In this document: in pieces, positions 1-64,000 of the stretch
Position numbering within the stretch: the stretch's first letter is position 1
How the letters are laid out: every line of letters begins with the position of its first letter
Virus record (IMG/VR): IMGVR_UViG_3300020048_000055
Span: 1-64,000 of that record
Length of the DNA stretch: 64,000 nucleotides
Strand: one strand, 5' to 3'
Source of the DNA: a virus
Made by a program: the position numbers and the translations under genes
The notes under the pieces: generated by a model
What the model was told of the DNA's origin: nothing
The model's database searches: none
What the model saw: the letters and a program-made list of their open reading frames with translations, nothing else

Positions 1-111
1 TAGTCATGGTACATCATCTTCTTACCCATATGTTCCACACTTTGGAAATTCTTGTCTTTTTAGCAGGTTTTCATTTTTATGTTAATATACTTATACAGGA
101 AGGGACAGGGA

Positions 112-594
112 ATGGCATCACTAACGGAAGAGATTAATAGTGAACTTGGGCTAACTCAGGCAGAGTTCAATGCGATAAACACTTTTTATTTTATGGTGTT
201 TCAACCAAACCCTAGTAAGGATCGTGTTAAGATTTGGATTGATGATGGGTCACTGAAGGTGAGTATGAAGAGGTCAAAATATATTGACCTTTGTGTTTCT
301 TTAATAGGAATAAAGATTCAAGACAATCTCTCTATGGCTTTAGAGGAAGTAGGAAGTTTTTTTATTTTGGATAGGGAACTTGGTACAATTAAGCATCTTC
401 AAGTGGGTTCTGAGAAAGAGGCTTTTAATGTTAAAAAAATATTTGATGAAAATCATAAAATGGATAATAGGAAATCTACTTTTGCAGACCAAGTAATTCT
501 GGACAACAAGTTAATATCTGTAAATAGGGAAGCAAATAAATTAAATGTGGATAGTGGAATGTCAAGAAAAAATAAGAAGTTCAAGTTATTCTAA
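112..594 (+). CDS. hypothetical protein
   Basis: ORF 79..594. ATG 112 is preferred because it follows a purine-rich RBS and the GTTAATATA motif at 81. Confidence 0.7.
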   Translation: MASLTEEINSELGLTQAEFNAINTFYFMVFQPNPSKDRVKIWIDDGSLKVSMKRSKYIDLCVSLIGIKIQDNLSMALEEVGSFFILDRELGTIKHLQVGSEKEAFNVKKIFDENHKMDNRKSTFADQVILDNKLISVNREANKLNVDSGMSRKNKKFKLF

Positions 595-633
595 AAAAAC
601 TGTTAATATACTTCACATGGAGGTTATCTTAAA

Positions 634-1761
634 ATGGATAGGGATGTAGCAATAGAGGTAATTAAGCGACTACATTTTGACCTCTCAAGAGCGAACCTCT
701 CGAAATCCAGTGTAATGGTTCCTTGTATCAATCATATAGATAAATCTCCTTCCTGTTCAGTTAGCCTTGATAAAGGTGGTTATCATTGTTTTTCCTGTGG
801 GGCAGGTGGAAGTTTATTTTCATTATATCTTGAACACACAGGACGTTCCATATATGAAGAACTTGGAATCTCGAATGGGAATAGAGATGATTTTGTTTTA
901 GGGGGTAGAGCTAATAATCTTCAACCAATTAATCATGAGCTTACACCCAACTCGAAGATTCGCTATGAAGGAAATGATGTTCTTGCTTGGAACCATCCTG
1001 CCAGTAGAGATTATTTAACTGGAAGAGGTATAACTCAAGAGGTTTCTCAAGAAATGCAAATGAGATTTTCTATTTCAGGAAAAGTGGTAGACACTCTTGA
1101 TTCTGATACGAAAGAAAATTATGTTGAATATATAAATCGGTTAGTAATTCCAATACGTGAGAAAGGTCAAAATCTTTCCTTTGAAGGAAGAGACATTCTA
1201 GGGAAAGATAAATTTGTTGCAAAGTATGAAGGGGAAACTTACAAAAAAGTTTTATACCCTAAGGGTTCATCTACCTCAACACTTTTTCAGTTAGAAAAAT
1301 TATCTTTTACTGAACCACTTTATTTTGTTGAAGGTCTAATGAGCTTAGGAGCACTTAGGACTAGTAAGTACTTTAAGAACTCGACCGCAGTTTTTGGTGC
1401 TTCAATTTCTCATAGACAAGTATATTTGCTTAACAAGTTTCAGGAGAAAATATATTTAATTGATAATGACTATGCAGGTTGGTGTTCACTCCTTAACTTG
1501 GGTAAACAATTGAAACAATTAAATCAAGCTCAGGTACTTGGGAAAGCAGATAGGGATATTGGACTCTCGTTCATAGTATCTCCTGAAGGTAGTAATGATG
1601 TAGGTGACATTCCTCAGAAGTTAAAAATGACTATTGATGAATGCTATGATAAAAAAGGTTTTGCTAGAAGAATAGTTTTTAATGAAAAAGAAATTCAAGC
1701 AAAAGTAACTGAATTAAAAGTAGCTAATGATTTAGCTAAGAAACTTAAGGAGAAAAAATGA
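634..1761 (+). CDS. DNA primase (CHC2 zinc finger + TOPRIM)
   Basis: CINH...SPSCSV...YHCFSCGAGG zinc-binding motif; TOPRIM FVEG and IDND; GGAGG RBS. Confidence 0.9.
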   Translation: MDRDVAIEVIKRLHFDLSRANLSKSSVMVPCINHIDKSPSCSVSLDKGGYHCFSCGAGGSLFSLYLEHTGRSIYEELGISNGNRDDFVLGGRANNLQPINHELTPNSKIRYEGNDVLAWNHPASRDYLTGRGITQEVSQEMQMRFSISGKVVDTLDSDTKENYVEYINRLVIPIREKGQNLSFEGRDILGKDKFVAKYEGETYKKVLYPKGSSTSTLFQLEKLSFTEPLYFVEGLMSLGALRTSKYFKNSTAVFGASISHRQVYLLNKFQEKIYLIDNDYAGWCSLLNLGKQLKQLNQAQVLGKADRDIGLSFIVSPEGSNDVGDIPQKLKMTIDECYDKKGFARRIVFNEKEIQAKVTELKVANDLAKKLKEKK

Positions 1762-2060
1762 ATAGTCAGTTAACGAAAGAGATGCTTATTGGGGAATTTG
1801 AGGTTGTGTATGAAAACGATGTTAAAATCGTAAAGCTTACAGAACAGGCAAATGTAATTAAGATTGATACCAAAGATCGTTTTGATGATTTCGCAAAAGA
1901 CAACGAGATTAAAAATGTTGCTTGGGTAAAGGATTGTTACAAACGTTGGAAGAAACTGAAAATCTCTGGAAAAGCCCCTGATGAAGATGAAGACTTCTAC
2001 ACTCTCCAAATCATGGTAGACGAAGCTATTGCCGAAGATTGTGAACCGAGCAAAGAATGA
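1758..2060 (+). CDS. hypothetical protein
   Basis: 100-aa ORF with ATGA overlap with primase and AAGGAG RBS. Confidence 0.7.
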   Translation: MNSQLTKEMLIGEFEVVYENDVKIVKLTEQANVIKIDTKDRFDDFAKDNEIKNVAWVKDCYKRWKKLKISGKAPDEDEDFYTLQIMVDEAIAEDCEPSKE

Positions 2061-2632
2061 TAAATGAAAAACTGAATACCGAAGGATATAGAAAACAAGT
2101 ATATTCTAAGTTTATTAGTTTTTCAGAAAAGTCCCCTATCTTGCTTGATGTTTCCACAGTATCCAATTCAAACAAAGAGGGACTGTTAGTAGAAATTAAA
2201 AATACTACTCAATCCTTCTTTTACGAATGGGATTATTCAGTTGAACCTAAAGTATTTATTCATTCAATTAAACTTGATTTGGAAAAATACTACCCTGAAC
2301 TAAATGAGATTATCTATGAGGAGCACGAGATTACTTCCTCTGAGGTAATGTCATTTATGGAGAGGGGATATAAAATAAGTGAAATCCCTAAGATGATAAA
2401 ATCTGAAATTGGGAAACGAACTTGGGTAATTGATAAGGTTATCGTTTGGAGAGATATTGCAATTCTGGTAAACAAGGAAACAAGGGAACAATTTAGATAT
2501 AAGCTGAGTACAAATCTTGTGCTGTTCCTTAAAAAATATCGGACAAACGGGTTTTCTAATTCTGTAGAAGCAGGGGCGTATTTCTTTGAAAGGGCTTCTT
2601 TGCTAAACAAAATAGATTTAGGTGAGGGTTGA
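2057..2632 (+). CDS. hypothetical protein
   Basis: 191-aa ORF with ATGA overlap in an operon. Confidence 0.75.
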   Translation: MINEKLNTEGYRKQVYSKFISFSEKSPILLDVSTVSNSNKEGLLVEIKNTTQSFFYEWDYSVEPKVFIHSIKLDLEKYYPELNEIIYEEHEITSSEVMSFMERGYKISEIPKMIKSEIGKRTWVIDKVIVWRDIAILVNKETREQFRYKLSTNLVLFLKKYRTNGFSNSVEAGAYFFERASLLNKIDLGEG

Positions 2633-2946
2633 TATTAATGGACTACTTAACCGAAAAAAGGTTTTTTATTACACTGATGGAAACCCAATTTAAAAATAAG
2701 GAACTTGGGTATTATTATGAGGCTGATTCTAATGTACCTGACGAATATTTTAAAAGTGTTATAGTTCATATAACTGATCAAAAAGGTTTTATTGAATCGG
2801 TTCTTCCTCGTTTTAAAAGTCTTGAGAGTATTTTCTCTTTGATAGAGTCTCCTAAGAATGTAGTGAAAAAAGAACCTAATTGGAATGAGTCAGGTTTTTC
2901 ATATTATTATGATGTTCCTTGTGTCATCTTAAATCCTCGTGATTAA
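2629..2946 (+). CDS. hypothetical protein
   Basis: Coupled ORF; start is TTG 2629 or ATG 2638. Confidence 0.65.
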   Translation: MILMDYLTEKRFFITLMETQFKNKELGYYYEADSNVPDEYFKSVIVHITDQKGFIESVLPRFKSLESIFSLIESPKNVVKKEPNWNESGFSYYYDVPCVILNPRD

Positions 2947-2961
2947 AAGGGACTATAAAAA

Positions 2962-3172
2962 TTGAAAGCTGAGATTTTAAATATACCTTTCTGGAAGAAC
3001 TTAAATGTCCTAAGTGCGGAGGGAGGATGCTAACTACTTGTTTAACTTCCTACCCTGCTCAATATGAGGCAGGATGTAGTAATTTAGATTACAAGATGTG
3101 CTATCATGAAAGAAAAATAGCTTCCTAGCTATTACTCAAGAAGAGTTGAACGAAAATTACAAAGAGAAATGA
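2962..3172 (+). pseudogene. frameshifted small Zn-ribbon gene
   Basis: Internal frame reads FKYTFLEELKCPKCGGRMLTTCLTSYPAQYEAGC but has no in-frame start; the start and tail appear in other frames. Confidence 0.4.
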
Positions 3173-3177
3173 ACAAG

Positions 3178-3210
3178 AGGACTATTCCTAACTGGAAGAG
3201 TCCTTTTTTT
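3178..3210 (+). terminator. intrinsic terminator
   Basis: AGGACT-ATTCC...GGAAG-AGTCCT imperfect stem followed by T run. Confidence 0.6.
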
Positions 3211-3244
3211 AATCTAAGACTAATTATAGAATAAAGAGGTAATT

Positions 3245-3502
3245 ATGAAAAATTATATTCTCACTGAAAAGGAAATAAAAGAATTCGAGAGAAGAATTAA
3301 GGGTATTATTATTAGAATGATAGATTCTGAGGGATACTATGTACTTGCATCAAGAGAGGAAGAAATGTTGGCATCTACATTCCATGACAAATGCACTAAA
3401 TTAATAGACATTCTAAGCAGAGAGCTTAACCTATTTTGTAAAATAATCTCTCATGAAAATAATGTATTTTATTCTTTTGGAGAAACCTTCACTGGAAGGT
3501 AG
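3245..3502 (+). CDS. hypothetical protein
   Basis: 85-aa ORF with AGAGGT RBS, downstream of ACTAATTA motif. Confidence 0.7.
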   Translation: MKNYILTEKEIKEFERRIKGIIIRMIDSEGYYVLASREEEMLASTFHDKCTKLIDILSRELNLFCKIISHENNVFYSFGETFTGR

Positions 3503-3514
3503 GTAGTTTTTATA

Positions 3515-3921
3515 ATGAAATTATACCACACCACCAATGCAAAAATCTTAAAAGTATACAAGAGTTTGGACTACTCCCATCAAAGTCAGAATCTTCTTTA
3601 GAGGCTATTTTTTTAACTGATGATTTATTCACAGCTAAAAACTATGCTTACATGCATCCTGATATAGAGGAATTTATAATAATTGAAGTGGAGGATTCTG
3701 CATTAATCGAAGAACTTTGTATACCTGATAATTATGAACTTCCTGAAATGATAGAAAACTTAAGTGGTCGAGAATTAAAATCTTATGGTATTTCAAGATA
3801 CACCGAATGGGATGAAGTTCCTTGGAGAATAAGTTTAAAAATCTGTAATCAAATGGCTTATGAAGGAATAATTTCACCAGAATTTTTATCCTTTGGAGAA
3901 GTTATATCAATAACTGACTAA
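3515..3921 (+). pseudogene. ADP-ribosyltransferase / Tpt1-KptA-fold protein, frameshifted at an A5 run
   Basis: MKLYHTTNA from 3515 joins by a -1 shift at A-run 3541-3545 to KNLKSIQEFGLLPS..AIFLTDD..A..YA..IIIEV..YEGIISPEFL. Confidence 0.6.
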
Positions 3922-3957
3922 TTAAATATATTATTAATAATGGAGTGTTAAAACGAT

Positions 3958-5682
3958 ATGAATGAGAAACTTAGCCCGAAGTACTCGGGAAAACCACAAG
4001 AAAAAGTTCCTATGTCAGGAACTGTTGGAGAACAGAACTTAAGTATGCCAGAAGGAATTTTACTAAGTGACTTGGTTGGAGAGTTTGATGTCTCTGTAGC
4101 ACCTTGGGATGATTACAGCGAATATATTCCTGAGCAAGATTCTGGATTGCAGGAAAGCACAGAAGAGTTCAGTTCTTTAGAAAAACTTTCAGAAGCCAGA
4201 GGTGTAGCAAAAGCTTGTAGAGATTATTTTAATTCTACTGATAATCCTACGTATGAAGGTTTTATGAATAGTCCTTTTGCTATGGAAATTGGAAGAGGGT
4301 ATTACAATTCTAATGCAAGAATTGAAGGTGTTCCTGAAGACCGTAGTGCTTATGGAACTGAGACTGTGGCTATGACAAAAGTAGCACCAGAGCCAGAAAA
4401 ACAGTTTGATTCTACTAAGGCTTCAAAAGAACTCTTAAAAGTTTTAGATCTTTTTAACTCCTCAAAAAAACATATTGCAACAGTTGAATCAAGGGTAGAA
4501 GAAAAATATGAACGACTATATGAATTAGCTTATTCAGTAGCCGCTAAAAAGAGTAATTCAAGACACGCCCTTATTTGTGGTGATGCAGGTATTGGTAAAA
4601 CTTATGAAGTAACCCGAGCAGTTGAGTCAGGACTAAATCCAAATTTTGAGTTAGTAGAAGTAAAAGGTGATGCTGTAGGTAAGTCTATTACTTCTATCAT
4701 TCAATTCTTCTATGAAAACAGAAATGGTAAATTGGTAGTACTTGATGATGCAGATGGTGTTTTGGTTGTTAAAGACCAGACAATTAATAATGCCTTAAAA
4801 GCTTTTCTTGATACAGACAAACCTGTGTTCAGAATGTCTATCACTGTAAATGACCGTATTAATAGTGCTAGAGGTAAAAGAGAAAAGAAAGATGAATCCA
4901 CAATGAGTTTTGACCTTTCCAGAATTAAAGAGGGTTACGTTTCTCTCTATGATGGGGACGGAATAAAATTAGCTGAGGAAAAAGTTTCAAATGAAGATCG
5001 TAAATTTTATACTAAGTTTACCGAAGCATATGAATATGGTAAAACCAAAAAGAAAAAGAACTTTGAAAAGTTCTCAAAGTTTGGATTAATTGGTCGTATC
5101 AGTGAAGCACTGTATGTTGAGGACGACGATTATGAAGAAGACGATGATGGAAATGCCGATGGAGATACTGATTTAGATTTAGTTACAACCTCAGAACTTA
5201 TGCCTATTGCTTTTAGATTTGAATCAAGAACTATTTTCATAAGTAACTTGAAACGTGACATGCTCTCTGATGCAGTAAGTTCAAGATTTGATATTGAAGA
5301 AATCTCTTTAACAAACGAAGAGTTTCTTGCAAGACTTAAACAGATTATTGGAACCATGGATGTAAATAAAGATGGTGCCCACAGCAAGGAAGATGCCGTT
5401 TGGGGAAAGAAAGTTGTTTTCGGTTTGCTTTGTGTTCTTGTTGAAGCATATGAGACTGGAGCTAAACTTAATGGAGCATCTATTGCTCTTGGTGGAAAAT
5501 TGCAATTTAGGGTTGTAAGTCAGCTCGTTGATAAATGGTGTAGACTTGCAGAAAAATATCGTGAGGAAAAAAATGTTAAGGATAGAAAATTAATTGAACC
5601 TGCTATTCAGGCAAGATTCCTTTCCATGTATGCAATACCTTACCTTGAAAATCTGAGAGATTCAAGAAGAAATGGTGGTTAA
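3958..5682 (+). CDS. AAA+ ATPase
   Basis: Walker A GDAGIGKT, Walker B LVVLDDAD, TIFISN sensor-1, SR arginine finger. Confidence 0.85.
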   Translation: MNEKLSPKYSGKPQEKVPMSGTVGEQNLSMPEGILLSDLVGEFDVSVAPWDDYSEYIPEQDSGLQESTEEFSSLEKLSEARGVAKACRDYFNSTDNPTYEGFMNSPFAMEIGRGYYNSNARIEGVPEDRSAYGTETVAMTKVAPEPEKQFDSTKASKELLKVLDLFNSSKKHIATVESRVEEKYERLYELAYSVAAKKSNSRHALICGDAGIGKTYEVTRAVESGLNPNFELVEVKGDAVGKSITSIIQFFYENRNGKLVVLDDADGVLVVKDQTINNALKAFLDTDKPVFRMSITVNDRINSARGKREKKDESTMSFDLSRIKEGYVSLYDGDGIKLAEEKVSNEDRKFYTKFTEAYEYGKTKKKKNFEKFSKFGLIGRISEALYVEDDDYEEDDDGNADGDTDLDLVTTSELMPIAFRFESRTIFISNLKRDMLSDAVSSRFDIEEISLTNEEFLARLKQIIGTMDVNKDGAHSKEDAVWGKKVVFGLLCVLVEAYETGAKLNGASIALGGKLQFRVVSQLVDKWCRLAEKYREEKNVKDRKLIEPAIQARFLSMYAIPYLENLRDSRRNGG

Positions 5683-5689
5683 TTAAAAC

Positions 5690-5717
5690 AAAGACCCAGA
5701 GTTTTCTGGGTCTTTTT
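5690..5717. terminator. bidirectional intrinsic terminator
   Basis: AAAGACCCAGA-GTTT-TCTGGGTCTTT between convergent genes. Confidence 0.8.
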
Positions 5718-5723
5718 AATTAG

Positions 5724-5996
5724 CTATGTGTAGTCTTTAATCCTGTACCTCTTTAGAGGATACTCATTGTAGGAGTTCCCCTTAAACATAAAGTACAGGT
5801 CTCCACCACGAGCCTTCAACACCTTGGTAATTCCCATGAAGGTAAAATTAACAAATGATGCTTCCTCAATAACTCTAAGGGATAATTTTAAGTCTTTTAC
5901 ACTTAAAGTTCTAAAAAACTTCCCGAGAGAAGATTTTTCCATAGAATCCTTGGAGGAAATGCTTAAATCATTCACAGTACAATGCAAAATTTCCAT
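5724..5996 (-). CDS. hypothetical protein
   Basis: 90-aa ORF with AGGAG RBS, downstream of the sigma-like gene. Confidence 0.65.
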   Translation of the reverse strand: MEILHCTVNDLSISSKDSMEKSSLGKFFRTLSVKDLKLSLRVIEEASFVNFTFMGITKVLKARGGDLYFMFKGNSYNEYPLKRYRIKDYT

Positions 5997-6012
5997 AACG
6001 TTTATTCTCCTG

Positions 6013-6741
6013 TTATATAAAACTTAGTTCTACATCTACCTTATCTTCCTCTGAAATTTTTGTGATAGAGGTTTTAAGGATAGACCGGATGTTCTTGAGT
6101 TCCTTGTAGTATATTGAACCCTTTATTTCAAGTTCTTCTATGATGTACTTAATGGTTTTATTATCAGTCTTCAATAGAAAAATTTGTTTCTGAATATCGT
6201 TAAACTTTTTGTTCAAGCAATAATCAACAGCTTTGTTTATTACGCTTTTCTTTAGGTTTTGTAGACACTCATCCTCTGCGGATATAGTTCTACCCTTAGT
6301 CTGATTCTCGATAATGTACTTTTTACAGATACTTGAAATCTCATCATTCTTAGTATCTGCTACTGAAAAAATTTGTGTTTCATTTTTTCGCAATTTAATT
6401 CTATGGGACATTAGGTCACGATTCATGGAGCGAAGATATCCCCAGTATTGGATATACAAACAAAACTTATGGGAAGTTGTTATCTTATCAAGGTCAATTG
6501 AATTGATAGCCTGAACCAATTTGTCAAAGGCAAATACTTCGTATTCCTCTACTTCATAATCCAGCATTACCTTAATTTTTATAGCTCTTGAGATGAGGTC
6601 GCCCTTCATCATATTTACAAGATCCCTATAAAGAAAAAAGAACTCATTTCTAAGAGCAACATACTCTTGAGAATCCACTTTGGTTCGTCTCATTTTCTCA
6701 ATGAGAACATAGTCCCGTGACTTGATTGTGAGGTCGTTCAT
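6013..6741 (-). CDS. sigma-70-family RNA polymerase sigma factor-like protein (sigma A)
   Basis: Region-2-like helices (LYRDLV...KLVQAINSID...YIQYW) and region-4 HTH pattern (FNDIQKQIFLLK...TIKYIIEELEI...YYKELKNI). Confidence 0.7.
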   Translation of the reverse strand: MNDLTIKSRDYVLIEKMRRTKVDSQEYVALRNEFFFLYRDLVNMMKGDLISRAIKIKVMLDYEVEEYEVFAFDKLVQAINSIDLDKITTSHKFCLYIQYWGYLRSMNRDLMSHRIKLRKNETQIFSVADTKNDEISSICKKYIIENQTKGRTISAEDECLQNLKKSVINKAVDYCLNKKFNDIQKQIFLLKTDNKTIKYIIEELEIKGSIYYKELKNIRSILKTSITKISEEDKVDVELSFI

Positions 6742-6960
6742 TTGTTTACCTTTTTGCTACAAATACGTGTTTTACAAGTAAACAAAATGTCTTTTTGATA
6801 GACACTTAAATTTAGCTTTACATGAGTGCTTTGCGTGTGAATGTAAGTTTATTAATGTGAATTAAAAACTAGCCAAGTCAAAAGTCAAAGAGTGCATAAA
6901 CCGTTTTTTGTTAATATAGTTAGTAAGGCATTGAATAAGTCACTTCGGCTTATTGTCTAC

Positions 6961-7005
6961 CCTACTTATATAATATATAGAACTTTCAAGAAAACTTCAA
7001 AAGTT
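6961..7005 (-). promoter_or_regulatory. sigma70-type early promoter (TTGAAG-N17-TATATT)
   Basis: -35 at 6995-7000, -10 at 6972-6977; member of a 4-copy repeat. Confidence 0.75.
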
Positions 7006-7072
7006 TTATTCATTTTGTTTCTATGTGATGTTTGGTCTGTTTGGGGTTTGGACTGCACCAGAAATAGTGCAA

Positions 7073-7121
7073 TACCTTACATATATAATATATAGGATTT
7101 TCAGGAAAAGTTCAAAACTTT
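7073..7121 (-). promoter_or_regulatory. sigma70-type early promoter (TTGAAC-N17-TATATT-ATATATGTAAGGTA)
   Basis: -35 at 7110-7115, -10 at 7087-7092; near-identical to 33301 and 56886 copies. Confidence 0.8.
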
Positions 7122-7167
7122 CTAACGAATTATTTTTCGGAGGATTTAGCGTATATTATTTTTTTCC

Positions 7168-7176
7168 GTTAATATA
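7168..7176 (+). promoter_or_regulatory. putative middle promoter motif GTTAATATA (representative)
   Basis: Same 9-mer at 81, 602, 6910, 7168, 11718, 17374, 19616, 47246, 49967, all upstream of likely gene starts. Confidence 0.7.
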
Positions 7177-7256
7177 CTATAGGAATAGACGAATAGAAAC
7201 CAATTTCTTCTATATAGAAATTATTTGCAAATGTTCAATTTTGGAGGACAGATTTA

Positions 7257-8579
7257 ATGAAAACTTTTTTCACCATTCCCGCAGGTTCACTCGGGACGCT
7301 TAACCGCTATGCAGGACTTATATCTAAGATGTCAGATATAACCAACAAACAATTTCTGATTGTATCAGATAAAAAACTTGTAGTATTTGTTTCAGGTAAA
7401 CAATCTGTACTAACTTTTGAAGTAGATATCGAAGGGTATTCATCGGATAAAGATGAAGATTATATTGCTTTGAACTATGATAAGTTCATCACAACATCAA
7501 ATAAGATTACCAACAATGATTCTCTCTCTGTAACTATTGACGATGGTGGAGTTAAGCTTCTCTTGAAGTCTACTACCTCAAAATCTAAAGTAACCCTTTC
7601 TTGCTTTGACCAAACTTCTGATTTGGAAGTTGATGCGGTAAAGAAAGAATATGAGGAATTGTATAATACCTATTTTATTAAAAATACAAAGAAAGTTAAA
7701 CTTACTAAAGGTCTTATGGAGTTCGCAAAAGTGTCTGGTAAGTTTATGAAACTCACCGCAAAGAGTAACTCAGTTCTTGTAGGAAAGAACACCGTAAAAT
7801 ATGCTGATAATACTTCTATTGTAGTTTATACCGACAAAGAACTATTGCTAGAATCCCCTAAAGCCAATGATGAACTTATTGTTCACACACTTGTTCTGGA
7901 TTTAGTTGCTTCGTTAGGTAAAGCAGAAAACTCAATAGTTTATTCTGAGGATGGTCAGTTCGCTTTCTTTGAGTATACTTCCGATACTTCTTCTCTTGAG
8001 TCCTTGAAGTTTATCATTAATGTTCCTAGCGTACTTTTTGATTTCCCCTCCCCGAGCGAAGAAGAGTCCATCTCTCCTGAAAGTGATAAACAAATCAAGA
8101 TTGTTTTTAATAGAAGTTCTTTCCTGACTTCACTTAATGTATTTGACGGAATTTTTGATTCAATCATTTGGAAATGGAAACCCTTGAAGTTCACCTTCAC
8201 TGAGGAATCCGCAAAGGCTAATCAAATTAATCTTAGCCATTCAGATAGTAATGCAGAAGCAGAAAGGGATTGTGATATTGTCTCTTATGAAAATACTACA
8301 GGGGTAGATAAAGCTTCCTTTATTTTCTCTTCTGAGTTTTATAAAAAAGTTCTTGAGTTTGGACAAGCAATGTTTAAAAACAATGCAAAAACAGATTCTA
8401 AAGCAGATGCTACCCCTGACGCAACCGATGCTACAGGAAACGTAGTTGTTATTCCTGCCGAAGATACTATTACATTGTGTTTCAGTAATGCTTCATTAGA
8501 GGAAGCTCATGGACTCGGAGTTGTTGTATCCTCAGAAGATGGTACCCTCAAGGCAATTTTCGCAAAATTTCAGGAGTAA
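7257..8579 (+). CDS. DNA polymerase sliding clamp (DnaN/beta-like)
   Basis: 440 aa, three-domain beta-rich pattern, DFPS..ISP....IKIVFNRSSFLTSL resembles the DnaN domain-3 start; replication context. Confidence 0.55.
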   Translation: MKTFFTIPAGSLGTLNRYAGLISKMSDITNKQFLIVSDKKLVVFVSGKQSVLTFEVDIEGYSSDKDEDYIALNYDKFITTSNKITNNDSLSVTIDDGGVKLLLKSTTSKSKVTLSCFDQTSDLEVDAVKKEYEELYNTYFIKNTKKVKLTKGLMEFAKVSGKFMKLTAKSNSVLVGKNTVKYADNTSIVVYTDKELLLESPKANDELIVHTLVLDLVASLGKAENSIVYSEDGQFAFFEYTSDTSSLESLKFIINVPSVLFDFPSPSEEESISPESDKQIKIVFNRSSFLTSLNVFDGIFDSIIWKWKPLKFTFTEESAKANQINLSHSDSNAEAERDCDIVSYENTTGVDKASFIFSSEFYKKVLEFGQAMFKNNAKTDSKADATPDATDATGNVVVIPAEDTITLCFSNASLEEAHGLGVVVSSEDGTLKAIFAKFQE

Positions 8580-8631
8580 TCCCTTAACAACAAGAGGGTC
8601 TTATTATTGACCCTCTTAAAAGGATATAAAA

Positions 8632-9429
8632 ATGGTAGAACTAGCAGAGCAAGATTTAGATGAATCAGATATTATTGAATCCACACTTTCAGAAGAATTG
8701 CTTCTTAGTTTGGGAATTGAAGAATCCGAGTCGAAATATGACAACTCAAAACCAAAACCCCCTACCGAAATTCTCTTAGATGAATTACAAGAAAAGTATC
8801 TTCAAAATAGAACCGATGAAACATGGAAGGAAATGTTTATTGTTTGTCTCCCCTATGCAAAATCTTTAATCTTAAAGAAAATAAAGTCTAAGGTTTTTCT
8901 TGAACAGGACTATGTAAACGAATGTGCAGTATCAGTCGTTCTTAGATTCTTAAATCAGTATAAAACAAATCCAGAGTTTAAGGTCGATTGGTCTTTTGCA
9001 GGTATGATGGTATATAAAGTCTTGGAAGTTTTATATGGACACAAGAAAGAAGATAACCATGTCTCATTAAACTTTTATATGAATGACGACTCAAAAGGCG
9101 AGTTGGGGGATTATCTCACCAAGATTGGTTACAGAAATATCTTAAACCCTAATGAAGCAAAATACTATAATCCTGAATATGTAATTCAGGAAGGTATGGA
9201 CTCTTTCAATTGTGTTAAGGATGTACTTTCAGAACTTGATGCTTCTCTTCCCGATAATAAAAGACTTTGCTTACTGATTCGTTTCAGGGCATTGATGATG
9301 TTTAGATACCCAAGGTCAAGACATGCAGATTCTGTCTTTAAGAAACAGTTCGCACGAGACTATAAAGAAGAATGTATTATAGACCAAACTTTATTGGAAA
9401 TTAGAAATAGAATAAAAGCAATCTCTTAA
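8632..9429 (+). CDS. sigma-factor-like protein (sigma B; region 2, no clear region 4)
   Basis: LQEKYLQ...MFIVCLPYAKSLI...ECAVSVVLRFLNQY...SFAGMM...HVSLN pattern typical of phage sigma region 2/3. Confidence 0.55.
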   Translation: MVELAEQDLDESDIIESTLSEELLLSLGIEESESKYDNSKPKPPTEILLDELQEKYLQNRTDETWKEMFIVCLPYAKSLILKKIKSKVFLEQDYVNECAVSVVLRFLNQYKTNPEFKVDWSFAGMMVYKVLEVLYGHKKEDNHVSLNFYMNDDSKGELGDYLTKIGYRNILNPNEAKYYNPEYVIQEGMDSFNCVKDVLSELDASLPDNKRLCLLIRFRALMMFRYPRSRHADSVFKKQFARDYKEECIIDQTLLEIRNRIKAIS

Positions 9430-9438
9430 AAGGTAATT

Positions 9439-9639
9439 ATGAAGCAAGAATTAAAGTTTTTTAAAGTAGAAAAGAAACTTCCCTCTGATAGTGATTGGAT
9501 AATAATGAAAGTAACTGATTACAATCCTTCAGGTTTTGTAATAGGGAAGTTTTATGAGGGATTCAAATCAGAAGATGATATAGACATCACTGAGTATGTT
9601 GAAAAGTGGGCTGACCTGCCTGATTGGGGTTTAGTCTAA
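9439..9639 (+). CDS. hypothetical protein (DUF551-like small phage protein)
   Basis: VEKKLP...VEKWADLP pattern. Confidence 0.6.
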   Translation: MKQELKFFKVEKKLPSDSDWIIMKVTDYNPSGFVIGKFYEGFKSEDDIDITEYVEKWADLPDWGLV

Positions 9640-9681
9640 TGGGTGCTTGCATAGAAGATTAATAAATAAAAAGGAATTAAT

Positions 9682-9930
9682 ATGATTGAAGATTCAAAGA
9701 AACAAAGAATAGGTCTTATCCATTATATCTATGGTGGAGAGAATACAATTTTAGTGGAGGAAGACATTCCCTCTTCTAAAAGAAAACAAGTGATAGCTAA
9801 ATTTGAAGAGCTTGAAAAAGAAATTGGTGATTTTATTGATGCTAAACAAACTGAGTTTAGTGGATGGTTGTATGAAAACCAACTTGAAAGTTCAATGGGT
9901 TGGATTGCAAAGAAAAAGAAAGAACTATGA
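9682..9930 (+). CDS. hypothetical protein
   Basis: 82-aa ORF with AAGGA RBS. Confidence 0.65.
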   Translation: MIEDSKKQRIGLIHYIYGGENTILVEEDIPSSKRKQVIAKFEELEKEIGDFIDAKQTEFSGWLYENQLESSMGWIAKKKKEL

Positions 9931-10103
9931 GTTTTGAAGATTATGAGAGAGAATCTGAGTGGGAAGTATGTGAACTATGGCATGATGGAAAACATGAAAT
10001 TAAACTTTCAATACTAAAGAATAGTGACAATAGACAAACCTTCTGTATGAAGTGTGGTACATCAGTTAAGTTTGTAAGAAAGAACCCATATATAAAAACT
10101 TAG
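9927..10103 (+). CDS. small Zn-binding hypothetical protein
   Basis: ATGA overlap; CxxxH and CMKC motifs. Confidence 0.55.
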   Translation: MSFEDYERESEWEVCELWHDGKHEIKLSILKNSDNRQTFCMKCGTSVKFVRKNPYIKT

Positions 10104-10112
10104 GAAATATAA

Positions 10113-10934
10113 ATGCAATTAATACTTGGCGATTGTTTGGAAAAAATGAAAGATATACCTGACGGTTCTATTGATATGATTCTTTGTGATTTACCTTATG
10201 AAACGACTGTTTGTGAATGGGATATTCTCATACCTTTTAAGCCCTTGTGGGAACAATATAATAGAATTATAAAACCTAATGGCGCTATTGTCTTATTTGG
10301 TAGTGAACCTTTTTCATCATACCTTCGTATGAGTAATATAAAAGACTATAGATATGATCTTTATTGGAAAAAAGAAAAACCAACAAACTTTTTTCAACTT
10401 AAAAGACGTTTTGGGAAGTGTACTGAAAATATTATTATCTTTTATAAAAAGCAACCTACTTACAACCCTCAAAAAACAAAACATGAAGGAAAACTAGAAA
10501 CCCCTAAACCTAAAGGATATCATAATTCTATCGTATCAGGAATAAATAAAAAGATAACTGCATATGAAGATGATGGCACTAGGTATCCAACAGACATCCT
10601 AGAGATTAGAAGAGAAATTCTTGGAACAACTTTGCATCCAACTCAGAAACCCGTAGCCCTACTTGAAGTTCTGATTAATACTTTTACTAATGAAGGTGAA
10701 ATAGTTTTAGACAATACAATGGGTTCAGGCTCTACCGGTGTGGCATGTAAAAAATTAAACCGTAAGTTTATTGGAATTGAAAAAGACGAAAAGTATTTTG
10801 AAATAGCAAAGAAAAGGATTGAGGCAGTTTCCCTTGATAGGGATATCAAATCTTTAGAAAAATGTACTATGAAAGAACCCCCTAAAAAAGAATCTACAGG
10901 TTTTTCGTTTGGGTCAAACTTAAAGAAATATTAG
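10113..10934 (+). CDS. N4/N6 DNA methyltransferase (beta class)
   Basis: GDCLE, DLPY catalytic motif, HPTQKP, DNTMGSGSTG SAM motif. Confidence 0.95.
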   Translation: MQLILGDCLEKMKDIPDGSIDMILCDLPYETTVCEWDILIPFKPLWEQYNRIIKPNGAIVLFGSEPFSSYLRMSNIKDYRYDLYWKKEKPTNFFQLKRRFGKCTENIIIFYKKQPTYNPQKTKHEGKLETPKPKGYHNSIVSGINKKITAYEDDGTRYPTDILEIRREILGTTLHPTQKPVALLEVLINTFTNEGEIVLDNTMGSGSTGVACKKLNRKFIGIEKDEKYFEIAKKRIEAVSLDRDIKSLEKCTMKEPPKKESTGFSFGSNLKKY

Positions 10935-10973
10935 ACGGTATTATGATTATTTTAAATAGGTTAAGGAAGGTAT

Positions 10974-11567
10974 ATGCCACGATTCTTAGATAGAATAAAC
11001 ATGAGGTATGGGAGATTGACCGTCATAAAACATGAAGGTAAAGATAAGAGAGGAAAACACTTATGGTTATGTATTTGTGATTGTGGGAAGGAAAAAATTG
11101 TTGTTTCTGATAATCTTTCTAGTGGAAAATCAAAAAGCTGTGGTTGTTTAAAGAAAGAGTTTCTTGCAAAAAAAGGAAATCAGTGGGGATTGTATGAAGA
11201 TAGGGAGGAAGCACTACTAAAGGTACAGTACAGCCACTTAAAAAGACGAAACAATAAACTTGGATTTAAAGAGGTGTTTGATTTTAATACTTTCACTAAA
11301 CTATCTAAAGATCCCTGTAATTATTGTGGTGTAGAACACTCGAAAATTATTGAAGACCGGCTAAATGAAACTAAGGGGAATAAAAGACTTTCTGACCATA
11401 TATTAAAATGCAATGGAATTGACAGAGTTGATAATGAAAAAGGTTACACAAAAGAAAATAGTGTAACTTGTTGCAAATACTGTAATTTTGCAAAGCATAC
11501 TATGACAGAGAATGCTTTTTACACATGGATAAAAAGAGTTTATGAGTATAGTTTTAATAAGATTTAG
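10974..11567 (+). CDS. HNH homing endonuclease
   Basis: YGRLTV..WLCICDCG..SCGC N-terminal domain; CNYCG...NGIDRVDNEKGY..EN.VTCC..CN..K nuclease. Confidence 0.9.
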   Translation: MPRFLDRINMRYGRLTVIKHEGKDKRGKHLWLCICDCGKEKIVVSDNLSSGKSKSCGCLKKEFLAKKGNQWGLYEDREEALLKVQYSHLKRRNNKLGFKEVFDFNTFTKLSKDPCNYCGVEHSKIIEDRLNETKGNKRLSDHILKCNGIDRVDNEKGYTKENSVTCCKYCNFAKHTMTENAFYTWIKRVYEYSFNKI

Positions 11568-11573
11568 GTGTGA

Positions 11574-11621
11574 AACACTAACAGAAACTTAAATGTGATA
11601 GAAAAAGAGTGAAAGTACTTT
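11574..11621 (+). pseudogene. degenerate remnant of a methyltransferase C-terminus
   Basis: Translates NTNRNLNVIEKE*KYF versus KLNRKFIGIEKDEKYF in the upstream MTase. Confidence 0.6.
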
Positions 11622-11757
11622 GGGGTGAACTCTTCTTCTAAAAGTTTTTAATTAGGTTCAGAAGTGAACTCTGTGAGTGAACTAGTTCCGACTTAAAAGT
11701 TGGAACCCAATAAAAAAGTTAATATATTACTAATAAACACACTACAGGAGAGCAGAA

Positions 11758-12705
11758 TTGAAATTTAAAATAGTCAATATTAATATGTTGAACTTCAAAA
11801 CCAAACCATTCTTAAAATGGGCAGGAGGTAAAACTCAATTATTACCTACAATAATTGAAAACTTCCCAAATAATTTTGAGGGTATTACAAAGTATGTAGA
11901 GCCTTTTGTAGGTGCCGGTGCAGTTTTCTTATATTTAGCAAGCGAAGATTCTTTTGATGAGTATATAATCAATGACATTAATCATAAATTAATTAATCTT
12001 TATTTGGTAATACGGGATAATTGTGAACAATTAATGGGAGAAATAAAAACTCTTAAAGATGAATATATGTTATTAGGTGACTCTAAAAACAAGGAAGATT
12101 TTTACTATAAAATTAGGGATGAGTTTAATGTAGAAACAGATAATACACTTAGAATGGCAGCACTTTTTCTATTTTTAAATAAAACTTGTTTTAATGGAAT
12201 ATATCGAGAAAACTCTTTAGGTAAGTTTAATGTCCCCTTTGGAAAGCAATTATCACCAATCTTTTATAAGGATTGTGATTTGAGAAATATGTCTAAGTTG
12301 TTAAATATTAGAAATAAGAAAAATGAACTCAAGATTAAAATATTAAATACTTCATACGAAAACTTACACCCCTATATAGATAAAGGTACCTTTGTTTATT
12401 TTGATCCTCCTTATAGACCTGTAACTGAGAATGGATTTAATTCTTACAACAAGGGGGGTTTTAATGATGACAGTCAGATTAATCTTAGGGATTTCTATGC
12501 GAGTATGGATGGAAAGGGTGCTAAGTTAATGCTTAGTAATTCAGATCCTAAAGTTTTAAATAAGGATGATACTTTTTTTGACTCTCTTTATGAAAAGTTT
12601 CGTATACAAAGGGTAGATGCAAATAGAATGATAAATAGTAATGGTTCGGGAAGAAGTTCTATAAAAGAATTATTAATTTGCAATTATGAAGTGAAAACAA
12701 ACTAG
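11758..12705 (+). CDS. dam: Dam-family (D12 class) adenine methyltransferase
   Basis: KPFLKWAGGK, EPFVGAGAV, FNGIYREN..G.FNVPFG, DPPY. Confidence 0.93.
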   Translation: MKFKIVNINMLNFKTKPFLKWAGGKTQLLPTIIENFPNNFEGITKYVEPFVGAGAVFLYLASEDSFDEYIINDINHKLINLYLVIRDNCEQLMGEIKTLKDEYMLLGDSKNKEDFYYKIRDEFNVETDNTLRMAALFLFLNKTCFNGIYRENSLGKFNVPFGKQLSPIFYKDCDLRNMSKLLNIRNKKNELKIKILNTSYENLHPYIDKGTFVYFDPPYRPVTENGFNSYNKGGFNDDSQINLRDFYASMDGKGAKLMLSNSDPKVLNKDDTFFDSLYEKFRIQRVDANRMINSNGSGRSSIKELLICNYEVKTN

Positions 12706-12722
12706 ATTAAAAGGGGGGTTAT

Positions 12723-13205
12723 ATGGTTTTTCGGAGAGATATTTATGATGGATGTTATTTGGAGTTTTCTGAGGGAAGATTTGATGGCTACTGTATTTAT
12801 TTAACAGTACCGGGCGTTAAACGTCATGCCCCTTTAGATACAACTTATTTTATGGGACTAAATGATCTAGGAGAAAGATATACAAAAAGAAAAGTTTATG
12901 ATGACTTTGTTTCTTTCTATGAACTTACAGATAAAAAAATAAATAATGATATATTTGAAAAAATTAGATTGTTATCAAAAAGCTATGGAAGTGATTCAAG
13001 GGCTATGGAGAGAATGTTTTCAACTGTATATATGGGTATGATAGCAGAAGAAAATAAAGAGAATACTAGACTCGGAAAAAAAATTAAAAGACTTGGATTA
13101 CATCAAGTTTTAATTGAAAATATGTGTCCTATTGAAGCTGCAAACTTTAGCAAGGGTAAGGGTTGGAGAACAATAGAAGCAGTATGTATTTCTAAGGGTT
13201 TCTGA
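12723..13205 (+). CDS. conserved hypothetical protein co-transcribed with dam
   Basis: 160 aa; GRFDGYCIY and YMGMIAEENK..TRLGKKIKRLG motifs. Confidence 0.7.
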   Translation: MVFRRDIYDGCYLEFSEGRFDGYCIYLTVPGVKRHAPLDTTYFMGLNDLGERYTKRKVYDDFVSFYELTDKKINNDIFEKIRLLSKSYGSDSRAMERMFSTVYMGMIAEENKENTRLGKKIKRLGLHQVLIENMCPIEAANFSKGKGWRTIEAVCISKGF

Positions 13206-13258
13206 TTAAAATACTTCGTAATATTAGTTTTAATCTTGAGAAAAATAAAGGACAAAAT

Positions 13259-13534
13259 ATGACAGATAGGCAGATAATAAGAAGGTGTATCGAAAGAGAA
13301 TTAGGTAATGGGTCTCCCGGTGGATTGGTGATACAAACCACCCAAGAAAATTGGGATAAGTATTGTAGCCCTGTGGATTTTATGGTTGAAAGAGAAAGTA
13401 TCCCTGAGATTTCATTTCTTTTTATAGGGCAAAGATTAAGTGATGTTGATGTATGGTTGGATAACAACTATTTTAAACTCATTGATATAGACCCTATTAC
13501 CGGTAGGGCTGTCCTCATCATAGGTGTACACTAA
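13259..13534 (+). CDS. hypothetical protein
   Basis: 91-aa ORF with AAGGA RBS. Confidence 0.6.
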   Translation: MTDRQIIRRCIERELGNGSPGGLVIQTTQENWDKYCSPVDFMVERESIPEISFLFIGQRLSDVDVWLDNNYFKLIDIDPITGRAVLIIGVH

Positions 13535-13539
13535 TAAAT

Positions 13540-13568
13540 AAAAACAGCTCTTAATAAAAGAGCTGTTT
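13540..13568. terminator. bidirectional terminator
   Basis: AAACAGCTCTT-AATAA-AAGAGCTGTTT between convergent genes. Confidence 0.75.
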
Positions 13569-13572
13569 ACTA

Positions 13573-14772
13573 TTAACCCCTGATAACAGTAGCAAAGTTT
13601 GTTGGAAGTGAAGCCCAAAACTTTAAGGTTTTCTCGCTCAACTTTTCAGCCCTGTTTGTATATAAGGTATAATCTAAAGTACCTGGTACATCGGACTTAA
13701 CCAAAGCTCTAAGCATACCCAAGTTTTGGAGAATATAAGAAGTACAAAGATTTCTAACTTCATTTAATCTATCAAATTGGATACTGTCCCAATCAGGACT
13801 CCACTTTGCATAATTTACACAAAGTATTCCACCGAGAGTTGAGAATCCTGATATTGATATTTTCTTATCTTTTCTAATATACTTAAACTTTTCACGTTTG
13901 GAATAGTTTATAAGGGATTGATTTGCCGCTCTTTGTAGGAGGTATGCTGACATATGGTCTCCTCCACCTGTAAAGCCGGGAACATTTTTTCCTCGATAGT
14001 TAACACCTCTTCCCCCTGAGCTTCCACTTAATCCAGAACCTCCTCCAGTTTGCATCATAAAATTGTATGCACCTTTTCCTATCATACCCCCATTACCACC
14101 GCTTGCCTGAGCAACCCAAGCTCTAGTGACTGCATAGCAAAACTTAGGAAGTTCAAAAAGATACTCTGAGTTGCAACCTACTTGACCAAGTTCTACTTGT
14201 TCACTAATAGGAAAAAACTTATAGTATTCCTGAAGGGCAGGTTTTATACAAGTATTAAGAATCTTTTCTCTGGTGTATTCAAGTTCTGCAACATTAAGGA
14301 AAGGGACACCGACTTCGCCTAGAATAATTTCTAATTCATCGTCGTCAATAATGATATCAGAATCTAATGCAACAATTTGATAAGGCATGAAGTCTTCATT
14401 GACTGGTGTTACAATCGAAGTAAAATTAGAATAGTTTAATATAACTCTAAAATGGGGTGAAGTAATCCCAGAAACAACTGAGCATTTACCCTCTATTTCT
14501 GAAACAGAAACAGTCTCCCAATTTATCAAGGGGAATATTGCATTATCTACTTTGTAGTCGGCGGTACAATATACCAGTGCCATATGTAAATCGCTTGGAA
14601 CTATAGCAGGGTCAGAATAACCGGGTAGGACTACTTGGAACAAGGTATCTTTTACATAAGCCTTGGTTTTTCCTGTGACAGAAAGAGATCCGAAAGCTAC
14701 CCAAGTGTCTCTTATTTCAGAGTATTTGTTGTTTGTTTTTAAGTCTAATAAATGTTCTAAATGTGATTTCAT
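13573..14772 (-). CDS. neck / head-tail adaptor protein (T4 gp13-like)
   Basis: ILGEVGVPFLNVAELE..I...IKPALQEYYKFFP resembles the gp13 N-terminal motif; ACTAATTA immediately upstream. Confidence 0.6.
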   Translation of the reverse strand: MKSHLEHLLDLKTNNKYSEIRDTWVAFGSLSVTGKTKAYVKDTLFQVVLPGYSDPAIVPSDLHMALVYCTADYKVDNAIFPLINWETVSVSEIEGKCSVVSGITSPHFRVILNYSNFTSIVTPVNEDFMPYQIVALDSDIIIDDDELEIILGEVGVPFLNVAELEYTREKILNTCIKPALQEYYKFFPISEQVELGQVGCNSEYLFELPKFCYAVTRAWVAQASGGNGGMIGKGAYNFMMQTGGGSGLSGSSGGRGVNYRGKNVPGFTGGGDHMSAYLLQRAANQSLINYSKREKFKYIRKDKKISISGFSTLGGILCVNYAKWSPDWDSIQFDRLNEVRNLCTSYILQNLGMLRALVKSDVPGTLDYTLYTNRAEKLSEKTLKFWASLPTNFATVIRG

Positions 14773-14820
14773 GACTAATTAGTATTAGAACTTTAAGAAC
14801 TAATTTATTAAGGAATTAAA

Positions 14821-16257
14821 ATGGAAAATTCAATAGGGATTGTAATAGCAATAAACGAAAGTTCATCAGATATGTGTGAAGACCAAGTTAAGAAACTGGC
14901 AGATGAGTTTAACTATGATTTTTATACCGAGTATAATACAGAGACTTCAGATAAAATAAAAGAACTGATGGAGTCTGCTCATTCAGAAGGTTTCAGAAAC
15001 ATTGTATATCTTACAGAAGAATCACAAGTAAATGATATTCAAGCAGGTCTTGAGGAAGATTATTCTCATATGTTTGAGTCTATTCTTGTATTGCCTGAAA
15101 ACTTTCACAGACTAAACTTCTCACAACTAAAAGAAGCTGTACCAGCACCTCAGACTGCCCAAGTACCAGTTCAGCCCGTTCAACAGCCAGTACGAAATCA
15201 ACCTGTACAACCAACTCCCGTAAGGCAACCAGTTTCAGGAAAACCTGAAAGAGGGTTTTTATTTATTATTCCTACAAACTTACCCTTAATAGGAACTAAG
15301 GATATTATACAAAAAGCCTTGAAGATTATGAAAGGTAATCACAAAGCCTATATTGTTCCAGTACCTTCTACAGGAACTTCGGTAAACCCTAAAACACAAA
15401 TAACAAATGGGACAGTTGCCCGAGCAGTTTGGTCTTTACAACAAGATAAGGGTGGATGTGAATTAATTGAAGATACGACTATTGCTTCATCAACTTTCTA
15501 TTCCTGTTTGGCTCACAAAGATAAAAACTTTAATGGTTCCATTTTTTACAAGATTCAAAATTATCAAAAAGTACATAATATTGATTATGTTATTGTATCA
15601 TCAAAAGAGATTTGTGATGCGGCAGATACTTATGGAATGACAACCTATCCCGTATGTGAAAACATTCCAAATGAAGGTAATAACCAAAAAATATTTGGTG
15701 TTGTTACTACCTTGTTTAATAAGTTTACCACTTTATTTAAGAATAAAGATTCACTTGATAAATATGCCAAAGAGAAAAAGTTGGGTCAATGTCCAGAAAC
15801 TTGGCAACCGGCATCTGATGATAAAGCAATCCTAACTATCATTGAAGAAATATATGCTGTGTCCTTGGGTAAAAAAGACCCACTAAAAAACTCACTAATG
15901 AAGGGTTCAGATGGTGCGCTATCTAATACAGGATATCAAGATTTTATTAATGCACTTGGAGCACTTATTCCTGAGAGAGATAAAGAATTGGCTAAAGAGT
16001 GGGTTAAGGATACCGTAGTTGGTGAATATGTTCTCGATGGAGCTAAAGCTATAAAGAACGCATATAATCAATTAAATAAAGATAAAAATCCGTCTACTGG
16101 TGAAAAGGGTGATAAGACTTATACTCATAAACAAAAACAGGTAGATCAAGAAATAAAGTTTAATTGGACGAATCTTCAGGTACAGTATCTTCTGGTAAAC
16201 AGTGAAGATTTTCAAAACATAAAGAATTATTTTGATAAGGGCTTTTACTTGGTTTAA
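14821..16257 (+). CDS. hypothetical protein, probable internal head protein
   Basis: 478 aa; clustered xLxE(S/A) motifs then a PVQ-rich linker. Confidence 0.7.
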   Translation: MENSIGIVIAINESSSDMCEDQVKKLADEFNYDFYTEYNTETSDKIKELMESAHSEGFRNIVYLTEESQVNDIQAGLEEDYSHMFESILVLPENFHRLNFSQLKEAVPAPQTAQVPVQPVQQPVRNQPVQPTPVRQPVSGKPERGFLFIIPTNLPLIGTKDIIQKALKIMKGNHKAYIVPVPSTGTSVNPKTQITNGTVARAVWSLQQDKGGCELIEDTTIASSTFYSCLAHKDKNFNGSIFYKIQNYQKVHNIDYVIVSSKEICDAADTYGMTTYPVCENIPNEGNNQKIFGVVTTLFNKFTTLFKNKDSLDKYAKEKKLGQCPETWQPASDDKAILTIIEEIYAVSLGKKDPLKNSLMKGSDGALSNTGYQDFINALGALIPERDKELAKEWVKDTVVGEYVLDGAKAIKNAYNQLNKDKNPSTGEKGDKTYTHKQKQVDQEIKFNWTNLQVQYLLVNSEDFQNIKNYFDKGFYLV

Positions 16258-16271
16258 TAAGGAGAATTACG

Positions 16272-17366
16272 ATGGAATTAGATGACATACTTTTATACAA
16301 AAAAGAATCCCTTGATGAAGGGGTTATAGCCAATGCAGGTAAGATGCTTGCAAATGGTGTTAAGCAGGTAGTATCAAATGTTGCTACTGGAATAAACAAT
16401 ATTACAACTGCTTCAAACAATGCGGTAACTGCAAGCAATGAAAAGACTGCAACAACTCAAGCAACTCAAGCATCTTCTCAGATGGATAAGATGATTTCCG
16501 AAAAGAGTGGAATATCTACGGCATCACAAGATAAGCAAACAAAGAATACGATAGCTCTTGTAAATAAAGTTATAAAAATGATTGATGCTAAAATAGCTGA
16601 GTTGCAAAATCCTGCACAACAGGCACCTGCTCAAGCACCTACAGAACAAAGTGGTGTAGCTACAACTGATGTGGCACCTACAACTACGGTTGCTGAATCC
16701 ATTAACTTAGAAGATATTTTAACAAACAGGCTTTATGAAGCAGTTGATAATAAAAAAGCCCTTGAAAACTTGAAGAAGTTTAAGGATGGGCTTTCTCAAT
16801 CTATAAGCTCAGGGGTTTTTACCTCTAAGGGCTTGAAAACAATTACTGATAATATTGGTAAGATTATTGGGGATACTCCAGAAGTAAAGGATGTAGTTTC
16901 AAAATTAACTCAATCTTACACTTCTTCGGTTGAAACTCAATTTAAGGATTATCAAACAAAAAAGACTCAGGCAACCCCTCAATCCCAACCTACACAGGCT
17001 CAACAAAAAGCCTCTGTACAACCTGCACCTGCAACAACTCCCGAGCAGAAAAAACAAAGTGCAGTAGCTTCCCAAGATGTTATAAAAAAATGCAGTACTG
17101 CTTTAGGACAGGTATCTTCCAGTATAGAAGCAATAAAAACAAAGTCCCCTACAGCAAACTTTGGTACGCCCAAGACAGACGGAATATATGCTACAGCTCA
17201 GGGAGAAACCTATATTGACCAAGTAAAAAACTTGATTGCTACATTATCTAAAGACTTAAGTGGGTATGTACTTGTTCAAGAATCCTTGAACCAACTTAGC
17301 AGTTTGCAACGATTATCAGAGGACTTAAATAATACTAAAAAAGAGCTGGATTCGCTTATTGATTAA
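16272..17366 (+). CDS. hypothetical protein, probable internal head protein
   Basis: 364 aa, A/Q/T-rich; ESLDEG, RLYEA, LVQES motifs. Confidence 0.7.
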   Translation: MELDDILLYKKESLDEGVIANAGKMLANGVKQVVSNVATGINNITTASNNAVTASNEKTATTQATQASSQMDKMISEKSGISTASQDKQTKNTIALVNKVIKMIDAKIAELQNPAQQAPAQAPTEQSGVATTDVAPTTTVAESINLEDILTNRLYEAVDNKKALENLKKFKDGLSQSISSGVFTSKGLKTITDNIGKIIGDTPEVKDVVSKLTQSYTSSVETQFKDYQTKKTQATPQSQPTQAQQKASVQPAPATTPEQKKQSAVASQDVIKKCSTALGQVSSSIEAIKTKSPTANFGTPKTDGIYATAQGETYIDQVKNLIATLSKDLSGYVLVQESLNQLSSLQRLSEDLNNTKKELDSLID

Positions 17367-17411
17367 AAAAATTGTTAATATACCTTTAAGAGAATTAAAT
17401 ACTGGACTTAA

Positions 17412-19583
17412 ATGTCTTTAACAAAGTTGGGAAAAATGATTTTTAAAAGAAAAACCGAGGCAGTAAAGATTAACAAGAACTCCGGTCAACAGCTTTATGT
17501 TGCTGTAATGTTTTTGTCTTTCCTTGCCGCCACCGTAATATCCTCTATAATAAATGTAGCTATGTTTGGACAGTTGAGTCCTCTTTTTTATGAAAAACTG
17601 CTATTTATAGCTATCTCTATTACTTTGGAAGGAACAAAGATATTTACAGTTATTAAAGCAAATATTCTATCTTCTATAGGAAAGAAGATAGACCTTTCTA
17701 AAGAGAATGATTCCGGGTTATCAAAAGGTAAAAAGAAAACAAACTCCGTAACCAAGGCATCAAGAAAGTTTTTTTGTCTTTACCTAGTTTTTGCTTTTAT
17801 AGCAATCTTTGCTTCATTAGGACTTTCTCTTACAATTACAGGTAGAAACTCAGTTGAATCTGATTCAGGTATTGCAAAAATAGCTTTAACTTTAAAAACT
17901 GCAAAAGATGAAAATGACTATTATTCCAACCAAATAGTTACAGCAAATTATACCAAGTATTATACTGAGTGGGAAGACGCCAATAATAAATACGATTTGT
18001 TTAATGAAGAATTGGCTACCTTAAACAAGGCATATAGGGATAGTGACTATAAAGATTCAAGCATTCTAAGTCAGATAACCGAGAAGAAAGCTTTGCAAAA
18101 AGCCTTAGACCTTACTAATAGAAAAGCGAGAAGGGATGAAGCAAAAGAAATTACTCTTAAAAATGAGGGATTAATTGAAGCTAACAACCTAATAATTAAA
18201 GAGAACAGTCAGTTGAAACTGGATCTTGAACTTACTCAATCTGAGGAAAAAGGTACCTCTAATATGTTCAAGCTTCTCTCAGAACTGTTCGTAGTTATTC
18301 CTGAAGCAGTTATTCGATTCATAATCCTAATGTTAGTTGCAGTTTTAATAGAAATGACAATTGTAACTACTGCACCGGAAATTAATATTTCTCGTAAACT
18401 TTTATATTATTTCAGAAATTATCTTCCAGATGACCTTGACATTGATAAGCTTCTGGTAGAGTTCGATAAAGACCTTGAAAGATTTTTGAGTTCTGATACT
18501 GTACAATCTCCAACGGAAGAACCTAAAAAAACAGAAGAGGTTATTGAAGACACTCCAATAGTTAGTGTTCAGACCTCAGGAATTCCTGAGGTAGTAACTG
18601 AAGATTCACCAGTAAAAGAGTTAAGGGTTAAGGAACATGTAGAACCCTCTACTCCTTGGAGTAGACCAGTTACTAAAGAGATTCCTGAGGTTTCTTATAC
18701 GTTAGTAGAAGAGATTGACCAGAAGTTTAATATTCCTGAGGTTTTAAAAGAAACTCCTCCTGAGGTAGAGAGTAGTTTGGTGCAAGTTAAGGAACCCGTA
18801 GAAGTTCCAATTGTAGAAGAACTTCCTGTTGAAGTTCCAACTGTAGAAGAACTTCCTGTTGAAGAACTTCCCGTAGAAGTTCCAGTAGAAGAACTTCCCG
18901 TAGAACCAGTTAAATCAAGTATTGAAGTTTTAACTGAGAATATAGAGAAAGGTAACTCAGTGTTAGAGGATTCAATAGCTAAGGGTAAACTAGATACTTC
19001 CAATATTGATTCTACTACAAAAAAGCTTATAGGAAAAATGGACTCTTCTGTAGAAAAAAAATCCGTCCTTCCAAGAAGGGTTGTTAAAAAAGAGAAACCT
19101 GTAGTAAGTATCTCGGAAGAAGTTGTTAAGCTTGAAGTTTCTTTGCCTAAAGAAGAAGTTGTACCTACTGTTGTAGAGGAAGCTTCCATCCCTTCTGAGG
19201 AAGTACTGGAAAAAATAGTACAAGCTCCAGTAGAAGTTGAAGCTAAGGTAAGTAAAGTTGATGTTGTAACTCTTAGTTACAAGTTCGGAAAAACAAGTGA
19301 GAATATAAAAAATCTTCTTGTATCCTATATTAAGGCTATGATGTACGGTCTTACCGATGAATCTGTTTACCCTTCACCGATAAGAGACCCTATTGAAGTT
19401 GCGAAATGGTTGGGAATAAATGACAGGGTTAGGGATATACTTCTTGGTCGATTAAAGGATATGAAGTACAATGATGTACCCCTTATTAAAGAAATTGATA
19501 ATGGAACGTATGTTACAAATTTCAATCCCGTATTCATAGAAGAATATATGACAGAAGTTAGAAAAATACACGATAGAGGATAG
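17412..19583 (+). CDS. membrane protein with coiled coil and E/V/P-rich repeat stalk
   Basis: Three N-terminal hydrophobic segments, coiled coil, fourth TM segment, VEELPVEVP repeats. Confidence 0.8.
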   Translation: MSLTKLGKMIFKRKTEAVKINKNSGQQLYVAVMFLSFLAATVISSIINVAMFGQLSPLFYEKLLFIAISITLEGTKIFTVIKANILSSIGKKIDLSKENDSGLSKGKKKTNSVTKASRKFFCLYLVFAFIAIFASLGLSLTITGRNSVESDSGIAKIALTLKTAKDENDYYSNQIVTANYTKYYTEWEDANNKYDLFNEELATLNKAYRDSDYKDSSILSQITEKKALQKALDLTNRKARRDEAKEITLKNEGLIEANNLIIKENSQLKLDLELTQSEEKGTSNMFKLLSELFVVIPEAVIRFIILMLVAVLIEMTIVTTAPEINISRKLLYYFRNYLPDDLDIDKLLVEFDKDLERFLSSDTVQSPTEEPKKTEEVIEDTPIVSVQTSGIPEVVTEDSPVKELRVKEHVEPSTPWSRPVTKEIPEVSYTLVEEIDQKFNIPEVLKETPPEVESSLVQVKEPVEVPIVEELPVEVPTVEELPVEELPVEVPVEELPVEPVKSSIEVLTENIEKGNSVLEDSIAKGKLDTSNIDSTTKKLIGKMDSSVEKKSVLPRRVVKKEKPVVSISEEVVKLEVSLPKEEVVPTVVEEASIPSEEVLEKIVQAPVEVEAKVSKVDVVTLSYKFGKTSENIKNLLVSYIKAMMYGLTDESVYPSPIRDPIEVAKWLGINDRVRDILLGRLKDMKYNDVPLIKEIDNGTYVTNFNPVFIEEYMTEVRKIHDRG
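18796..18910 (+). repeat. coding tandem repeats (VEELP/VEVP; GTAGAAGAACTTCC)
   Basis: Repeated gtagaagaacttcc / gaagttcca units. Confidence 0.8.
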
Positions 19584-19589
19584 AAAAGG

Positions 19590-19615
19590 AAACCAGATGC
19601 GAGTCTGGTTTTTTT
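19590..19615 (+). terminator. intrinsic terminator
   Basis: AAACCAGA-TGCGAG-TCTGGTTT plus T run. Confidence 0.75.
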
Positions 19616-19641
19616 GTTAATATATAATGTATGAGGAACCT

Positions 19642-20034
19642 ATGGCAACAAAACAATTATTTCAACAAGATGCTCAGACAAAAGAAACGCTAAATAAAAT
19701 AAGCGCACTGTTCGGGGTTTCACCAAACTTAGTAAAAGAGGTTTGGGAATACACAATTTATGTATGGCTTGTTCAATTACTGGATGACCCCGATAAGCTT
19801 CATTCTTTCACAGTACCTTATTTAGGTACGATAGGAATTAAGTTTAAGGATGAGTTTGTAGATAGCGATTCACAATTAAAAACCAATTGTGAAGCTTTTC
19901 TTTCCGTATCACAAAATTTTAAGGACTTGATAGGGGATGTGTATAATAATAAGATTATAGACATTCTACAGTTTTTAGAAGATAACAAGATTCAGAAAAC
20001 AATTGAATTGATTCAAACTGATACAGAACTGTGA
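19642..20034 (+). CDS. HU/IHF-like DNA-binding protein
   Basis: ETLNKISALFGVSPNLVKEVW...FTVPYLGTIGIK resembles the HU fold; GAGGA RBS before ATG 19642. Confidence 0.5.
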   Translation: MATKQLFQQDAQTKETLNKISALFGVSPNLVKEVWEYTIYVWLVQLLDDPDKLHSFTVPYLGTIGIKFKDEFVDSDSQLKTNCEAFLSVSQNFKDLIGDVYNNKIIDILQFLEDNKIQKTIELIQTDTEL

Positions 20035-20042
20035 AAAAGAGA

Positions 20043-20071
20043 GGACTGTAGAAAATAATTCTACAGTCTTT
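20043..20071 (+). terminator. intrinsic terminator
   Basis: GACTGTAGAA-AATAA-TTCTACAGTC-TTT. Confidence 0.65.
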
Positions 20072-20113
20072 ATTAATTTTAAATACTAACTAACTTAATA
20101 TAAGGAATTAATA

Positions 20114-22318
20114 ATGGCAATAATTATACAGAAAAACCCTTGGAAAGTAAATCAAACCTTAAATGGATTCGGACCAATCTGCTCCTTGGTGAGTGTATAT
20201 GATCTTATTTTTGATGCTAATGATGACTCAGCCTCCTATGATGGATATCGAATATCCCCTACTGGAGTGTTATCAAGTGGTATGTCTATGGATCATGATA
20301 TTATTTGTTACAACTCAAGTGTATATCAAACAAACGGAGAAGTAATTAAAACGAGTTTAGATAATTTTCTAAACTATGGAATAGATATCTGCCCTGCGAA
20401 GTTTGACCCCTCAGCAAAAACAGCTAAGAAGACAATCTCGTTTACTCACCCCTTATCAAACCTTCCTATCAATGAGGTGATGACTTTCTCGGATAAGGCT
20501 TCTGCGCTCTATCCTACCAGTACGATAACTTTTGAGGGTTCCAGATGGAATACACTGGATTTAACATCAACTTCAGACCTTACCTATTCTCCCGTTTCTT
20601 TGGGTATAGGTGGTTCAGGGTCTTCCGCAACTACAACTTTTCAGATAAGTGAAACAGACCCTGTGTTTAATGCAACTATTAAACAAGACGGTCTTACTTC
20701 CTATACTAAAATAGCTCTAGGTACAAACAACTTTAAGACTTGGCAGATAATTGGTCATTTTATACCAGATATACTTACCCGAGTAGAAGCCCTTGCCACT
20801 TATGAAAGTCTTAGAGAACTCCTTCATTTCTATAAAGATGCTCTCAAACATTGTTATGTTTGGATTAAATTAAGATACTTTGCTGATTACATAAATCAGG
20901 ATGAGTTTGAACAAGACTTAAATCCAAACTCTGATGTTAAACATAAAAATATTATTGTTTCAGCAACAGGTGATTATAATAGATATGATGGTAGATTAAA
21001 CTCAACAGAAGAATCAAAACCTACCTCTCATAGACCTTATATTCCTAAGACAGTACCTTCATTAGACTTACTTTCGGATAAAATATATGAAGGATATGAT
21101 TATAATAATGACCTTGATAGAGAATCTACCCTTTCTAATGTTATTTCTCAAACCACTTTCACGGACTCAGATTCTACAAGTATTGGACAATTGCAAACAA
21201 CCCCTGTAAATCAAGTTTTTACGGAAAATGAAGGAACAGTAAATGAGGAAACAGATCACCAAAAAGATTCACTAACACACCCGGGTTACTTTGACCCAGA
21301 AAGTCGTATGGTTCCCGCAGAATATGACCACAAACCAGTTCTTTTATCAAAAGATGGAAATCTAATAACTGATGGACGTATTCTTTCTCCTACCGTCGAT
21401 GAACTTTGGGTTTATATTAAAAGACTCGTAGATGGTAGATTGAATGATGATACTGCACTCTCCTCAGATTCAGGTGTCCCAAGGTCTACTACAGCAAATA
21501 GAAAAATAACTGAAGACCTTTTACCTGTAGCCCCTAAAAACTTTAAGATTTACGATAAAAATGATGTTGAAAGACTTGGAGACCCTCTTGATACTACAAT
21601 TATGGATACCGGAAGTGGTATCACAAGAGAAAAACTAGTTATCAGTAGTTACATAAATGCCCCAGAGGGTTTATCACTTTCTCAGTATGACCAGTTATTA
21701 AGAATCTCAGAAGCTATAATTGGAACAACAGGAAAGAATACAAAGAATATTTCCAACTTCGCTCCTTGGCAAACTAATCCTTCTTCTTATGAGGATATAA
21801 GGGATTCAAATCCTGTACAACCTGATATGCTAAATACGGGTACATTACAAAGTTCACAACTTTGGGGTCCACGTTCTCAACCTCTCTCCCTTCGTGAAGT
21901 AGAAGCTCTGCTAAAACAAGCAAAGCTAAACATGATTTCTCTTGCAAGATTCATGAAAGAAAACTTTAGTATCACTGGTGGTCTCGGTCGTGAACTAAAT
22001 ATTACAGATGAATCTAAAAAAGCTCGTGGAGCTATGTATCAATTTCACAAGGATTATAACTTCAAAGTTGATGACCCGAACACAGTATTTGGTGGAGTTA
22101 ATGGTAATGTAGAATTGCCCTTGAATGAAACCCGAGACGTTGAAGGTCTTATAGTAGGAAAGTCAAAATCGTTAGATAATAATTATTATGGACAAAGTTC
22201 TGAGATTCCAAACGAACCAAACTCTTTTGGAAGTTCAGAGGTTTATTTAGCCGCAGACGGAACATGGAGAACTCTTTGGAGCCATGTACGTGTACCAATA
22301 GTTTCAGAGGAGTACTAA
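20114..22318 (+). CDS. virion structural protein (tail/baseplate-associated, putative)
   Basis: 734 aa; C-terminal YLAADGTW resembles fibre-type motifs; late-type motif upstream. Confidence 0.55.
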   Translation: MAIIIQKNPWKVNQTLNGFGPICSLVSVYDLIFDANDDSASYDGYRISPTGVLSSGMSMDHDIICYNSSVYQTNGEVIKTSLDNFLNYGIDICPAKFDPSAKTAKKTISFTHPLSNLPINEVMTFSDKASALYPTSTITFEGSRWNTLDLTSTSDLTYSPVSLGIGGSGSSATTTFQISETDPVFNATIKQDGLTSYTKIALGTNNFKTWQIIGHFIPDILTRVEALATYESLRELLHFYKDALKHCYVWIKLRYFADYINQDEFEQDLNPNSDVKHKNIIVSATGDYNRYDGRLNSTEESKPTSHRPYIPKTVPSLDLLSDKIYEGYDYNNDLDRESTLSNVISQTTFTDSDSTSIGQLQTTPVNQVFTENEGTVNEETDHQKDSLTHPGYFDPESRMVPAEYDHKPVLLSKDGNLITDGRILSPTVDELWVYIKRLVDGRLNDDTALSSDSGVPRSTTANRKITEDLLPVAPKNFKIYDKNDVERLGDPLDTTIMDTGSGITREKLVISSYINAPEGLSLSQYDQLLRISEAIIGTTGKNTKNISNFAPWQTNPSSYEDIRDSNPVQPDMLNTGTLQSSQLWGPRSQPLSLREVEALLKQAKLNMISLARFMKENFSITGGLGRELNITDESKKARGAMYQFHKDYNFKVDDPNTVFGGVNGNVELPLNETRDVEGLIVGKSKSLDNNYYGQSSEIPNEPNSFGSSEVYLAADGTWRTLWSHVRVPIVSEEY

Positions 22319-22322
22319 TAAA

Positions 22323-22793
22323 ATGTTTATAGGAACAGAGCAAAATACAATTAAACAATTCTTTACCGACATCGGTTTTTTATGCCCAAAAGGTATGCAA
22401 CTGGATTATTTTATTCTTCCTCCCGAGAGTGATGTAGAATCAGTTGCACCTTCAGCAGAATATAATTTAGGTGATATCGTAACAGACCCAAAAAGAGGGA
22501 CAACCGTAGTATACCAACCAAAGGATACTACTAAACTTTATTCTAATCCTAAGAATATTCCTGCTCAAACCCCTACACTTCCACCAATGCCTTATACACC
22601 TGTACCAGTACAGAATATAGTGAATACTGCACCTGTAGAAGATGAAGGTGGTGGACTTACTCGGGTAATGTCTCCAGAGGTTAAAAATAAGATTGCCATA
22701 ATTGAAAATACTAAAAGTGTTTTTGATATGAAATTAAAAGAATCAATAGAGAACTTCCCGAAGGGAACATTCTTTCACTTTAAGAGGAGTTAG
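22323..22793 (+). CDS. hypothetical protein
   Basis: 156 aa, P-rich linker. Confidence 0.7.
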   Translation: MFIGTEQNTIKQFFTDIGFLCPKGMQLDYFILPPESDVESVAPSAEYNLGDIVTDPKRGTTVVYQPKDTTKLYSNPKNIPAQTPTLPPMPYTPVPVQNIVNTAPVEDEGGGLTRVMSPEVKNKIAIIENTKSVFDMKLKESIENFPKGTFFHFKRS

Positions 22794-22796
22794 ATC

Positions 22797-23138
22797 ATGG
22801 ATTATGAGAGAAATATTAGTATTGGACTTTCAGGAATATATAATACGGAATGGAGTAGAAACGAAAATGACTCTGATTATATAGCTAGTCAAAATGAAAT
22901 AGCAGATAGTGGTCTTTCTGATCAAGAAATGAGAAGCCTTACAGATGAGTTATTCAATTCTCAATCAGAAAAGATTTTAGTTGCTATGGGTAGAAAAGCT
23001 TTCAGAGAACTTGATGCTTCAATAAATTATGGAGTTGAGTCTTTCTTAAAAGGTTATATAAAAGAATTAATTAATGTTCAAGGGAATCTTATTGAAGATT
23101 CAGAACTCTTGAATTTAATAAAGACACTAAGGGGTTAA
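22797..23138 (+). CDS. hypothetical protein
   Basis: 113 aa, GAGGAG RBS. Confidence 0.7.
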   Translation: MDYERNISIGLSGIYNTEWSRNENDSDYIASQNEIADSGLSDQEMRSLTDELFNSQSEKILVAMGRKAFRELDASINYGVESFLKGYIKELINVQGNLIEDSELLNLIKTLRG

Positions 23139-23140
23139 TT

Positions 23141-23365
23141 ATGAGACTTAGAATAAAAGAGGGAATTATTTCCTCAGAAAACGGCGACAAATCTTTTGAC
23201 GAAATCTATGGTAATGGAATTGAAACCACACCAGAAGATGATATAAACTCTTCACGTTATGCTCATTGCTTTGAGTCTGTTTCAATTAAGTCTGGTAAAA
23301 CTAAGCTTAATGAATCAGAAGAAGCAACATCAGAGCATGACTGGGATGATGCACTTGAGATTTAA
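23141..23365 (+). CDS. hypothetical acidic protein
   Basis: 74 aa; RIKEG and KLNES motifs. Confidence 0.65.
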   Translation: MRLRIKEGIISSENGDKSFDEIYGNGIETTPEDDINSSRYAHCFESVSIKSGKTKLNESEEATSEHDWDDALEI

Positions 23366-23380
23366 GTGTAGGTTGTAGAA

Positions 23381-24085
23381 GTGTTTAATATCATTAAGTT
23401 ATATGAGGGAGTTCATTATACAACCCGTAAAAAGTTACAAGAGATTTTCCATAGACCGGATTTCTCTTGGATTTCCAAAATGGTTGACCAAGTATATGCT
23501 AACCCAGAAAATTATGAAGAAATAACTAAAAGATTTAAAGTTAACTTCGAGATATCTGAGGAAAATTCAGTTCTTTTAATTACAAATGCTTCCTATGATA
23601 TGCAAGAAGATTTCTATAACTTTTGGTTATCTCCAAGGGCTATTGAAAATATTGACTCGGGTAAGTCTGAGGATTTACTTAACGTTGAGATTGAATCTTT
23701 TTTTGTACATGAAGAAACCCATCGTCAACAAAATCAATTAAATATCTCTAAACAGCCCTATCTTGGGGATTATGATCCAGATAATTTTGAAATGGTGAAA
23801 AAACACTTATCTCAATACCAAGAAATACCTGCCTATGCTAGATGTATAGCTAAGGATTTAATGGAAAATGGGTATAAGGAAGTTGACATCTCAAAGCTAT
23901 CAAATTTAAAAATGACTGAGTTGTCTAAACTAACAATTTTCACCTATAAAGAAATAGGAGGAGAAGTTTGGAAAAGCTTCCTAAAGGAAGTTTTCAATTA
24001 TTTCTCAGAACCCTCAGTAGGCGGGAACCTTGCTTATGAATCTTGGCTAAAGAAAAATACAGAAAATAAAAAGAGAGATAATTAA
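23381..24085 (+). CDS. putative zincin-like metalloprotease
   Basis: FFVHEETH (HExxH) and downstream QEIPAYA third-ligand motif. Confidence 0.55.
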   Translation: MFNIIKLYEGVHYTTRKKLQEIFHRPDFSWISKMVDQVYANPENYEEITKRFKVNFEISEENSVLLITNASYDMQEDFYNFWLSPRAIENIDSGKSEDLLNVEIESFFVHEETHRQQNQLNISKQPYLGDYDPDNFEMVKKHLSQYQEIPAYARCIAKDLMENGYKEVDISKLSNLKMTELSKLTIFTYKEIGGEVWKSFLKEVFNYFSEPSVGGNLAYESWLKKNTENKKRDN

Positions 24086-24091
24086 TACAAC

Positions 24092-25027
24092 ATGGAAAAA
24101 ATATTTGGCGAATTGCCTGATGAGAAATTAAGTAAGCTTATTCAAAAAGAAAATAAGATAAACCCACTTGAAGATTTTCAACCCTCTAACCCCTTCACAT
24201 TAAATCTTATTGACCCACTCTTGGATACAGAAAAGAGTGCCTATTTTATGAAAAAAGCAAACCTAGAAAAACCTTTTAACTTAGACTTGAATGAGCTAAT
24301 CCCTGTATTCAAGGACATTCTTAGTGGTGATAAAAATGCTTTAATGGACCCCCAATTTAATTGTTTGAATTTGGCAAATATTAAACTTGCTATTGATTGG
24401 TTACAGGCAAATAATTCCCTGAATCCTAATATGAAAGATTTATTGGGTACAGAATCATGGAGACTTGTTTATAGAGCAAAACCTCCAACTGCTGAGGAAT
24501 TTCTTTCATATGCGTATCTTGGTCCTCAGAGTGAGACAATGTATGAACCTGTACGAGAACATTTCATAGAAGCATTTAGTCCAATTAAACCTTATAGGAC
24601 AGTAGTTTTGACTCCCCATATTGGATGGGGTAAAAGTTTATTTACCGTTTTAGCAAATTTATACATATCGACTTGTACTTCTCTTATGTGGCATCCTTAT
24701 AAATTCTTCGGTCAGAGTCAACCTCTTGATTGTAAAGTTTATACAAAAGAGGGTTATAAATTAATGGGTGATATTAAAGTAGGGGATAAAGTACTTACAC
24801 CAGAGAATACTGAAGCAGAAGTAATTCAGATTCATCCTCAAGGTAAAATAGCTACTTACGAAATAGAATTAGATGATGGAAGAAAAACAAGATGTAGTGC
24901 TCAACATCTTTGGAAGGTGTCTTACAGAATTGATAGTAATGGTGAAAAAATTTGGGAAACGGTTAATACTCAGTTTATGATAGATAACCCAGACTTAGAT
25001 TTTGAACTCCCAGACTTTTATTACTAA
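24092..25027 (+). CDS. terL: terminase large subunit N-fragment fused to split intein N-half
   Basis: PPTAEEFL, Walker A TPHIGWGKS; residues 209-311 are Hint N-terminal blocks. Confidence 0.9.
   Translation: MEKIFGELPDEKLSKLIQKENKINPLEDFQPSNPFTLNLIDPLLDTEKSAYFMKKANLEKPFNLDLNELIPVFKDILSGDKNALMDPQFNCLNLANIKLAIDWLQANNSLNPNMKDLLGTESWRLVYRAKPPTAEEFLSYAYLGPQSETMYEPVREHFIEAFSPIKPYRTVVLTPHIGWGKSLFTVLANLYISTCTSLMWHPYKFFGQSQPLDCKVYTKEGYKLMGDIKVGDKVLTPENTEAEVIQIHPQGKIATYEIELDDGRKTRCSAQHLWKVSYRIDSNGEKIWETVNTQFMIDNPDLDFELPDFYY
24716..25024 (+). other. split intein N-fragment (IntN, 103 aa, Ser1)
   Basis: Block A SQPLDCKVYTKEGYKLMGDIKVGDKV; block B TRCSAQHLW; ends at a stop with no C-terminal HN. Confidence 0.9.
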
Positions 25028-25034
25028 TTAAATA

Positions 25035-25097
25035 TCTTCTAATAGGATAGGTTTTGGTCGATCGACCTATTAGATTAAAACCTGTCCTTATTGGAGA
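25035..25097 (+). promoter_or_regulatory. RBS-sequestering RNA hairpin of the endonuclease gene
   Basis: 25035-25055 pairs (with G-U) to 25077-25097, which contains the GGAG RBS. Confidence 0.6.
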
Positions 25098-25102
25098 TTT
25101 GT

Positions 25103-26611
25103 ATGGAAAAGAAAAAAGAACTTGTAGGATTAATAAGAGTTAATTGTATTGAAGAAGTTTTAGCTAATTTAAAAGTATATGATAGGATGACTAAAGTTGC
25201 TTTCACTTGTAATAAGTGTAATCTTGACTCAATTAAAACCCTAAGAAAGCTAAAAGAAAAAGGGTTTAATTGCAGGAAATGTTCTCAAAGTGAAGGAAGA
25301 CGGGAATATAAGGTGATACAAGACCCTATAGTTGTTAGTTCATTAGGACAGATACCTAAACTTATAGAAGAAAAATATAGTAATACTCAAAAAATTATAT
25401 TTTTGTGTGAGAGTTGCAAAGTGGAAAAACCCTTTAAGTTAAAACAATTTAAAAATAACGTTATACCTATCTGTGAACATTGCACAAGAATCAAATCTGC
25501 TACAAAGTATATTCATGAAGAAGATCCTGTGAAAGTATCAAGTTTTTTAGAAGTAAAAAACTTGCTAAAAACTCATGGAGCACAACAAAATTTACTTTTT
25601 AATTGCCACAGTTGTGAACAAACTTGTATCAAGAGAATATCTGCTATTACTGAAAAAATGCATTGTGAAAAGTGTACTAAAGAACAAACTCTGTTTAAAA
25701 AACATGGGGTGGAAAATAAAACAGAATTAATAGAAAAACAGAGATTACATAGTAATGCTATACGAAAACCAACAGTTCTTAAAAATTCTGTATGTGAATC
25801 CTGTGGTGTTGGATTTTATAGAGGAATTAGAAAACAATCTGAGTTTAAGTTATGTAGAAAATGTCAAATGAAACAGACTAAAGAATCCAATTATGGATCA
25901 ATTGAAAAGTATAATCTTGAATTAAAATCCTTAAGGGAAGCAACCAATATTAATAGGTATGGTGTGAGATCCACTTGTATGCTTGAATCTGTGAAAGACA
26001 AAATTAAACAAAGTCTAATAAATAGTTTAGGGGTAGATAATTGTCAAAAAAATACGGAGATAAGTACTAAAACTAAACAAACAAAACTAAATAGATATGG
26101 ATATTCTTACTTTAATTTAGTAGAGTCTAAAAAAACTTGTCTTTTAAGATATGGAGCAGAAAGCTACGCCCAATCTGTTTATTTCTCAAAGACAAACAAA
26201 TCAAGATATCTATATAATGACACAAGTTTTGATTCGTCTTGGGAGCTTGCCTATTTTATTTTTTTAACTGATAAAAAAATAAACTTTCAATATAAACCAG
26301 AAGGTATAAGGTATACAGATGGGAACTTAAAAAAACATGTATATCACCCAGATTTTTTCACTGATCATTATGTTGAAATTAAAGGGAATCATCTATTAGA
26401 TAGAGAAGGGAATCTCTTTTGTTGTTTTAAGAGTGAAGAGCAAAACCTTAAAAATGAAATTTCTAAGTATAAACAGATTTGTATGAATGAAAATAATGTT
26501 GAAATAGTATCACAGGAAAAAATAAACCCCGTTTTAGACTATGTATCAAAAGAATACGGGAAAGATTACTTAAAGCTTTTTAAAAGCCCTAAAATACAGA
26601 AAGGAGATTAG
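25103..26611 (+). CDS. free-standing homing endonuclease (8 CxxC + YG repeats + PD-(D/E)XK domain)
   Basis: Eight CxxC motifs; RYGV-type repeats; C-terminal DSSWE...YHPDF...VEIKG; lies between the intein halves. Confidence 0.8.
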   Translation: MEKKKELVGLIRVNCIEEVLANLKVYDRMTKVAFTCNKCNLDSIKTLRKLKEKGFNCRKCSQSEGRREYKVIQDPIVVSSLGQIPKLIEEKYSNTQKIIFLCESCKVEKPFKLKQFKNNVIPICEHCTRIKSATKYIHEEDPVKVSSFLEVKNLLKTHGAQQNLLFNCHSCEQTCIKRISAITEKMHCEKCTKEQTLFKKHGVENKTELIEKQRLHSNAIRKPTVLKNSVCESCGVGFYRGIRKQSEFKLCRKCQMKQTKESNYGSIEKYNLELKSLREATNINRYGVRSTCMLESVKDKIKQSLINSLGVDNCQKNTEISTKTKQTKLNRYGYSYFNLVESKKTCLLRYGAESYAQSVYFSKTNKSRYLYNDTSFDSSWELAYFIFLTDKKINFQYKPEGIRYTDGNLKKHVYHPDFFTDHYVEIKGNHLLDREGNLFCCFKSEEQNLKNEISKYKQICMNENNVEIVSQEKINPVLDYVSKEYGKDYLKLFKSPKIQKGD

Positions 26612-26613
26612 AA

Positions 26614-26738
26614 GTGTCAAGAATAAAAAATATTAAAAGGGTAGAGGATTCTATTCAGCAATGTATATCCTTAAACTCTAAAGAAGGTTTATACTTAACT
26701 GACGAAAAAATAATTACACACAATAGTCCTGCAACGGT
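26614..26738 (+). CDS. terL: terminase C-fragment exon 1: split intein C-half (37 aa) + SPATV
   Basis: AAGGAG RBS at 26601, GTG 26614; MSRIKNIKRVEDSIQQCISLNSKEGLYLTDEKIITHN/SPATV with blocks F and G (HN-S). Confidence 0.9.
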
Positions 26739-27021
26739 AAAATAAATGCCGCCTCAAAGAGTGATCTTTGAGTGAAAAATCGAAGAATGAAGCGGGGAAG
26801 CTTAAACGCCAATCCGAACCGAAGGTCTTTAGTAAAATAAAGGTCAGGGGCAACGCATAGAGGGTGAACCTATTTAATAGAATATAATCCTTCCAAGAGA
26901 CTTCGACATCTCAAAATGAGATGAAAAGATATGCTAAACTGGAGTGGGAATAAACCACTCGATGAAAATGAGGGAAACCTCCAGAGGTGATGATAAAAAA
27001 CTTCACGATAATAACATTTTG
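26739..27021 (+). ncRNA. group I self-splicing intron (283 nt, no ORF, IA-like)
   Basis: P1 CGGU/GCCG with U26738-G26748; P2 CTCAAAGA-GTGA-TCTTTGAG; P3 TCGAAG/CTTCGA; P7 GCATA/TATGC; P8 CATCTCA/TGAGATG; P9 stems; omega-G 27021; P10 TAAAT/ATTTA; removal restores frame. Confidence 0.9.
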
Positions 27022-28693
27022 ATTTACTCAGGTTTTTTGTGCCGTAAGTTTAAAGAAAAGTTCAGAATTACTTTTTGAACCTATGTTAAATCTTTTAGAG
27101 TCATCCCCGTACTTTGTAAAGTGTAGAACAAAGCAAGCTATGGCAGAAGCTGAGGAAGAATTTACAACTAGTAATAAACCCGTAGATCATATCTATTGGA
27201 CAACCGCCACACCTACCTCGGTAATTGCAATGAGTAATGGAGCAAACTATAAACTTATTTCAAGTGCCGGGGGACTTTTGGGTCAGACAATCCTATGCGG
27301 CAATTTTTCAGAAATTTCCTTCTTCACAGACGAAGGCTGGAGCGACGAAAAAATTTTTAAGTTTTTCTATAAGTTGAGAACTCGTATTGAATCTCGTATG
27401 AAGGGAAACTTTTATGGAAGATTCATTCTGGATTCATCTCCAAACACTATGGAATCTGTAATTGACAAATGGATTTGGGAAGATGCTCCGAAGAGTAAAC
27501 TAAATTATATAGTATCTGGTTCACGATGGAAGCATTTCCCTTTAGAATTCCCAGACTTTAAGGATACTCAAGGAAATATAATAAAGGAAAATAGTTTCGC
27601 ATTGTATAAAGGTGGAAATGGAAAAGCCTCTTGTGTACTCCCTGAGGAAGCTGTAGAAGAAATTAGTCCTTTAGATTATGTTATCTGCCCTAAAAACTCT
27701 ATAGGTACTTCCTACATTGATATGGCGAGAGAAAATCCAATAGAGTTTCTTCGGGACCAGTGTGGTATTCCTTCTGGTAGTGCGGATAGACTTTTGAATG
27801 ACCCATTTCAAATAGAAGCTTGTTTTACTCATAAACTTAAGACTCTATTTACTCATATTCAAGCTGATACCAAGGAAGACCCAGAGCATTTAATTTGGGA
27901 TCAAATAAAAACAAAGTATTTCAATAAGATTCTTGACAGGTATTATTTTTGGTATAAACCCGAAATACCACGAGCACTCACTATTGACCAATCTTTTGCA
28001 AAAGACTGTACAGGAATATCTCTTAGTCATGTTGAGAGAGACCCTACAAGAATTGACCCTAACACTGGTGATATGATGAAAATCTATATTACCGATTTTA
28101 CTATTATGGTAATACCAAATGGTGGAGTAATGAACCTTGAAGCTTTTAAGTTTTTTATAATGGACTTAGCCAGATTAGGAAATATGAAAATTCTTCACGT
28201 ATCCTTAGACTCCTTTCAAAGCGTTTCTACTGTACAATCCCTAGAACGGTTTGGTATTGATGCAGAACATCTTTCTGTAGATAAAACTAATGATCCTTAT
28301 TTTAATTTTATTGATATGGTTGTAAAAGGAAGATGGAAAACAGGATTTAATATTTACTTAAAAAATAATATGAGTTCCCTTCAAATGCAAAAGAGATCAA
28401 AAAATGGAGAGAAAAACGCAGGTTCAGCAAAAGTAGAACATATGACTGGTGACATTGTAACTACCGGACCTACTTTATGGACATATGATGAAACCTCTTG
28501 GAAAATGATGAAGAATGGTATAAATGCAAAAGATGGTACAGACTCGGTAGTTGGAACAATTGAACTCTTAAATAAATATAGTAATGAATATGTCCCAACT
28601 TCAATTTGGGTTCCTGATACCATCAAAGAGAAAAACTATGTAAATGCAAAAATTGATGCTAAAAAATTAATGGATAAACTTGGATTCTTCTAA
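27022..28693 (+). CDS. terL: terminase C-fragment exon 2 (ATPase remainder + RNase H-like nuclease)
   Basis: Open frame from 27023 FTQVFCAVSLKKSSELLFEPM; ILDSSP, LTIDQS, SLDSFQS, KDGTDS motifs. Confidence 0.9.
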
Positions 28694-28744
28694 TGAAGTT
28701 ATCTATTCCTCCTACTAATTAAAGACCATGTAGGGGGTTTTTAA

Positions 28745-28957
28745 ATGGAAAACGAAAAAGCTGTATCAGAAATTGTTAAAAATGCAAAATCCCTCATGAA
28801 AAAATCTGGGAGAGGATATAATGAATGTGTAGTTATATCTCTATTAAATTATCTTAATGACCTTAGAAAGGATGTTTCTAAAGAAACAAATCTTGGTGAT
28901 ATTTCCTTAGAACAGAAACTATGGGAATTATACTATAGTCCCAGCTATAGAAACTAA
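28745..28957 (+). CDS. hypothetical protein
   Basis: 70 aa, own ACTAATTA motif and GGGGG RBS. Confidence 0.65.
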   Translation: MENEKAVSEIVKNAKSLMKKSGRGYNECVVISLLNYLNDLRKDVSKETNLGDISLEQKLWELYYSPSYRN

Positions 28958-28986
28958 AAAAAGCCTGTTCAATACGAACAGGCTTC
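28956..28986 (-). terminator. intrinsic terminator
   Basis: AAGCCTGTTC-AATAC-GAACAGGCTT preceded by an A run. Confidence 0.75.
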
Positions 28987-29007
28987 TCAAACAAAAAACT
29001 TAGCGTT

Positions 29008-29541
29008 TCATCGGAAATATAAGTTTTTCATATTATATTTTATCACTGGATTAACATCTGATGTATACAGTTCCTTTGCTATTTTAAGCATATCTTTCCC
29101 TACTATTGCCTTTTTAATGGCATAGGAAAAAAGCATATTAGAATAGTCTACTTCTGCTTGGGTTGCATCCACTCCACAATAAAGTGCTTCACCTACCTCA
29201 GAAATAATCATTCCTGTATAGAACCCCTTGATATTTGCTGGTACGCAAAATCGGTCTGCATTGCACCAAATACTTACACAAGGTTTTTTCCTTAATGCAG
29301 AAATAAAATCAGAATTAATAATATAGGAACTGTTCCCTAGTAAACCTGCGGGAGTTCCATGTCCCAACATTACAATCCTCTCATAGGATTCTATTATTGA
29401 AATAAGATCCGTTCCATGAAACCTCTTGGTATCTACTGTGTTCCAATCATTTTCACAATAGATTTCCTTAAGAAAATCGGTGCTTGAATCCTTCGGATGA
29501 ATTACCAGTGTTTTAATATTTTCCTCCCTATTATCTATCAA
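29008..29541 (-). CDS. hypothetical protein with possible caspase/CHAT-like His-Cys dyad
   Basis: IVMLGHG ... CVSIWC motifs. Confidence 0.55.
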   Translation of the reverse strand: MIDNREENIKTLVIHPKDSSTDFLKEIYCENDWNTVDTKRFHGTDLISIIESYERIVMLGHGTPAGLLGNSSYIINSDFISALRKKPCVSIWCNADRFCVPANIKGFYTGMIISEVGEALYCGVDATQAEVDYSNMLFSYAIKKAIVGKDMLKIAKELYTSDVNPVIKYNMKNLYFR

Positions 29542-30526
29542 ACTCTATTATAAACTTTGAACCCTCAGACCTTTCAATCTCGATGCTTCCCTTGATTTGT
29601 TTTACCAAGCCCTGAATAAGCGTAAGACCAAATCCTGAATGGTTCTCAAAATCAACTGTATCGGGAATCCCTATCCCATCATCAGAAACTATCAAAGTTA
29701 TTTTCCCATTGAACTTGGAGATTATAACTGATATTGTCCCCTCTTGGACTTCCTTGAAAGCATACTTCATGATGTTGGTTAGAAGTTCGTTTATCAAAAT
29801 ACCTATCGGTTGCGCCCTCTGAGAATCAAGGGTGAAATCTTCAATGGACTTCACGATTGTAATATTCTTGTCATGAGGGAAATGACTCATAATCTGGTCT
29901 ATCAAAGGGTTGATAAAATCTTTCATATTTATTTCCACAAATTCCCCTGCTCGATACAGATTGTCATATAAAACAACCATGCTTGATAGTATGCTTTGGG
30001 CATTTTCAAATATTGCTATGGCTTTTGGATCTACCAAGCTTTGAGACTTAATAGAAAGCAAACTGTTTATCGTATTCATATTGTTCTTAATACGATGATG
30101 AACTTCCTTCAAGATAAGTTCCTTTTCATCCAGTAAATGCTGAATATACTTTTTCGACTCAGATAGTTTCAATGCCATCTTTATCGAAGCATCTATTATG
30201 GAAATACCTGAGTTCTTCAGGATATATCCGTAACAGGTAACTTTCTCCGTCTGCTCAACAAACTCAGGCTCATGATGGCTTGACAGAAATATAATCGGAA
30301 TATCTCGGTCTATTAAAATCTTCTGGGCAGTAACTATTCCATTCATTCCATCCCCCAGATTAATATCCATCAGTATCAGGTCGATGAACGTATTGTCTCT
30401 CAATAGTTCAATAGCCTCTTCCCCTGAACTTGCTACCACAACACTGTACCCATATTGTTCCAAAAACAAATCTTCAATAGCCGCACAGGTAAACTCATCT
30501 TCAACCAACAAAATTGTCTTTTTCAT
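29531..30526 (-). CDS. response-regulator receiver + HisKA_2/HATPase histidine kinase hybrid
   Basis: ILLVEDE, LILMDINL, KEVHHRIKNNM H-box, NELLTN..KYAF N-box, DDGIG, GFGL. Confidence 0.95.
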   Translation of the reverse strand: MKKTILLVEDEFTCAAIEDLFLEQYGYSVVVASSGEEAIELLRDNTFIDLILMDINLGDGMNGIVTAQKILIDRDIPIIFLSSHHEPEFVEQTEKVTCYGYILKNSGISIIDASIKMALKLSESKKYIQHLLDEKELILKEVHHRIKNNMNTINSLLSIKSQSLVDPKAIAIFENAQSILSSMVVLYDNLYRAGEFVEINMKDFINPLIDQIMSHFPHDKNITIVKSIEDFTLDSQRAQPIGILINELLTNIMKYAFKEVQEGTISVIISKFNGKITLIVSDDGIGIPDTVDFENHSGFGLTLIQGLVKQIKGSIEIERSEGSKFIIEFDR

Positions 30527-30649
30527 AAAAATCCCCTAATCAAAAACTTCTTGAGGTTCATACAAACCCCTGTTTTCAAATTAGAAGGAGACTTTAACCT
30601 AACAAAGTTGCTTTCTCCGCTTGAAGCCTTTATTAAAACCTACTTCTTT

Positions 30650-30991
30650 CTAGCCTTTTAACTCTTCAATTGTTACCGTCTTAATGCAGTCATAGAGATA
30701 TATTAGCACCTTTCTCTGTGAGTTTGTCAAGTTATCATCCTTGCTAAATTTCTTCTTTAACACTTCGCAGAAGGTTATCCATGTTAAAGCATCCTTTCTT
30801 CCAAGAAACTCTTCAACCGAACACTCTACCACCCCTGCAAGTGTGTCAAATACAAACCGTTCCTGAGGTTTTATCCCCTCGGTAATCTGATAATTTACCA
30901 CCAACTGCACCACATCCTCTGCCTTGGGCGACATTGCCTGTACAGAACCAAGTACCGTAAGAAGTAGAATCAAAGCTGTTATTTTCTTCAT
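30650..30991 (-). CDS. hypothetical secreted protein
   Basis: MKKITALILLLTVLGSVQA signal peptide. Confidence 0.7.
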   Translation of the reverse strand: MKKITALILLLTVLGSVQAMSPKAEDVVQLVVNYQITEGIKPQERFVFDTLAGVVECSVEEFLGRKDALTWITFCEVLKKKFSKDDNLTNSQRKVLIYLYDCIKTVTIEELKG

Positions 30992-31167
30992 TTTACTTCT
31001 CCGTCAGTGTAGTCATTGAAAGAATCTGAAACCTCAACCATTTCGACATTACTAAAGCTTGCACCACAGAAAGTCCCATATCCTCTGGCAGATTTTTCCG
31101 AACGAAAAAACTCATCAATTGGGAAACCATCAAAGGATGTACATTGTAATCTGAACGCATTTTTCAT
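30988..31167 (-). CDS. hypothetical protein
   Basis: GGAGG RBS before ATG 31167; ATGA overlap with next gene. Confidence 0.6.
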   Translation of the reverse strand: MKNAFRLQCTSFDGFPIDEFFRSEKSARGYGTFCGASFSNVEMVEVSDSFNDYTDGEVK

Positions 31168-31223
31168 CTGGAAACCTCCGTAATCATTTAGGGCTAAAAA
31201 GAACCCCATGCAAACAAGGGGCT

Positions 31224-31249
31224 AAAAAAGCTCCTTCCGAAGAAGGAGC
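31224..31249 (-). terminator. intrinsic terminator
   Basis: GCTCCTTC-TTCG-GAAGGAGC followed by T6 on the minus strand. Confidence 0.8.
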
Positions 31250-31268
31250 CATTCCAAAGTATCTTTGT

Positions 31269-33281
31269 TTATTCTACCCAGTGGGATTCCAGAATGGTTT
31301 TTGTTACAGTAGAAGTTACTACATATTTATTACCAAAACCCCAGAGAGCAGGGTCAGCAGTCCAAGTCCATGAACTTCCCGAGATTGTATACGAAAGGGT
31401 CTTTCCAACATTGTCTGCATTAAAAGGACAGGTTACAACCGTAAGGTTTATAAGATTTTCAGTAAGAACAAAGGTTCCCGTGAAATTAGTTACCTCACCC
31501 TCAACACCACCAACAACCTTCATATAAGTATTGATGAATGTTTCATCATTCATGTTCAAGATAAGTTTACCTACTTTCGTGAAGCTTACACCCAGCACCG
31601 TATAAGTAACTGTAGAGTCAAACTGCACTACATCTAACGTCCACTCTTTCCAAGAAGCGGTCAGGGTCAAGTTTCCAGTAACCAAAGTATTGAAGTTGTA
31701 TTCAACACCATCTTTCATCCAATACTGAAACGTATTGTGTTCCAAGGTCGGGTCAGAAGCAGGTTTCGTAGCTTTCGAGCCGAAGTTTACGGACTGGGAA
31801 GCGACACCAGAGTCAAAGGTTACGGTGTAAGCATTAAGCGTCCACTTGGATACCAAGGCAACATTACCAGTCACCGCAGAAGCGAAGGTATAAGCACTTG
31901 AACCAAGATACCAACCAGTGAAGGTTGAGCCAGTTTTGGTAGGGTCAGAGGGTTTTGCTACCGAAGAACCTGAGTTTACTACTACAGGGCTACCATCGAA
32001 GGTGACGGTGAAAGTTATCTGGTTCCATTTAGAAACCAAGGCAACATTACTTGTAACAGCAGAAGCAAAGTTGTATTCAACATTATCCTTCATCCAATAC
32101 TGAAAGGTATTGTGTTCCAAGGTCGGGTCAGAAGCAGGTTTCGCTACCGGAGAACCTGAGTTTACTGTCACAGGGCTACCGTCGAAGGTGACGGTGAAGG
32201 TTATCTGGTTCCATTTGGAAACCAAGGTGAGGTTGCTTACAATGTGAGTATCAAATCCATATGCTGTATCCCCAATGAACCAACCAAGGAAGGTTTTGTG
32301 TGCCTGTACAGGGTCAGCAGGTTTAGTTACAAAATCGCCTGAGTTTACTATTACTGGAGTTCCATCAAAGGTGACGGTGAAAGTGACTCCAGCCCATTTC
32401 GATACCAATGAAAGATTGCTGGTGACAGGCTTGGAGAAGTCATAGGCAGAACCATCAAGAAACCATCCCGTAAAGGTGTTGTGTATCCTTATAGGGTCAA
32501 CAGAGGGTTTCGTTACCAAAGAACCTTCGATTACAGTGACCGGATTCAAGCCGTCAAAAGTTACGGAAAAGGTTATCTGATTCCACCTAGCTATCAAGGT
32601 GATGTCACTTGTTACAGGGGTAGCGAAGTCGTAGGCAATATCGCCGTTATACCAACCAGTAAAAGTATTGTGTTCCAATACAGGGTCAGAAGGTTCAGTT
32701 ACTTCTGAGTTGAAATCTACATACTGTGAAGATACATCAGACCCCATGTTAGAATCGAAGGATATAGTGTAGGAATTGATATCCCAACTTGATTTCAGGG
32801 AAATATCACTTGTTACAGGGGTAGTGAAGTCGAAAGGAGTGTCATTCTCCTCAGTAGTATCCCCATCAACAAGGTACCAACCAAGGAAGGTTGAACCAGT
32901 TTTGGTAGGGTCAGAAGCAGGTTTCGTTATCGGAGAACCTTCAAGTACCGTTACCATATCAACATCATCTGTAAAAGAAACTGTAAAGGTTATCTGATTC
33001 CACATAGCTATCAAGGTGATGTCACTGGTGACGGGGGTATCAAACTTATAAGCAGTACCCTCAAGAAACCAACCCGTAAAGGTATTGTGTTCCAATACTG
33101 GGAAGGGTTTGGGTTCGGTAGCAATCCCTCCAGATTTGATGCTTTGTGAAGCAACTCCAGAGTCGAAAGTAACTGTGTAAAACACAGGAGCTTCAGGAGC
33201 AGGAGCGGAAAGGGTATTGCCAGTATCGCAACCAACTACCAGTGTAGCAAGAACCAGAACCAGAACCATGAGCTTTTTCAT
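31269..33281 (-). CDS. lipoprotein with 8 InlB B-repeat (Listeria-Bacteroides/Flg_new) domains
   Basis: Lipobox LVVG-C18; eight (Y/F)TVTFD...P..P....TF.GW...YDF..PVT.D.TL.A.W repeats. Confidence 0.9.
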   Translation of the reverse strand: MKKLMVLVLVLATLVVGCDTGNTLSAPAPEAPVFYTVTFDSGVASQSIKSGGIATEPKPFPVLEHNTFTGWFLEGTAYKFDTPVTSDITLIAMWNQITFTVSFTDDVDMVTVLEGSPITKPASDPTKTGSTFLGWYLVDGDTTEENDTPFDFTTPVTSDISLKSSWDINSYTISFDSNMGSDVSSQYVDFNSEVTEPSDPVLEHNTFTGWYNGDIAYDFATPVTSDITLIARWNQITFSVTFDGLNPVTVIEGSLVTKPSVDPIRIHNTFTGWFLDGSAYDFSKPVTSNLSLVSKWAGVTFTVTFDGTPVIVNSGDFVTKPADPVQAHKTFLGWFIGDTAYGFDTHIVSNLTLVSKWNQITFTVTFDGSPVTVNSGSPVAKPASDPTLEHNTFQYWMKDNVEYNFASAVTSNVALVSKWNQITFTVTFDGSPVVVNSGSSVAKPSDPTKTGSTFTGWYLGSSAYTFASAVTGNVALVSKWTLNAYTVTFDSGVASQSVNFGSKATKPASDPTLEHNTFQYWMKDGVEYNFNTLVTGNLTLTASWKEWTLDVVQFDSTVTYTVLGVSFTKVGKLILNMNDETFINTYMKVVGGVEGEVTNFTGTFVLTENLINLTVVTCPFNADNVGKTLSYTISGSSWTWTADPALWGFGNKYVVTSTVTKTILESHWVE

Positions 33282-33300
33282 AAGTACCTCCGTTTTTTAG

Positions 33301-33350
33301 TACCTTACATATATAATATATAGGACTTTTACGAAAAGTTCAAAACTTTT
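33301..33350 (-). promoter_or_regulatory. sigma70-type early promoter
   Basis: TTGAAC (33338-43)-N17-TATATT (33315-20)-ATATATGTAAGGTA. Confidence 0.8.
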
Positions 33351-33420
33351 TTACGAATTTACTACGAATTCGTCAAAACTCGTAGTAAAAACGTCAATTT
33401 AGAAAAAGATCAAGCAGTTC

Positions 33421-36400
33421 TTAGACTGAAGGAACCTCTACATTAGCCTCGGGATTGGTTGTAGATGCAAGGAATTTTTTATTTGTATAATCATTCATAA
33501 CATCTACAAACATTACATCATCCCCATCCATTCCTAGGGCATGGGTATGATTCAAAATCATATCATACAAAATGGCACCCATGGCAACCATATCACTGTA
33601 AGAAGGTACTGCTTGAGAGAGTACTTCTGCTAAAGGCCCTTGAGCAGGAAGGTTTGGACCAAGTAATTCACCACTTGCACCAAGAGAATATCCACTAATA
33701 TCCGTAGGGATTATGGAAGTAATTGCATTTGCCCTAACAATTGGAGCATCTGTAATCGTACTACCCTCAGAAGTACCGAAGAAGATGTTACCATTATTTT
33801 GAAGGTTATTAATTGCAACCCTAACGGCTTCTGCGAGGGTTTCCGTTGCTATAGAAGCTTTTCCATTAATAACAGTATTTTGAGCATTATTCTTAGCAGT
33901 AATGAAAGTTTTCATTTTAGTAAGATCCTCAATCAACTGGTCGATATCTTGAGCGACCCTTGTATCTGTTGCAAGAGCAAAACTTATATCGGTAGTCTCA
34001 TCATCATCCCCTGATAGGGTAATTACTGAAGTTTGAGATATAAGACCATCAGAATAAGAATTAGCTGAAGATAAAGTAGCTTCATCCTGATCATCAATGT
34101 AGGAATCAGTAGCAGATATTTTGCTTTGGAGAGCAGTCATATCACCTTGGTAGGTTACAAGGGAAACTAAGTTCTCAGTTTTTGATTCTGAGTCTACAGA
34201 GAGTACACCTGCTGTTCCGACACCTCCTGCATCAAAGGTTAGAATATTTGAATCAATAGACCTATCAATGATAGCTTGAGAAACCTGAGTAGCATCTTGA
34301 AAGATTGCATTTGCAGATTTAACAGAATAAACTTTAGTATCAACGTCATTGGCACCTGCTTCTTTTACCGTTTTGGATGCAACAATATCTATTAACTTAA
34401 AGTTTGTTTTATTGAGGTCGAAGGTTATACCACCAAGTGCTTTGAGACGTAAATTGAGGGCAGTATTGCTCCAACCTTTTGGTGCCTTTGTTGTGAATAT
34501 TGCAGGACTATTATTTTCGGCATAGTCGGCTTCTGTATCAATAACAACATCTGCACCATCTTTAATTACTTGATACTTAGAAAGAGAATGTTCGATAGTA
34601 GAAGCGTCACCCGTGGTTTGGGTGAATACGGGATAGTAGTTATCGCCTGTTACAACCTTTCTGATATCAGCGAGAGACTCATCTGCATCAACGAAACCTG
34701 TAAGGTCTGCGAGGTTTGTAGCAAGGTGTGAAGTATCGGATTCGATGGCATCGAGTCTTGCTTTTTGAGAATCGTCACTGGTATCATTAGCATTTATCCA
34801 ATTTTCAATTTGGGTAATATGACCATAAACAGTAGTTGAGTCTACCACAACATTTGAGTCTGTGTCTGAGTAAGTAGCAGGAACTCCCGGCATGGCAGTC
34901 ATATCCGCTTTAGAGCCAAGTTCAAGTCTAAGGTCGAAAAAGGCATCATTAGTAGAAACATAGTCAAGAAGGTTTTCAATAGTTCCAGAGGATTTAGTAA
35001 AATTAGCGATTGAGAATAACTTATCATCCCCATTTACAGAATCACCCTTAAAGACACCATCATACTTTGCCTCGAACGAGTTCATTTTATCCATACCAAT
35101 AAATGTACGAATAGAACGTATAGAGTTTTCAAGAATCTTGAAACGTGAAGGACGTTCACTGTTTCCGAGTAGGTCAGAGAACAGTTTGCTTCTATTACCA
35201 CTTGAGATAGGTTTAGATTCAACACCAGTGTCAGAGACATTATTGGTAACAATTTCTTCACTATCTATATCGAACCAAGTTGTATTTTTTGATGCTACGT
35301 CATTATTTATTACAGCACCTGATATAGGGGTTATCCCACTTGGGTCTTCTGTAGTAAGGATACGTTTTGGAGTTGCATAACTGAGCTTAATCATATTTGA
35401 GATAATATTATCTGTGATATCATAGAGTTCAGCACCTGCACCAAGAGACTCAGTATTGAAGTGGTCATAGGTTGAAGCGGAATTATCTGACATTTTTCCG
35501 AACACTGTTTTAAGGAGTGCATTTACGTCAGAAGAAACTGTATAGCTTGTTTCGACTACAATATTACCATCACTGATATAGTATCCGGTATTTTCCAAGT
35601 CAACACTTACTACAGGAGTATAAACTGCTGTCTGTCCTGTTCCAGTTTTTGTGTACTTAGTGATAAGGGTATCTGCAACTTCTTGTAGGGTTGCAATGTG
35701 ATAGGTATTATTTACGTAAGAAGACTCTACGTCTTTATTGTAGATTGTACCAAGTCTAGTATTTACAAAGTTTGAGTAATTTTCTTCTCTACGAACTCTG
35801 GAATAAATCTCACTTACTACATCATGAAGGTTTGTTTGTTTCTTAATGTTTCTTGCAGTAACATCATTGTAGACAGATCCATTTAATAGGATATTAGAAC
35901 CATCAATCCTTTCTTCGTCATTGATATACTTGAGACCACTCCATTTAGAAAGTCTTAAACAGAAATCCTTTACTGAGCTAATATTTCTATTGAAAGAATG
36001 GATTGCGGATTCACCATCGGTATAGTTACCAGTTAAATCAGTTGCTCCATTATTTGCCTGACCTGTCATGAATCCGTAAATTTTATCCAAGTCTGTGGTA
36101 AGGATACCATCTTCAAAGTCACGATTTTTATCAAGCATACGAGAAAGTACATCAAGAGAACGTTCGATTGTGTCTATTCTATTACTTACACTTTTCATTA
36201 AGCGGTCTGGATAATCAGAATGGGTAGCTTCATTAGCATTAAAGTTATGGATAGGAAGAATGTCTTTTCCTAATGTATCTACAAGAACGTCCAAGAATGA
36301 TGCGTAAGTATCATAATCTTTTTTGCTTGTAGGAAGAGTAGGGGTATATTCAGTCAGGTCTTCCAGACCTATTTCCGTAGCACCTTTTAAGACTTTACCA

Positions 36401-39400
36401 TTAAATGTTCTAAGACCATCTAAATTATTTACCGCAGTACTTGAAAAATCCTGATAAGAGTTATTATAGTTTAGAGTAAAGGAATAAAGTTTCTTAGATA
36501 GAAGGTCAATTCTTGAACCATATTTATCAAAAGGAACTGAAGCAGAATCGTCTGCATCATGATAGGTTTGTTCAAGGTCATCGGTAGCACCATCAAAATA
36601 AACTTCCTTTATAATGTGTTCAATATTTTCTCTGATAGTATCAAGTCTTTGTGGACGTGAATCAATATTGTCTCTTCCATTTATGTTTTTTGTGAGAGCA
36701 TCAACCTTTATGCAGATACGATTTACTGCATCGTTCAAACCATCGAACTCATCATTTGTAGTTCCAGTTAAGGGGTTGAAAGTTTCAGGAGTAACTGCAA
36801 ATTGTTTTAGTCTGTATGCGTCAGTAGTTTCCTCTTCCAGAGAAGTTGTTCTTACATCTTGAACTGCGGGATGAAGAATGTCAGGGTAAGTGGAACCTTT
36901 TACTTCAATTAAGTTTATGAGTTCACTACCATTTGAGGTTCGAGCATTTTCACCATTTACTTCTGCATCGAGTCTATCAATACGACCTAGTTTTAAGTCA
37001 TCTAAGCTCTTGATATATTTTTGAATTCCTGCATCTTCTAATGTAGGGGAATCACTTATTAATGAATATACTTCACCTATTTTGATATAAAACTCATCCG
37101 TTGGGTGTGCAGTAACATAAGCTTGGGTAACTTCAAAGTATGAAACTTGAGAAACAATATTTGATGGGTCAGCCTGATCAAACAATTCCTTACAAAGTGC
37201 CCTTACAAGACGGTTAAGTCCAAGTTGAGTTGGGTCTTGATTTACTGAGTCAGTATTAATTTGAGCTTCACGGAGACCGGGTATTGTAGGAGCATCAGAA
37301 CCACCAACAGAAGTTTCCACCATGAGTAAACGTTCCTGTGTTTCCTTAGCGGCTTTTAACAACAGACCCACCGTTGACTGGATACTTTGTGCTTTTCCAG
37401 AAGTATCTACAATTAAGCTTAAGTAGTCACGAATTGCATCTACCTGCTCAGGAGTATAACTATATTTAAAAGTTCTGTCAGAAGGTGCTTCCGTCTGATA
37501 CATGTCCGAGTATATTGAACGAGTACTTGCAGTTGAATTAGCCACGTTATCCTGACGAACAATAATTACAGGGCTTTCTTCATCTACTTGTGTTTCAACA
37601 TCGATGTACTGAGGAATAATATTTCTTGCATCAGAGGTTCTTTCTGTGATAATACCCAAGTAATTCTTGAAACATGCTGGGTCATTTTTATACTTGAACT
37701 CATATATTGGGAGTTCATAGGTAGCTTGAAGGGCACTAAAGTCATCCAAGATTCCATCAGTATTTGTATGCAATGCACCTGAAGAAACTATATTCTTAAA
37801 GTTTATAGAAGACCCTACATCGAAAGACTGAGCTACAACCCTTGCAAGTACGTTACCTTTCTTAAAAATAAAGTCATGAGTAAGCTCATTTGTTTTGTCA
37901 GCATCGAAGTCTGGCATGAATACTTTTAGGGCGGCAAGGGCATCGATATAAGCTTGAGAGCCTGTATCCCCAATTGTATGTAAGGCAACAAAATTATTAA
38001 TAGCAGGTTGAACAGCACTGGTAAAATGGGTAGAGATTAATTTTTGTTCAATTCCATTTTTAATATTGGAGTCGGAAACTTCGTAGTTTGATAAAGACTT
38101 CACTGTAGAAGTAGCAAAAGATTTCTTTTGTCCCGAAGTATTTACTTCAAGGTTTGCAAGTTCAACAACCGTTGCACCAGAAAGATTGTACTTAATTTTA
38201 TTTTCAATTTCAAGTACTCTATCTGTTCCCACGAAAGGAATGAATGAACCATCTTCATTAGCAATAGAAGACTCGGTGATAAGAGACTTTCCTACTTTGA
38301 ATCCTCTCAATTTTGCCGAGTTGATAGTACCATCTTTTCCATTAAGTAAACCATGAACAGTGTTAGTTGTGGATACTGCATTTCCCTCATGAGTGGATAG
38401 TCTTGAAAGAGGGATTAAGTCGTTGGCTGACCAAGTTTCAGGTTTTTCTAAAGAAACATAGGTAAGTTTTTTTGTGGCAGGGTTATAGGTTAGTGCTAAC
38501 GACCCTGTATCCTCATATAAACTTAAAGTTCCATAAATCTTTTCTTCACCATGAAGAACAAGAGAACCCTGTACTAACTCTGTACCAATATTAAGATTGG
38601 TGTTGTCAATAGTGTTTATTGAAATATGGTCTTGAAGGTACTGAATAACGGCTTGACCTGATACAGCATTAAGAACACCGTTTTCTGCATTATCTACAAG
38701 AGACTGAGAAACGTAATTCTTGAAAAGTCCATCAACATCAAACTGTCTATCCCATACTTCTTTCTTCGATACGAATACTTTATATTCTTTACCATAGCAA
38801 GGAATAGGTGCTTGAGAAGTTCCATCTTGAATAGCAATACCATAACCTTGCCCAATCTCTGCGGAGAGAATATATTGACCATAGGGGTTTTGTACTGAGG
38901 AGTTATTCTTAGAAACTTTCCATCTATATCCAAACTGTTGAGTATTGTTATAGGTAAAATATCCCTGAGGAATTTCTTGCCAGTCTACATGTAAACCCTC
39001 TGTAGTTGGATTAAGAGCAACATATAATTTAATGTCAAGTGACTCTAAATCAACCGACTTAAATCCATCCTGCATTGGACCCCATAACACTAAATCACTT
39101 ACATCCAAAGAGGCGTTTAATGAAAGACCTGCATAGTTGGCATCGTCCAAAGGTTCAGTACTAAATGTTCCGAAATATCTCTTGATAGCGATACGGGGAA
39201 TATCTTTGAATATTCCATGTTTAATATATTTTATTTGAGCAACTTTTCCATTACCAAAAGTTACAGCAGGTACGATGAATGTGGTAAGACCCTCACCATC
39301 AAAGAGAATTGAAAGGTCAGTTTCCGAGAAATATCCATGAAGTCTGTCAAAGAAATCCTGATTTTCTTCTGTTACTGTATAGCGAGTAATCCCATCACAA

Positions 39401-41037
39401 AGAATGAAACCATATTCTGCCACACCATTTACGGAGGGTTTCATGTAACCTACAGGAATATCACCATCGGCATATTGTTTAACCTCTCCACAATCTACTA
39501 TAAGATTATATTTAGAGGTTGAAGTACCGATAGATACAATAGAGTTAAAGTATTCATTTACTGTGTGAGTTTTAATTCTACCATTGAAACCAAGGAAGTA
39601 TTCTGTACCGGCTTCAAACTTTGCAGAGGGTGTACGAAAAAGTCCATTGCGGATAAATAATGCTCTATCCCCTATTTCATAATCGGCGTTATATACATTT
39701 GAGAAATAAACACCTAAGATGTTTTGACGTGCACCTATACGAATATCTGCATAAACAGCTCTACCCTTATTATAGGTTGAACCATGAAGAGGAACAAAAG
39801 TTTTACCAAAGAAAGTAGAAATCTCTTTTGAAACATGGAAATCATAGTATCCACCAAAAGTATTTGCTACCAATTTAGCATGATACCCTGTTATAATATC
39901 TTCTGCATTATTAAGGTAGTTGCTACTGTTAAGAAGGAACTCAGTTATTTCTCCGTCAGATACAAAGGAGATTGCTTGATTAAGTGCGTTTCTAATTATT
40001 ACTATCAACGGGTCAATACTTGACTGACCTTGTATTAGAGATGTGGTATTTAAGTTTATAACCAATAAAGATTCTGATGGTATAGCAAAAGTTCCAGCAT
40101 AGTGTTCTGCAAGATTAATGAAAGCTTCATCCTGATAATCGGTAACTGAGTTTGAAGAAGGATATACTGAACTATTCATCATTATGAAAGCAGATTTTCC
40201 ATCCATTCTAGTAATTCCGAAAAATCCAGTATTTGGGATTGAGGTTGAGTTGCTTGGAGCAGTATATAAGAAATCCACAGTAAGAGAATTGTCTTCCTCA
40301 CATCCAATAGCAAATACTCTAACTGGGTCTGTTTCTGAAAAACGAGCTTTTTCACCAAAGATTCCCTCAAATACATTGAAGTCTATAACTCCACGACTAT
40401 CTCCATCAGGTTGAATCTCAAGAGTAGTATATACTTCAGTCCCATTGAAAGGTGCATCGGTAACAAAACCGATGTGAATAACTTTAGAGTAAGAGGAATA
40501 CGATTCTTCTGGATTTATTGTAAGTTCACCACGAATGAATTGCTTCTTACCGTTTACCAGTATTGGATCATCATTATTATCAAGGACATATCCACCCCTA
40601 ACATATACTGATTTACCTATGCTTTCGGTGAAGGAGAAATTTGGATTATATTCAGTAAGAGATGATTTTGTACTGGTATAAATAATCTTACCAATAGGAA
40701 GAACGTGTACTGGTTGACCTACTTCTGCATATTCAAGAGCAACACCCAAACTTCTTGTGTGCCAATTTGTATTGGTAAGAACAAGATATGAATGATTGTC
40801 AGTTGACTTGTCTCCAAGAGAATCTAAGTAAGCGTAATCTTCATCTATCGCAATAGATACCGGTTGACCACGTTTAATTGTTTCTCCTGCAAAATAGGAG
40901 CTAAGAGGTTGTAGCCATTTAGTGGAAGTTGGTTCATCTCCCTCTGTCTTGTAGGCATATCTTAACTGACCAGTTCTATCAGATATCCAAGTAAGACCGT
41001 CCTTATATTCTACATTTGTTACGTCATTCTCTGCCAT
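33421..41037 (-). CDS. giant tail-fibre/baseplate protein with tail-collar and internal S74 chaperone domains
   Basis: 2538 aa; IPVGYMKP..GFILCDG collar motif; SSINFKNI...IYEFKYK..LGIITE...LLLKAAKETQERL S74-like motif. Confidence 0.75.
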   Translation of the reverse strand: MAENDVTNVEYKDGLTWISDRTGQLRYAYKTEGDEPTSTKWLQPLSSYFAGETIKRGQPVSIAIDEDYAYLDSLGDKSTDNHSYLVLTNTNWHTRSLGVALEYAEVGQPVHVLPIGKIIYTSTKSSLTEYNPNFSFTESIGKSVYVRGGYVLDNNDDPILVNGKKQFIRGELTINPEESYSSYSKVIHIGFVTDAPFNGTEVYTTLEIQPDGDSRGVIDFNVFEGIFGEKARFSETDPVRVFAIGCEEDNSLTVDFLYTAPSNSTSIPNTGFFGITRMDGKSAFIMMNSSVYPSSNSVTDYQDEAFINLAEHYAGTFAIPSESLLVINLNTTSLIQGQSSIDPLIVIIRNALNQAISFVSDGEITEFLLNSSNYLNNAEDIITGYHAKLVANTFGGYYDFHVSKEISTFFGKTFVPLHGSTYNKGRAVYADIRIGARQNILGVYFSNVYNADYEIGDRALFIRNGLFRTPSAKFEAGTEYFLGFNGRIKTHTVNEYFNSIVSIGTSTSKYNLIVDCGEVKQYADGDIPVGYMKPSVNGVAEYGFILCDGITRYTVTEENQDFFDRLHGYFSETDLSILFDGEGLTTFIVPAVTFGNGKVAQIKYIKHGIFKDIPRIAIKRYFGTFSTEPLDDANYAGLSLNASLDVSDLVLWGPMQDGFKSVDLESLDIKLYVALNPTTEGLHVDWQEIPQGYFTYNNTQQFGYRWKVSKNNSSVQNPYGQYILSAEIGQGYGIAIQDGTSQAPIPCYGKEYKVFVSKKEVWDRQFDVDGLFKNYVSQSLVDNAENGVLNAVSGQAVIQYLQDHISINTIDNTNLNIGTELVQGSLVLHGEEKIYGTLSLYEDTGSLALTYNPATKKLTYVSLEKPETWSANDLIPLSRLSTHEGNAVSTTNTVHGLLNGKDGTINSAKLRGFKVGKSLITESSIANEDGSFIPFVGTDRVLEIENKIKYNLSGATVVELANLEVNTSGQKKSFATSTVKSLSNYEVSDSNIKNGIEQKLISTHFTSAVQPAINNFVALHTIGDTGSQAYIDALAALKVFMPDFDADKTNELTHDFIFKKGNVLARVVAQSFDVGSSINFKNIVSSGALHTNTDGILDDFSALQATYELPIYEFKYKNDPACFKNYLGIITERTSDARNIIPQYIDVETQVDEESPVIIVRQDNVANSTASTRSIYSDMYQTEAPSDRTFKYSYTPEQVDAIRDYLSLIVDTSGKAQSIQSTVGLLLKAAKETQERLLMVETSVGGSDAPTIPGLREAQINTDSVNQDPTQLGLNRLVRALCKELFDQADPSNIVSQVSYFEVTQAYVTAHPTDEFYIKIGEVYSLISDSPTLEDAGIQKYIKSLDDLKLGRIDRLDAEVNGENARTSNGSELINLIEVKGSTYPDILHPAVQDVRTTSLEEETTDAYRLKQFAVTPETFNPLTGTTNDEFDGLNDAVNRICIKVDALTKNINGRDNIDSRPQRLDTIRENIEHIIKEVYFDGATDDLEQTYHDADDSASVPFDKYGSRIDLLSKKLYSFTLNYNNSYQDFSSTAVNNLDGLRTFNGKVLKGATEIGLEDLTEYTPTLPTSKKDYDTYASFLDVLVDTLGKDILPIHNFNANEATHSDYPDRLMKSVSNRIDTIERSLDVLSRMLDKNRDFEDGILTTDLDKIYGFMTGQANNGATDLTGNYTDGESAIHSFNRNISSVKDFCLRLSKWSGLKYINDEERIDGSNILLNGSVYNDVTARNIKKQTNLHDVVSEIYSRVRREENYSNFVNTRLGTIYNKDVESSYVNNTYHIATLQEVADTLITKYTKTGTGQTAVYTPVVSVDLENTGYYISDGNIVVETSYTVSSDVNALLKTVFGKMSDNSASTYDHFNTESLGAGAELYDITDNIISNMIKLSYATPKRILTTEDPSGITPISGAVINNDVASKNTTWFDIDSEEIVTNNVSDTGVESKPISSGNRSKLFSDLLGNSERPSRFKILENSIRSIRTFIGMDKMNSFEAKYDGVFKGDSVNGDDKLFSIANFTKSSGTIENLLDYVSTNDAFFDLRLELGSKADMTAMPGVPATYSDTDSNVVVDSTTVYGHITQIENWINANDTSDDSQKARLDAIESDTSHLATNLADLTGFVDADESLADIRKVVTGDNYYPVFTQTTGDASTIEHSLSKYQVIKDGADVVIDTEADYAENNSPAIFTTKAPKGWSNTALNLRLKALGGITFDLNKTNFKLIDIVASKTVKEAGANDVDTKVYSVKSANAIFQDATQVSQAIIDRSIDSNILTFDAGGVGTAGVLSVDSESKTENLVSLVTYQGDMTALQSKISATDSYIDDQDEATLSSANSYSDGLISQTSVITLSGDDDETTDISFALATDTRVAQDIDQLIEDLTKMKTFITAKNNAQNTVINGKASIATETLAEAVRVAINNLQNNGNIFFGTSEGSTITDAPIVRANAITSIIPTDISGYSLGASGELLGPNLPAQGPLAEVLSQAVPSYSDMVAMGAILYDMILNHTHALGMDGDDVMFVDVMNDYTNKKFLASTTNPEANVEVPSV

Positions 41038-41108
41038 ATATAAATCCTTTTTTGAGTTATTAAAAACTTGATAAATAATTAGTTGTTTATTTGAGTTATC
41101 TAATTATA

Positions 41109-43343
41109 TTATCCAACTATTGTCCAACCTTTATCAGTTGCAATCAACCTATCTTCTGCTGTCAATAAGCTTGCTCCGTAATTTCCTGTAATTGTAATAG
41201 TTTGTGCAGTAACCGGAGAAAACAAATTATTAAAAATATCTACCAATGCACTCTTACTTAAATTACAACTTGCATATGAAATTGTAATTTTAGTGTTTAG
41301 TAAAGTTGCTTTCCCTAATGCAGTACAAGTATTAAACATCTGATAAAAGTTTGTACCTAAACTTGTATTAATAAGTGGAATCGTTTGTAAGGAAAAACAA
41401 CTCTTAAACATATAAGAAAAGTCTGTACATTTACTTGTATCAATAAGTGGAACCGTTTGTAATGACTTACAATTATAAAACATATAAGAAAAATCTGTAC
41501 CTAAACTTGTATCAAGAAGCGGAATCATTTGTAAGGAAGGACAATTATAAAACATCTGAGTAAAGTTTATACCTAAACTTGTATCGAGAAGTGGAATAGT
41601 TTGTAAGGCAGGACAACCATAAAACATCTGAGAAAAGTTTGTACCTAAACTTGTATCAATAAATGGAATCGTTCGTAATGAAAGACAACTACTAAACATA
41701 GCATAAAAGTTTATACCTAAAAGTGTATCAAGAAGTGGAATCGTTTGTAAGGCAGGACAACCATTAAACATAGAAGAAAAATCTGTACCTAAACTTGTAT
41801 TTAGAAGGGGAACCGTTTGTAATGCAGGACAACTACTAAACATATACGAAAAGTTTGTACCTAAACTTGTATCAAAAAGTGGAATCGTTTGTAAGGCAGT
41901 ACAACCAGAAAACATAGAAGAAAAGTCTGTACCTAAACTTGTATCCAGAAGTGGAATAGTTTGTAATGCTTTACAACTACCAAACATAGAATTAAAGTTT
42001 GTACCTTTACTTGTATCAATAAGTGGAATCGTTTGTAAGGCAGTACAATTATAAAACATCTGAAAAAAGTTTGTACCTAAACTTGTATTAAGAAGTGGAA
42101 TCGTTTGTAAGGAAAAACAATTAATAAACATACCAGAAAAGTATGTACCTAAACTTGTATCAAGAAGTGGAATCATTTGTAAGGCAGAACAATAAGAAAA
42201 CATAGAATAAAAATCTTTACCTTTACTTGTATTGAGAAGTGGGATAGTTTGTAAGACAGCACAACTACTAAACATAGTAGAAAAGTTTGTACCTAAATTT
42301 GTATTGAGAAGTGGAATCGTTTGTAAGGAAAAACAACTCTTAAACATCTGAGAAAAGGTTGTACCTTTACTTGTATCAATAAGTGGAACCGTTTGTAAGG
42401 AATTACAAGTATGAAACATAAAAGAAAAGTCGGTACCTAAACTTGTATTAAGGGGTGGAATCGTTTGTAATGAACTACAATTATAAAACATAGAAGAAAA
42501 GTTTGTACCTAAACTTGTATCAAGAAGTGGAATCGTTTGTAAGGCAGTACAACTACCAAACATAGAAGAAAAATCTGTACCTGAACTTGTATTTATGAGT
42601 GGAATAGCTTGTAAGGAATTACAAATATAAAACATATAAGAGAAGGTTGTACCTGAACTTGTATTTAGAAGTGGAAGCGTTTGTAATGAATTACAATTAT
42701 AAAACATAAAATAAAAATTGGTAATATTATTTAATCCTAGACTAAAAGATTCTAACAACTTTAAGTTTTGAACATTAAGTAGAGTAATTAAACTTCCATT
42801 TCCTGAAATATCCAAAAAGGAATTGTATTTACTTGGTGCTGAAGTATGAAAAACCCCTAAGTTTACTGAGGTCAAATTAAAAGTTTCTTGAGGTGTAATC
42901 GTAATTAATACCTGCTTATAACCTAATGTAGAAAGATTTCCACAAGTTGCATAGTCATATTTATGTTCAGCTTTCACCCCTGCTACAAAGTTTTCGGTAA
43001 CTCCATCGCCCCAATCCACGGAATAATCTCCTGAGATTGTAACTGCAACGAAATTTGAGTCATGATCATAAACTGGATAGAGACCGATTACTTTTTCCTC
43101 AGATTCCAAAATTGCAGGAATTGTCAACCAATCAGAGGGTCTTGAGTAAGGGGTAATATTATTAACAGTAGTTGTATATACGTCCAACCACTCAGCTTCT
43201 GTCCATTCTTTTGGAGCTGAACCATCGTCGAATTTCATAAGAGGAACATAGTCTCTCAAGATGTCAGAGGTTGTACCTAATTTTGCTTTCATCAGATTTT
43301 TCGTTTCAGTTAAATAATTCAATTTGTTCAATAATTCGCTCAT
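41109..43343 (-). CDS. BspA/DUF285-like LRR-repeat protein, paralogue 1 (20 units)
   Basis: 24-aa repeats FxxMFxxCxxLQTIPLLDTSLGTN; termini shared with paralogues. Confidence 0.9.
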   Translation of the reverse strand: MSELLNKLNYLTETKNLMKAKLGTTSDILRDYVPLMKFDDGSAPKEWTEAEWLDVYTTTVNNITPYSRPSDWLTIPAILESEEKVIGLYPVYDHDSNFVAVTISGDYSVDWGDGVTENFVAGVKAEHKYDYATCGNLSTLGYKQVLITITPQETFNLTSVNLGVFHTSAPSKYNSFLDISGNGSLITLLNVQNLKLLESFSLGLNNITNFYFMFYNCNSLQTLPLLNTSSGTTFSYMFYICNSLQAIPLINTSSGTDFSSMFGSCTALQTIPLLDTSLGTNFSSMFYNCSSLQTIPPLNTSLGTDFSFMFHTCNSLQTVPLIDTSKGTTFSQMFKSCFSLQTIPLLNTNLGTNFSTMFSSCAVLQTIPLLNTSKGKDFYSMFSYCSALQMIPLLDTSLGTYFSGMFINCFSLQTIPLLNTSLGTNFFQMFYNCTALQTIPLIDTSKGTNFNSMFGSCKALQTIPLLDTSLGTDFSSMFSGCTALQTIPLFDTSLGTNFSYMFSSCPALQTVPLLNTSLGTDFSSMFNGCPALQTIPLLDTLLGINFYAMFSSCLSLRTIPFIDTSLGTNFSQMFYGCPALQTIPLLDTSLGINFTQMFYNCPSLQMIPLLDTSLGTDFSYMFYNCKSLQTVPLIDTSKCTDFSYMFKSCFSLQTIPLINTSLGTNFYQMFNTCTALGKATLLNTKITISYASCNLSKSALVDIFNNLFSPVTAQTITITGNYGASLLTAEDRLIATDKGWTIVG
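41320..42725 (-). repeat. 72-bp coding tandem array
   Basis: Recurrent gtacctaaacttgtatcaagaagtggaatcgtttgtaag every 72 bp. Confidence 0.9.
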
Positions 43344-43360
43344 TTGTAGCTTCCTTTATA

Positions 43361-44596
43361 TTACCAAGTAAGACCTAATAAATTACCGTACTTTTTATTT
43401 TCAACAGTAGGGGATTCATTAGCTTCATCATTATTAGTTGTACCAATTACATTATAGGTAACAACGTCCCCATTCAGGGAATACACCAAAATAGTTAGGT
43501 GGTATTCAGAAGAGGGAGTAAGTTCTTCAATTACACAGCCAGTTGTTTTGCAGTCAGTTACAACCATCTCTTTATGACCTGGTACTAAAATAACAATTTT
43601 ATTAAAGAACTGTTGGTCAGCAGGTTTCACTTTTAAGTTAACTCTTAGAGAAGTAGCAGAACCAAAAACCGGTACTGCTGAGTAGGAGTTTAATGTAACC
43701 TCAGAAGTATCAGAGAAATACCCCTTAACTATATCTATAGCGAAAGGACTTATCTCCAAACTCTTATTTTCTTTCAAGCCGTTTCTTTTAATAAACTCTG
43801 TAGAAAAAGGGTTGGACACCATATCAGAAAGGTTGTCTGTACTAGAACCGAAGTTCTTTTCACTTAAGAAGCCTAAGATAGCTTCCTCTGTAAGGGGTAC
43901 ATCATAACTATCATCTATATGATTATCATAATTGCTAAGTTTCTGTGGAAGTATTTCATCATCAATAGTTCTATCCATAAGTATTTGAGATGAGTGAACC
44001 TTTATCGTAAGCTGTATTGGAATTATACGTGACTTAGAAAGCCAATCTGCTTCATTATAGCTTGGATTATATTCTATAGTCTCGAAGGTAATAAATGTAG
44101 GAATGAGAAGTTGTTGTCTTCTCCAATTAACCGCATTATATAGCCAAGTAGGGGACTGAGGGTTTTGTTCCCAAGTAAGAATTTGTTGAGCCACCCGAGC
44201 GTCATCATCTCTTGCAAAAAAGCAAGTAGCTTTATATTCAGCTTCAACTTGCATTGAACGAATAAAGGTTCCGGTATTTACACAGTAGATACCATTAACC
44301 ATTTGACCTGCACCATTTCTGTTTTCATCTTCTTTCCAATTTGATTCTTGGTAAAAAGATATGAATGGCATATTCAAGGAAACGGGGGTTATGTCTACTG
44401 TATTTTCTTTTGTGGTATCAACCAGTTCCATTCTACGTCTAAAACACATATCATCTTTAGCGTAAACTATTCTTGTAAGGTCTTTTTGAAGAAGAACCTT
44501 AGCAAGATAATAGTTTATTGCAATTTTTGCTGAGAGGTGTATATTTACGAAAAGGTCGTGATTGTAATACTTTTCGTGCTGATATTCTATTGCCAC
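43361..44596 (-). CDS. tail terminator / T4 gp15-like protein with C-terminal FN3-like domain
   Basis: LNMPFISF motif; IEELTPSSEYHLTILVYS FN3 signature. Confidence 0.5.
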   Translation of the reverse strand: MAIEYQHEKYYNHDLFVNIHLSAKIAINYYLAKVLLQKDLTRIVYAKDDMCFRRRMELVDTTKENTVDITPVSLNMPFISFYQESNWKEDENRNGAGQMVNGIYCVNTGTFIRSMQVEAEYKATCFFARDDDARVAQQILTWEQNPQSPTWLYNAVNWRRQQLLIPTFITFETIEYNPSYNEADWLSKSRIIPIQLTIKVHSSQILMDRTIDDEILPQKLSNYDNHIDDSYDVPLTEEAILGFLSEKNFGSSTDNLSDMVSNPFSTEFIKRNGLKENKSLEISPFAIDIVKGYFSDTSEVTLNSYSAVPVFGSATSLRVNLKVKPADQQFFNKIVILVPGHKEMVVTDCKTTGCVIEELTPSSEYHLTILVYSLNGDVVTYNVIGTTNNDEANESPTVENKKYGNLLGLTW

Positions 44597-44608
44597 AATT
44601 AATTCCTT

Positions 44609-46696
44609 TTATCCAACGATTGTCCAACCCTTTCCAGTTGCAATTAATCTGTCCTCTGCGGTTAATAAAGATGCTTCATAGTTTCCCGTAATCGTAATAG
44701 TCTGACCAGTCACTGTTGCTAAATTAGTAAAAATATCAACCAATGCACTCTTACTTAAATTACAACTTGCATATGAAATTGTTGTTTTCGTGTTTAGTAA
44801 AGTAGCTTTTCCTAAAGAAATACAACCAAAAAACATAGAAGAAAAATTTGTACCTTTACTTGTATCAAGAAGCGGAATCGTTTGTAATGAAGAACAATAA
44901 ACAAACATACCAGTAAAATTTGTACCTTTACTTGCATCAATAGGAGGAATAGTTTGTAAAGAAGTACAACCATTAAACATATAAGAAAAGTTTGTACTAT
45001 TGCTCGTATCAAAAAGTGGAATTGTTTGTAAGGAAGAACAATTATAAAACATACCCGAAAAGTTTGTACCTAAACTTGTATCGAGAAGTGGAATCTTTTG
45101 TAAGGAAAAACAACCATTAAACATAGAATTAAAGTCCGTACCTAAACTTGTATCAAGAAGGGGAACCGTTTGTAATGAAGAACAACCATTAAGCATCTCT
45201 AAAAAACTTATTCCTTTGCTTGTATTTAGAAGTGGAATCGTTTTTAATGAAGAACAAGATTGAAAAATAGCAGTAAAATTGGTACCTAAACTTGTATCAA
45301 GAAGTGGAATAGTTTGTAAGGAATTACAACTCTGAAACATAGCAGAAAAGTTTGTACCTAAACTTGTATCAAGAAGGGGAATCGTTTGTAAGGCAGGACA
45401 ACCATTAAACATAGCAGAAAAGTCGGTACCTTTACTTGTATCAATAAGTGGAATCGTTTGTAAGGAAGCACAACCATAAAACATATAAGAAAAGTTTGTA
45501 CATTTACTTGTATTGATTAGAGGTATCTTTTGTAAGGCAGTGCAAATATAAAACATACCAGTAAAATTTGTACCTAAACTGGTATCAGTAAGTGGAATCG
45601 TTTGTAAGGAACGACAACTACTAAACATCTGAGAAAAGCTTGTACCTTTACTTGTATCGAGAAGTGGAAACGTTTGTAATGTAGTACAACTACTAAACAT
45701 ACCAGAAAAGTCTGTACCTAAACTTGTATTAAGAATTGGAACCGTTGGTAAGGCAGTACAACCATTAAACATATAAGAAAAGTCTGTACCTAAACTGGTA
45801 TCAATATGTGGAATCGTTTTTAATGAAGAACAATATTGAAAAATAGCAGTAAAATTGGTACCTAAACTTGTATCAATAAGTGGAATAGTTTGTAATGAAG
45901 AACAACCATTAAACATACCCAAAAAGTTATTACCTGAACTTGTATTAATAAGTGGAATCGTTTGTAAGGAAGTACAACTATTAAACATAGAAGTAAAGTT
46001 TGTACCTAAGGTTGTATCAAGAAGTGGAATCGTTTGTAAGGAATTACAAGCCTGAAACATCTGAGAAAAATTTATAATATTATTTAGTCCTAGACTAAAA
46101 GATTCTAACAACTTTAAGTTTTTAACAATAAGTAGAGTAATTAAACTGCCATTTCCTGAAATATCCAAAAAGGAATTAGATTTACTTGGTGCTGAAGTAT
46201 GAAAAACCCCTAAGTTTACTGAGGTCAAATTAAAAGTATCTTGAGGAGTAATCGTAATTAAAACCTGCTTGTAACCTAATGTTGACAGATTCGAGCAAGT
46301 TGTATAGTCATAACTATGTTCAGCTTTAATTCCTGCTACGAAGTTTTCAGTAACACCATCTCCCCAGTCTACGGAATAATCTCCTGATATTGTAACTGCA
46401 ACAAAATTTGAGTCATGGTCATAAATTGGATAGAGACCGATTACTTTTTCCTCAGACTCTAGAATTGCAGGAATTGTCAACCAGTCTGAGGGTCTTGAGT
46501 AAGGGGTAATATTATTAACAGTAGTTGTATATACGTCCAACCACTCAGCTTCTGTCCATTCTTTTGGAGCGGAACCGTCATCATATTTCATGAGAGGAAC
46601 GTAGTCTCTCAAGATGTCAGAGGTTGTACCTAATTTTGCTTTCATCAGATTTTTCGTTTCAGTTAAATAATTCAATTTGTTCAGTAGTTCGCTCAT
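44609..46696 (-). CDS. BspA/DUF285-like LRR-repeat protein, paralogue 2 (18 units)
   Basis: Same architecture as 41109..43343. Confidence 0.9.
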   Translation of the reverse strand: MSELLNKLNYLTETKNLMKAKLGTTSDILRDYVPLMKYDDGSAPKEWTEAEWLDVYTTTVNNITPYSRPSDWLTIPAILESEEKVIGLYPIYDHDSNFVAVTISGDYSVDWGDGVTENFVAGIKAEHSYDYTTCSNLSTLGYKQVLITITPQDTFNLTSVNLGVFHTSAPSKSNSFLDISGNGSLITLLIVKNLKLLESFSLGLNNIINFSQMFQACNSLQTIPLLDTTLGTNFTSMFNSCTSLQTIPLINTSSGNNFLGMFNGCSSLQTIPLIDTSLGTNFTAIFQYCSSLKTIPHIDTSLGTDFSYMFNGCTALPTVPILNTSLGTDFSGMFSSCTTLQTFPLLDTSKGTSFSQMFSSCRSLQTIPLTDTSLGTNFTGMFYICTALQKIPLINTSKCTNFSYMFYGCASLQTIPLIDTSKGTDFSAMFNGCPALQTIPLLDTSLGTNFSAMFQSCNSLQTIPLLDTSLGTNFTAIFQSCSSLKTIPLLNTSKGISFLEMLNGCSSLQTVPLLDTSLGTDFNSMFNGCFSLQKIPLLDTSLGTNFSGMFYNCSSLQTIPLFDTSNSTNFSYMFNGCTSLQTIPPIDASKGTNFTGMFVYCSSLQTIPLLDTSKGTNFSSMFFGCISLGKATLLNTKTTISYASCNLSKSALVDIFTNLATVTGQTITITGNYEASLLTAEDRLIATGKGWTIVG
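44810..46080 (-). repeat. 72-bp coding tandem array
   Basis: Same 72-bp unit. Confidence 0.9.
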
Positions 46697-46713
46697 TTGT
46701 AGCTTCCTTTATA

Positions 46714-47226
46714 TTATTGAGTTGTTAAAGAGCCTTCTATAGAAAGAAGACCTGTTGCAGTATCTATTTTACATTCTTTAAACTTGGTATTTGTTATTAT
46801 GTTAATCTTAGTATAGACGTAGGTTGCATCTTCAAGAACGGCTTCTTTTTGAATATCTGAGCCTATCCAAAGGGACACTTTATATTGGAAGGAAAAGTCA
46901 AAAATAGGGGTAGTTCCTACGATCTTTGAGTTTATAGTTCCGTCAATTCGGGTATAAGCACTTGAATTTCCTAACAATTCTATTAATCCTGCTTCGATTA
47001 AAGGAACCAAAGTATTAGTAATTGTTAGTATACCCTGAGAAAAGCGTTGTCCGAGGTCTATAAATCCGTCATAGTTTCCAGTCTCAAACTTTATTACTAT
47101 GGGGTCTGTAGTTTTTATGGCATTTACTTCTGAGCTATCTGCAATGGAGGATTCAGTTCCGTCACTTAATTCCAGTTGTACTTGATCATCCATTTTTGTA
47201 TCAATCTGTTCCACTTCGTTTTCCAT
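46714..47226 (-). CDS. hypothetical protein
   Basis: GAGGA RBS before MENEVEQ; ACTAACTT late-type motif at 47261-47268. Confidence 0.7.
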   Translation of the reverse strand: MENEVEQIDTKMDDQVQLELSDGTESSIADSSEVNAIKTTDPIVIKFETGNYDGFIDLGQRFSQGILTITNTLVPLIEAGLIELLGNSSAYTRIDGTINSKIVGTTPIFDFSFQYKVSLWIGSDIQKEAVLEDATYVYTKINIITNTKFKECKIDTATGLLSIEGSLTTQ

Positions 47227-47294
47227 TATGTTTCCTCTTAAAAATGTTAATATATATAATAAGTTAGTTGTAAACATTAAGGATTATAAAGATT

Positions 47295-47663
47295 ATGAGT
47301 TTAAGGAAAAAGCTTTCAAGAACACAGTTTAGGGCAGATAAGATGTCCAAACGGGGTACGGGAATATTTGTAGAAACTACAAATAATATGATGTTAATTG
47401 GGGAATGTAGTTGTGGAGCGTATTTATATCATTATATAAAATCCGAACCTAACAATATATTCAATGTGTATTGTGCAAATCCTGATTGCGATATACAGGA
47501 TGCACGACAACCAAATCCAAAATCTTTCTTTTACACGGATGAAGAATTGACAAATGCTAAGGAAATAGTACTTTTCATTCAGAAAGCCCACAACAAGAAA
47601 GAATACACGGAAGAAGAACTTGCAAGTATCCCACTCCTATATGGGGTACCAAGTGGCAAGTAA
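47295..47663 (+). CDS. hypothetical Zn-binding protein
   Basis: CSCG...CANPDC. Confidence 0.7.
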   Translation: MSLRKKLSRTQFRADKMSKRGTGIFVETTNNMMLIGECSCGAYLYHYIKSEPNNIFNVYCANPDCDIQDARQPNPKSFFYTDEELTNAKEIVLFIQKAHNKKEYTEEELASIPLLYGVPSGK

Positions 47664-48477
47664 AAAGTTTTCATATTCTAGGATTGGTTGTTTTGAGGAA
47701 TGTAAACAAAAGTATCATCTTAGATATGTAAAGGGTATTGTAGTTGACCCTGCTACACAAGTGTTGTCAGACGTTACTGCAAAAGGACTTGCTTTCCATG
47801 AGTTTGCAGAACACTATGAAACTTCTTGGGATGAAGAACGCATAAATAAAGAGATGCGCTCCTACGAAGAACAATATAAAGAAGGTGCCGCTTATTTTCC
47901 GTTGGATGACAAGGTAAGAAAGCTCATTGATTTCTACAAAGTAATTGTTGAACCTTTTACTAAGACTGGAAAAGTGGAAAAAGAAACTTGGCTTAATGGA
48001 ATAATTAAGGGTGAAGCTTTCTGCGGTGCAATCGATTTGCTTATAACTCATGGTGATGGAACATATCATATCATTGATTATAAATCTGCAAAGACTGCAA
48101 CTGCATCCAATTACAAAGGTCAGCTTTTACTGTACGCATATATGCTTGCCATGGAAAAAGAAATTCCTATGGAAAACATAGATAAAAAAATTACACTTTC
48201 TGTATTTTTCCCTTTTTGCAAAGAAGAAACCTACAAGAAATGTCTTAAGTCTATAAAGTATACCTCTCAGGACGTATTGGATAATTTGGAAAAAATTACT
48301 TCAAGCGTAGATAAGATTAATACAAAAGACTGGTCAACCCACAATTCACTCGATGTAAGTCCTACCTCAACTTGTAGTTGGTGTGATTATATCGGACACC
48401 CTGAATATTGTCCTATAATGTACAAAGCAGGATGGAGAGTAAAACGTGGAACTAAGTTTATACTAAAGGATAAATAA
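47653..48477 (+). CDS. PD-(D/E)XK RecB/Cas4-like nuclease
   Basis: FSYSRI..F..C, G..FH, GAIDL, IIDYKS, QL..Y, CSWC...CP; GTG start at 47653 is likely. Confidence 0.9.
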   Translation: MASKKFSYSRIGCFEECKQKYHLRYVKGIVVDPATQVLSDVTAKGLAFHEFAEHYETSWDEERINKEMRSYEEQYKEGAAYFPLDDKVRKLIDFYKVIVEPFTKTGKVEKETWLNGIIKGEAFCGAIDLLITHGDGTYHIIDYKSAKTATASNYKGQLLLYAYMLAMEKEIPMENIDKKITLSVFFPFCKEETYKKCLKSIKYTSQDVLDNLEKITSSVDKINTKDWSTHNSLDVSPTSTCSWCDYIGHPEYCPIMYKAGWRVKRGTKFILKDK

Positions 48478-48479
48478 TT

Positions 48480-48833
48480 ATGGAAGATAAGTTTACGATA
48501 AAGCCAATAACTGCTATTCAATTAAAAAACAGTTACGAAAAGAATGGGGAATCTCCTTTTGTAGGAGGAATTATAATGATTACAACTCCTACCTGTACAA
48601 AATGCAAAGCAATTTTGAAAGATGAAGAAAAACTTAGGGAGCTTCTCCCCATTGGAATGTTCCTCTATGAATACAATGATGAAGAAGATGGGATGAAAGT
48701 TCTGATGGATATGAAACTTTCCAGTGTACCTATTATGCTGTATGTAAACACGTTTGATGATCTTAGACACTTCAGAACAATTTCTAACATCAAGGATTTG
48801 GAAAACTTTTTAGTTTCTCTCGATTCCTTGTGA
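48480..48833 (+). CDS. thioredoxin-fold protein
   Basis: TPTCTKCK and SVP cis-Pro motif. Confidence 0.7.
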   Translation: MEDKFTIKPITAIQLKNSYEKNGESPFVGGIIMITTPTCTKCKAILKDEEKLRELLPIGMFLYEYNDEEDGMKVLMDMKLSSVPIMLYVNTFDDLRHFRTISNIKDLENFLVSLDSL

Positions 48834-48861
48834 GTGTACTAATTAATTATAGGAGACACAT

Positions 48862-48993
48862 ATGAATGAAATTACTTTAGACGGAGTACCTGTAAGTGTA
48901 CAGCAATTGAATGAAGCGAAGTCTAACCCTACTGTTAGAATAGTAGAAGACTCACCCGGTGTTTTTAAGACATTGAAAAGGCTTCAGGGTTAA
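48862..48993 (+). CDS. small late protein (43 aa, absent from ORF track)
   Basis: ACTAATTA + AGGAG RBS; MNEITLDGVPVSVQQLNEAKSNPTVRIVEDSPGVFKTLKRLQG. Confidence 0.75.
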   Translation: MNEITLDGVPVSVQQLNEAKSNPTVRIVEDSPGVFKTLKRLQG

Positions 48994-48999
48994 AAAATA

Positions 49000-49956
49000 A
49001 TGCTATATTCAACAATACTAATCGATGTATTCAACCTTATTCACAAAAAAAAAGAAAAAGAAACTGATGCGAAGAATATAGCTAACTCGGTTATTGACTT
49101 TATTGAGACAGTAATAAAGCCTAAACTAGAGAACACTGAATCCAAACTCTATTTACTTTTCGACCCGATGCCAGTAAGTGACTTAAATATTTCAAATCAA
49201 TTTAGAACTTTCACTACTACGAGAAACACAATTAAGTCTACTTACAAAGCTAAAAGGGAAAAAGACCCAATAATTATTGAAGTTGCAGATTTTCTCTTGA
49301 AATACTTTTCTTATAGAGACCCTGCCTATTATTTGGTAATATCTGAAAAACATGAAGCGGATGATTTTGTAGAGTCACTTGTAAAAGATTCAGGTAAAAC
49401 ATTACTTATAAGCTCAGACTTTGATTGGGCGAGATATCTTTCCTCAGAAGTGAGCATGTCAACTGGTGATATAAATCAACCATTTACTACCTCAGATTTT
49501 ATTGAGAAGTTTGGGTACTTACCTTCCATTAAAAATGTTACGGTAAACAAAGCACTCTTCGGAGACCCCTCGGATAATATTGATGGACTTTTTTCCAGTA
49601 AGTTTAAGTATAAAGAACTCGGTGAACAAGCTATGGCTTTTATCTCAAAAACAGATGAAAACTTAAATGATTTTGTTGGAAGGATTAAGGCATACACATT
49701 TAAGCAATTATTTGAGCTTAAAGTTAGAAATCCTGAGGAAGAGCTTTTCTATCAAATAAATTGTTTTGAAAAAAAGAACTTAACAACTCAATTTTTCTTA
49801 AACATTGCGTTAGTAAGAAGCTTATGTTCCGATGCTAATAAGTTTGTAAAACACTTTTCAAAAAGAGACAATGGTTTCTGTACTCTAATTGATAAGACCC
49901 TTTCTAGGGGAGAATCAAAAAAGAATACATTTAGGTTCGGAAAAGTAAAGATTTAA
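49000..49956 (+). CDS. 5'-3' exonuclease / T4 RNase H (FEN family)
   Basis: ILID..N, YKAKR, EADD, ISSDFD, GDPSDNIDG. Confidence 0.9.
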   Translation: MLYSTILIDVFNLIHKKKEKETDAKNIANSVIDFIETVIKPKLENTESKLYLLFDPMPVSDLNISNQFRTFTTTRNTIKSTYKAKREKDPIIIEVADFLLKYFSYRDPAYYLVISEKHEADDFVESLVKDSGKTLLISSDFDWARYLSSEVSMSTGDINQPFTTSDFIEKFGYLPSIKNVTVNKALFGDPSDNIDGLFSSKFKYKELGEQAMAFISKTDENLNDFVGRIKAYTFKQLFELKVRNPEEELFYQINCFEKKNLTTQFFLNIALVRSLCSDANKFVKHFSKRDNGFCTLIDKTLSRGESKKNTFRFGKVKI

Positions 49957-50002
49957 TGGGATTTATGTTAATATATTATTAACTACTATGGAGGTTATTA
50001 AA

Positions 50003-50314
50003 ATGAGTACAAAAATAAGTTCAGGTAAAGTCACTCTTATCAAACATTCGGAAGAAGATATAGTAAAGCTATGCCAAAGTTTATCTGGGGATATCCTTTC
50101 TTCAGTATTGAAAAAATATAAAGAGTCCAATAAAACCATAGATATGTATGGGATGTTATCCGACACCTATGCAGATATAATTGGATTGTGCTCAAAAATG
50201 ATGAATGAAGATAATATCCTTTTTAATGAATCTTCCTTTTTTAGTGCATTATCCAGCAGGTTAGCCAGTAAGAAAACCCCTGTAACAAGGAGTTTCCCTA
50301 AAGATGGCATCTAA
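50003..50314 (+). CDS. hypothetical protein
   Basis: GGAGG RBS before ATG 50003; GTTAATATA upstream. Confidence 0.65.
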   Translation: MSTKISSGKVTLIKHSEEDIVKLCQSLSGDILSSVLKKYKESNKTIDMYGMLSDTYADIIGLCSKMMNEDNILFNESSFFSALSSRLASKKTPVTRSFPKDGI

Positions 50315-51323
50315 TTTATATGTAATGAGTGATGTACAGTTTCAAGCCTTGAATGGTTGGAACTATGAAATAGGAAATAAGTTTTTAGATTGGTTTGAGA
50401 CTTTAGAAGTAAAGCCTAATTCTTACTTTATACAGCTTGGAGACATGACAGAAAAAGATACAAATCCTGGTGATGTTGTACGGCAACTGGAAAGATTCTT
50501 TTCAATCTGTGCAAAGAAGTTTGTGAAGTCATATATCCTTGTAGGAAATCATGATATGAAACTTTATCATGGTAAGGTACAAATCTCCTTTGCTTTTGCC
50601 GAAGAAAAAGATAAAATTGAAGTAGTACGAGACCTTTCAAACATTGAGATTGATGGAATGAATATTCTGGCAATGCCTCATGTAAGGGTTAGGGGAAAAA
50701 CTCTCCATGAGTTTTATAATAAGAAAACCCCTGAGGAATACTTAAGCCTAATTAAAAATGGAAAAACCAAGTTTGACCTCGCTGTAGGGCATTGGCAGAA
50801 GCAGGGAGCAGAAGGTTCCCCAGAATGGATTAGGGACGGAGTAAGCACTGATAATCTTCCAGTAAACAAGTTTATGTTGGGTCATATTCATAATAGACCG
50901 GATACTGATTATCTGGGTTCAGTATGGCCCCTTAAGGTTTCAGAAGAGTTTAGTGAGTTTGGTAGGGTAATTGGATTAGTAACGAAGACTGACAAAATAG
51001 AATATTCTGAAATAGAAATTCCAAGGTTTTGTAAGTATGATACTATCACATATCCCGAGCCATTTGTAAAACCCTTAGATACTTTAGTTCATGTATATAC
51101 TGTTGAAGGTTGTAAAAATATTGGTATAGCCCAAGAGTTTTATAAAGATGTGTATATTCGGTCTACAGGTAACAATAAAAAAGAAGAGGAAGAAACAATA
51201 TCCTCTGAGGAAGACTTCCTCTTTACGGATTACTTAGATGCCTTTAACAAGTACTGTGCAGAAAAGAAACCTAAGCTAAATAGAAATGTTTTAAAAATAA
51301 TTACAAATCACTTGAAAATATAA
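50304..51323 (+). CDS. SbcD/Mre11-like recombination nuclease (T4 gp47-like)
   Basis: SD.Q, LGD, GNHD, GH, GHIH metallophosphoesterase motifs. Confidence 0.9.
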   Translation: MASNLYVMSDVQFQALNGWNYEIGNKFLDWFETLEVKPNSYFIQLGDMTEKDTNPGDVVRQLERFFSICAKKFVKSYILVGNHDMKLYHGKVQISFAFAEEKDKIEVVRDLSNIEIDGMNILAMPHVRVRGKTLHEFYNKKTPEEYLSLIKNGKTKFDLAVGHWQKQGAEGSPEWIRDGVSTDNLPVNKFMLGHIHNRPDTDYLGSVWPLKVSEEFSEFGRVIGLVTKTDKIEYSEIEIPRFCKYDTITYPEPFVKPLDTLVHVYTVEGCKNIGIAQEFYKDVYIRSTGNNKKEEEETISSEEDFLFTDYLDAFNKYCAEKKPKLNRNVLKIITNHLKI

Positions 51324-51327
51324 TTGA

Positions 51328-51918
51328 ATGACTAATCTTATAACTGAGGTTAGTCATTTGAGTTATAATGAACAGATAATAAATACGATGGTAAAAAAAT
51401 CATTTGCACTTGATGGGGGATTTGGGTTTAAGATATCCGATCCTCCAAAGTCTGCGGCAATGAATGTTCAAAAGAATCCATTTGATGGATTTGGTGTTAT
51501 TAATACCACTCTTATAAAAGATGAAACTTATAAAAAGTTTACAAGCAACTTTATCCCCTTTTACTGGGAAGCAAAGTTTATGAAAGAGGTTTCTGCTTTC
51601 GCTCTTAAACGAATTGAAATACATCAAGCCTACTACTTAAATAACACCTTAAAACTTCCAGAAACTTTCTCTATAGTACCTCTTGGGATATACGCCAAGC
51701 GTGGAGAAGTTAGAATCTATCTGTTTGAATGGGAAGCTCTTTCTCAACTCTATGAGAATGGTTTTTCTATTCATAAGAAGTTTTTAGAAAAGTTACCTTT
51801 TAATAAAGTTGTATTAAAAGAAGGTTTATTCTCAATAGACCACATTATAACTAAAAAAACATTACTCGATTTATACGGGTATGATATTTACATGGAGAAG
51901 AAAAATGCCACGGATTAA
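51328..51918 (+). CDS. RecU-like Holliday junction resolvase (putative)
   Basis: E...KISD...NPFDGFG...WEAK...HQ pattern. Confidence 0.6.
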   Translation: MTNLITEVSHLSYNEQIINTMVKKSFALDGGFGFKISDPPKSAAMNVQKNPFDGFGVINTTLIKDETYKKFTSNFIPFYWEAKFMKEVSAFALKRIEIHQAYYLNNTLKLPETFSIVPLGIYAKRGEVRIYLFEWEALSQLYENGFSIHKKFLEKLPFNKVVLKEGLFSIDHIITKKTLLDLYGYDIYMEKKNATD

Positions 51919-52132
51919 ATATTCCTGTTCTAAATGCAATGCTATAAAAAATGTTTCTTTTGTTTTAGGCACTCCTGCTGAGGTTCCAATTTGTGAAGAA
52001 TGTAATATCCCTATGTCAAGGGGATTTGCAAAGACTGACCTTGGAGAGATAGAGACAGATGAAATGACGAATATACGTCTTATGATGAAAAACTCTCAAT
52101 CATATACAGGAAAAGATAGAATTGCTTATTGA
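51905..52132 (+). CDS. FmdB-like zinc-ribbon protein
   Basis: MPRIKYSCSKC...CEEC..M.R. Confidence 0.75.
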   Translation: MPRIKYSCSKCNAIKNVSFVLGTPAEVPICEECNIPMSRGFAKTDLGEIETDEMTNIRLMMKNSQSYTGKDRIAY

Positions 52133-52135
52133 CCA

Positions 52136-52143
52136 ACTAATTA
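52136..52143 (+). promoter_or_regulatory. putative late promoter ACTAATTA (representative)
   Basis: Also at 3219, 3917, 14774, 25023, 28714, 48838 (+) and 14776, 41076, 61114, 63353 (-). Confidence 0.7.
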
Positions 52144-52160
52144 ATCAAGGAATAAACTAA

Positions 52161-54347
52161 ATGGCAACAAACAATTATATATCGGGAACAGCACCTAAAA
52201 GTGCTATCATTAAATCTACTTTTCATGATAGACTATCCTCTTTTTATGGATTCAGACAAACCACATCTGGTGGGCAAAACACTTCTCTTGAGAAAAGAAC
52301 AGGTGTAAAATTTGTAAAAGTAGACTTAAATAATCAAGCATATCGAGTACAAAATGCAAGCTTAGGAAATGTTTTTGATTCAAGACTTCTATCATCAAAA
52401 CTTGAAAAATACTTTGATGCGTGGATGTCCGAGACAAGTCTTTCCTATGATGATATTGCTGACAGACAAGCTCGTCTTAATGAACTTTCCTTCATGCAAT
52501 ACAATGAACCTTTCGTATCTCGTGTAGTTCAATTAGTGGCTGATGAAGCCACAAACTTGGATGAACAGGATAGACTTATTTCTATATCTTCTCCTAATGG
52601 AAACTTTATTGAAAAATGTTATGAACTATTCTCACAGTGGGGAATAACTCAACAACGTATCCATGGGGTAATGTGGGATCTTGAATTGTATGGAGAAGCT
52701 TTCTGGACACACAAGGTAACTCAGCGAGGGGTTGAAAGAATATTCCCTGCCAAAGTAAATCAAGTTATGGAACGTTTAGAGTTCAACCCCCTTCACATGG
52801 CAGAATACCTTTCTCAGAGAGACGGTTTTATGTCTGCCAATAAAAACCGTGGAGCTAAAGTTGAAGCCCTTCTTGCAGGTCTTAAAAACAAAGAAGATAC
52901 TTTCGATATAGATGAAAACTTTTCGGACATGTTTGATACAAAACTTCTGGGGTTTGAATTTCATGATGCAAACTATATTCCTCCTTGGGACGTTTCCCAT
53001 TTTAGATTTAATGCAGACCACTCTGAGTTTTTCCCTTATGGAAGACCCCCTCTAATAAGTTGTTTAGCACCTTTCAAACAATTATTTGCCGCCATGACGC
53101 TTCAAGGTATTGCAAGAACGATGTCTTTTCCAGTTACCTTATATAAAGTAAAAACAGTTGAAGGTATGAATCCTACAATGTCTTTTGATTATGTAAATGA
53201 AGTTAGAGAAGAATACGAAAATATTGGTGTATCACCTAATTCTACAGGGTCTGAACTTTATTCTATAAATACAAAGATGTGGGTACCGGATTCCTTACTT
53301 GATGTACAAATACTAAAATCAGAAGTAGAAATTGATGCTATTGATGATATTGCTTTGTTTCAAGACCGGGTAGCTGTAGCTACGGGTATTCCAAAAGGTT
53401 ACTTAATTCAAGATGAATCCACCTTTGGTACTTCTGCTGTTGCCCTTGTTGAACAATGTAAACCTTTTGCCAGACATGTTTTTGCTATTCAATCTGCTTT
53501 CCTTGATGGACTTGGAGAATTAATTAGATTGCATTTTGCTATTACAGGCGAGTTTGATTATAACACGCCCTTTACTTTAGCTATGAGATTTCCTTCAATA
53601 GAAATGTCAGAAGATAAACGTACCAGTAGAACCGCTTCACTGGAACTTACTTCTGCGGTTATGGATTTTATTAAAGGTGCAATTGGTATGGGAGAAGAGG
53701 ATTTGCTTCCCTCAACAGTAGCTACCGATATCATGACAAAGTATTCTTTCTTAGACCCAACCGATGTTATGAAATGGGTAAAACTAAGTGGACTTGCTAA
53801 GTTAACTTCAAGAGCTTCCGATGAAGATGGTGGAGATGGTGATGGTGGAGACGATATTGATTTTGACTTTGGAAGTGATGTAGGGGATTCAGGGGATGAC
53901 ACCAGTGCTGAAGATACTACGGATTTCGATGTGGATGAAGCAACTACTGAGGAACTGAAAGATTCTATCCGAAAAATGAAAAAAGCTACTAGACTTCGTG
54001 AAAAGAAACAACGGGTTAAAGCTTTAAGACAGCTCAAACAGAAACGGTTGAAAGAAATTTCTGAAAGATATCAAGAATCTAAAACCGACCTTTACTTTAC
54101 TCTTTTGGAAAAAGAACACATCCAAGAATGGAAAGGTGACGCAAAGCATACAAAGCTTGTTTCAAAAATAACTGAAAACTCCAATTTCTATGAATCCATT
54201 AAGATTTTTACAAATGAAAAAATGAAGAATGGTGGAAGACTTAAAGAAGAAGTTTATAGTCCAGCAGATATGATAAATGATACATTATCAGATGATTCTC
54301 CCATAGATAACTCTATCTCGGAAGCAATAAATGATATTATAGGATAA
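52161..54347 (+). CDS. portal protein (T4 gp20-like)
   Basis: VADEAT, LYGEAF, WDVSHFR..FFPYGRP, GIPKGYL motifs. Confidence 0.9.
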   Translation: MATNNYISGTAPKSAIIKSTFHDRLSSFYGFRQTTSGGQNTSLEKRTGVKFVKVDLNNQAYRVQNASLGNVFDSRLLSSKLEKYFDAWMSETSLSYDDIADRQARLNELSFMQYNEPFVSRVVQLVADEATNLDEQDRLISISSPNGNFIEKCYELFSQWGITQQRIHGVMWDLELYGEAFWTHKVTQRGVERIFPAKVNQVMERLEFNPLHMAEYLSQRDGFMSANKNRGAKVEALLAGLKNKEDTFDIDENFSDMFDTKLLGFEFHDANYIPPWDVSHFRFNADHSEFFPYGRPPLISCLAPFKQLFAAMTLQGIARTMSFPVTLYKVKTVEGMNPTMSFDYVNEVREEYENIGVSPNSTGSELYSINTKMWVPDSLLDVQILKSEVEIDAIDDIALFQDRVAVATGIPKGYLIQDESTFGTSAVALVEQCKPFARHVFAIQSAFLDGLGELIRLHFAITGEFDYNTPFTLAMRFPSIEMSEDKRTSRTASLELTSAVMDFIKGAIGMGEEDLLPSTVATDIMTKYSFLDPTDVMKWVKLSGLAKLTSRASDEDGGDGDGGDDIDFDFGSDVGDSGDDTSAEDTTDFDVDEATTEELKDSIRKMKKATRLREKKQRVKALRQLKQKRLKEISERYQESKTDLYFTLLEKEHIQEWKGDAKHTKLVSKITENSNFYESIKIFTNEKMKNGGRLKEEVYSPADMINDTLSDDSPIDNSISEAINDIIG

Positions 54348-54353
54348 TGAAAA

Positions 54354-54521
54354 GTGAAGAAGTTTACAATCTATTTATGTCGTTGGCAAGTATCAGGGAT
54401 ATTAATGATGCCAGTACTTGCCCTTTGTACTAATCTTGGTACTGTCTGGTCAGTGATAATTGCCCAATTTATCGGTTCTCTTATTTTTTGGTTCATTGAT
54501 AAGAAGATTTTCACTTCTTGA
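54354..54521 (+). CDS. small two-TM membrane protein (55 aa, absent from ORF track)
   Basis: GTG start; MKKFTIYLCRWQVSGILMMPVLALCTNLGTVWSVIIAQFIGSLIFWFIDKKIFTS. Confidence 0.65.
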   Translation: MKKFTIYLCRWQVSGILMMPVLALCTNLGTVWSVIIAQFIGSLIFWFIDKKIFTS

Positions 54522-54546
54522 CTTTCTTAAGTGTTTTATTTATATT
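54518..54546 (+). promoter_or_regulatory. sigma70 promoter giving a leaderless mRNA
   Basis: TTGACT-N17-TATATT, then 6 nt to ATG 54553. Confidence 0.65.
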
Positions 54547-54552
54547 TTATAC

Positions 54553-54855
54553 ATGAAGAAAGAAACCATTGAAAAGATTCGTGCTTACAGAACTGGAGTT
54601 CATCTCTCTCAGGAAACAAAAGAGAAAATAAGTAACACCAGCAAAAAAAGGGTGTTTACTGAAGAAACTCGCAATAAAATGACCCGTGGTAACATTGAAA
54701 TCAATGGTAAACGGGTCATTTGTGTTGAAACGGGTAAAGAATATGAAAGCATTTCAGAAGCTTCCAGAGACATACATACCGCCCCTATCTGTATTTCTCG
54801 GGTATGTAATGGAAAGAAAAACTCCATCCATGGACTGTCTTTCAGATTTTTATAA
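54553..54855 (+). CDS. NUMOD3/NUMOD1 DNA-binding protein (homing-endonuclease derived, no nuclease domain)
   Basis: HLSQETKEKIS, TEETRNKM repeats; VICVETGKEYESISEASR...ISRVCNGK. Confidence 0.8.
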   Translation: MKKETIEKIRAYRTGVHLSQETKEKISNTSKKRVFTEETRNKMTRGNIEINGKRVICVETGKEYESISEASRDIHTAPICISRVCNGKKNSIHGLSFRFL

Positions 54856-55272
54856 AACCTTTTTTTCATCACACAAAGAGATAAATTCTTTCACATCCTC
54901 GCTACTGTAATAGTCACTCCCATGAAAATACTCAAACATGGAGAGAAGATGCCTGCTGGTATAAGTTCTCATACAGGTACGATCAACATTGTGAATAGCA
55001 TTCAAAAGATTTGCCAACGTACCTACAGGAATCGACATCCCATGCCCAGTCGGAAGACTTTCCTCGGCAAACAATACATCTTCCATGAATGCTTGAGCTT
55101 CTTTACGGTACCCCTTAGAATTGATGGGTTCAGTGGAATTGATATGTTCCTCGATAAGCTTACACAACTCCTTCACGCAAAAATCTTCATCCCGATTATT
55201 AAACCGATAATGAACCTCAAACAAAAAGTGATTGTAGGTAGCTTTTGCCATCTTAGTAATAATTGGATTCAT
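54850..55272 (-). CDS. hypothetical protein
   Basis: AAGGAG RBS; early cluster. Confidence 0.7.
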   Translation of the reverse strand: MNPIITKMAKATYNHFLFEVHYRFNNRDEDFCVKELCKLIEEHINSTEPINSKGYRKEAQAFMEDVLFAEESLPTGHGMSIPVGTLANLLNAIHNVDRTCMRTYTSRHLLSMFEYFHGSDYYSSEDVKEFISLCDEKKVL

Positions 55273-55282
55273 GTGTGGCTCC

Positions 55283-55564
55283 TTAAATTATGTCTACCAG
55301 AGGATACCCAATCTCTGTTCCTATCTTTTCGCAAAGTTCCAAAGCCGTATCATCATTTAAGTCCATTCCCAGAAATTCGATAATAAGATATCCGAAATCC
55401 CCTGTTCTTTGGTTTTGAGAATCCCCCTGAAGGAATACTCGGTAGTTATCCTTGTTTAGGTGAAACCATCTTTTTAATCTTAAATACAGTATAGGATTGT
55501 GTATCGACTGTATTTCATATGTATGACCACAAGCAGGGGTAGACATATATAAACCTTTAAGCAT
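55283..55564 (-). CDS. hypothetical protein
   Basis: GGAGG RBS. Confidence 0.7.
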   Translation of the reverse strand: MLKGLYMSTPACGHTYEIQSIHNPILYLRLKRWFHLNKDNYRVFLQGDSQNQRTGDFGYLIIEFLGMDLNDDTALELCEKIGTEIGYPLVDII

Positions 55565-55575
55565 AATTATCCTCC

Positions 55576-56136
55576 TTAAAAATATGAAATATTGAGGTCT
55601 TCAACATCCACAATTCTTTCTTCATTTTCCGGTGTTTTCACACAGACCCTTTTAGAACACAGACTTTTTTTGTCAGGGTCGCAAACATATCCAACGGGTT
55701 GTCCCTGATAGGAGAGCTTGTGCTGAGAGGGAAGAATCTGACTGGTATAATGTACACTGTATGAAGGTGACATCTCCTGTTCAAAGAAGTCTGGGTTTAC
55801 CATTTTAAGGTAACTATCTTCAACTTCTGAAAAGGAAAGAATAAATTTCCGGAGTTCATTGTAATCAGATGCAGACTGAAAAGTGAATTCCATGTCGCTT
55901 TTTCTTGCTGATTGATTACTGCAACAGATGAAATTATCATCAAGAAAATACGCTTTCATTCCTACAAACTGATCGGTACATAACCACTTGGTAATGTAAC
56001 ATTCAGTAAGTCTTTTGAATCCTTCTTCATCGAATTCAAGGGTCTCGTAGATACCAAGTCTTTCTGCAATGGTATAGATGCAGGTTTCAGTACGGGGTTC
56101 ATATTTTGCCCTTACGATGAGGTCTCTTATTTTCAT
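55576..56136 (-). CDS. hypothetical protein
   Basis: GGGAG RBS before MKIRDL; overlap with upstream stop. Confidence 0.7.
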   Translation of the reverse strand: MKIRDLIVRAKYEPRTETCIYTIAERLGIYETLEFDEEGFKRLTECYITKWLCTDQFVGMKAYFLDDNFICCSNQSARKSDMEFTFQSASDYNELRKFILSFSEVEDSYLKMVNPDFFEQEMSPSYSVHYTSQILPSQHKLSYQGQPVGYVCDPDKKSLCSKRVCVKTPENEERIVDVEDLNISYF

Positions 56137-56351
56137 ACATACTCCCAATTACCGACTTGCTGTCGTTTGTAAATTTGCGATTGATGGTTTATGAAAAAGG
56201 TTGCATCGGAGTTTGTGCTTACGACCGATTTAAGTTCCCCGTTTTTCATCTTTTTGCTCACGGTGTCGATAATGTGGTCTGAATCAAACTCGATGACAAA
56301 AGTAACACCAGCTTTTCTCATGGTGCGTTTCACGTTGGTTTTAGTTTCCAT
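56133..56351 (-). CDS. hypothetical protein
   Basis: AAGGAG RBS, coupled. Confidence 0.65.
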   Translation of the reverse strand: METKTNVKRTMRKAGVTFVIEFDSDHIIDTVSKKMKNGELKSVVSTNSDATFFINHQSQIYKRQQVGNWEYV

Positions 56352-56683
56352 TAGAGTCTCCTTGCTAATATTTCGTTGGCTTCATCAAGATTCTGGCGGG
56401 ATTTTTCAAGGAGTTTTTCCTGCCGTAGAACTTGAGAGTTGAAATACGCTACCTGAGCAAAATTGGCATTCTCTTTGTCATTAAAAATTGTGTTTAGAAC
56501 ATCCTGATCACTCAATAGAATTGAGGAGTTACCAATGCTTTCAATCAAGACTATTTCATGGTAGAAAGGTTCAGGGCTGAACTTGAATCGTTCCACGAAA
56601 CGGCAAGGGAGAGCTTCTACGGGGTGTCCCATACCCATAAAGTTTGAATAATACTGAATTGTAGTGAAGTCGGTTATATTCAT
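56351..56683 (-). CDS. hypothetical protein
   Basis: GAGGTG RBS, coupled. Confidence 0.65.
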   Translation of the reverse strand: MNITDFTTIQYYSNFMGMGHPVEALPCRFVERFKFSPEPFYHEIVLIESIGNSSILLSDQDVLNTIFNDKENANFAQVAYFNSQVLRQEKLLEKSRQNLDEANEILARRL

Positions 56684-56871
56684 TTTTTCACCTCAAATAG
56701 GGTGCATCCAAAGTCAGGGGCTGTAATGAGGTAAACTTCCATACCACTGTCGTCATGGGCAGTTGCATAAATATCAAATCCTGAAAGATTCAGGTTAAAA
56801 GACCATGCTCTTCCAACTTTATCACAACTTTTATCCTTCAACCAAAACTTACAATCCTTACAATGACCCAT
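56680..56871 (-). CDS. small Cys-rich protein
   Basis: CKDCKFW...FGC; first gene after early promoter. Confidence 0.7.
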   Translation of the reverse strand: MGHCKDCKFWLKDKSCDKVGRAWSFNLNLSGFDIYATAHDDSGMEVYLITAPDFGCTLFEVKK

Positions 56872-56885
56872 TTGTATCTCCTTAT

Positions 56886-56936
56886 TACCTTACATATATA
56901 ATATATAGGAGTTTTAATAAAAGTTCAAAACTTTTT
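56886..56936 (-). promoter_or_regulatory. sigma70-type early promoter
   Basis: TTGAAC (56923-28)-N17-TATATT (56900-05)-ATATATGTAAGGTA. Confidence 0.8.
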
Positions 56937-56946
56937 ACATCTAAAT

Positions 56947-56973
56947 AAAAAAAAGAGCCTTTCGGCTCTTTTT
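56947..56973. terminator. intrinsic terminator
   Basis: AAAAAGAGCC-TTTC-GGCTCTTTTT. Confidence 0.8.
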
Positions 56974-56987
56974 ATCGTAAGTTTTGA

Positions 56988-59138
56988 TTATTTGAAGTCT
57001 TTTGGCATATTTTTCTGGAATCTTTCGTTCACAGAAGCAAGGTCAGAAATGTCTTCCCGTTCCTCAGAATACCCTGCATTTTCTAACATACGTTTTCTGT
57101 CAGAAGCTTTAACGGCGGTAGAGATACGAGCTTCCTCGGATACTCTGGCATCACCATCAATATTTCTCATATTCTTATAGAAAGAAGCTTGTGCTTCACG
57201 AAGGGTTTTTGCTCCACGAATATGTTTTTCATAAGGAACAATAGCTTCACCATAGCGGTTATACAAATCACCCCAATAGGATTCAATGTTAGCACCCTTA
57301 TTTTCACGGAAGTTTACATACCCTGAAACACGGTCTTCAAATCTAGGTTCAACATGAGCATCTGGGATGCTGTCAATCTCAACTTTTTCTTGAAGTGAAG
57401 CAAGGTTTCTCTTTGCAAGTTCAGCTTCGGTTTTGTAACGAGCTTCTTTAAGTTGAATTCTTGAAACAAGATTACTTAATTGCTTGTTTTCCTCATTGAG
57501 TGCAATAATACTCTCATTCAATTGATTTGAATTATCAGTAATTTCTATCAAGTTTTCAGTAAGTTTTGAAACTTCAACGTTTAGTTTAGAGTTTGATTCC
57601 TTAAGAGTTTTAAGCTCTAATGCAGTTTCCTTACGGGATTCTCTGAGAGATTTCACTTCTCCTACCATAACTTTAATATCAGCAGAAAGAGTATCTCTTT
57701 CTGTGAGCGTAGTAGTTAAGCGACTTTTAAGATTCTCATTTTTCTTTTCAAGAGAATTATTTCCAGAACTCAATTCTTTGTTTGTTGCGGTAACTTCTGC
57801 AAGGGTAGAACTTGTTTCCTCAAGCTTGGAAGTAAGTTCTTCAACTTTAGATTCTGAATAAACAGAAAGTTCATTCTTAGCTACTGTGGTTCTTTCAATT
57901 CTGCTCTCACGAAGTTTAATCTTTAAGTTCAACTTATTGTTTTCTTGCTTGAGTTCTTTGTTATGGGAAATAAGTGATTCACAAAGTTCTTTATAGTTTA
58001 CATTTTCTTCATTGAGATAATGAGCTTCCATAGCAACAGCTTTGGCACTCTCAGAAAATTCCTTTAATGATTCAATACCGAACTCTTCCTTGAACTCAAC
58101 AGTTTCCTGAATCATAGTTTCAAGTTTAGTTCTTTCGTCGATAAGTTTTGTTTCAACAATCTTTTTAAGTTCAGGTGCGGCACCAATCTCGAAAGTGTGA
58201 AGAATTTCTGCAAGTTCTTTTAGTCTTTCTGAGGGGTTCTTAATTTCATCGGCTTCTTTCAAAAAGTTGTTTACATATTTAACAAATACTTTTTCCTCTA
58301 TTTTGCTAAGACCAGAATCCTGTTCTGGTGCTACAACTGCATTTACGTCCATTATTTTTTCCTTTCCTTGAATAATCTTTGATTTAGGTGCGCTTTCATG
58401 AAGCTGACCTGTTTGTTCACCAGTTCCTGCAACGGGTGTTGTCTTATTATATTCCATGTTCATTGCTGAGTTATCTCCAAATACTGCCTGTGAAGGATTC
58501 AATACTATGTCAGCAACACGTTCTATCTGATAAGTTCTTGGGTCAACTACTCTATCGCTTCTTACTTCACCGAAGCCTGAGGAACTGAAACCTACACGTC
58601 CACCACAATCAATAATTTCCTGTGCTAAATGTCCATAGGGTCCTACGAAAGTACCTATACCATATACAACACCGTCTTTACCAATTTCCATATCCAACCA
58701 AACAATTGAGGAATCCTTAAAGTAACCGGGTGAGTCACCTTCTGGATGATCACATAATCCACAGAGACCTTTCCATACATCACTCTGTTTCGTTACTACA
58801 TTTTCCCAAAGTTCTTCTGTGTAAAGCCGATTATTTGCGTTTACATTGCCATAACGCCCAACTGGAAACTTATAATACTTACGTTCATTTGATTGAACGT
58901 TTGCTTCTTTTAAGTTTTTAAGTACCCTATCAAGAATGTCCGAGTTTACACTCTCCTGAAGTCTTAAAGATTCTAGATCTTTAATTAAATCATTGGCAGT
59001 TTCTTTGGTACTTTCATACAATCGAGGACCAGCTTTTATAAAGCCTTCCTTTAATGATTCTGTTATTTCATCATTACTTAACCGAATGTAAGTGTCGTTT
59101 GGCGTACAGATTGTTTCCGTCAATCTCATTAATGCCAT
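56988..59138 (-). CDS. prohead protease (T4 gp21-like) fused to coiled-coil scaffold
   Basis: NANNRLY, GLCDHP, GFSSSGFG, DIVLNPS; long C-terminal coiled coil. Confidence 0.85.
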   Translation of the reverse strand: MALMRLTETICTPNDTYIRLSNDEITESLKEGFIKAGPRLYESTKETANDLIKDLESLRLQESVNSDILDRVLKNLKEANVQSNERKYYKFPVGRYGNVNANNRLYTEELWENVVTKQSDVWKGLCGLCDHPEGDSPGYFKDSSIVWLDMEIGKDGVVYGIGTFVGPYGHLAQEIIDCGGRVGFSSSGFGEVRSDRVVDPRTYQIERVADIVLNPSQAVFGDNSAMNMEYNKTTPVAGTGEQTGQLHESAPKSKIIQGKEKIMDVNAVVAPEQDSGLSKIEEKVFVKYVNNFLKEADEIKNPSERLKELAEILHTFEIGAAPELKKIVETKLIDERTKLETMIQETVEFKEEFGIESLKEFSESAKAVAMEAHYLNEENVNYKELCESLISHNKELKQENNKLNLKIKLRESRIERTTVAKNELSVYSESKVEELTSKLEETSSTLAEVTATNKELSSGNNSLEKKNENLKSRLTTTLTERDTLSADIKVMVGEVKSLRESRKETALELKTLKESNSKLNVEVSKLTENLIEITDNSNQLNESIIALNEENKQLSNLVSRIQLKEARYKTEAELAKRNLASLQEKVEIDSIPDAHVEPRFEDRVSGYVNFRENKGANIESYWGDLYNRYGEAIVPYEKHIRGAKTLREAQASFYKNMRNIDGDARVSEEARISTAVKASDRKRMLENAGYSEEREDISDLASVNERFQKNMPKDFK

Positions 59139-59235
59139 TTCTGTTCTCCTATTTCATACGAAGTTCATTTAATTACTTTTCACTTACGAAAGTAAACTTA
59201 TACCTATTTAGTTCAACTTTAATAGAAAGACTAAA

Positions 59236-61089
59236 TTATCCAACTATTGTCCAACCCTTATTTGTTGCAATCAATCTATCCTCTACGGTTAATAAAGATG
59301 CCCCAAAATTTCCCGTAATAGTTATTGTTTGTCCAGTGACTGGAGAAAACAAATTAGTAAAAATATCAACCAATGCACTCTTACTCAAATTACAACTTGC
59401 ATAGGAAATTGTTGTTTGCGTATTTAGTAAAGTTGCTTTCCCCAATGCAGTACAACCACCAAACATCTGAGAAAAGTTTGTCACTAAACTTGTATTAAGA
59501 AGTGGAATCGTTTGTAAGGCAGTACAATTATAAAACATCTGATAAAAGTTTGTACCTAAACTTGTATTAATAAGTGGAATTGTTTGCAATATAGTACAAC
59601 TATAAAACATCTGAGAAAAGGTTGTACCTTTATTTGTATTAAGAAGTGGAATCGTTTGTAAGACAGTACAACCATAAAACATCTGAGAAAAATTTGTACC
59701 TAAATTTGTATCCAGAAGTGGAATCGTTTGTAAGGCAGTACAATTATTAAACATATAAGAAAAAATTGTACCTTTACTTGTATTAATAAGTGGAATCGTT
59801 TGTAAGGCAGTACAACCAGAAAACATACCAGTAAAGGTTGTACCTAAATTTGTATCAAGAAGGGGAATAGTTTGTAATATAGTACAACCATTAAACATAT
59901 TAGAAAAGTTTATACCTAAACTTGTATTAATAAGTGGAATCGTTTGTAAGGCAGTACAATTATAAAACATATGAGAAAAATTTGTACCTGAAATTGTATC
60001 AATTAGTGGAATAGTTTGTAAGGAACTACAATTATTAAACATCTGGAAAAAGTTTGTACCTAAACTTGTATCAATTAGTGGAATAGTTTGTAAGGAACTA
60101 CAACCATAAAACATAGAAGAAAAGGTTGTACCTAAACTTGTATCAAGAACCGGAATAGTTTGTAAGGAACTACAACCATAAAACATAGAATTAAAAATTG
60201 TCCCTAAATTTGTATTAAGAAGGGGAATCGTTTGTAAGGAAGGACAACTCGCAATCATAGAAGAAAAGGTTGTACCTAAACTTGTATCAAGAAGCGGAAT
60301 CGTTTTTAATGAAAAACAACTCGCAAACATATTAGAAAAGTCGGTACCTAAACTGGTATTTAGAAGTGGAATCGTTTGTAATGATTTACAATTATTAAAC
60401 ATCTGGAAAAAGTTTGTACCTAAACTTGTATCAAAAAGTGGAATCGTTTGTAAGGAAGAACAACCATTAAACATAGCAGAAAAGTTTGTAATATTATTTA
60501 AGCCTAAACTAAAGGATTCTAACAACTTTAAGTTTTGAACATTAAGTAGAGTAATTAAACTACCATTTCCAGAAATGTCTAAAAAGGGATTATATTTATT
60601 TGGTGCTGAGGTGTGAAAGACCCCTAAGTTAACCGAAGTAAAATTAAAAGTTGCTTGAGGGGTAATCGTAATTAATACTTGCTTATAACCTAATGTTGAC
60701 AGATTCGAGCAAGTTGCATAGTCATAACTATGTTCAGCTTTAATTCCTGCTACGAAGTTTTCGGAAACTCCATCACCCCAGTCTACGGAATAATTTCCTG
60801 AGATTGTAACTGCAACGAAATTTGAGTCATGGTCGTAAACTGGATAGAGACCAATTACTTTTTGTTCAGATTCCAAAATTGTAGGAATTGTTAACCAATC
60901 AGCAGGTCTTTGGTAACTATTATAAACATCTAACCAATCAGCTTCGCTCCATTCTTTTGGAGCTGTTCCGTCATCATATTTCATGAGAGGAACATAGTCT
61001 CTCAAGATGTCAGAGGTTGTACCTAATTTTGCTTTCATCAGATTTTTCGTTTCAGTCAAGTAATTTAATTTATTCAGTAATTCACTCAT
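59236..61089 (-). CDS. BspA/DUF285-like LRR-repeat protein, paralogue 3 (15 units)
   Basis: Same architecture; own ACTAATTA motif at 61114. Confidence 0.9.
   Translation of the reverse strand: MSELLNKLNYLTETKNLMKAKLGTTSDILRDYVPLMKYDDGTAPKEWSEADWLDVYNSYQRPADWLTIPTILESEQKVIGLYPVYDHDSNFVAVTISGNYSVDWGDGVSENFVAGIKAEHSYDYATCSNLSTLGYKQVLITITPQATFNFTSVNLGVFHTSAPNKYNPFLDISGNGSLITLLNVQNLKLLESFSLGLNNITNFSAMFNGCSSLQTIPLFDTSLGTNFFQMFNNCKSLQTIPLLNTSLGTDFSNMFASCFSLKTIPLLDTSLGTTFSSMIASCPSLQTIPLLNTNLGTIFNSMFYGCSSLQTIPVLDTSLGTTFSSMFYGCSSLQTIPLIDTSLGTNFFQMFNNCSSLQTIPLIDTISGTNFSHMFYNCTALQTIPLINTSLGINFSNMFNGCTILQTIPLLDTNLGTTFTGMFSGCTALQTIPLINTSKGTIFSYMFNNCTALQTIPLLDTNLGTNFSQMFYGCTVLQTIPLLNTNKGTTFSQMFYSCTILQTIPLINTSLGTNFYQMFYNCTALQTIPLLNTSLVTNFSQMFGGCTALGKATLLNTQTTISYASCNLSKSALVDIFTNLFSPVTGQTITITGNFGASLLTVEDRLIATNKGWTIVG
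59440..60490 (-). repeat. 72-bp coding tandem array
   Basis: Same 72-bp unit. Confidence 0.9.
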
Positions 61090-61183
61090 TTGTATAGTTT
61101 CCTTTATAGTATTTAATTAGTAAGAAAATAAAAAAGGATACCCTTATTTAAGAGTATCCCTCCTTTAGAAAGAAAATAAAAAC

Positions 61184-63304
61184 TTAGAGATATTCTCCAC
61201 CATCAATATCTGAGTATTGATTAAGTATTTCACCACTTGTTGCTGGCATTGTATTGGTTGAGGATACTAATGCATTAGCTTTTACAATGCTTGTTACAGC
61301 ACCTTCGGCTAAATTTACTGTACCTTCAACTTTAATACCTGTAGCAGGGTCAGTACCTACCTGAACTCTTGATATAGGAGAATCAACGAATCCAGTTCCT
61401 TCCTTTACCGGAATATAATCCTCAGTAACGTTTGCAGTAACACTATCAATAACTGATTGGAGATCAGTATCTACGATAAGGGTACCAGTAACAGAAGGGA
61501 GAGTAATAGTAATGTTAGAATTTTCGGCAGGGTTCTGAACGATGGTAGCTTTAGCTCCCGGTATAATTACCGTTCCACCAAGAGTACCTACTTGGTCTAT
61601 TACAACTACAGTATCAGCACCTGCAACGATTGTATTTACACCCTCTGTTTCTGCGGTGTAAGTGAACGTTCCATCACCATTAATGGTAAGAAGGAAACCT
61701 GCAACTGCATCACCAAGGGCATAAGAGGCACCACCGTTTACGGTGAATGAACCAGTACCAGTTTCAGATACTGTGAAGATTGTAGAAGCAGGGGGGGTTA
61801 CAATAGATGACTCAAGGCGTTGAATACCAAGATTTTTTCCACCATCAATTGAAACTGAAGTTGCATCTTCAATGAGAGAAGATTTGTTTACGTTGTTAAG
61901 AGTATCTGAAGCTTTGTAGATACGACCAACTTCGGAATTGGTATCAACATTTACAAGAGCTTTAGGGGCAGATACCAGTATGGTATTTCCACCTACAGGA
62001 GAAGATACCTCAACTGCACGACCATCACCAACAAACTCAGGAGAACCTTCATGAAGAACACCATCTGCAAGGATACCTTTTAAGGTTGCTTCATTGCTAA
62101 GAACATTCCATACGGCACCGGAACCTGAGGAATATGATTCAACAATAAGCCAGTCACCATTATTAACACGGATTGCACCTTCATCACCTTCAGAAACTAT
62201 CGTACCCGTATTTGTAATGTAGAGGGTATCACCTGAGATAATCCAGTAATCACCTTTAATAAGGGTTTCGTTATTATCATTTTCAGTGGAAGTATCGGAA
62301 ACAGTTTTATCTGCGTCAGTAGGAAGAACTACTTTGCTTGTCCACATTCCCTGATATTCCATTGCACCAATAATGGTACTTGGAAGTTGGTCAAGATAAA
62401 TCTTACCCATTCCATCAAGGTCAGCTTTTGTAGAGAATACTCTCTGAAGAACGTCTTGAAGAGAAGTGATAACGGAGTCACCTGCATTATATTCAGTGAA
62501 AGCGTCAGAACCTGCTCTACGAGTAAGGGCTTGAGTAAGAGTAATATCATTTGCATTTGACCCAAGGTCAACAACTTGATATTTCTTAATTATTGTTACA
62601 CCAGCACCATTATCAATGGTATCTGAGGTACAAATTACAAGATTACCCTTTGAGATATATACTTGACCAGTAGATACCCCTGCGGTAGCACCAGAGTCTC
62701 CAGTTATTTCACCAGAATCGGTATCTATAGCAGTTACGTTATTATTTTCTACATAGTAAAACTTACCAGGATAACAATTAGCTTCAGAGGTGAAAACTCC
62801 ACCGTACTCAAGCTTGTGTCTATCAAGGTCAACTATTGCTTTCTGAACATCGAGAGCATCAGAAAGAATACTTGTACCCGCAGGATTGAAAGTTGTTTCA
62901 ACAGCAGATCCACCAGAATTGTTTACTCTAATCCATTTCTTTGCAGAAGTTCCTAGATCATAGTTTTCTTTGTTGGCATCATTATATACATAGATAAGGA
63001 AGTCAGAAACTCTAGCATTAACTACTTTTCCCGTACCATCATCGGCAATAATGAAATCCGCTGTTACTTCATACATATCTCCATAGTTTGGAGTAGAAGG
63101 GAGTGCTGAGATGTCACCTACGAAGTTTAGGGTGTTTAATCCACCAAACTTAAAATGTTTTCCATCTGGGCCAAGATTGGGGCCATCACCAATGTAAAGT
63201 TGTTTACTACCTTTATCAAAAAAGATTTCACCATTACCAAGACGACCCTCTGCCGTTATTTTACTTGCTAATGATCCACGAGAGACTCTAATTTTCTGTG
63301 CCAT
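61184..63304 (-). CDS. virion fibre protein (hyaluronidase/Mtd-type N-terminal motif)
   Basis: IRVSRG...L.NGE...LYIGDG N-terminus; ADLD..GKI...QLP..YQG.W; IDGGEY C-terminus. Confidence 0.7.
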   Translation of the reverse strand: MAQKIRVSRGSLASKITAEGRLGNGEIFFDKGSKQLYIGDGPNLGPDGKHFKFGGLNTLNFVGDISALPSTPNYGDMYEVTADFIIADDGTGKVVNARVSDFLIYVYNDANKENYDLGTSAKKWIRVNNSGGSAVETTFNPAGTSILSDALDVQKAIVDLDRHKLEYGGVFTSEANCYPGKFYYVENNNVTAIDTDSGEITGDSGATAGVSTGQVYISKGNLVICTSDTIDNGAGVTIIKKYQVVDLGSNANDITLTQALTRRAGSDAFTEYNAGDSVITSLQDVLQRVFSTKADLDGMGKIYLDQLPSTIIGAMEYQGMWTSKVVLPTDADKTVSDTSTENDNNETLIKGDYWIISGDTLYITNTGTIVSEGDEGAIRVNNGDWLIVESYSSGSGAVWNVLSNEATLKGILADGVLHEGSPEFVGDGRAVEVSSPVGGNTILVSAPKALVNVDTNSEVGRIYKASDTLNNVNKSSLIEDATSVSIDGGKNLGIQRLESSIVTPPASTIFTVSETGTGSFTVNGGASYALGDAVAGFLLTINGDGTFTYTAETEGVNTIVAGADTVVVIDQVGTLGGTVIIPGAKATIVQNPAENSNITITLPSVTGTLIVDTDLQSVIDSVTANVTEDYIPVKEGTGFVDSPISRVQVGTDPATGIKVEGTVNLAEGAVTSIVKANALVSSTNTMPATSGEILNQYSDIDGGEYL

Positions 63305-63355
63305 ATTTATTTCCTTTTATTTCTAAAAATTTAACTAAAAAAGTTATTTAAGTAA

Positions 63356-64000
63356 TTAGTTGATGTGTTTTCCATAAAGTATTACATCACCAAATTCACC
63401 TGCATATATTGCTATTTTCCTGTTAGAGAAAGAACTATCTAAATACCATCCATCAAAATATCCCCCTGAGTCTGAAACTGGAGTCTGAAGTACAAGACCG
63501 CTAAGTGTTGTGTAACTTGCAGAAGATGCCCCACTCATTCCATTTAATATGTATGTGACAGTATATGTATTTAAGGAATACATAATATAATAATTAGTAG
63601 GTGAATAAATAATAGAAGAATACAAAGAACTTATTGAGGTTGAGTCGGCATTTCCCTCCTTAATTGAGTTTAATGTATACCCATTATAAGTTTTAATTGT
63701 AAAATCTGTAGGAAGGATTTCATTGAAAAACTTTATTGGAAACGAAGTTTCTACAATGTTTCCATTGTTTGGGCCACTCGAAAAGTCTGATGAAATTAAT
63801 TCATAAACAGTTACCGTAAATAACTTCTTTGAAAATCTACCTGCAATAAAAGAATAATTAGGATTACTTAAACTTAAGGTTTCTTGTGTGTAAGGTTCGG
63901 TTAACTCATACCCCTCTATACTTATTCCTTCAAGTATTTGTTCGTAAGAGGTTTCTACCGAAATAGGTAAACTATTTATCACTACTTTAGTGAATCCCTC
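63356..64000 (-). CDS. partial protein with C-terminal InlB B-repeat (5' end beyond window)
   Basis: Frame is open to the window edge; YTVTYILNG...P...YFDGWY...DVILYGK. Confidence 0.7.
   Translation of the reverse strand, partial: EGFTKVVINSLPISVETSYEQILEGISIEGYELTEPYTQETLSLSNPNYSFIAGRFSKKLFTVTVYELISSDFSSGPNNGNIVETSFPIKFFNEILPTDFTIKTYNGYTLNSIKEGNADSTSISSLYSSIIYSPTNYYIMYSLNTYTVTYILNGMSGASSASYTTLSGLVLQTPVSDSGGYFDGWYLDSSFSNRKIAIYAGEFGDVILYGKHIN

Follow-up and report, generated by a model that had tools for sequence, protein, structure and literature searches.

The large terminase (TerL) gene of an uncultured jumbo-type (giant) phage is interrupted three times, and its 769-aa product is very probably made from two translated pieces by one RNA splicing and one protein trans-splicing, the latter most likely following class 3 intein chemistry. 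Genome packaging would then depend on both reactions. The window analysed is a 64,000-nucleotide stretch of an IMG/VR virus contig from a metagenome assembly (108,876 b, estimated to be 37% complete), and the features of the locus are listed in Table 1. Dassa et al. 2009 (PMC2677866) had already included a fractured terminase in their list, and TerL introns are also known (PMC11878797); only the stacking of the interruptions and its details are new.

Table 1. Features of the interrupted TerL locus (positions in the window)
Feature	Position	Strand	Characteristics
TerL N-extein, 208 codons	24092..24715	+	Walker A HIGWGKS; C-terminal end ...WHPYKFFGQ; collinear with uninterrupted homologues to FFG(Q/L)
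IntN, 103 codons and TAA stop	24716..25027	+	Start SQPLDCKVYT; block B CSAQHLW, Trp at B:12
Strong RNA hairpin	25034..25098	+	Between IntN stop and endonuclease start; 3' arm over the endonuclease GGAG (ribosome-binding site)
Free-standing endonuclease gene, 502 aa from ATG	25103..26611	+	DUF7487 repeats; C-terminal PD-(D/E)xK nuclease (predicted)
GGAG ribosome-binding site of IntC ORF	26603..26606	+	Inside the endonuclease gene end, 7 nt before GTG 26614; read from sequence
IntC, 37 codons from GTG	26614..26724	+	Block F QQCISL, Cys at F:4; block G IITHN
C-extein exon 1, 14 nt	26725..26738	+	Ser+1-Pro-Ala-Thr and GT of Val
ORF-less group I intron (putative), 283 nt	26739..27021	+	Homology to phage inserts; covariation; terminal G 27021
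C-extein exon 2	27022..28693	+	Val codon completed by A27022; 556 further codons and stop

Reconstruction of the terminase

The ORFs and coordinates of the preliminary description were all recovered unchanged. The first ORF (24092-25027) encodes 311 aa, comprising the 208-aa N-extein and the 103-aa IntN; the IntC ORF (26614-26745) encodes 43 aa and ends in THNSPATVK followed by a stop; and the frame 27023-28693 is open for 556 codons, exon 2 coding for the remaining TerL ATPase and the nuclease domain. With T26738 as the last base of the 5' exon and G27021 as that of the intron, a Val codon (GT/A) is restored, and the reconstruction amounts to 208 + 5 + 556 = 769 aa. All three interruptions are real, and their junctions, including the intein start at Ser209, lie exactly where they had been placed.

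The expectation that the 769-aa reconstruction would be gapless is borne out by BLASTP and MAFFT. It gives single collinear BLASTP alignments with most of about 120 homologues (730-805 aa), the single HSPs covering residues 33-768 in most of them, and about 100 uninterrupted TerL homologues align with it as one gapless piece. Gaps are absent only when the junctions are set at FFGQ/SPATV/FTQVF; extension of the N-extein to a nearby Cys was rejected, as it produced a 5-residue gap in MAFFT as compared to none when the N-extein ends at FFGQ. Two relatives uninterrupted at the 208/209 site (L008 and L009) read FFGQSPATIY, and homologues at the site of exon 1 read (A/S)P(S/A)T(I/V). By tblastn, TerL-C matches genes annotated as TerL in 76 phage records, and its AF2 model resembles large-terminase nuclease domains in Foldseek (5m1f, E=8e-6, probability 1.00; HK97, D6E, Sf6).

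Characterization of the split intein

In phmmer, IntN matched class 3 DnaB inteins (6bs8, 6rix) as well as gp41-1 (6riz, E=2.6e-9); L4 of the query is aligned with L7 of the chain, which makes Ser209 intein position 1. Through the near-identical IntC of a relative (P0075), the block-F Cys of IntC can be aligned with Cys F:4 in 6riz, an engineered gp41-1 structure. All catalytic blocks are intact, and the Cys at intein position 6 is invariant among alleles at the 208/209 TerL site. Trp B:12, Cys F:4 and Thr G:5 make up the W-C-T triplet of class 3 inteins, which makes the block-F Cys on IntC, and not Ser1, the most likely first nucleophile. From these motifs, the intein looks like the rare split class 3 type and not like an ordinary class 1 intein with Ser1.

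The two halves are predicted to dock with a score of 0.89 as compared to 0.02 for the best control, a pass that may reflect simple likeness to solved split inteins; 58 of 80 solved complexes passed the mark applied, as did 2 of 110 mismatched pairs. At least 97% of the contacts agree among the docking runs, and the partner pLDDT is at least 86.

The intron

The 283-nt insert is a member of a group I intron family that is widespread in phages. In blastn it matches inserts splitting phage gyrA and TerL genes (phiR1-37, E=1e-31; AR9, BpSp, Goe21, CpeS-1181), and more than 106 IMG/VR contigs contain an exact copy of its 26-nt core. Its GC content is 0.38-0.42 as compared to about 0.30 in the flanks. 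The guide AAAU-GCCG at 26744-26751 comprises the P10 part and then the P1 part; P1 is formed by CGGU (the last four bases of exon 1) and GCCG with a U·G pair, P10 is AUUU/AAAU, and the P1 loop contains an in-frame TAA (26743-26745). In P3, 26780-85 pair with 26901-06, and in P7, 26855-59 with 26930-34, while P4 and P5 are short (3 and 2 bp in the drawn structure).

Over 66 pairs, 91.9% of the cells are paired and both sides have changed in 45 of the 66; none of 500 shuffles reached this value, and sliding the partners left 29-45% paired. Two hairpins are 97% paired across 60 IMG/VR homologues. Assignment to the group I ribozymes is supported by the covariation, P10, the terminal G and the U·G pair of P1. 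The Infernal check with group I models proposed earlier for 26739-27021 did not succeed, as Rfam 15 gave no group I match for the intron at the gathering score or at E<=10. The identical search also misses the related introns of AR9 gyrA (whose CDS is annotated as joined) and BpSp, which renders the negative uninformative; Rfam is not a usable test for introns of this family.

The endonuclease gene and its hairpin

The longest endonuclease ORF starts at TTG (25091-26611, 506 aa); the start is most likely ATG 25103, which has GGAG 6 nt upstream and is the start used for the protein P0156. Four CxxC...CxxC pairs and a C-terminal PDF...VEIKG are present, and the protein matches Pfam DUF7487 (E=2e-11) as well as PHROG homing endonuclease and endonuclease families. 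A profile match to T7 endonuclease I (1m0d, E=2.7e-4) covers the PDF...E.K motif, and Pfam Phage_endo_I is found in 8 of 36 homologues. The AF2 model has a pLDDT of 92, with weak Foldseek matches to TnsA, I-Bth0305I and Vsr. These matches point to a PD-(D/E)xK nuclease related to T7 endonuclease I. The hairpin preceding the gene has an MFE of −29.2 kcal/mol (z = −4.2), with none of 200 shuffles as stable, and hairpins upstream of such endonuclease genes have been described (Dassa 2009, PMC2677866).

Recurrence in related phages

The preliminary description had regarded fractured genes and phage introns as each known and their stacking as unusual; the former holds, whereas the stack is not peculiar to one contig. 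At least two other phage contigs from other assemblies have the same IntC mini-ORF (P0323 and P0325), ending in THNSPATIN with the stop one codon past SPAT(I/V), and the split intein and the intron are found together in at least three lineages; the tight stack recurs in related phages. P0323 lies on a contig of length 3,120 and P0325 on one of 70,766, the lengths also recorded for the contigs of the N-halves P0136 and P0124, respectively. The N-halves P0123-P0131 and P0136 carry the same IntN at their end and at the same site, and IntN is 67-88% identical among relatives as compared to 40-64% for the extein. In P0075 the same intein is unsplit, devoid of both endonuclease and intron, and reads THN/SPATVYTQVFCAAS across the predicted junction; it is 66% and 60% identical as compared to 48% for the extein. 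P0324 also has the intein without the intron.

Proposed mechanism and alternative explanations

The first translated piece would be TerL(1-208) fused to the 103-aa IntN. The second would start at GTG 26614 behind its own GGAG and run through the 37-aa IntC and Ser+1-Pro-Ala-Thr-Val, followed by the intron, which would set its own splice sites by pairing of the internal guide with the exon ends (P1, P10). Excision would create GT/A and open the 556-codon TerL-C frame, while ribosomes on unspliced RNA would halt at the TAA that lies five bases into the intron. The two intein halves would then dock and join FFGQ to SPATV, the block-F Cys on IntC most likely acting first, and the 769-aa product would be expected to yield the FFGQSPATVFTQ peptide. 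The hairpin would mask the endonuclease gene translationally. That gene most likely entered a once-contiguous mini-intein, giving the 'fractured gene' layout, and any homing by the endonuclease would co-convert the intron lying 14 nt away.

The same anatomy could house a class 1 intein, with Ser209 (Ser1) forming the first ester and the block-F Cys being structural only, a route that is chemically possible with Ser at position 1. All alleles at the 208/209 site start with Ser, the nearest solved relative by sequence, gp41-1, is a class 1 intein, and Thr at G:5 (THN) also occurs in gp41-1. However, at other TerL sites the members of the family open with D/A/S-QPLD, all of them keep the F:4 Cys and most have Trp at B:12, and Ala or Asp at position 1 makes class 1 chemistry impossible for those members. 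The TerL intein itself has no Cys at position 1 and a Cys at C2:4, as in the definition of Hoffmann et al. 2020. Class 1 chemistry is thus considered unlikely, and class 3 chemistry is retained.

It is highly improbable that the locus is a decaying or non-spliced mosaic whose pieces are never linked covalently, with translation of TerL-C beginning at ATG 27083 and the gene either dead or working through non-covalent association of the halves. This ATG opens a 536-aa ORF chosen by gene callers (P0002, P0121), and Aeh1 NrdA (PMC3045599) is a known case of non-covalent rescue after a gene was split by an endonuclease. Nevertheless, the 20 codons preceding the ATG are open and conserved with homologues (FTQVFCAVSLKKSSELLFEP), and sequence inspection found no GGAG before it. 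The intact intein blocks, the conservation of IntN above that of the extein, the retention of P1, P10, terminal G and compensatory pairs by the intron, and the same arrangement in diverged relatives also argue against such a mosaic. Another explanation concerns origin only and is compatible with two-step splicing: there is a little less than an even chance that the intron and the split intein with its endonuclease invaded a conserved hot spot independently, their proximity being a coincidence of target preference. P0075 and P0324 with their intron-free inteins, the presence of the intron family in many unrelated genes, and intein sites at the P-loop, 208/209, ~245 and ~301 in the TerL clade, which suggest a general hot spot, are in line with it. 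The co-occurrence in at least three lineages weighs against it, as does the 14-nt spacing, over which gene conversion started by any break nearby would take both elements along.

Comparison with known systems

The fractured genes of Dassa, London, Stoddard and Pietrokovski 2009 (PMC2677866) include gp41-1, NrdJ-1, IMPDH-1 and a terminase locus. The present locus shares with them the N-extein-IntN ORF, the same-strand endonuclease ORF, the IntC-C-extein ORF, the break at the usual endonuclease-insertion loop, the hairpin upstream of the endonuclease and an IntN closest to gp41-1. It differs in its DUF7487 and T7-endonuclease-I-like PD-(D/E)xK endonuclease, in place of a GIY-YIG or Vsr-like one, in the W-C-T triplet with Ser1, and in the intron 14 nt further on. 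AceL NrdHF, according to Hoffmann et al. 2020 (PMC7891396) the first class 3 intein found to be split in nature, likewise resides in a fractured phage-like gene, has no Cys at position 1, carries Cys F:4 and Thr G:5, and has fragments of similar size (98 + 48 aa as compared to 103 + 37 aa). AceL NrdHF, however, lies in nrdHF with a GIY-YIG endonuclease, has an atypical M-C-T triplet and Ala1, and lacks two conserved His, whereas the TerL intein has the canonical W-C-T, terminal His-Asn and Ser1, belongs to a family at at least four TerL sites, and is only predicted to follow class 3 chemistry.

Phage group I introns of type IA include those in gyrA of Bacillus phage AR9/PBS1, whose CDS is annotated as joined, and those in TerL and Pol of Bastillevirinae (PMC11878797). 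The intron core has 70-87% nucleotide identity to the gyrA inserts of AR9, BpSp, Goe21 and phiR1-37 and to the TerL insert of CpeS-1181, and, like them, the intron has a guide GCCG that pairs with NGGU, additional helices between P7 and P3' and a terminal G 5-6 nt past AAUAAC. Unlike these relatives, it occupies another gene and site, has no internal ORF, is only 283 nt long and lies inside a split-intein C-extein; Rfam models do not detect it.

Collaborative or trans homing is known from cyanophage psbA F-CphI and T4 mobE/I-TevIII (PMC3984707, PMC2790892). At the TerL locus, too, an ORF-less intron and a free-standing endonuclease gene share one host gene and are no more than 0.13 kb apart, but the endonuclease lies inside a split intein and not beside the gene, and its target and co-conversion of the intron are presumed. 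SPbeta bnrdE/F, the Trichodesmium ribonucleotide reductase and crAss-like phage genes contain both introns and inteins; in the first two, the introns and inteins lie at a distance from each other and the inteins splice in cis. One essential gene requiring RNA and protein splicing is common to these and TerL, where the intein is split and the insertion sites are 14 nt apart.

Reconstruction of the terminase

The gene for the large terminase subunit (TerL) lies in pieces, and the coordinates proposed for them in the preliminary description were all reproduced by the ORF list, the sequence and the translations. A free-standing endonuclease ORF is located between the ORFs of the two intein halves, IntN and IntC, on the same strand, which is the arrangement of a fractured gene (Dassa et al. 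2009, PMC2677866). The source record is 108,876 b long with an IMG/VR completeness estimate of 37%, and is therefore taken to come from a jumbo-type phage; the window is its first 64 kb. The G+C content of the locus is ∼30%, and the intron, IntN and the endonuclease each occur only once in the whole 108.9-kb record. Most neighbours are without a PHROG family; a PHROG search of eight neighbouring ORFs yielded no match.

Features of the interrupted terminase locus and its downstream neighbours (window coordinates)
Feature	Position	Strand	Remarks
N-extein + IntN ORF	24092-25027	+	311 aa
Hairpin	25034-25098		between IntN stop and endonuclease ATG
Endonuclease ORF	25091-26611	+	506 aa from TTG; 502 aa from ATG 25103
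IntC mini-ORF	26614-26745	+	GTG start; 43 aa, C-terminus ITHN-SPATVK-stop; GGAG at 26603-26606 ahead
Intron	26739-27021		follows 14 nt of C-extein
26-nt intron core	26961-26986		GATGAAAATGAGGGAAACCTCCAGAG
TerL-C open frame	27023-28693	+	556 codons; gene callers use only the portion from ATG 27083
177-aa ORF	29008-29541	-	overlaps the next ORF
Receiver-domain + histidine-kinase-like ORF	29531-30526	-	

The N-extein carries a Walker A motif, HIGWGKS, aligned with the G..GKS that is invariant in the family, and TerL-C matches annotated large terminases of 76 phage records in tblastn (21-26% identity, E down to 1e-13, coverage up to 99%). The AlphaFold model of TerL-C (29 sequences, pLDDT 76) recovers RNase-H-like terminase nuclease domains and whole TerLs in Foldseek, the best match being 5m1f (E=8e-6, probability 1.00), along with the TerL of HK97, D6E and Sf6. 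Pfam, PHROG and NCBIfam gave no match for the extein, and neither did the PDB when searched with a TerL sequence profile. In the protein database, 336 relatives of this TerL are present, mostly of 730-805 aa and encoded on contigs up to 430 kb.

The collinearity of the gene with its homologues was assessed on a 769-aa reconstruction consisting of residues 1-208 of the N ORF, SPATV (the first five C-extein residues) and the 556-residue C frame. Most full-length homologues gave single BLASTP alignments over about residues 30-768, and the MAFFT alignment was without gap only for the junctions FFGQ/SPATV/FTQVF. The most telling relative is the catalogued protein P0075, in which this intein occupies the identical position in contiguous form, without endonuclease, and which reads IVTHN/SPATVYTQVFCAAS uninterrupted; its identity to the window is 66% for the N part and 60% for the C part of the intein, and 48% for the extein. 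At this TerL site, two metagenome loci show no interruption, reading FFGQSPATIY or FFGHSPATIY. The gapless alignment, P0075 and the two uninterrupted loci therefore confirm, exact to the residue, both junctions that had been deduced from the sequence alone. Removal of the intein restores the extein without gap or insertion, and the predicted TerL peptide after splicing is FFGQSPATVFTQ. A boundary placing the end of the N-extein at ...SQPLD and the start of the intein at Cys214 was rejected, as it creates a five-residue insertion as compared to all homologues, and xQPLD moves with the intein to other sites.

Structure and class of the intein

Split inteins are widely used as protein-ligation tools. 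A search with IntN (residues 209-311) recovers the gp41-1 intein (6riz, E=2.6e-9; 6qaz) as well as DnaB inteins of class 3 (6bs8, 6rix). IntN is alignable to gp41-1 from position 4 through block B; the alignment of its Leu4 to Leu4 of gp41-1 identifies Ser209 as intein position 1. Blocks A and B are encoded on one ORF and blocks F and G on the other, and the C-terminus of IntC is ITHN, followed by Ser+1. The predicted docking of IntN (203-311) to the 43-aa ORF scored 0.89 (runs 0.88-0.89) as compared to 0.02 for the best control, the runs sharing at least 97% of contacts with a partner pLDDT of at least 86. The docking mark is attained by 58 of 80 solved complexes and by 2 of 110 mismatched pairs, and since split inteins have already been solved, the pass may reflect mere likeness. 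The two halves would trans-splice, joining the exteins.

The three residues of the W-C-T triplet, as defined for class 3 inteins in PMC7891396, are all present. Trp B:12 lies in CSAQHLW, aligned with CSEEHL(F/W) of gp41-1; the block F:4 (C2:4) Cys of QQCISL, found in all IntC copies examined, is aligned to that of ELICIEV in 6riz, an engineered gp41-1 structure; and Thr G:5 is provided by the terminal THN of IntC. Copies of the intein family at three other TerL sites start GWGK/DQPLDA, GSGK/AQPLDS and LLGQ/AQPLDE; they have no nucleophile at position 1 (Ala1 or Asp1) and retain the block-F Cys. The window copy carries Ser at position 1, because of which class 1 chemistry is possible for this copy. 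Class 3 is nevertheless the somewhat likelier assignment of the intein, and the block-F Cys would then initiate the splicing reaction. The Cys at intein position 6 (SQPLDC; residue 214) is invariant in 11 of 11 alleles at the 208/209 site, between N-extein residue 208 and Ser209, and is Ala, Ser or Glu at other sites.

Hoffmann et al. 2020 (PMC7891396) found none of 1701 class 3 inteins to be split, AceL NrdHF, with an atypical M-C-T triplet, being the first, and a literature search found no natural split class 3 intein later than AceL NrdHF. The locus points to a family of naturally split inteins with a class 3 signature, of which only one, atypical, has been reported so far (PMC7891396); a split intein with the canonical W-C-T triplet, belonging to a family across several TerL sites, is new here.

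The intron as a probable group I ribozyme

The intron core is 70-87% identical to unannotated inserts splitting gyrA in phiR1-37, BpSp, Goe21 and AR9/PBS1, the CDS of AR9 gyrA being annotated as a three-part join. It also matches the insert splitting TerL of Clostridium phage CpeS-1181; unlike the window intron, the latter is positioned after Walker B. The splice sites display the 5' exon U, P1, P10 and terminal G of group I introns. In P1, the exon end CGGU pairs with the guide GCCG, including the pair U26738·G26748, while P10 is formed by AUUU (27022-25), the first four bases of exon 2, with AAAU (26744-47) immediately 5' of the guide. The terminal G27021 is located six bases past the conserved AAUAAC, and the inferred splice sites of AR9 and BpSp gyrA are 5-6 bases past it.

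Covariation was counted for a hand-drawn structure on an 8-sequence alignment, the structure comprising P2-P6, P8, a three-way P9 and a P7 pseudoknotted with P3; two additional helices lie between P7 and P3'. In this alignment 91.9% of cells are paired and both sides have changed in 45 of 66 pairs; none of 500 shuffles was as high, and sliding the partners gave a pairing of 29-45%. P3 is 100% paired with four of its six pairs covarying, and the core P3-P8 with the P3/P7 pseudoknot is backed by covariation. The 26-nt core occurs exactly in >106 IMG/VR contigs, in many different host genes, and the two hairpins flanking it are 97% paired in 60 unique copies and show as many as four Watson-Crick pair types at a position. 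No ORF >30 aa is present in the intron, whose G+C content exceeds that of its surroundings, and an in-frame TAA lies five bases into it, so ribosomes stop short of the core.

A search with the group I models of Rfam, by which the intron proposed in the preliminary description could be checked, gave no match at the gathering score or at E≤10, for the window as well as for 26400-27300. Rfam also misses the AR9 and BpSp gyrA intron loci used as controls, and its null is therefore not counted against the intron. The evidence other than Rfam argues strongly for a group I ribozyme that would self-splice. A large intron family undetected by Rfam in the three copies tested (window, AR9, BpSp) is new here; genes split by such introns are therefore likely mis-annotated as fragments. 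Of 80 loci with the intron core (L026-L105), none falls within a TerL of the present family. Klebsiella phage phiKp_32 (locus L011, 1480-1830) has an unannotated intron that belongs to the intron family of the window and shares its 5' exon end, ACGGT, and its guide, GCCGCC. This intron is flanked by two hypothetical genes, neither of them a TerL homologue, and its 3' half is unlike that of the window intron.

The endonuclease within the fracture

The ATG at 25103 has GGAG 6 nt upstream and is also the start of the catalogued protein P0156. The hairpin preceding this ATG (-29 kcal/mol, z = -4.2) covers the GGAG ribosome-binding site and probably limits translation of the endonuclease; similar hairpins occur 5' of endonuclease genes in fractured genes (Dassa et al. 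2009, PMC2677866).

The protein displays four CxxC...CxxC pairs and DUF7487 repeats, with PDF...VEIKG in its C-terminal domain, and its family comprises 5073 cluster representatives (E≤1e-3). A 36-sequence profile matches T7 endonuclease I over the catalytic motif (E=2.7e-4), and Pfam matches among the 36 homologues are to Phage_endo_I (8/36) and TnsA-like N (5/36); NCBIfam gave no match. Foldseek matches of the AF2 model (pLDDT 92) are weak and comprise TnsA, I-Bth0305I and Vsr, which share the restriction-enzyme fold. Membership in the Vsr-like/EDxHD (I-Bth0305I) family was rejected, as phmmer against the PDB found no match and the profile matches T7 endonuclease I instead; the Foldseek matches to 3r3p and 1cw0 are weak (E about 0.1) and reflect the shared restriction-enzyme fold only. 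The endonucleases of the fractured genes of Dassa et al. 2009 are GIY-YIG or Vsr-like, whereas that of the window is of neither type, and this different type of endonuclease in a fracture is new here.

Occurrence in relatives and possible mobility

In ten further protein clusters, a TerL N-half terminates in this IntN at the 208/209 site; the IntN is 67-88% identical among them, as compared to 40-64% for the extein. Of the proteins matched by the 43-aa ORF, P0323 and P0325 are likewise 43 aa long and end in THNSPATIN-stop, the same premature stop as in the window, one codon past the fifth C-extein residue. P0323 and the N-half P0136 are both found on 3,120-b contigs, and P0325 and the N-half P0124 on 70,766-b contigs. 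P0324, also matched, continues into YTQV and is therefore without the intron. The N-half P0128 and the C part P0121, whose first Met is the same as that of the window, are both on contigs of 29,932 b. Together these proteins indicate that the intein-intron stack is present in at least three lineages, besides intein-only alleles.

IMG/VR single-protein scans for close relatives returned one uninterrupted TerL only (L007), and those with the N ORF or the endonuclease returned nothing. Among 13 loci from an intein-profile scan, three TerL homologues (L013-L015) are broken elsewhere and the other ten match only the intein part; this intron occurs in none of the 13. A metagenome scan with P0121 gave two TerLs with a large P-loop intein, uninterrupted at 208/209, and the P0121/P0128 contig was not among the returns.

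Intein sites in the TerL clade are the P-loop (Walker A GK/S), 208/209, ∼245 and ∼301, and the inteins are split or contiguous. An intein hot spot is seen across the clade homologues P0008, P0012, P0013, P0044, P0071, P0084, P0057, P0109, P0004, P0081, P0104 and P0095 and the loci L008, L009 and L013-L015, a large endonuclease-containing intein being present in the P-loop of L008 and L009. In P0136 (ENA contig, 3,120 b), a 174-aa ORF links the IntC of a split P-loop intein to the 208/209 IntN through a stretch of only 27 TerL residues, so its TerL is fractured at least twice, and the intron is also present, judging from P0323. The tail of its IntN, ...NGTQVFCD, oddly repeats the extein motif TQVFC.

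Genes needing both RNA and protein splicing are already known. Fractured genes, including the terminase locus, and TerL group I introns have also been described (Dassa et al. 2009, PMC2677866; PMC11878797); the placement of the intein and intron sites five codons apart, with the intein split, is new here. The interest of the arrangement is solid rather than exceptional. The locus indicates how far selfish elements pile up in one essential phage gene without killing the gene: two self-splicing systems, one of RNA and the other of protein in trans, would operate within five codons, and the arrangement persists in several lineages.

The endonuclease would home to alleles lacking the intein, and with only 14 nt between the two insertion sites its homing would bring the intron along. 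The locus lends itself naturally to testing whether intein and intron can be mobilised together by a free-standing endonuclease. A broader, rather doubtful proposal combines two statements: that the split intein, the inner endonuclease gene and the ORF-less intron form one composite mobile cassette, which a single PD-(D/E)xK endonuclease disseminates among diverged terminase genes of jumbo phages, and that the intein represents an undescribed, abundant, naturally split class 3 family with the canonical W-C-T triplet at at least four TerL sites. As a corollary of this proposal, the 43-aa IntC-SPATVK peptide made from unspliced RNA could cap TerL-N, in which case the efficiency of intron splicing would gate DNA packaging.

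Immediately past the end of TerL and on the other strand, a receiver-domain and histidine-kinase-like ORF, which is unusual phage cargo, overlaps the 177-aa ORF.

Follow-up and report, generated by a model that had tools for sequence, protein, structure and literature searches.

The large terminase (TerL) gene of this phage appears from its sequence to be broken twice within 14 nt, first by a split intein and then by a group I intron. Its unspliced RNA carries a 43-codon frame in which the complete C-terminal intein half (IntC) is followed by the first residues of its extein, and the encoded peptide could act as a decoy for the N-terminal half of the terminase. We consider it probable that the phage simply tolerates this side reaction, which would arise from the stacking of two selfish elements and would cost terminase in proportion to the RNA left unspliced, and that it is not an evolved switch. 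The initial annotation of this DNA had proposed the intron, the split intein, and a length of 214 aa for a dead product, and these stand; its further proposal that splicing efficiency acts as a switch or timer on packaging finds no support in the sequence data. The window analyzed here covers the initial 64 kb of an IMG/VR virus record of 108,876 bp from an aquatic metagenome, for which CheckV gives a completeness of 37%.

Anatomy of the Terminase Locus

On the plus strand, the locus shows, in order, a 311-aa ORF (24092–25027), a 506-aa ORF (25091–26611), a 43-aa ORF and, after a gap of 337 nt, an ORF that begins with an ATG (27083–28693) (Table 1). The TerL N-extein aligns with the N-terminal third of intact homologues of 750–770 aa. 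The frame of exon 2 is open already from position 27023, and 100% of exon 2 aligns to the intact homologues. A search with this frame returned 336 relatives, which are mostly intact (750–770 aa) and many of which lie on contigs of 170–430 kb, suggesting that they belong to jumbo phages. The intact homologue P0006 matches the terminase large subunit family phrog_2 (PHROG 2) at 2e-13, and tblastn with the exon 2 frame hits genes annotated as the large terminase subunit in Vibrio and Rhizobium phages. A scan for promoters and terminators performed no better than chance and gave no terminator-like site between the gene pieces. The ORF that encodes TerL-N and the N-terminal intein half (IntN), starting at 24092, and the 506-aa ORF, starting at 25091, share a reading frame with several stops between them (25025–25090); this stretch also holds the palindrome GGTCGATCGACC.

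Table 1. Features of the interrupted terminase locus in the window.
Feature	Position (nt)	Strand	Basis
TerL N-extein, 208 aa, with Walker A motif GWGKS, ending FFGQ	24092–24715	+	ORF translation; alignment
IntN (103 aa from Ser1 on) and its stop codon	24716–25027	+	gp41-1 match; likeness to P0074
Free-standing 506-aa endonuclease-like gene between the intein halves	25091–26611	+	Pfam and PHROG matches
Shine-Dalgarno (SD) sequence AAAGGAG for the IntC frame, 7 nt ahead of GTG	26600–26606	+	sequence
IntC, 37 aa, ending THN	26614–26724	+	translation; small-protein matches; complex model with IntN
C-extein, initial 14 nt encoding Ser+1, P, A, T, and GT of Val; exon 1 ends here	26725–26738	+	intein-less homologues
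Predicted ORF-less group I intron, 283 nt, IA-like, with P7.1	26739–27021	+	junction, blastn, covariation
Internal guide sequence; UAAAU to exon 2 (P10), GCCG to the exon 1 end CGGU (P1)	26743–26751	+	fold
Exon 2, the remaining TerL (Walker B, nuclease domain), 557 codons plus stop	27022–28693	+	alignment

A Group I Intron Outside the Rfam Models

Intein-less proteins read FFGQ-SPAT(V/I)-YTQV in this region (eight intact homologues aligned, 120 homologues surveyed). Joining position 26738 to 27022 yields SPATV-FTQV, which matches the junction of the homologues, and gives an IntC-TerL-C protein of 598 aa and, after protein splicing, a TerL of 769 aa. Judged from its predicted structure and its relatives, the stretch removed in this way belongs to the group I introns, of the IA kind known from phages. 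This call rests on our own structural analysis and on homology, because no Rfam 15 group I model matched in the window (E up to 10) or in three relatives, including the gyrA gene of AR9 (E up to 1). The missing match looks like a gap in the model. In blastn searches, the intron matches gaps in split genes of other phages with 70–82% identity over 95–205 nt, among them gyrA of Yersinia phage phiR1-37, gyrA of Bacillus phage AR9, a gene that its authors annotated as three joined pieces, and terL of a Clostridium phage. Moreover, more than 106 IMG/VR stretches share a core motif of 26 nt, which is located in gyrA, terL, and other genes; Rfam thus misses a large family of group I introns in phages.

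Covariation was scored on a structure drawn from the window's own sequence. Among 50 sequences, 96.6% of the cells in helices P7, P7.1, P8, P9.0, P9, P9.1, and P9.2 are paired and 25 of the 36 pairs change on both sides, with a covariation score of 0.559 compared to 0.184 for shuffled and at most 0.144 for slid controls. Helix P7 (98.7% paired, four of six pairs covarying) consists of A-U, a bulged C, G-C, then C-G, A-U, U-A, and A-U, and has the arrangement of a guanosine-binding site with an A-rich J8/7 ahead of it; some members of the intron family carry the classical GACUA/UAGUC in P7. Nine complete ORF-less introns support P3, which crosses P7 and forms a pseudoknot, together with P4, P5, P6, and P6a (93.1% paired, score 0.541 versus 0.207). 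In these nine introns, both sides change in five of the six P3 pairs, and P4/P5 are 96.8% paired.

The predicted ends of the intron are placed by the fold. In P1, CGGU|A pairs with UGCCG, with the pair U26738.G26748 at the splice site. In P10, UAAAU pairs with AUUUA of exon 2 (27022–26), the last U of UAAAU also closing P1, and the terminal omega-G is G27021. A sequence resembling the internal guide, GUGCCGU, also occurs in exon 2 (27038–44), but it is not conserved in the related contig L127 and is probably due to chance.

A Split Intein Related to gp41-1

The intein is inserted exactly between two adjacent residues (FFGQ|S...HN|SPATV, compared to FFGQSPATV in the intein-less P0084 and others), and its halves are located on separate ORFs. 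The hallmarks of an intein are present, namely a Ser nucleophile at both position 1 and position +1 and a terminal HN. Among solved structures, IntN is matched best by the gp41-1 split intein (6RIZ/6QAZ, E 2.6e-9). IntN is also about 70% identical to the contiguous mini-intein of P0074, which occupies the same site and runs straight into SPATVYTQV without an intron. The IntC peptide alone had no meaningful match in the PDB, for which it is too short. When modeled as a complex with IntN carrying ten extein residues, the 43-mer encoded by the unspliced frame reached an ipSAE of 0.90 in three runs, compared to 0.00 for the best of three controls, with a partner pLDDT of 87 and 96% contact agreement. 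That mark was reached by 51 of 78 solved complexes and by 2 of 108 mismatched pairs. Because split inteins are among the solved structures, passing may stem from resemblance to them and falls short of showing that this copy binds. Taken with the junction in the homologues and the covariation of the intron, the likeness to gp41-1 bears out the premise of the initial annotation that an intron and a split intein are combined here.

The 506-aa ORF between the halves matches Pfam DUF7487 (2e-11) and PHROG families of homing endonucleases and endonucleases (1e-5 to 1e-7). This is the layout of the fractured genes, for which the accessible text of Dassa et al. (2009, PMC2677866) describes split inteins whose halves flank a free-standing homing endonuclease gene; gp41-1 and one gp17-like terminase locus are among the examples. 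As in those genes, a conserved site is cut, the halves are on separate ORFs, and an endonuclease gene lies between them; IntN has 103 aa and IntC 37 aa, compared to the 88–105 aa and 33–54 aa given there. On the other hand, the window differs from the fractured genes presented in that text in that both nucleophiles are Ser and in that a group I intron lies 14 nt into the C-extein, leaving IntC on its own tiny exon. The same text reports group I introns that carry its new endonuclease family in recA genes, and in the part accessible, no intron beside a split intein is described (PMC2677866).

Recurrence of the Layout in Related Phages

A small-protein search among 5.8 billion proteins identified three other IntC mini-ORFs of 43, 43, and 47 aa, with 74–79% identity (E 1e-12 to 5e-15). 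Two of these (P0122 and P0124, both 43 aa) end in SPATIN and presumably have an intron behind them. The third (P0123, 47 aa) ends in SPATIYTQVA, that is, four native codons further on (SPATIYTQV, then Ala and a stop), which by its translation implies that the gene of that phage is interrupted four codons further on in the same stretch. The same IntC consensus is fused in frame to the C-extein in many TerL homologues of the 120-homologue survey. Because of the three mini-ORF relatives and this consensus, the 43-aa ORF of the window is not regarded as a chance small ORF.

The same order of parts was found in two JGI contigs from one metagenome (L127 and L130), comprising IntN at FFGQ|S, endonuclease-like ORFs and an apparent insertion element, an SD and ATG, IntC, and the intron. 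In both contigs, the SD is kept as GAGAGGAG plus ATG, IntC is identical to that of the window at 26 of 37 residues, and SPATV is followed by Asn and then by TAG, compared to TAA in the window, at the same codon 44. Residue 43 is thus K in the window and N in L127 and L130, as well as in P0122 and P0124. The intron is 77.6% identical between the window and L127, compared to 68–71% for the flanking coding DNA, which fits either structural constraint or a more recent spread of the intron. Helix P2 covaries between these two intron copies, and where a Phe codon of exon 2 is replaced by Tyr in L127, the P10 guide shows a matching change. By this comparison, the layout is ancestral to a small clade and not a one-off.

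A DNA pattern for THN-SPAT-(V/I)-(K/N) occurs in 26 stretches of the JGI metagenomes, of which only two, L127 and L130, are real, and in none of IMG/VR, while a protein-pattern scan of the JGI metagenomes gave no match. Searches of IMG/VR with TerL-C, P0120, P0074, and the IntC alignment as queries yielded nothing beyond intact genes, genes harboring other inteins, and a helicase-like gene with an intein. Among the approximately 105 IMG/VR loci with the intron core motif, none has the intron directly behind an IntC; at one locus, an intein lies 1.3 kb upstream of the intron within the gene they share.

The relatives also show further mobile elements. The TerL family harbors inteins at at least four sites, located after GK in Walker A, at FFGQ|S, before the QNG motif, and at Walker B (P0001–P0120; L115 2306–4207; L130 2–1087), both as contiguous forms with a LAGLIDADG-like insert and as split forms, and in some relatives as many as three protein splicings, in addition to one RNA splicing, seem to be required. 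On the minus strand of L127 (1–560; P0125), TerL-C enters, after LLGQ at Walker B, an IntN-like segment starting with Ala (AQPLDEPV...), which may be an Ala1 intein or a decayed intein; P0003 has the matching IntC, ending THN|T, at this site. Between IntN and the endonuclease-like ORFs of L130 (1132–2789) are an opposite-strand 415-aa ORF (with a C-terminal CxxC...CxxC) and a 144-aa ORF, which by eye look like a TnpB/TnpA insertion of the IS200/IS605 type. The endonuclease homologue of L130 is in two ORFs of 198 and 138 aa.

The 43-Codon Frame of the Unspliced RNA

From the GTG at 26614 to the TAA at 26743–45, the unspliced frame has 43 codons, which encode the 37-aa IntC ending in HN, Ser+1, P-A-T-V, and Lys. 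The 5' splice site falls within the Val codon (GT|A), which leaves only Lys and the stop to be encoded by the intron. The 43-mer retains all residues of IntC and the native extein context from +1 to +5. This agrees in coordinates and content with the peptide of the initial annotation, which was said to consist of an intact IntC, Ser+1, and five more residues, and the length of the predicted dead product is likewise correct (208 residues of N-extein plus 6 of SPATVK make 214). The DNA of the locus is identical in contigs from three sequencing runs of one study, one of which may have yielded the assembly itself. In the two other runs, contigs bridge the junction between exon 1 and the intron, so the stop is not an assembly slip. 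Neither an intron-less or intein-less variant nor any joint was found across the contigs of the three DNA runs, and no RNA run matched the locus. In a thermodynamic model, the ribosome site of IntC has a mean unpaired probability of 0.55 in the unspliced and 0.39 in the spliced RNA, which gives no indication that the site is concealed in the unspliced form.

The TAA begins 5 nt into the intron, within the P1 loop and the P10 guide. In six complete members of the intron family, which interrupt different genes, the first in-frame stop starts at intron nucleotide 4, 5 (the window), 7, 19, 20, and 34. Most group I introns of bacteria and phages have an in-frame stop right after the 5' junction, which keeps ribosomes off the core, and the upstream exon is translated on the precursor, as is needed for efficient splicing (PMC3073962, PMC3984707). 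The early stop of the window is a generic feature of introns and not special to this locus. Since these reviews report translation of exon 1 on the precursor, synthesis of the 43-mer is expected and not exotic. The T4 td, nrdB, and nrdD introns share with the window the U.G pair at the splice site, the P1/P10 guide, and the early in-frame stop, and translation of exon 1 on the precursor is expected for them as it is in the window (PMC3073962, PMC3984707). However, the truncated exon 1 product of these T4 genes is an inert enzyme fragment, whereas exon 1 of the window encodes a complete and potentially reactive intein half with a mini-extein.

Discussion

The proposed course of the side reaction starts with co-transcription of the three ORFs, between which no terminator-like site was found. 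Ribosomes would initiate from the strong SD, 125 nt ahead of the splice site, at a time when the 283 nt of the intron have yet to be made and folded, so that the earliest of them would encounter the TAA while the RNA is still unspliced and IntC-SPATVK would be released. During termination, the ribosome would sit over P1, and translation and P1 formation would consequently alternate. After splicing, the same start site would give IntC-TerL-C. The released peptide can probably dock on TerL-N-IntN and ligate SPATVK to TerL residue 208, leaving a dead-end fragment of TerL without Walker B and the nuclease domain. Our analysis establishes how the locus is built, which kinds of intron and intein interrupt it, and that the layout recurs; we infer that the peptide is made and that it reacts, and likewise how large its effect would be.

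The reaction of the 43-mer with IntN is chemically plausible, and the peptide should be able to ligate because it has the native context from +1 to +5, and about five flanking residues suffice in engineered split inteins. In semisynthetic trans-splicing, halves with approximately five native flanking residues splice efficiently, and extein effects lie within about 4–6 residues, according to the accessible sections of the report (PMC13014065). That system, as presented in those sections, uses engineered in vitro reagents with a synthetic IntN, whereas the window would produce a natural by-product and supplies IntC.

A by-product of two homing elements accounts for the layout most simply. The distance of 14 nt between the intron and the intein site fits the homing of selfish elements to one target, and two such elements at one conserved target, together with the usual ribosome stop, explain everything seen. 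Against this reading, the layout persists across relatives at 68–78% nucleotide identity, as an advantageous arrangement would. Moreover, the decoy would be finished far sooner than its 598-aa productive partner, and its effect could be larger than that of a simple tax.

It is also conceivable, if rather unlikely, that the peptide is irrelevant and that little TerL-N is lost, either because splicing is much faster than initiation or because the 43-mer is degraded or short-lived. Small unstructured peptides are generally unstable in bacteria, and GTG is a weaker start codon than ATG, both of which count for this alternative. It also gains from the terL gene of phage SIOphi, which gave only spliced transcripts in vivo, as stated in the accessible text of that study (PMC11878797). 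However, with transcription and translation coupled, the first ribosomes should reach the stop before splicing is possible, a concern that the review literature also raises, and translation of exon 1 on the precursor is reported to be necessary for splicing (PMC3073962, PMC3984707).

An evolved decoy, in which the peptide from unspliced RNA was selected to destroy TerL-N until splicing becomes efficient and ties the onset of packaging to GTP and translation, seems quite improbable to us. Such a role would agree with the retention of the full IntC and its native +1 to +5 context, with the modeled binding to IntN, with a ribosome site that the thermodynamic model predicts to be no less accessible in unspliced than in spliced RNA, and with the layout being kept in relatives. 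The closest published idea, as far as the available text of its source goes, is that terminase introns serve as 'molecular on-switches', and some phage introns are described there as splicing late in infection (PMC11878797). Nevertheless, all of the conserved features are already needed by IntC, by the identity of the exon, or by the intron (P1/P10 guide and ribosome stop), and the sole residue specific to the decoy varies between K and N. The position of the stop is typical of the intron family in unrelated genes, the intron stands directly behind an IntC at 0 of the approximately 105 IMG/VR core-motif loci, and its position here is explained by homing to one target. The nonlinear response put forward in the initial annotation would also require more than the locus provides, as with equal reactivity the loss of TerL-N would be proportional to the decoy share of all IntC-bearing chains, and titration would remain linear unless further assumptions are made. 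We give equally little credence to the wider proposal that a rapidly produced IntC mini-precursor caps TerL-N irreversibly, that the ratio of unspliced to spliced RNA, sensitive to GTP and translation, sets the start of packaging and that the selfish elements were co-opted as a timer recurring in a jumbo-phage clade.

Finally, the idea that there is no intron, and that the gene has decayed or its C-terminal part is made from the ATG at 27083 and works without ligation, draws on the missing Rfam group I match and on the gene caller having begun the protein (P0001) at that internal ATG, but it can be dismissed as highly improbable, as the 20 codons ahead of the ATG are open and align to homologues, no SD precedes 27083, the gap is a covarying structured RNA with the U.G pair, omega-G, P1, and P10 exactly where the frame is restored, and the intron is better conserved (77.6%) than the flanking coding DNA (68–71%).

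Introns in terL have been described in SIOphi of the Bastillevirinae (PMC11878797) and in Jug jumbo phages (PMC12880540), and according to the accessible parts of these studies, splicing was shown by RT-PCR or metatranscriptomes. As in the window, where splicing is predicted, short self-splicing introns interrupt terL in these phages. The accessible text of neither study includes an intron directly behind the C-fragment of a split intein or a dominant-negative product (PMC11878797, PMC12880540). The decoy reaction, as proposed here, would be a reasonable and testable consequence of the layout and, as far as the searchable literature shows, an original one.

The present value of the locus lies in a precisely mapped and confirmed layout that recurs in related phages and in a large intron family undetected by Rfam. 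If the peptide reacts, the side reaction would be a natural case in which a failure of RNA splicing yields a truncated protein that irreversibly consumes its partner polypeptide, and it would represent a cost or control point peculiar to an intron stacked behind a split intein. If true, it may also offer a possible design for splicing-gated protein ligation, and it would be relevant to the question of how essential phage genes can accommodate several selfish elements at once.
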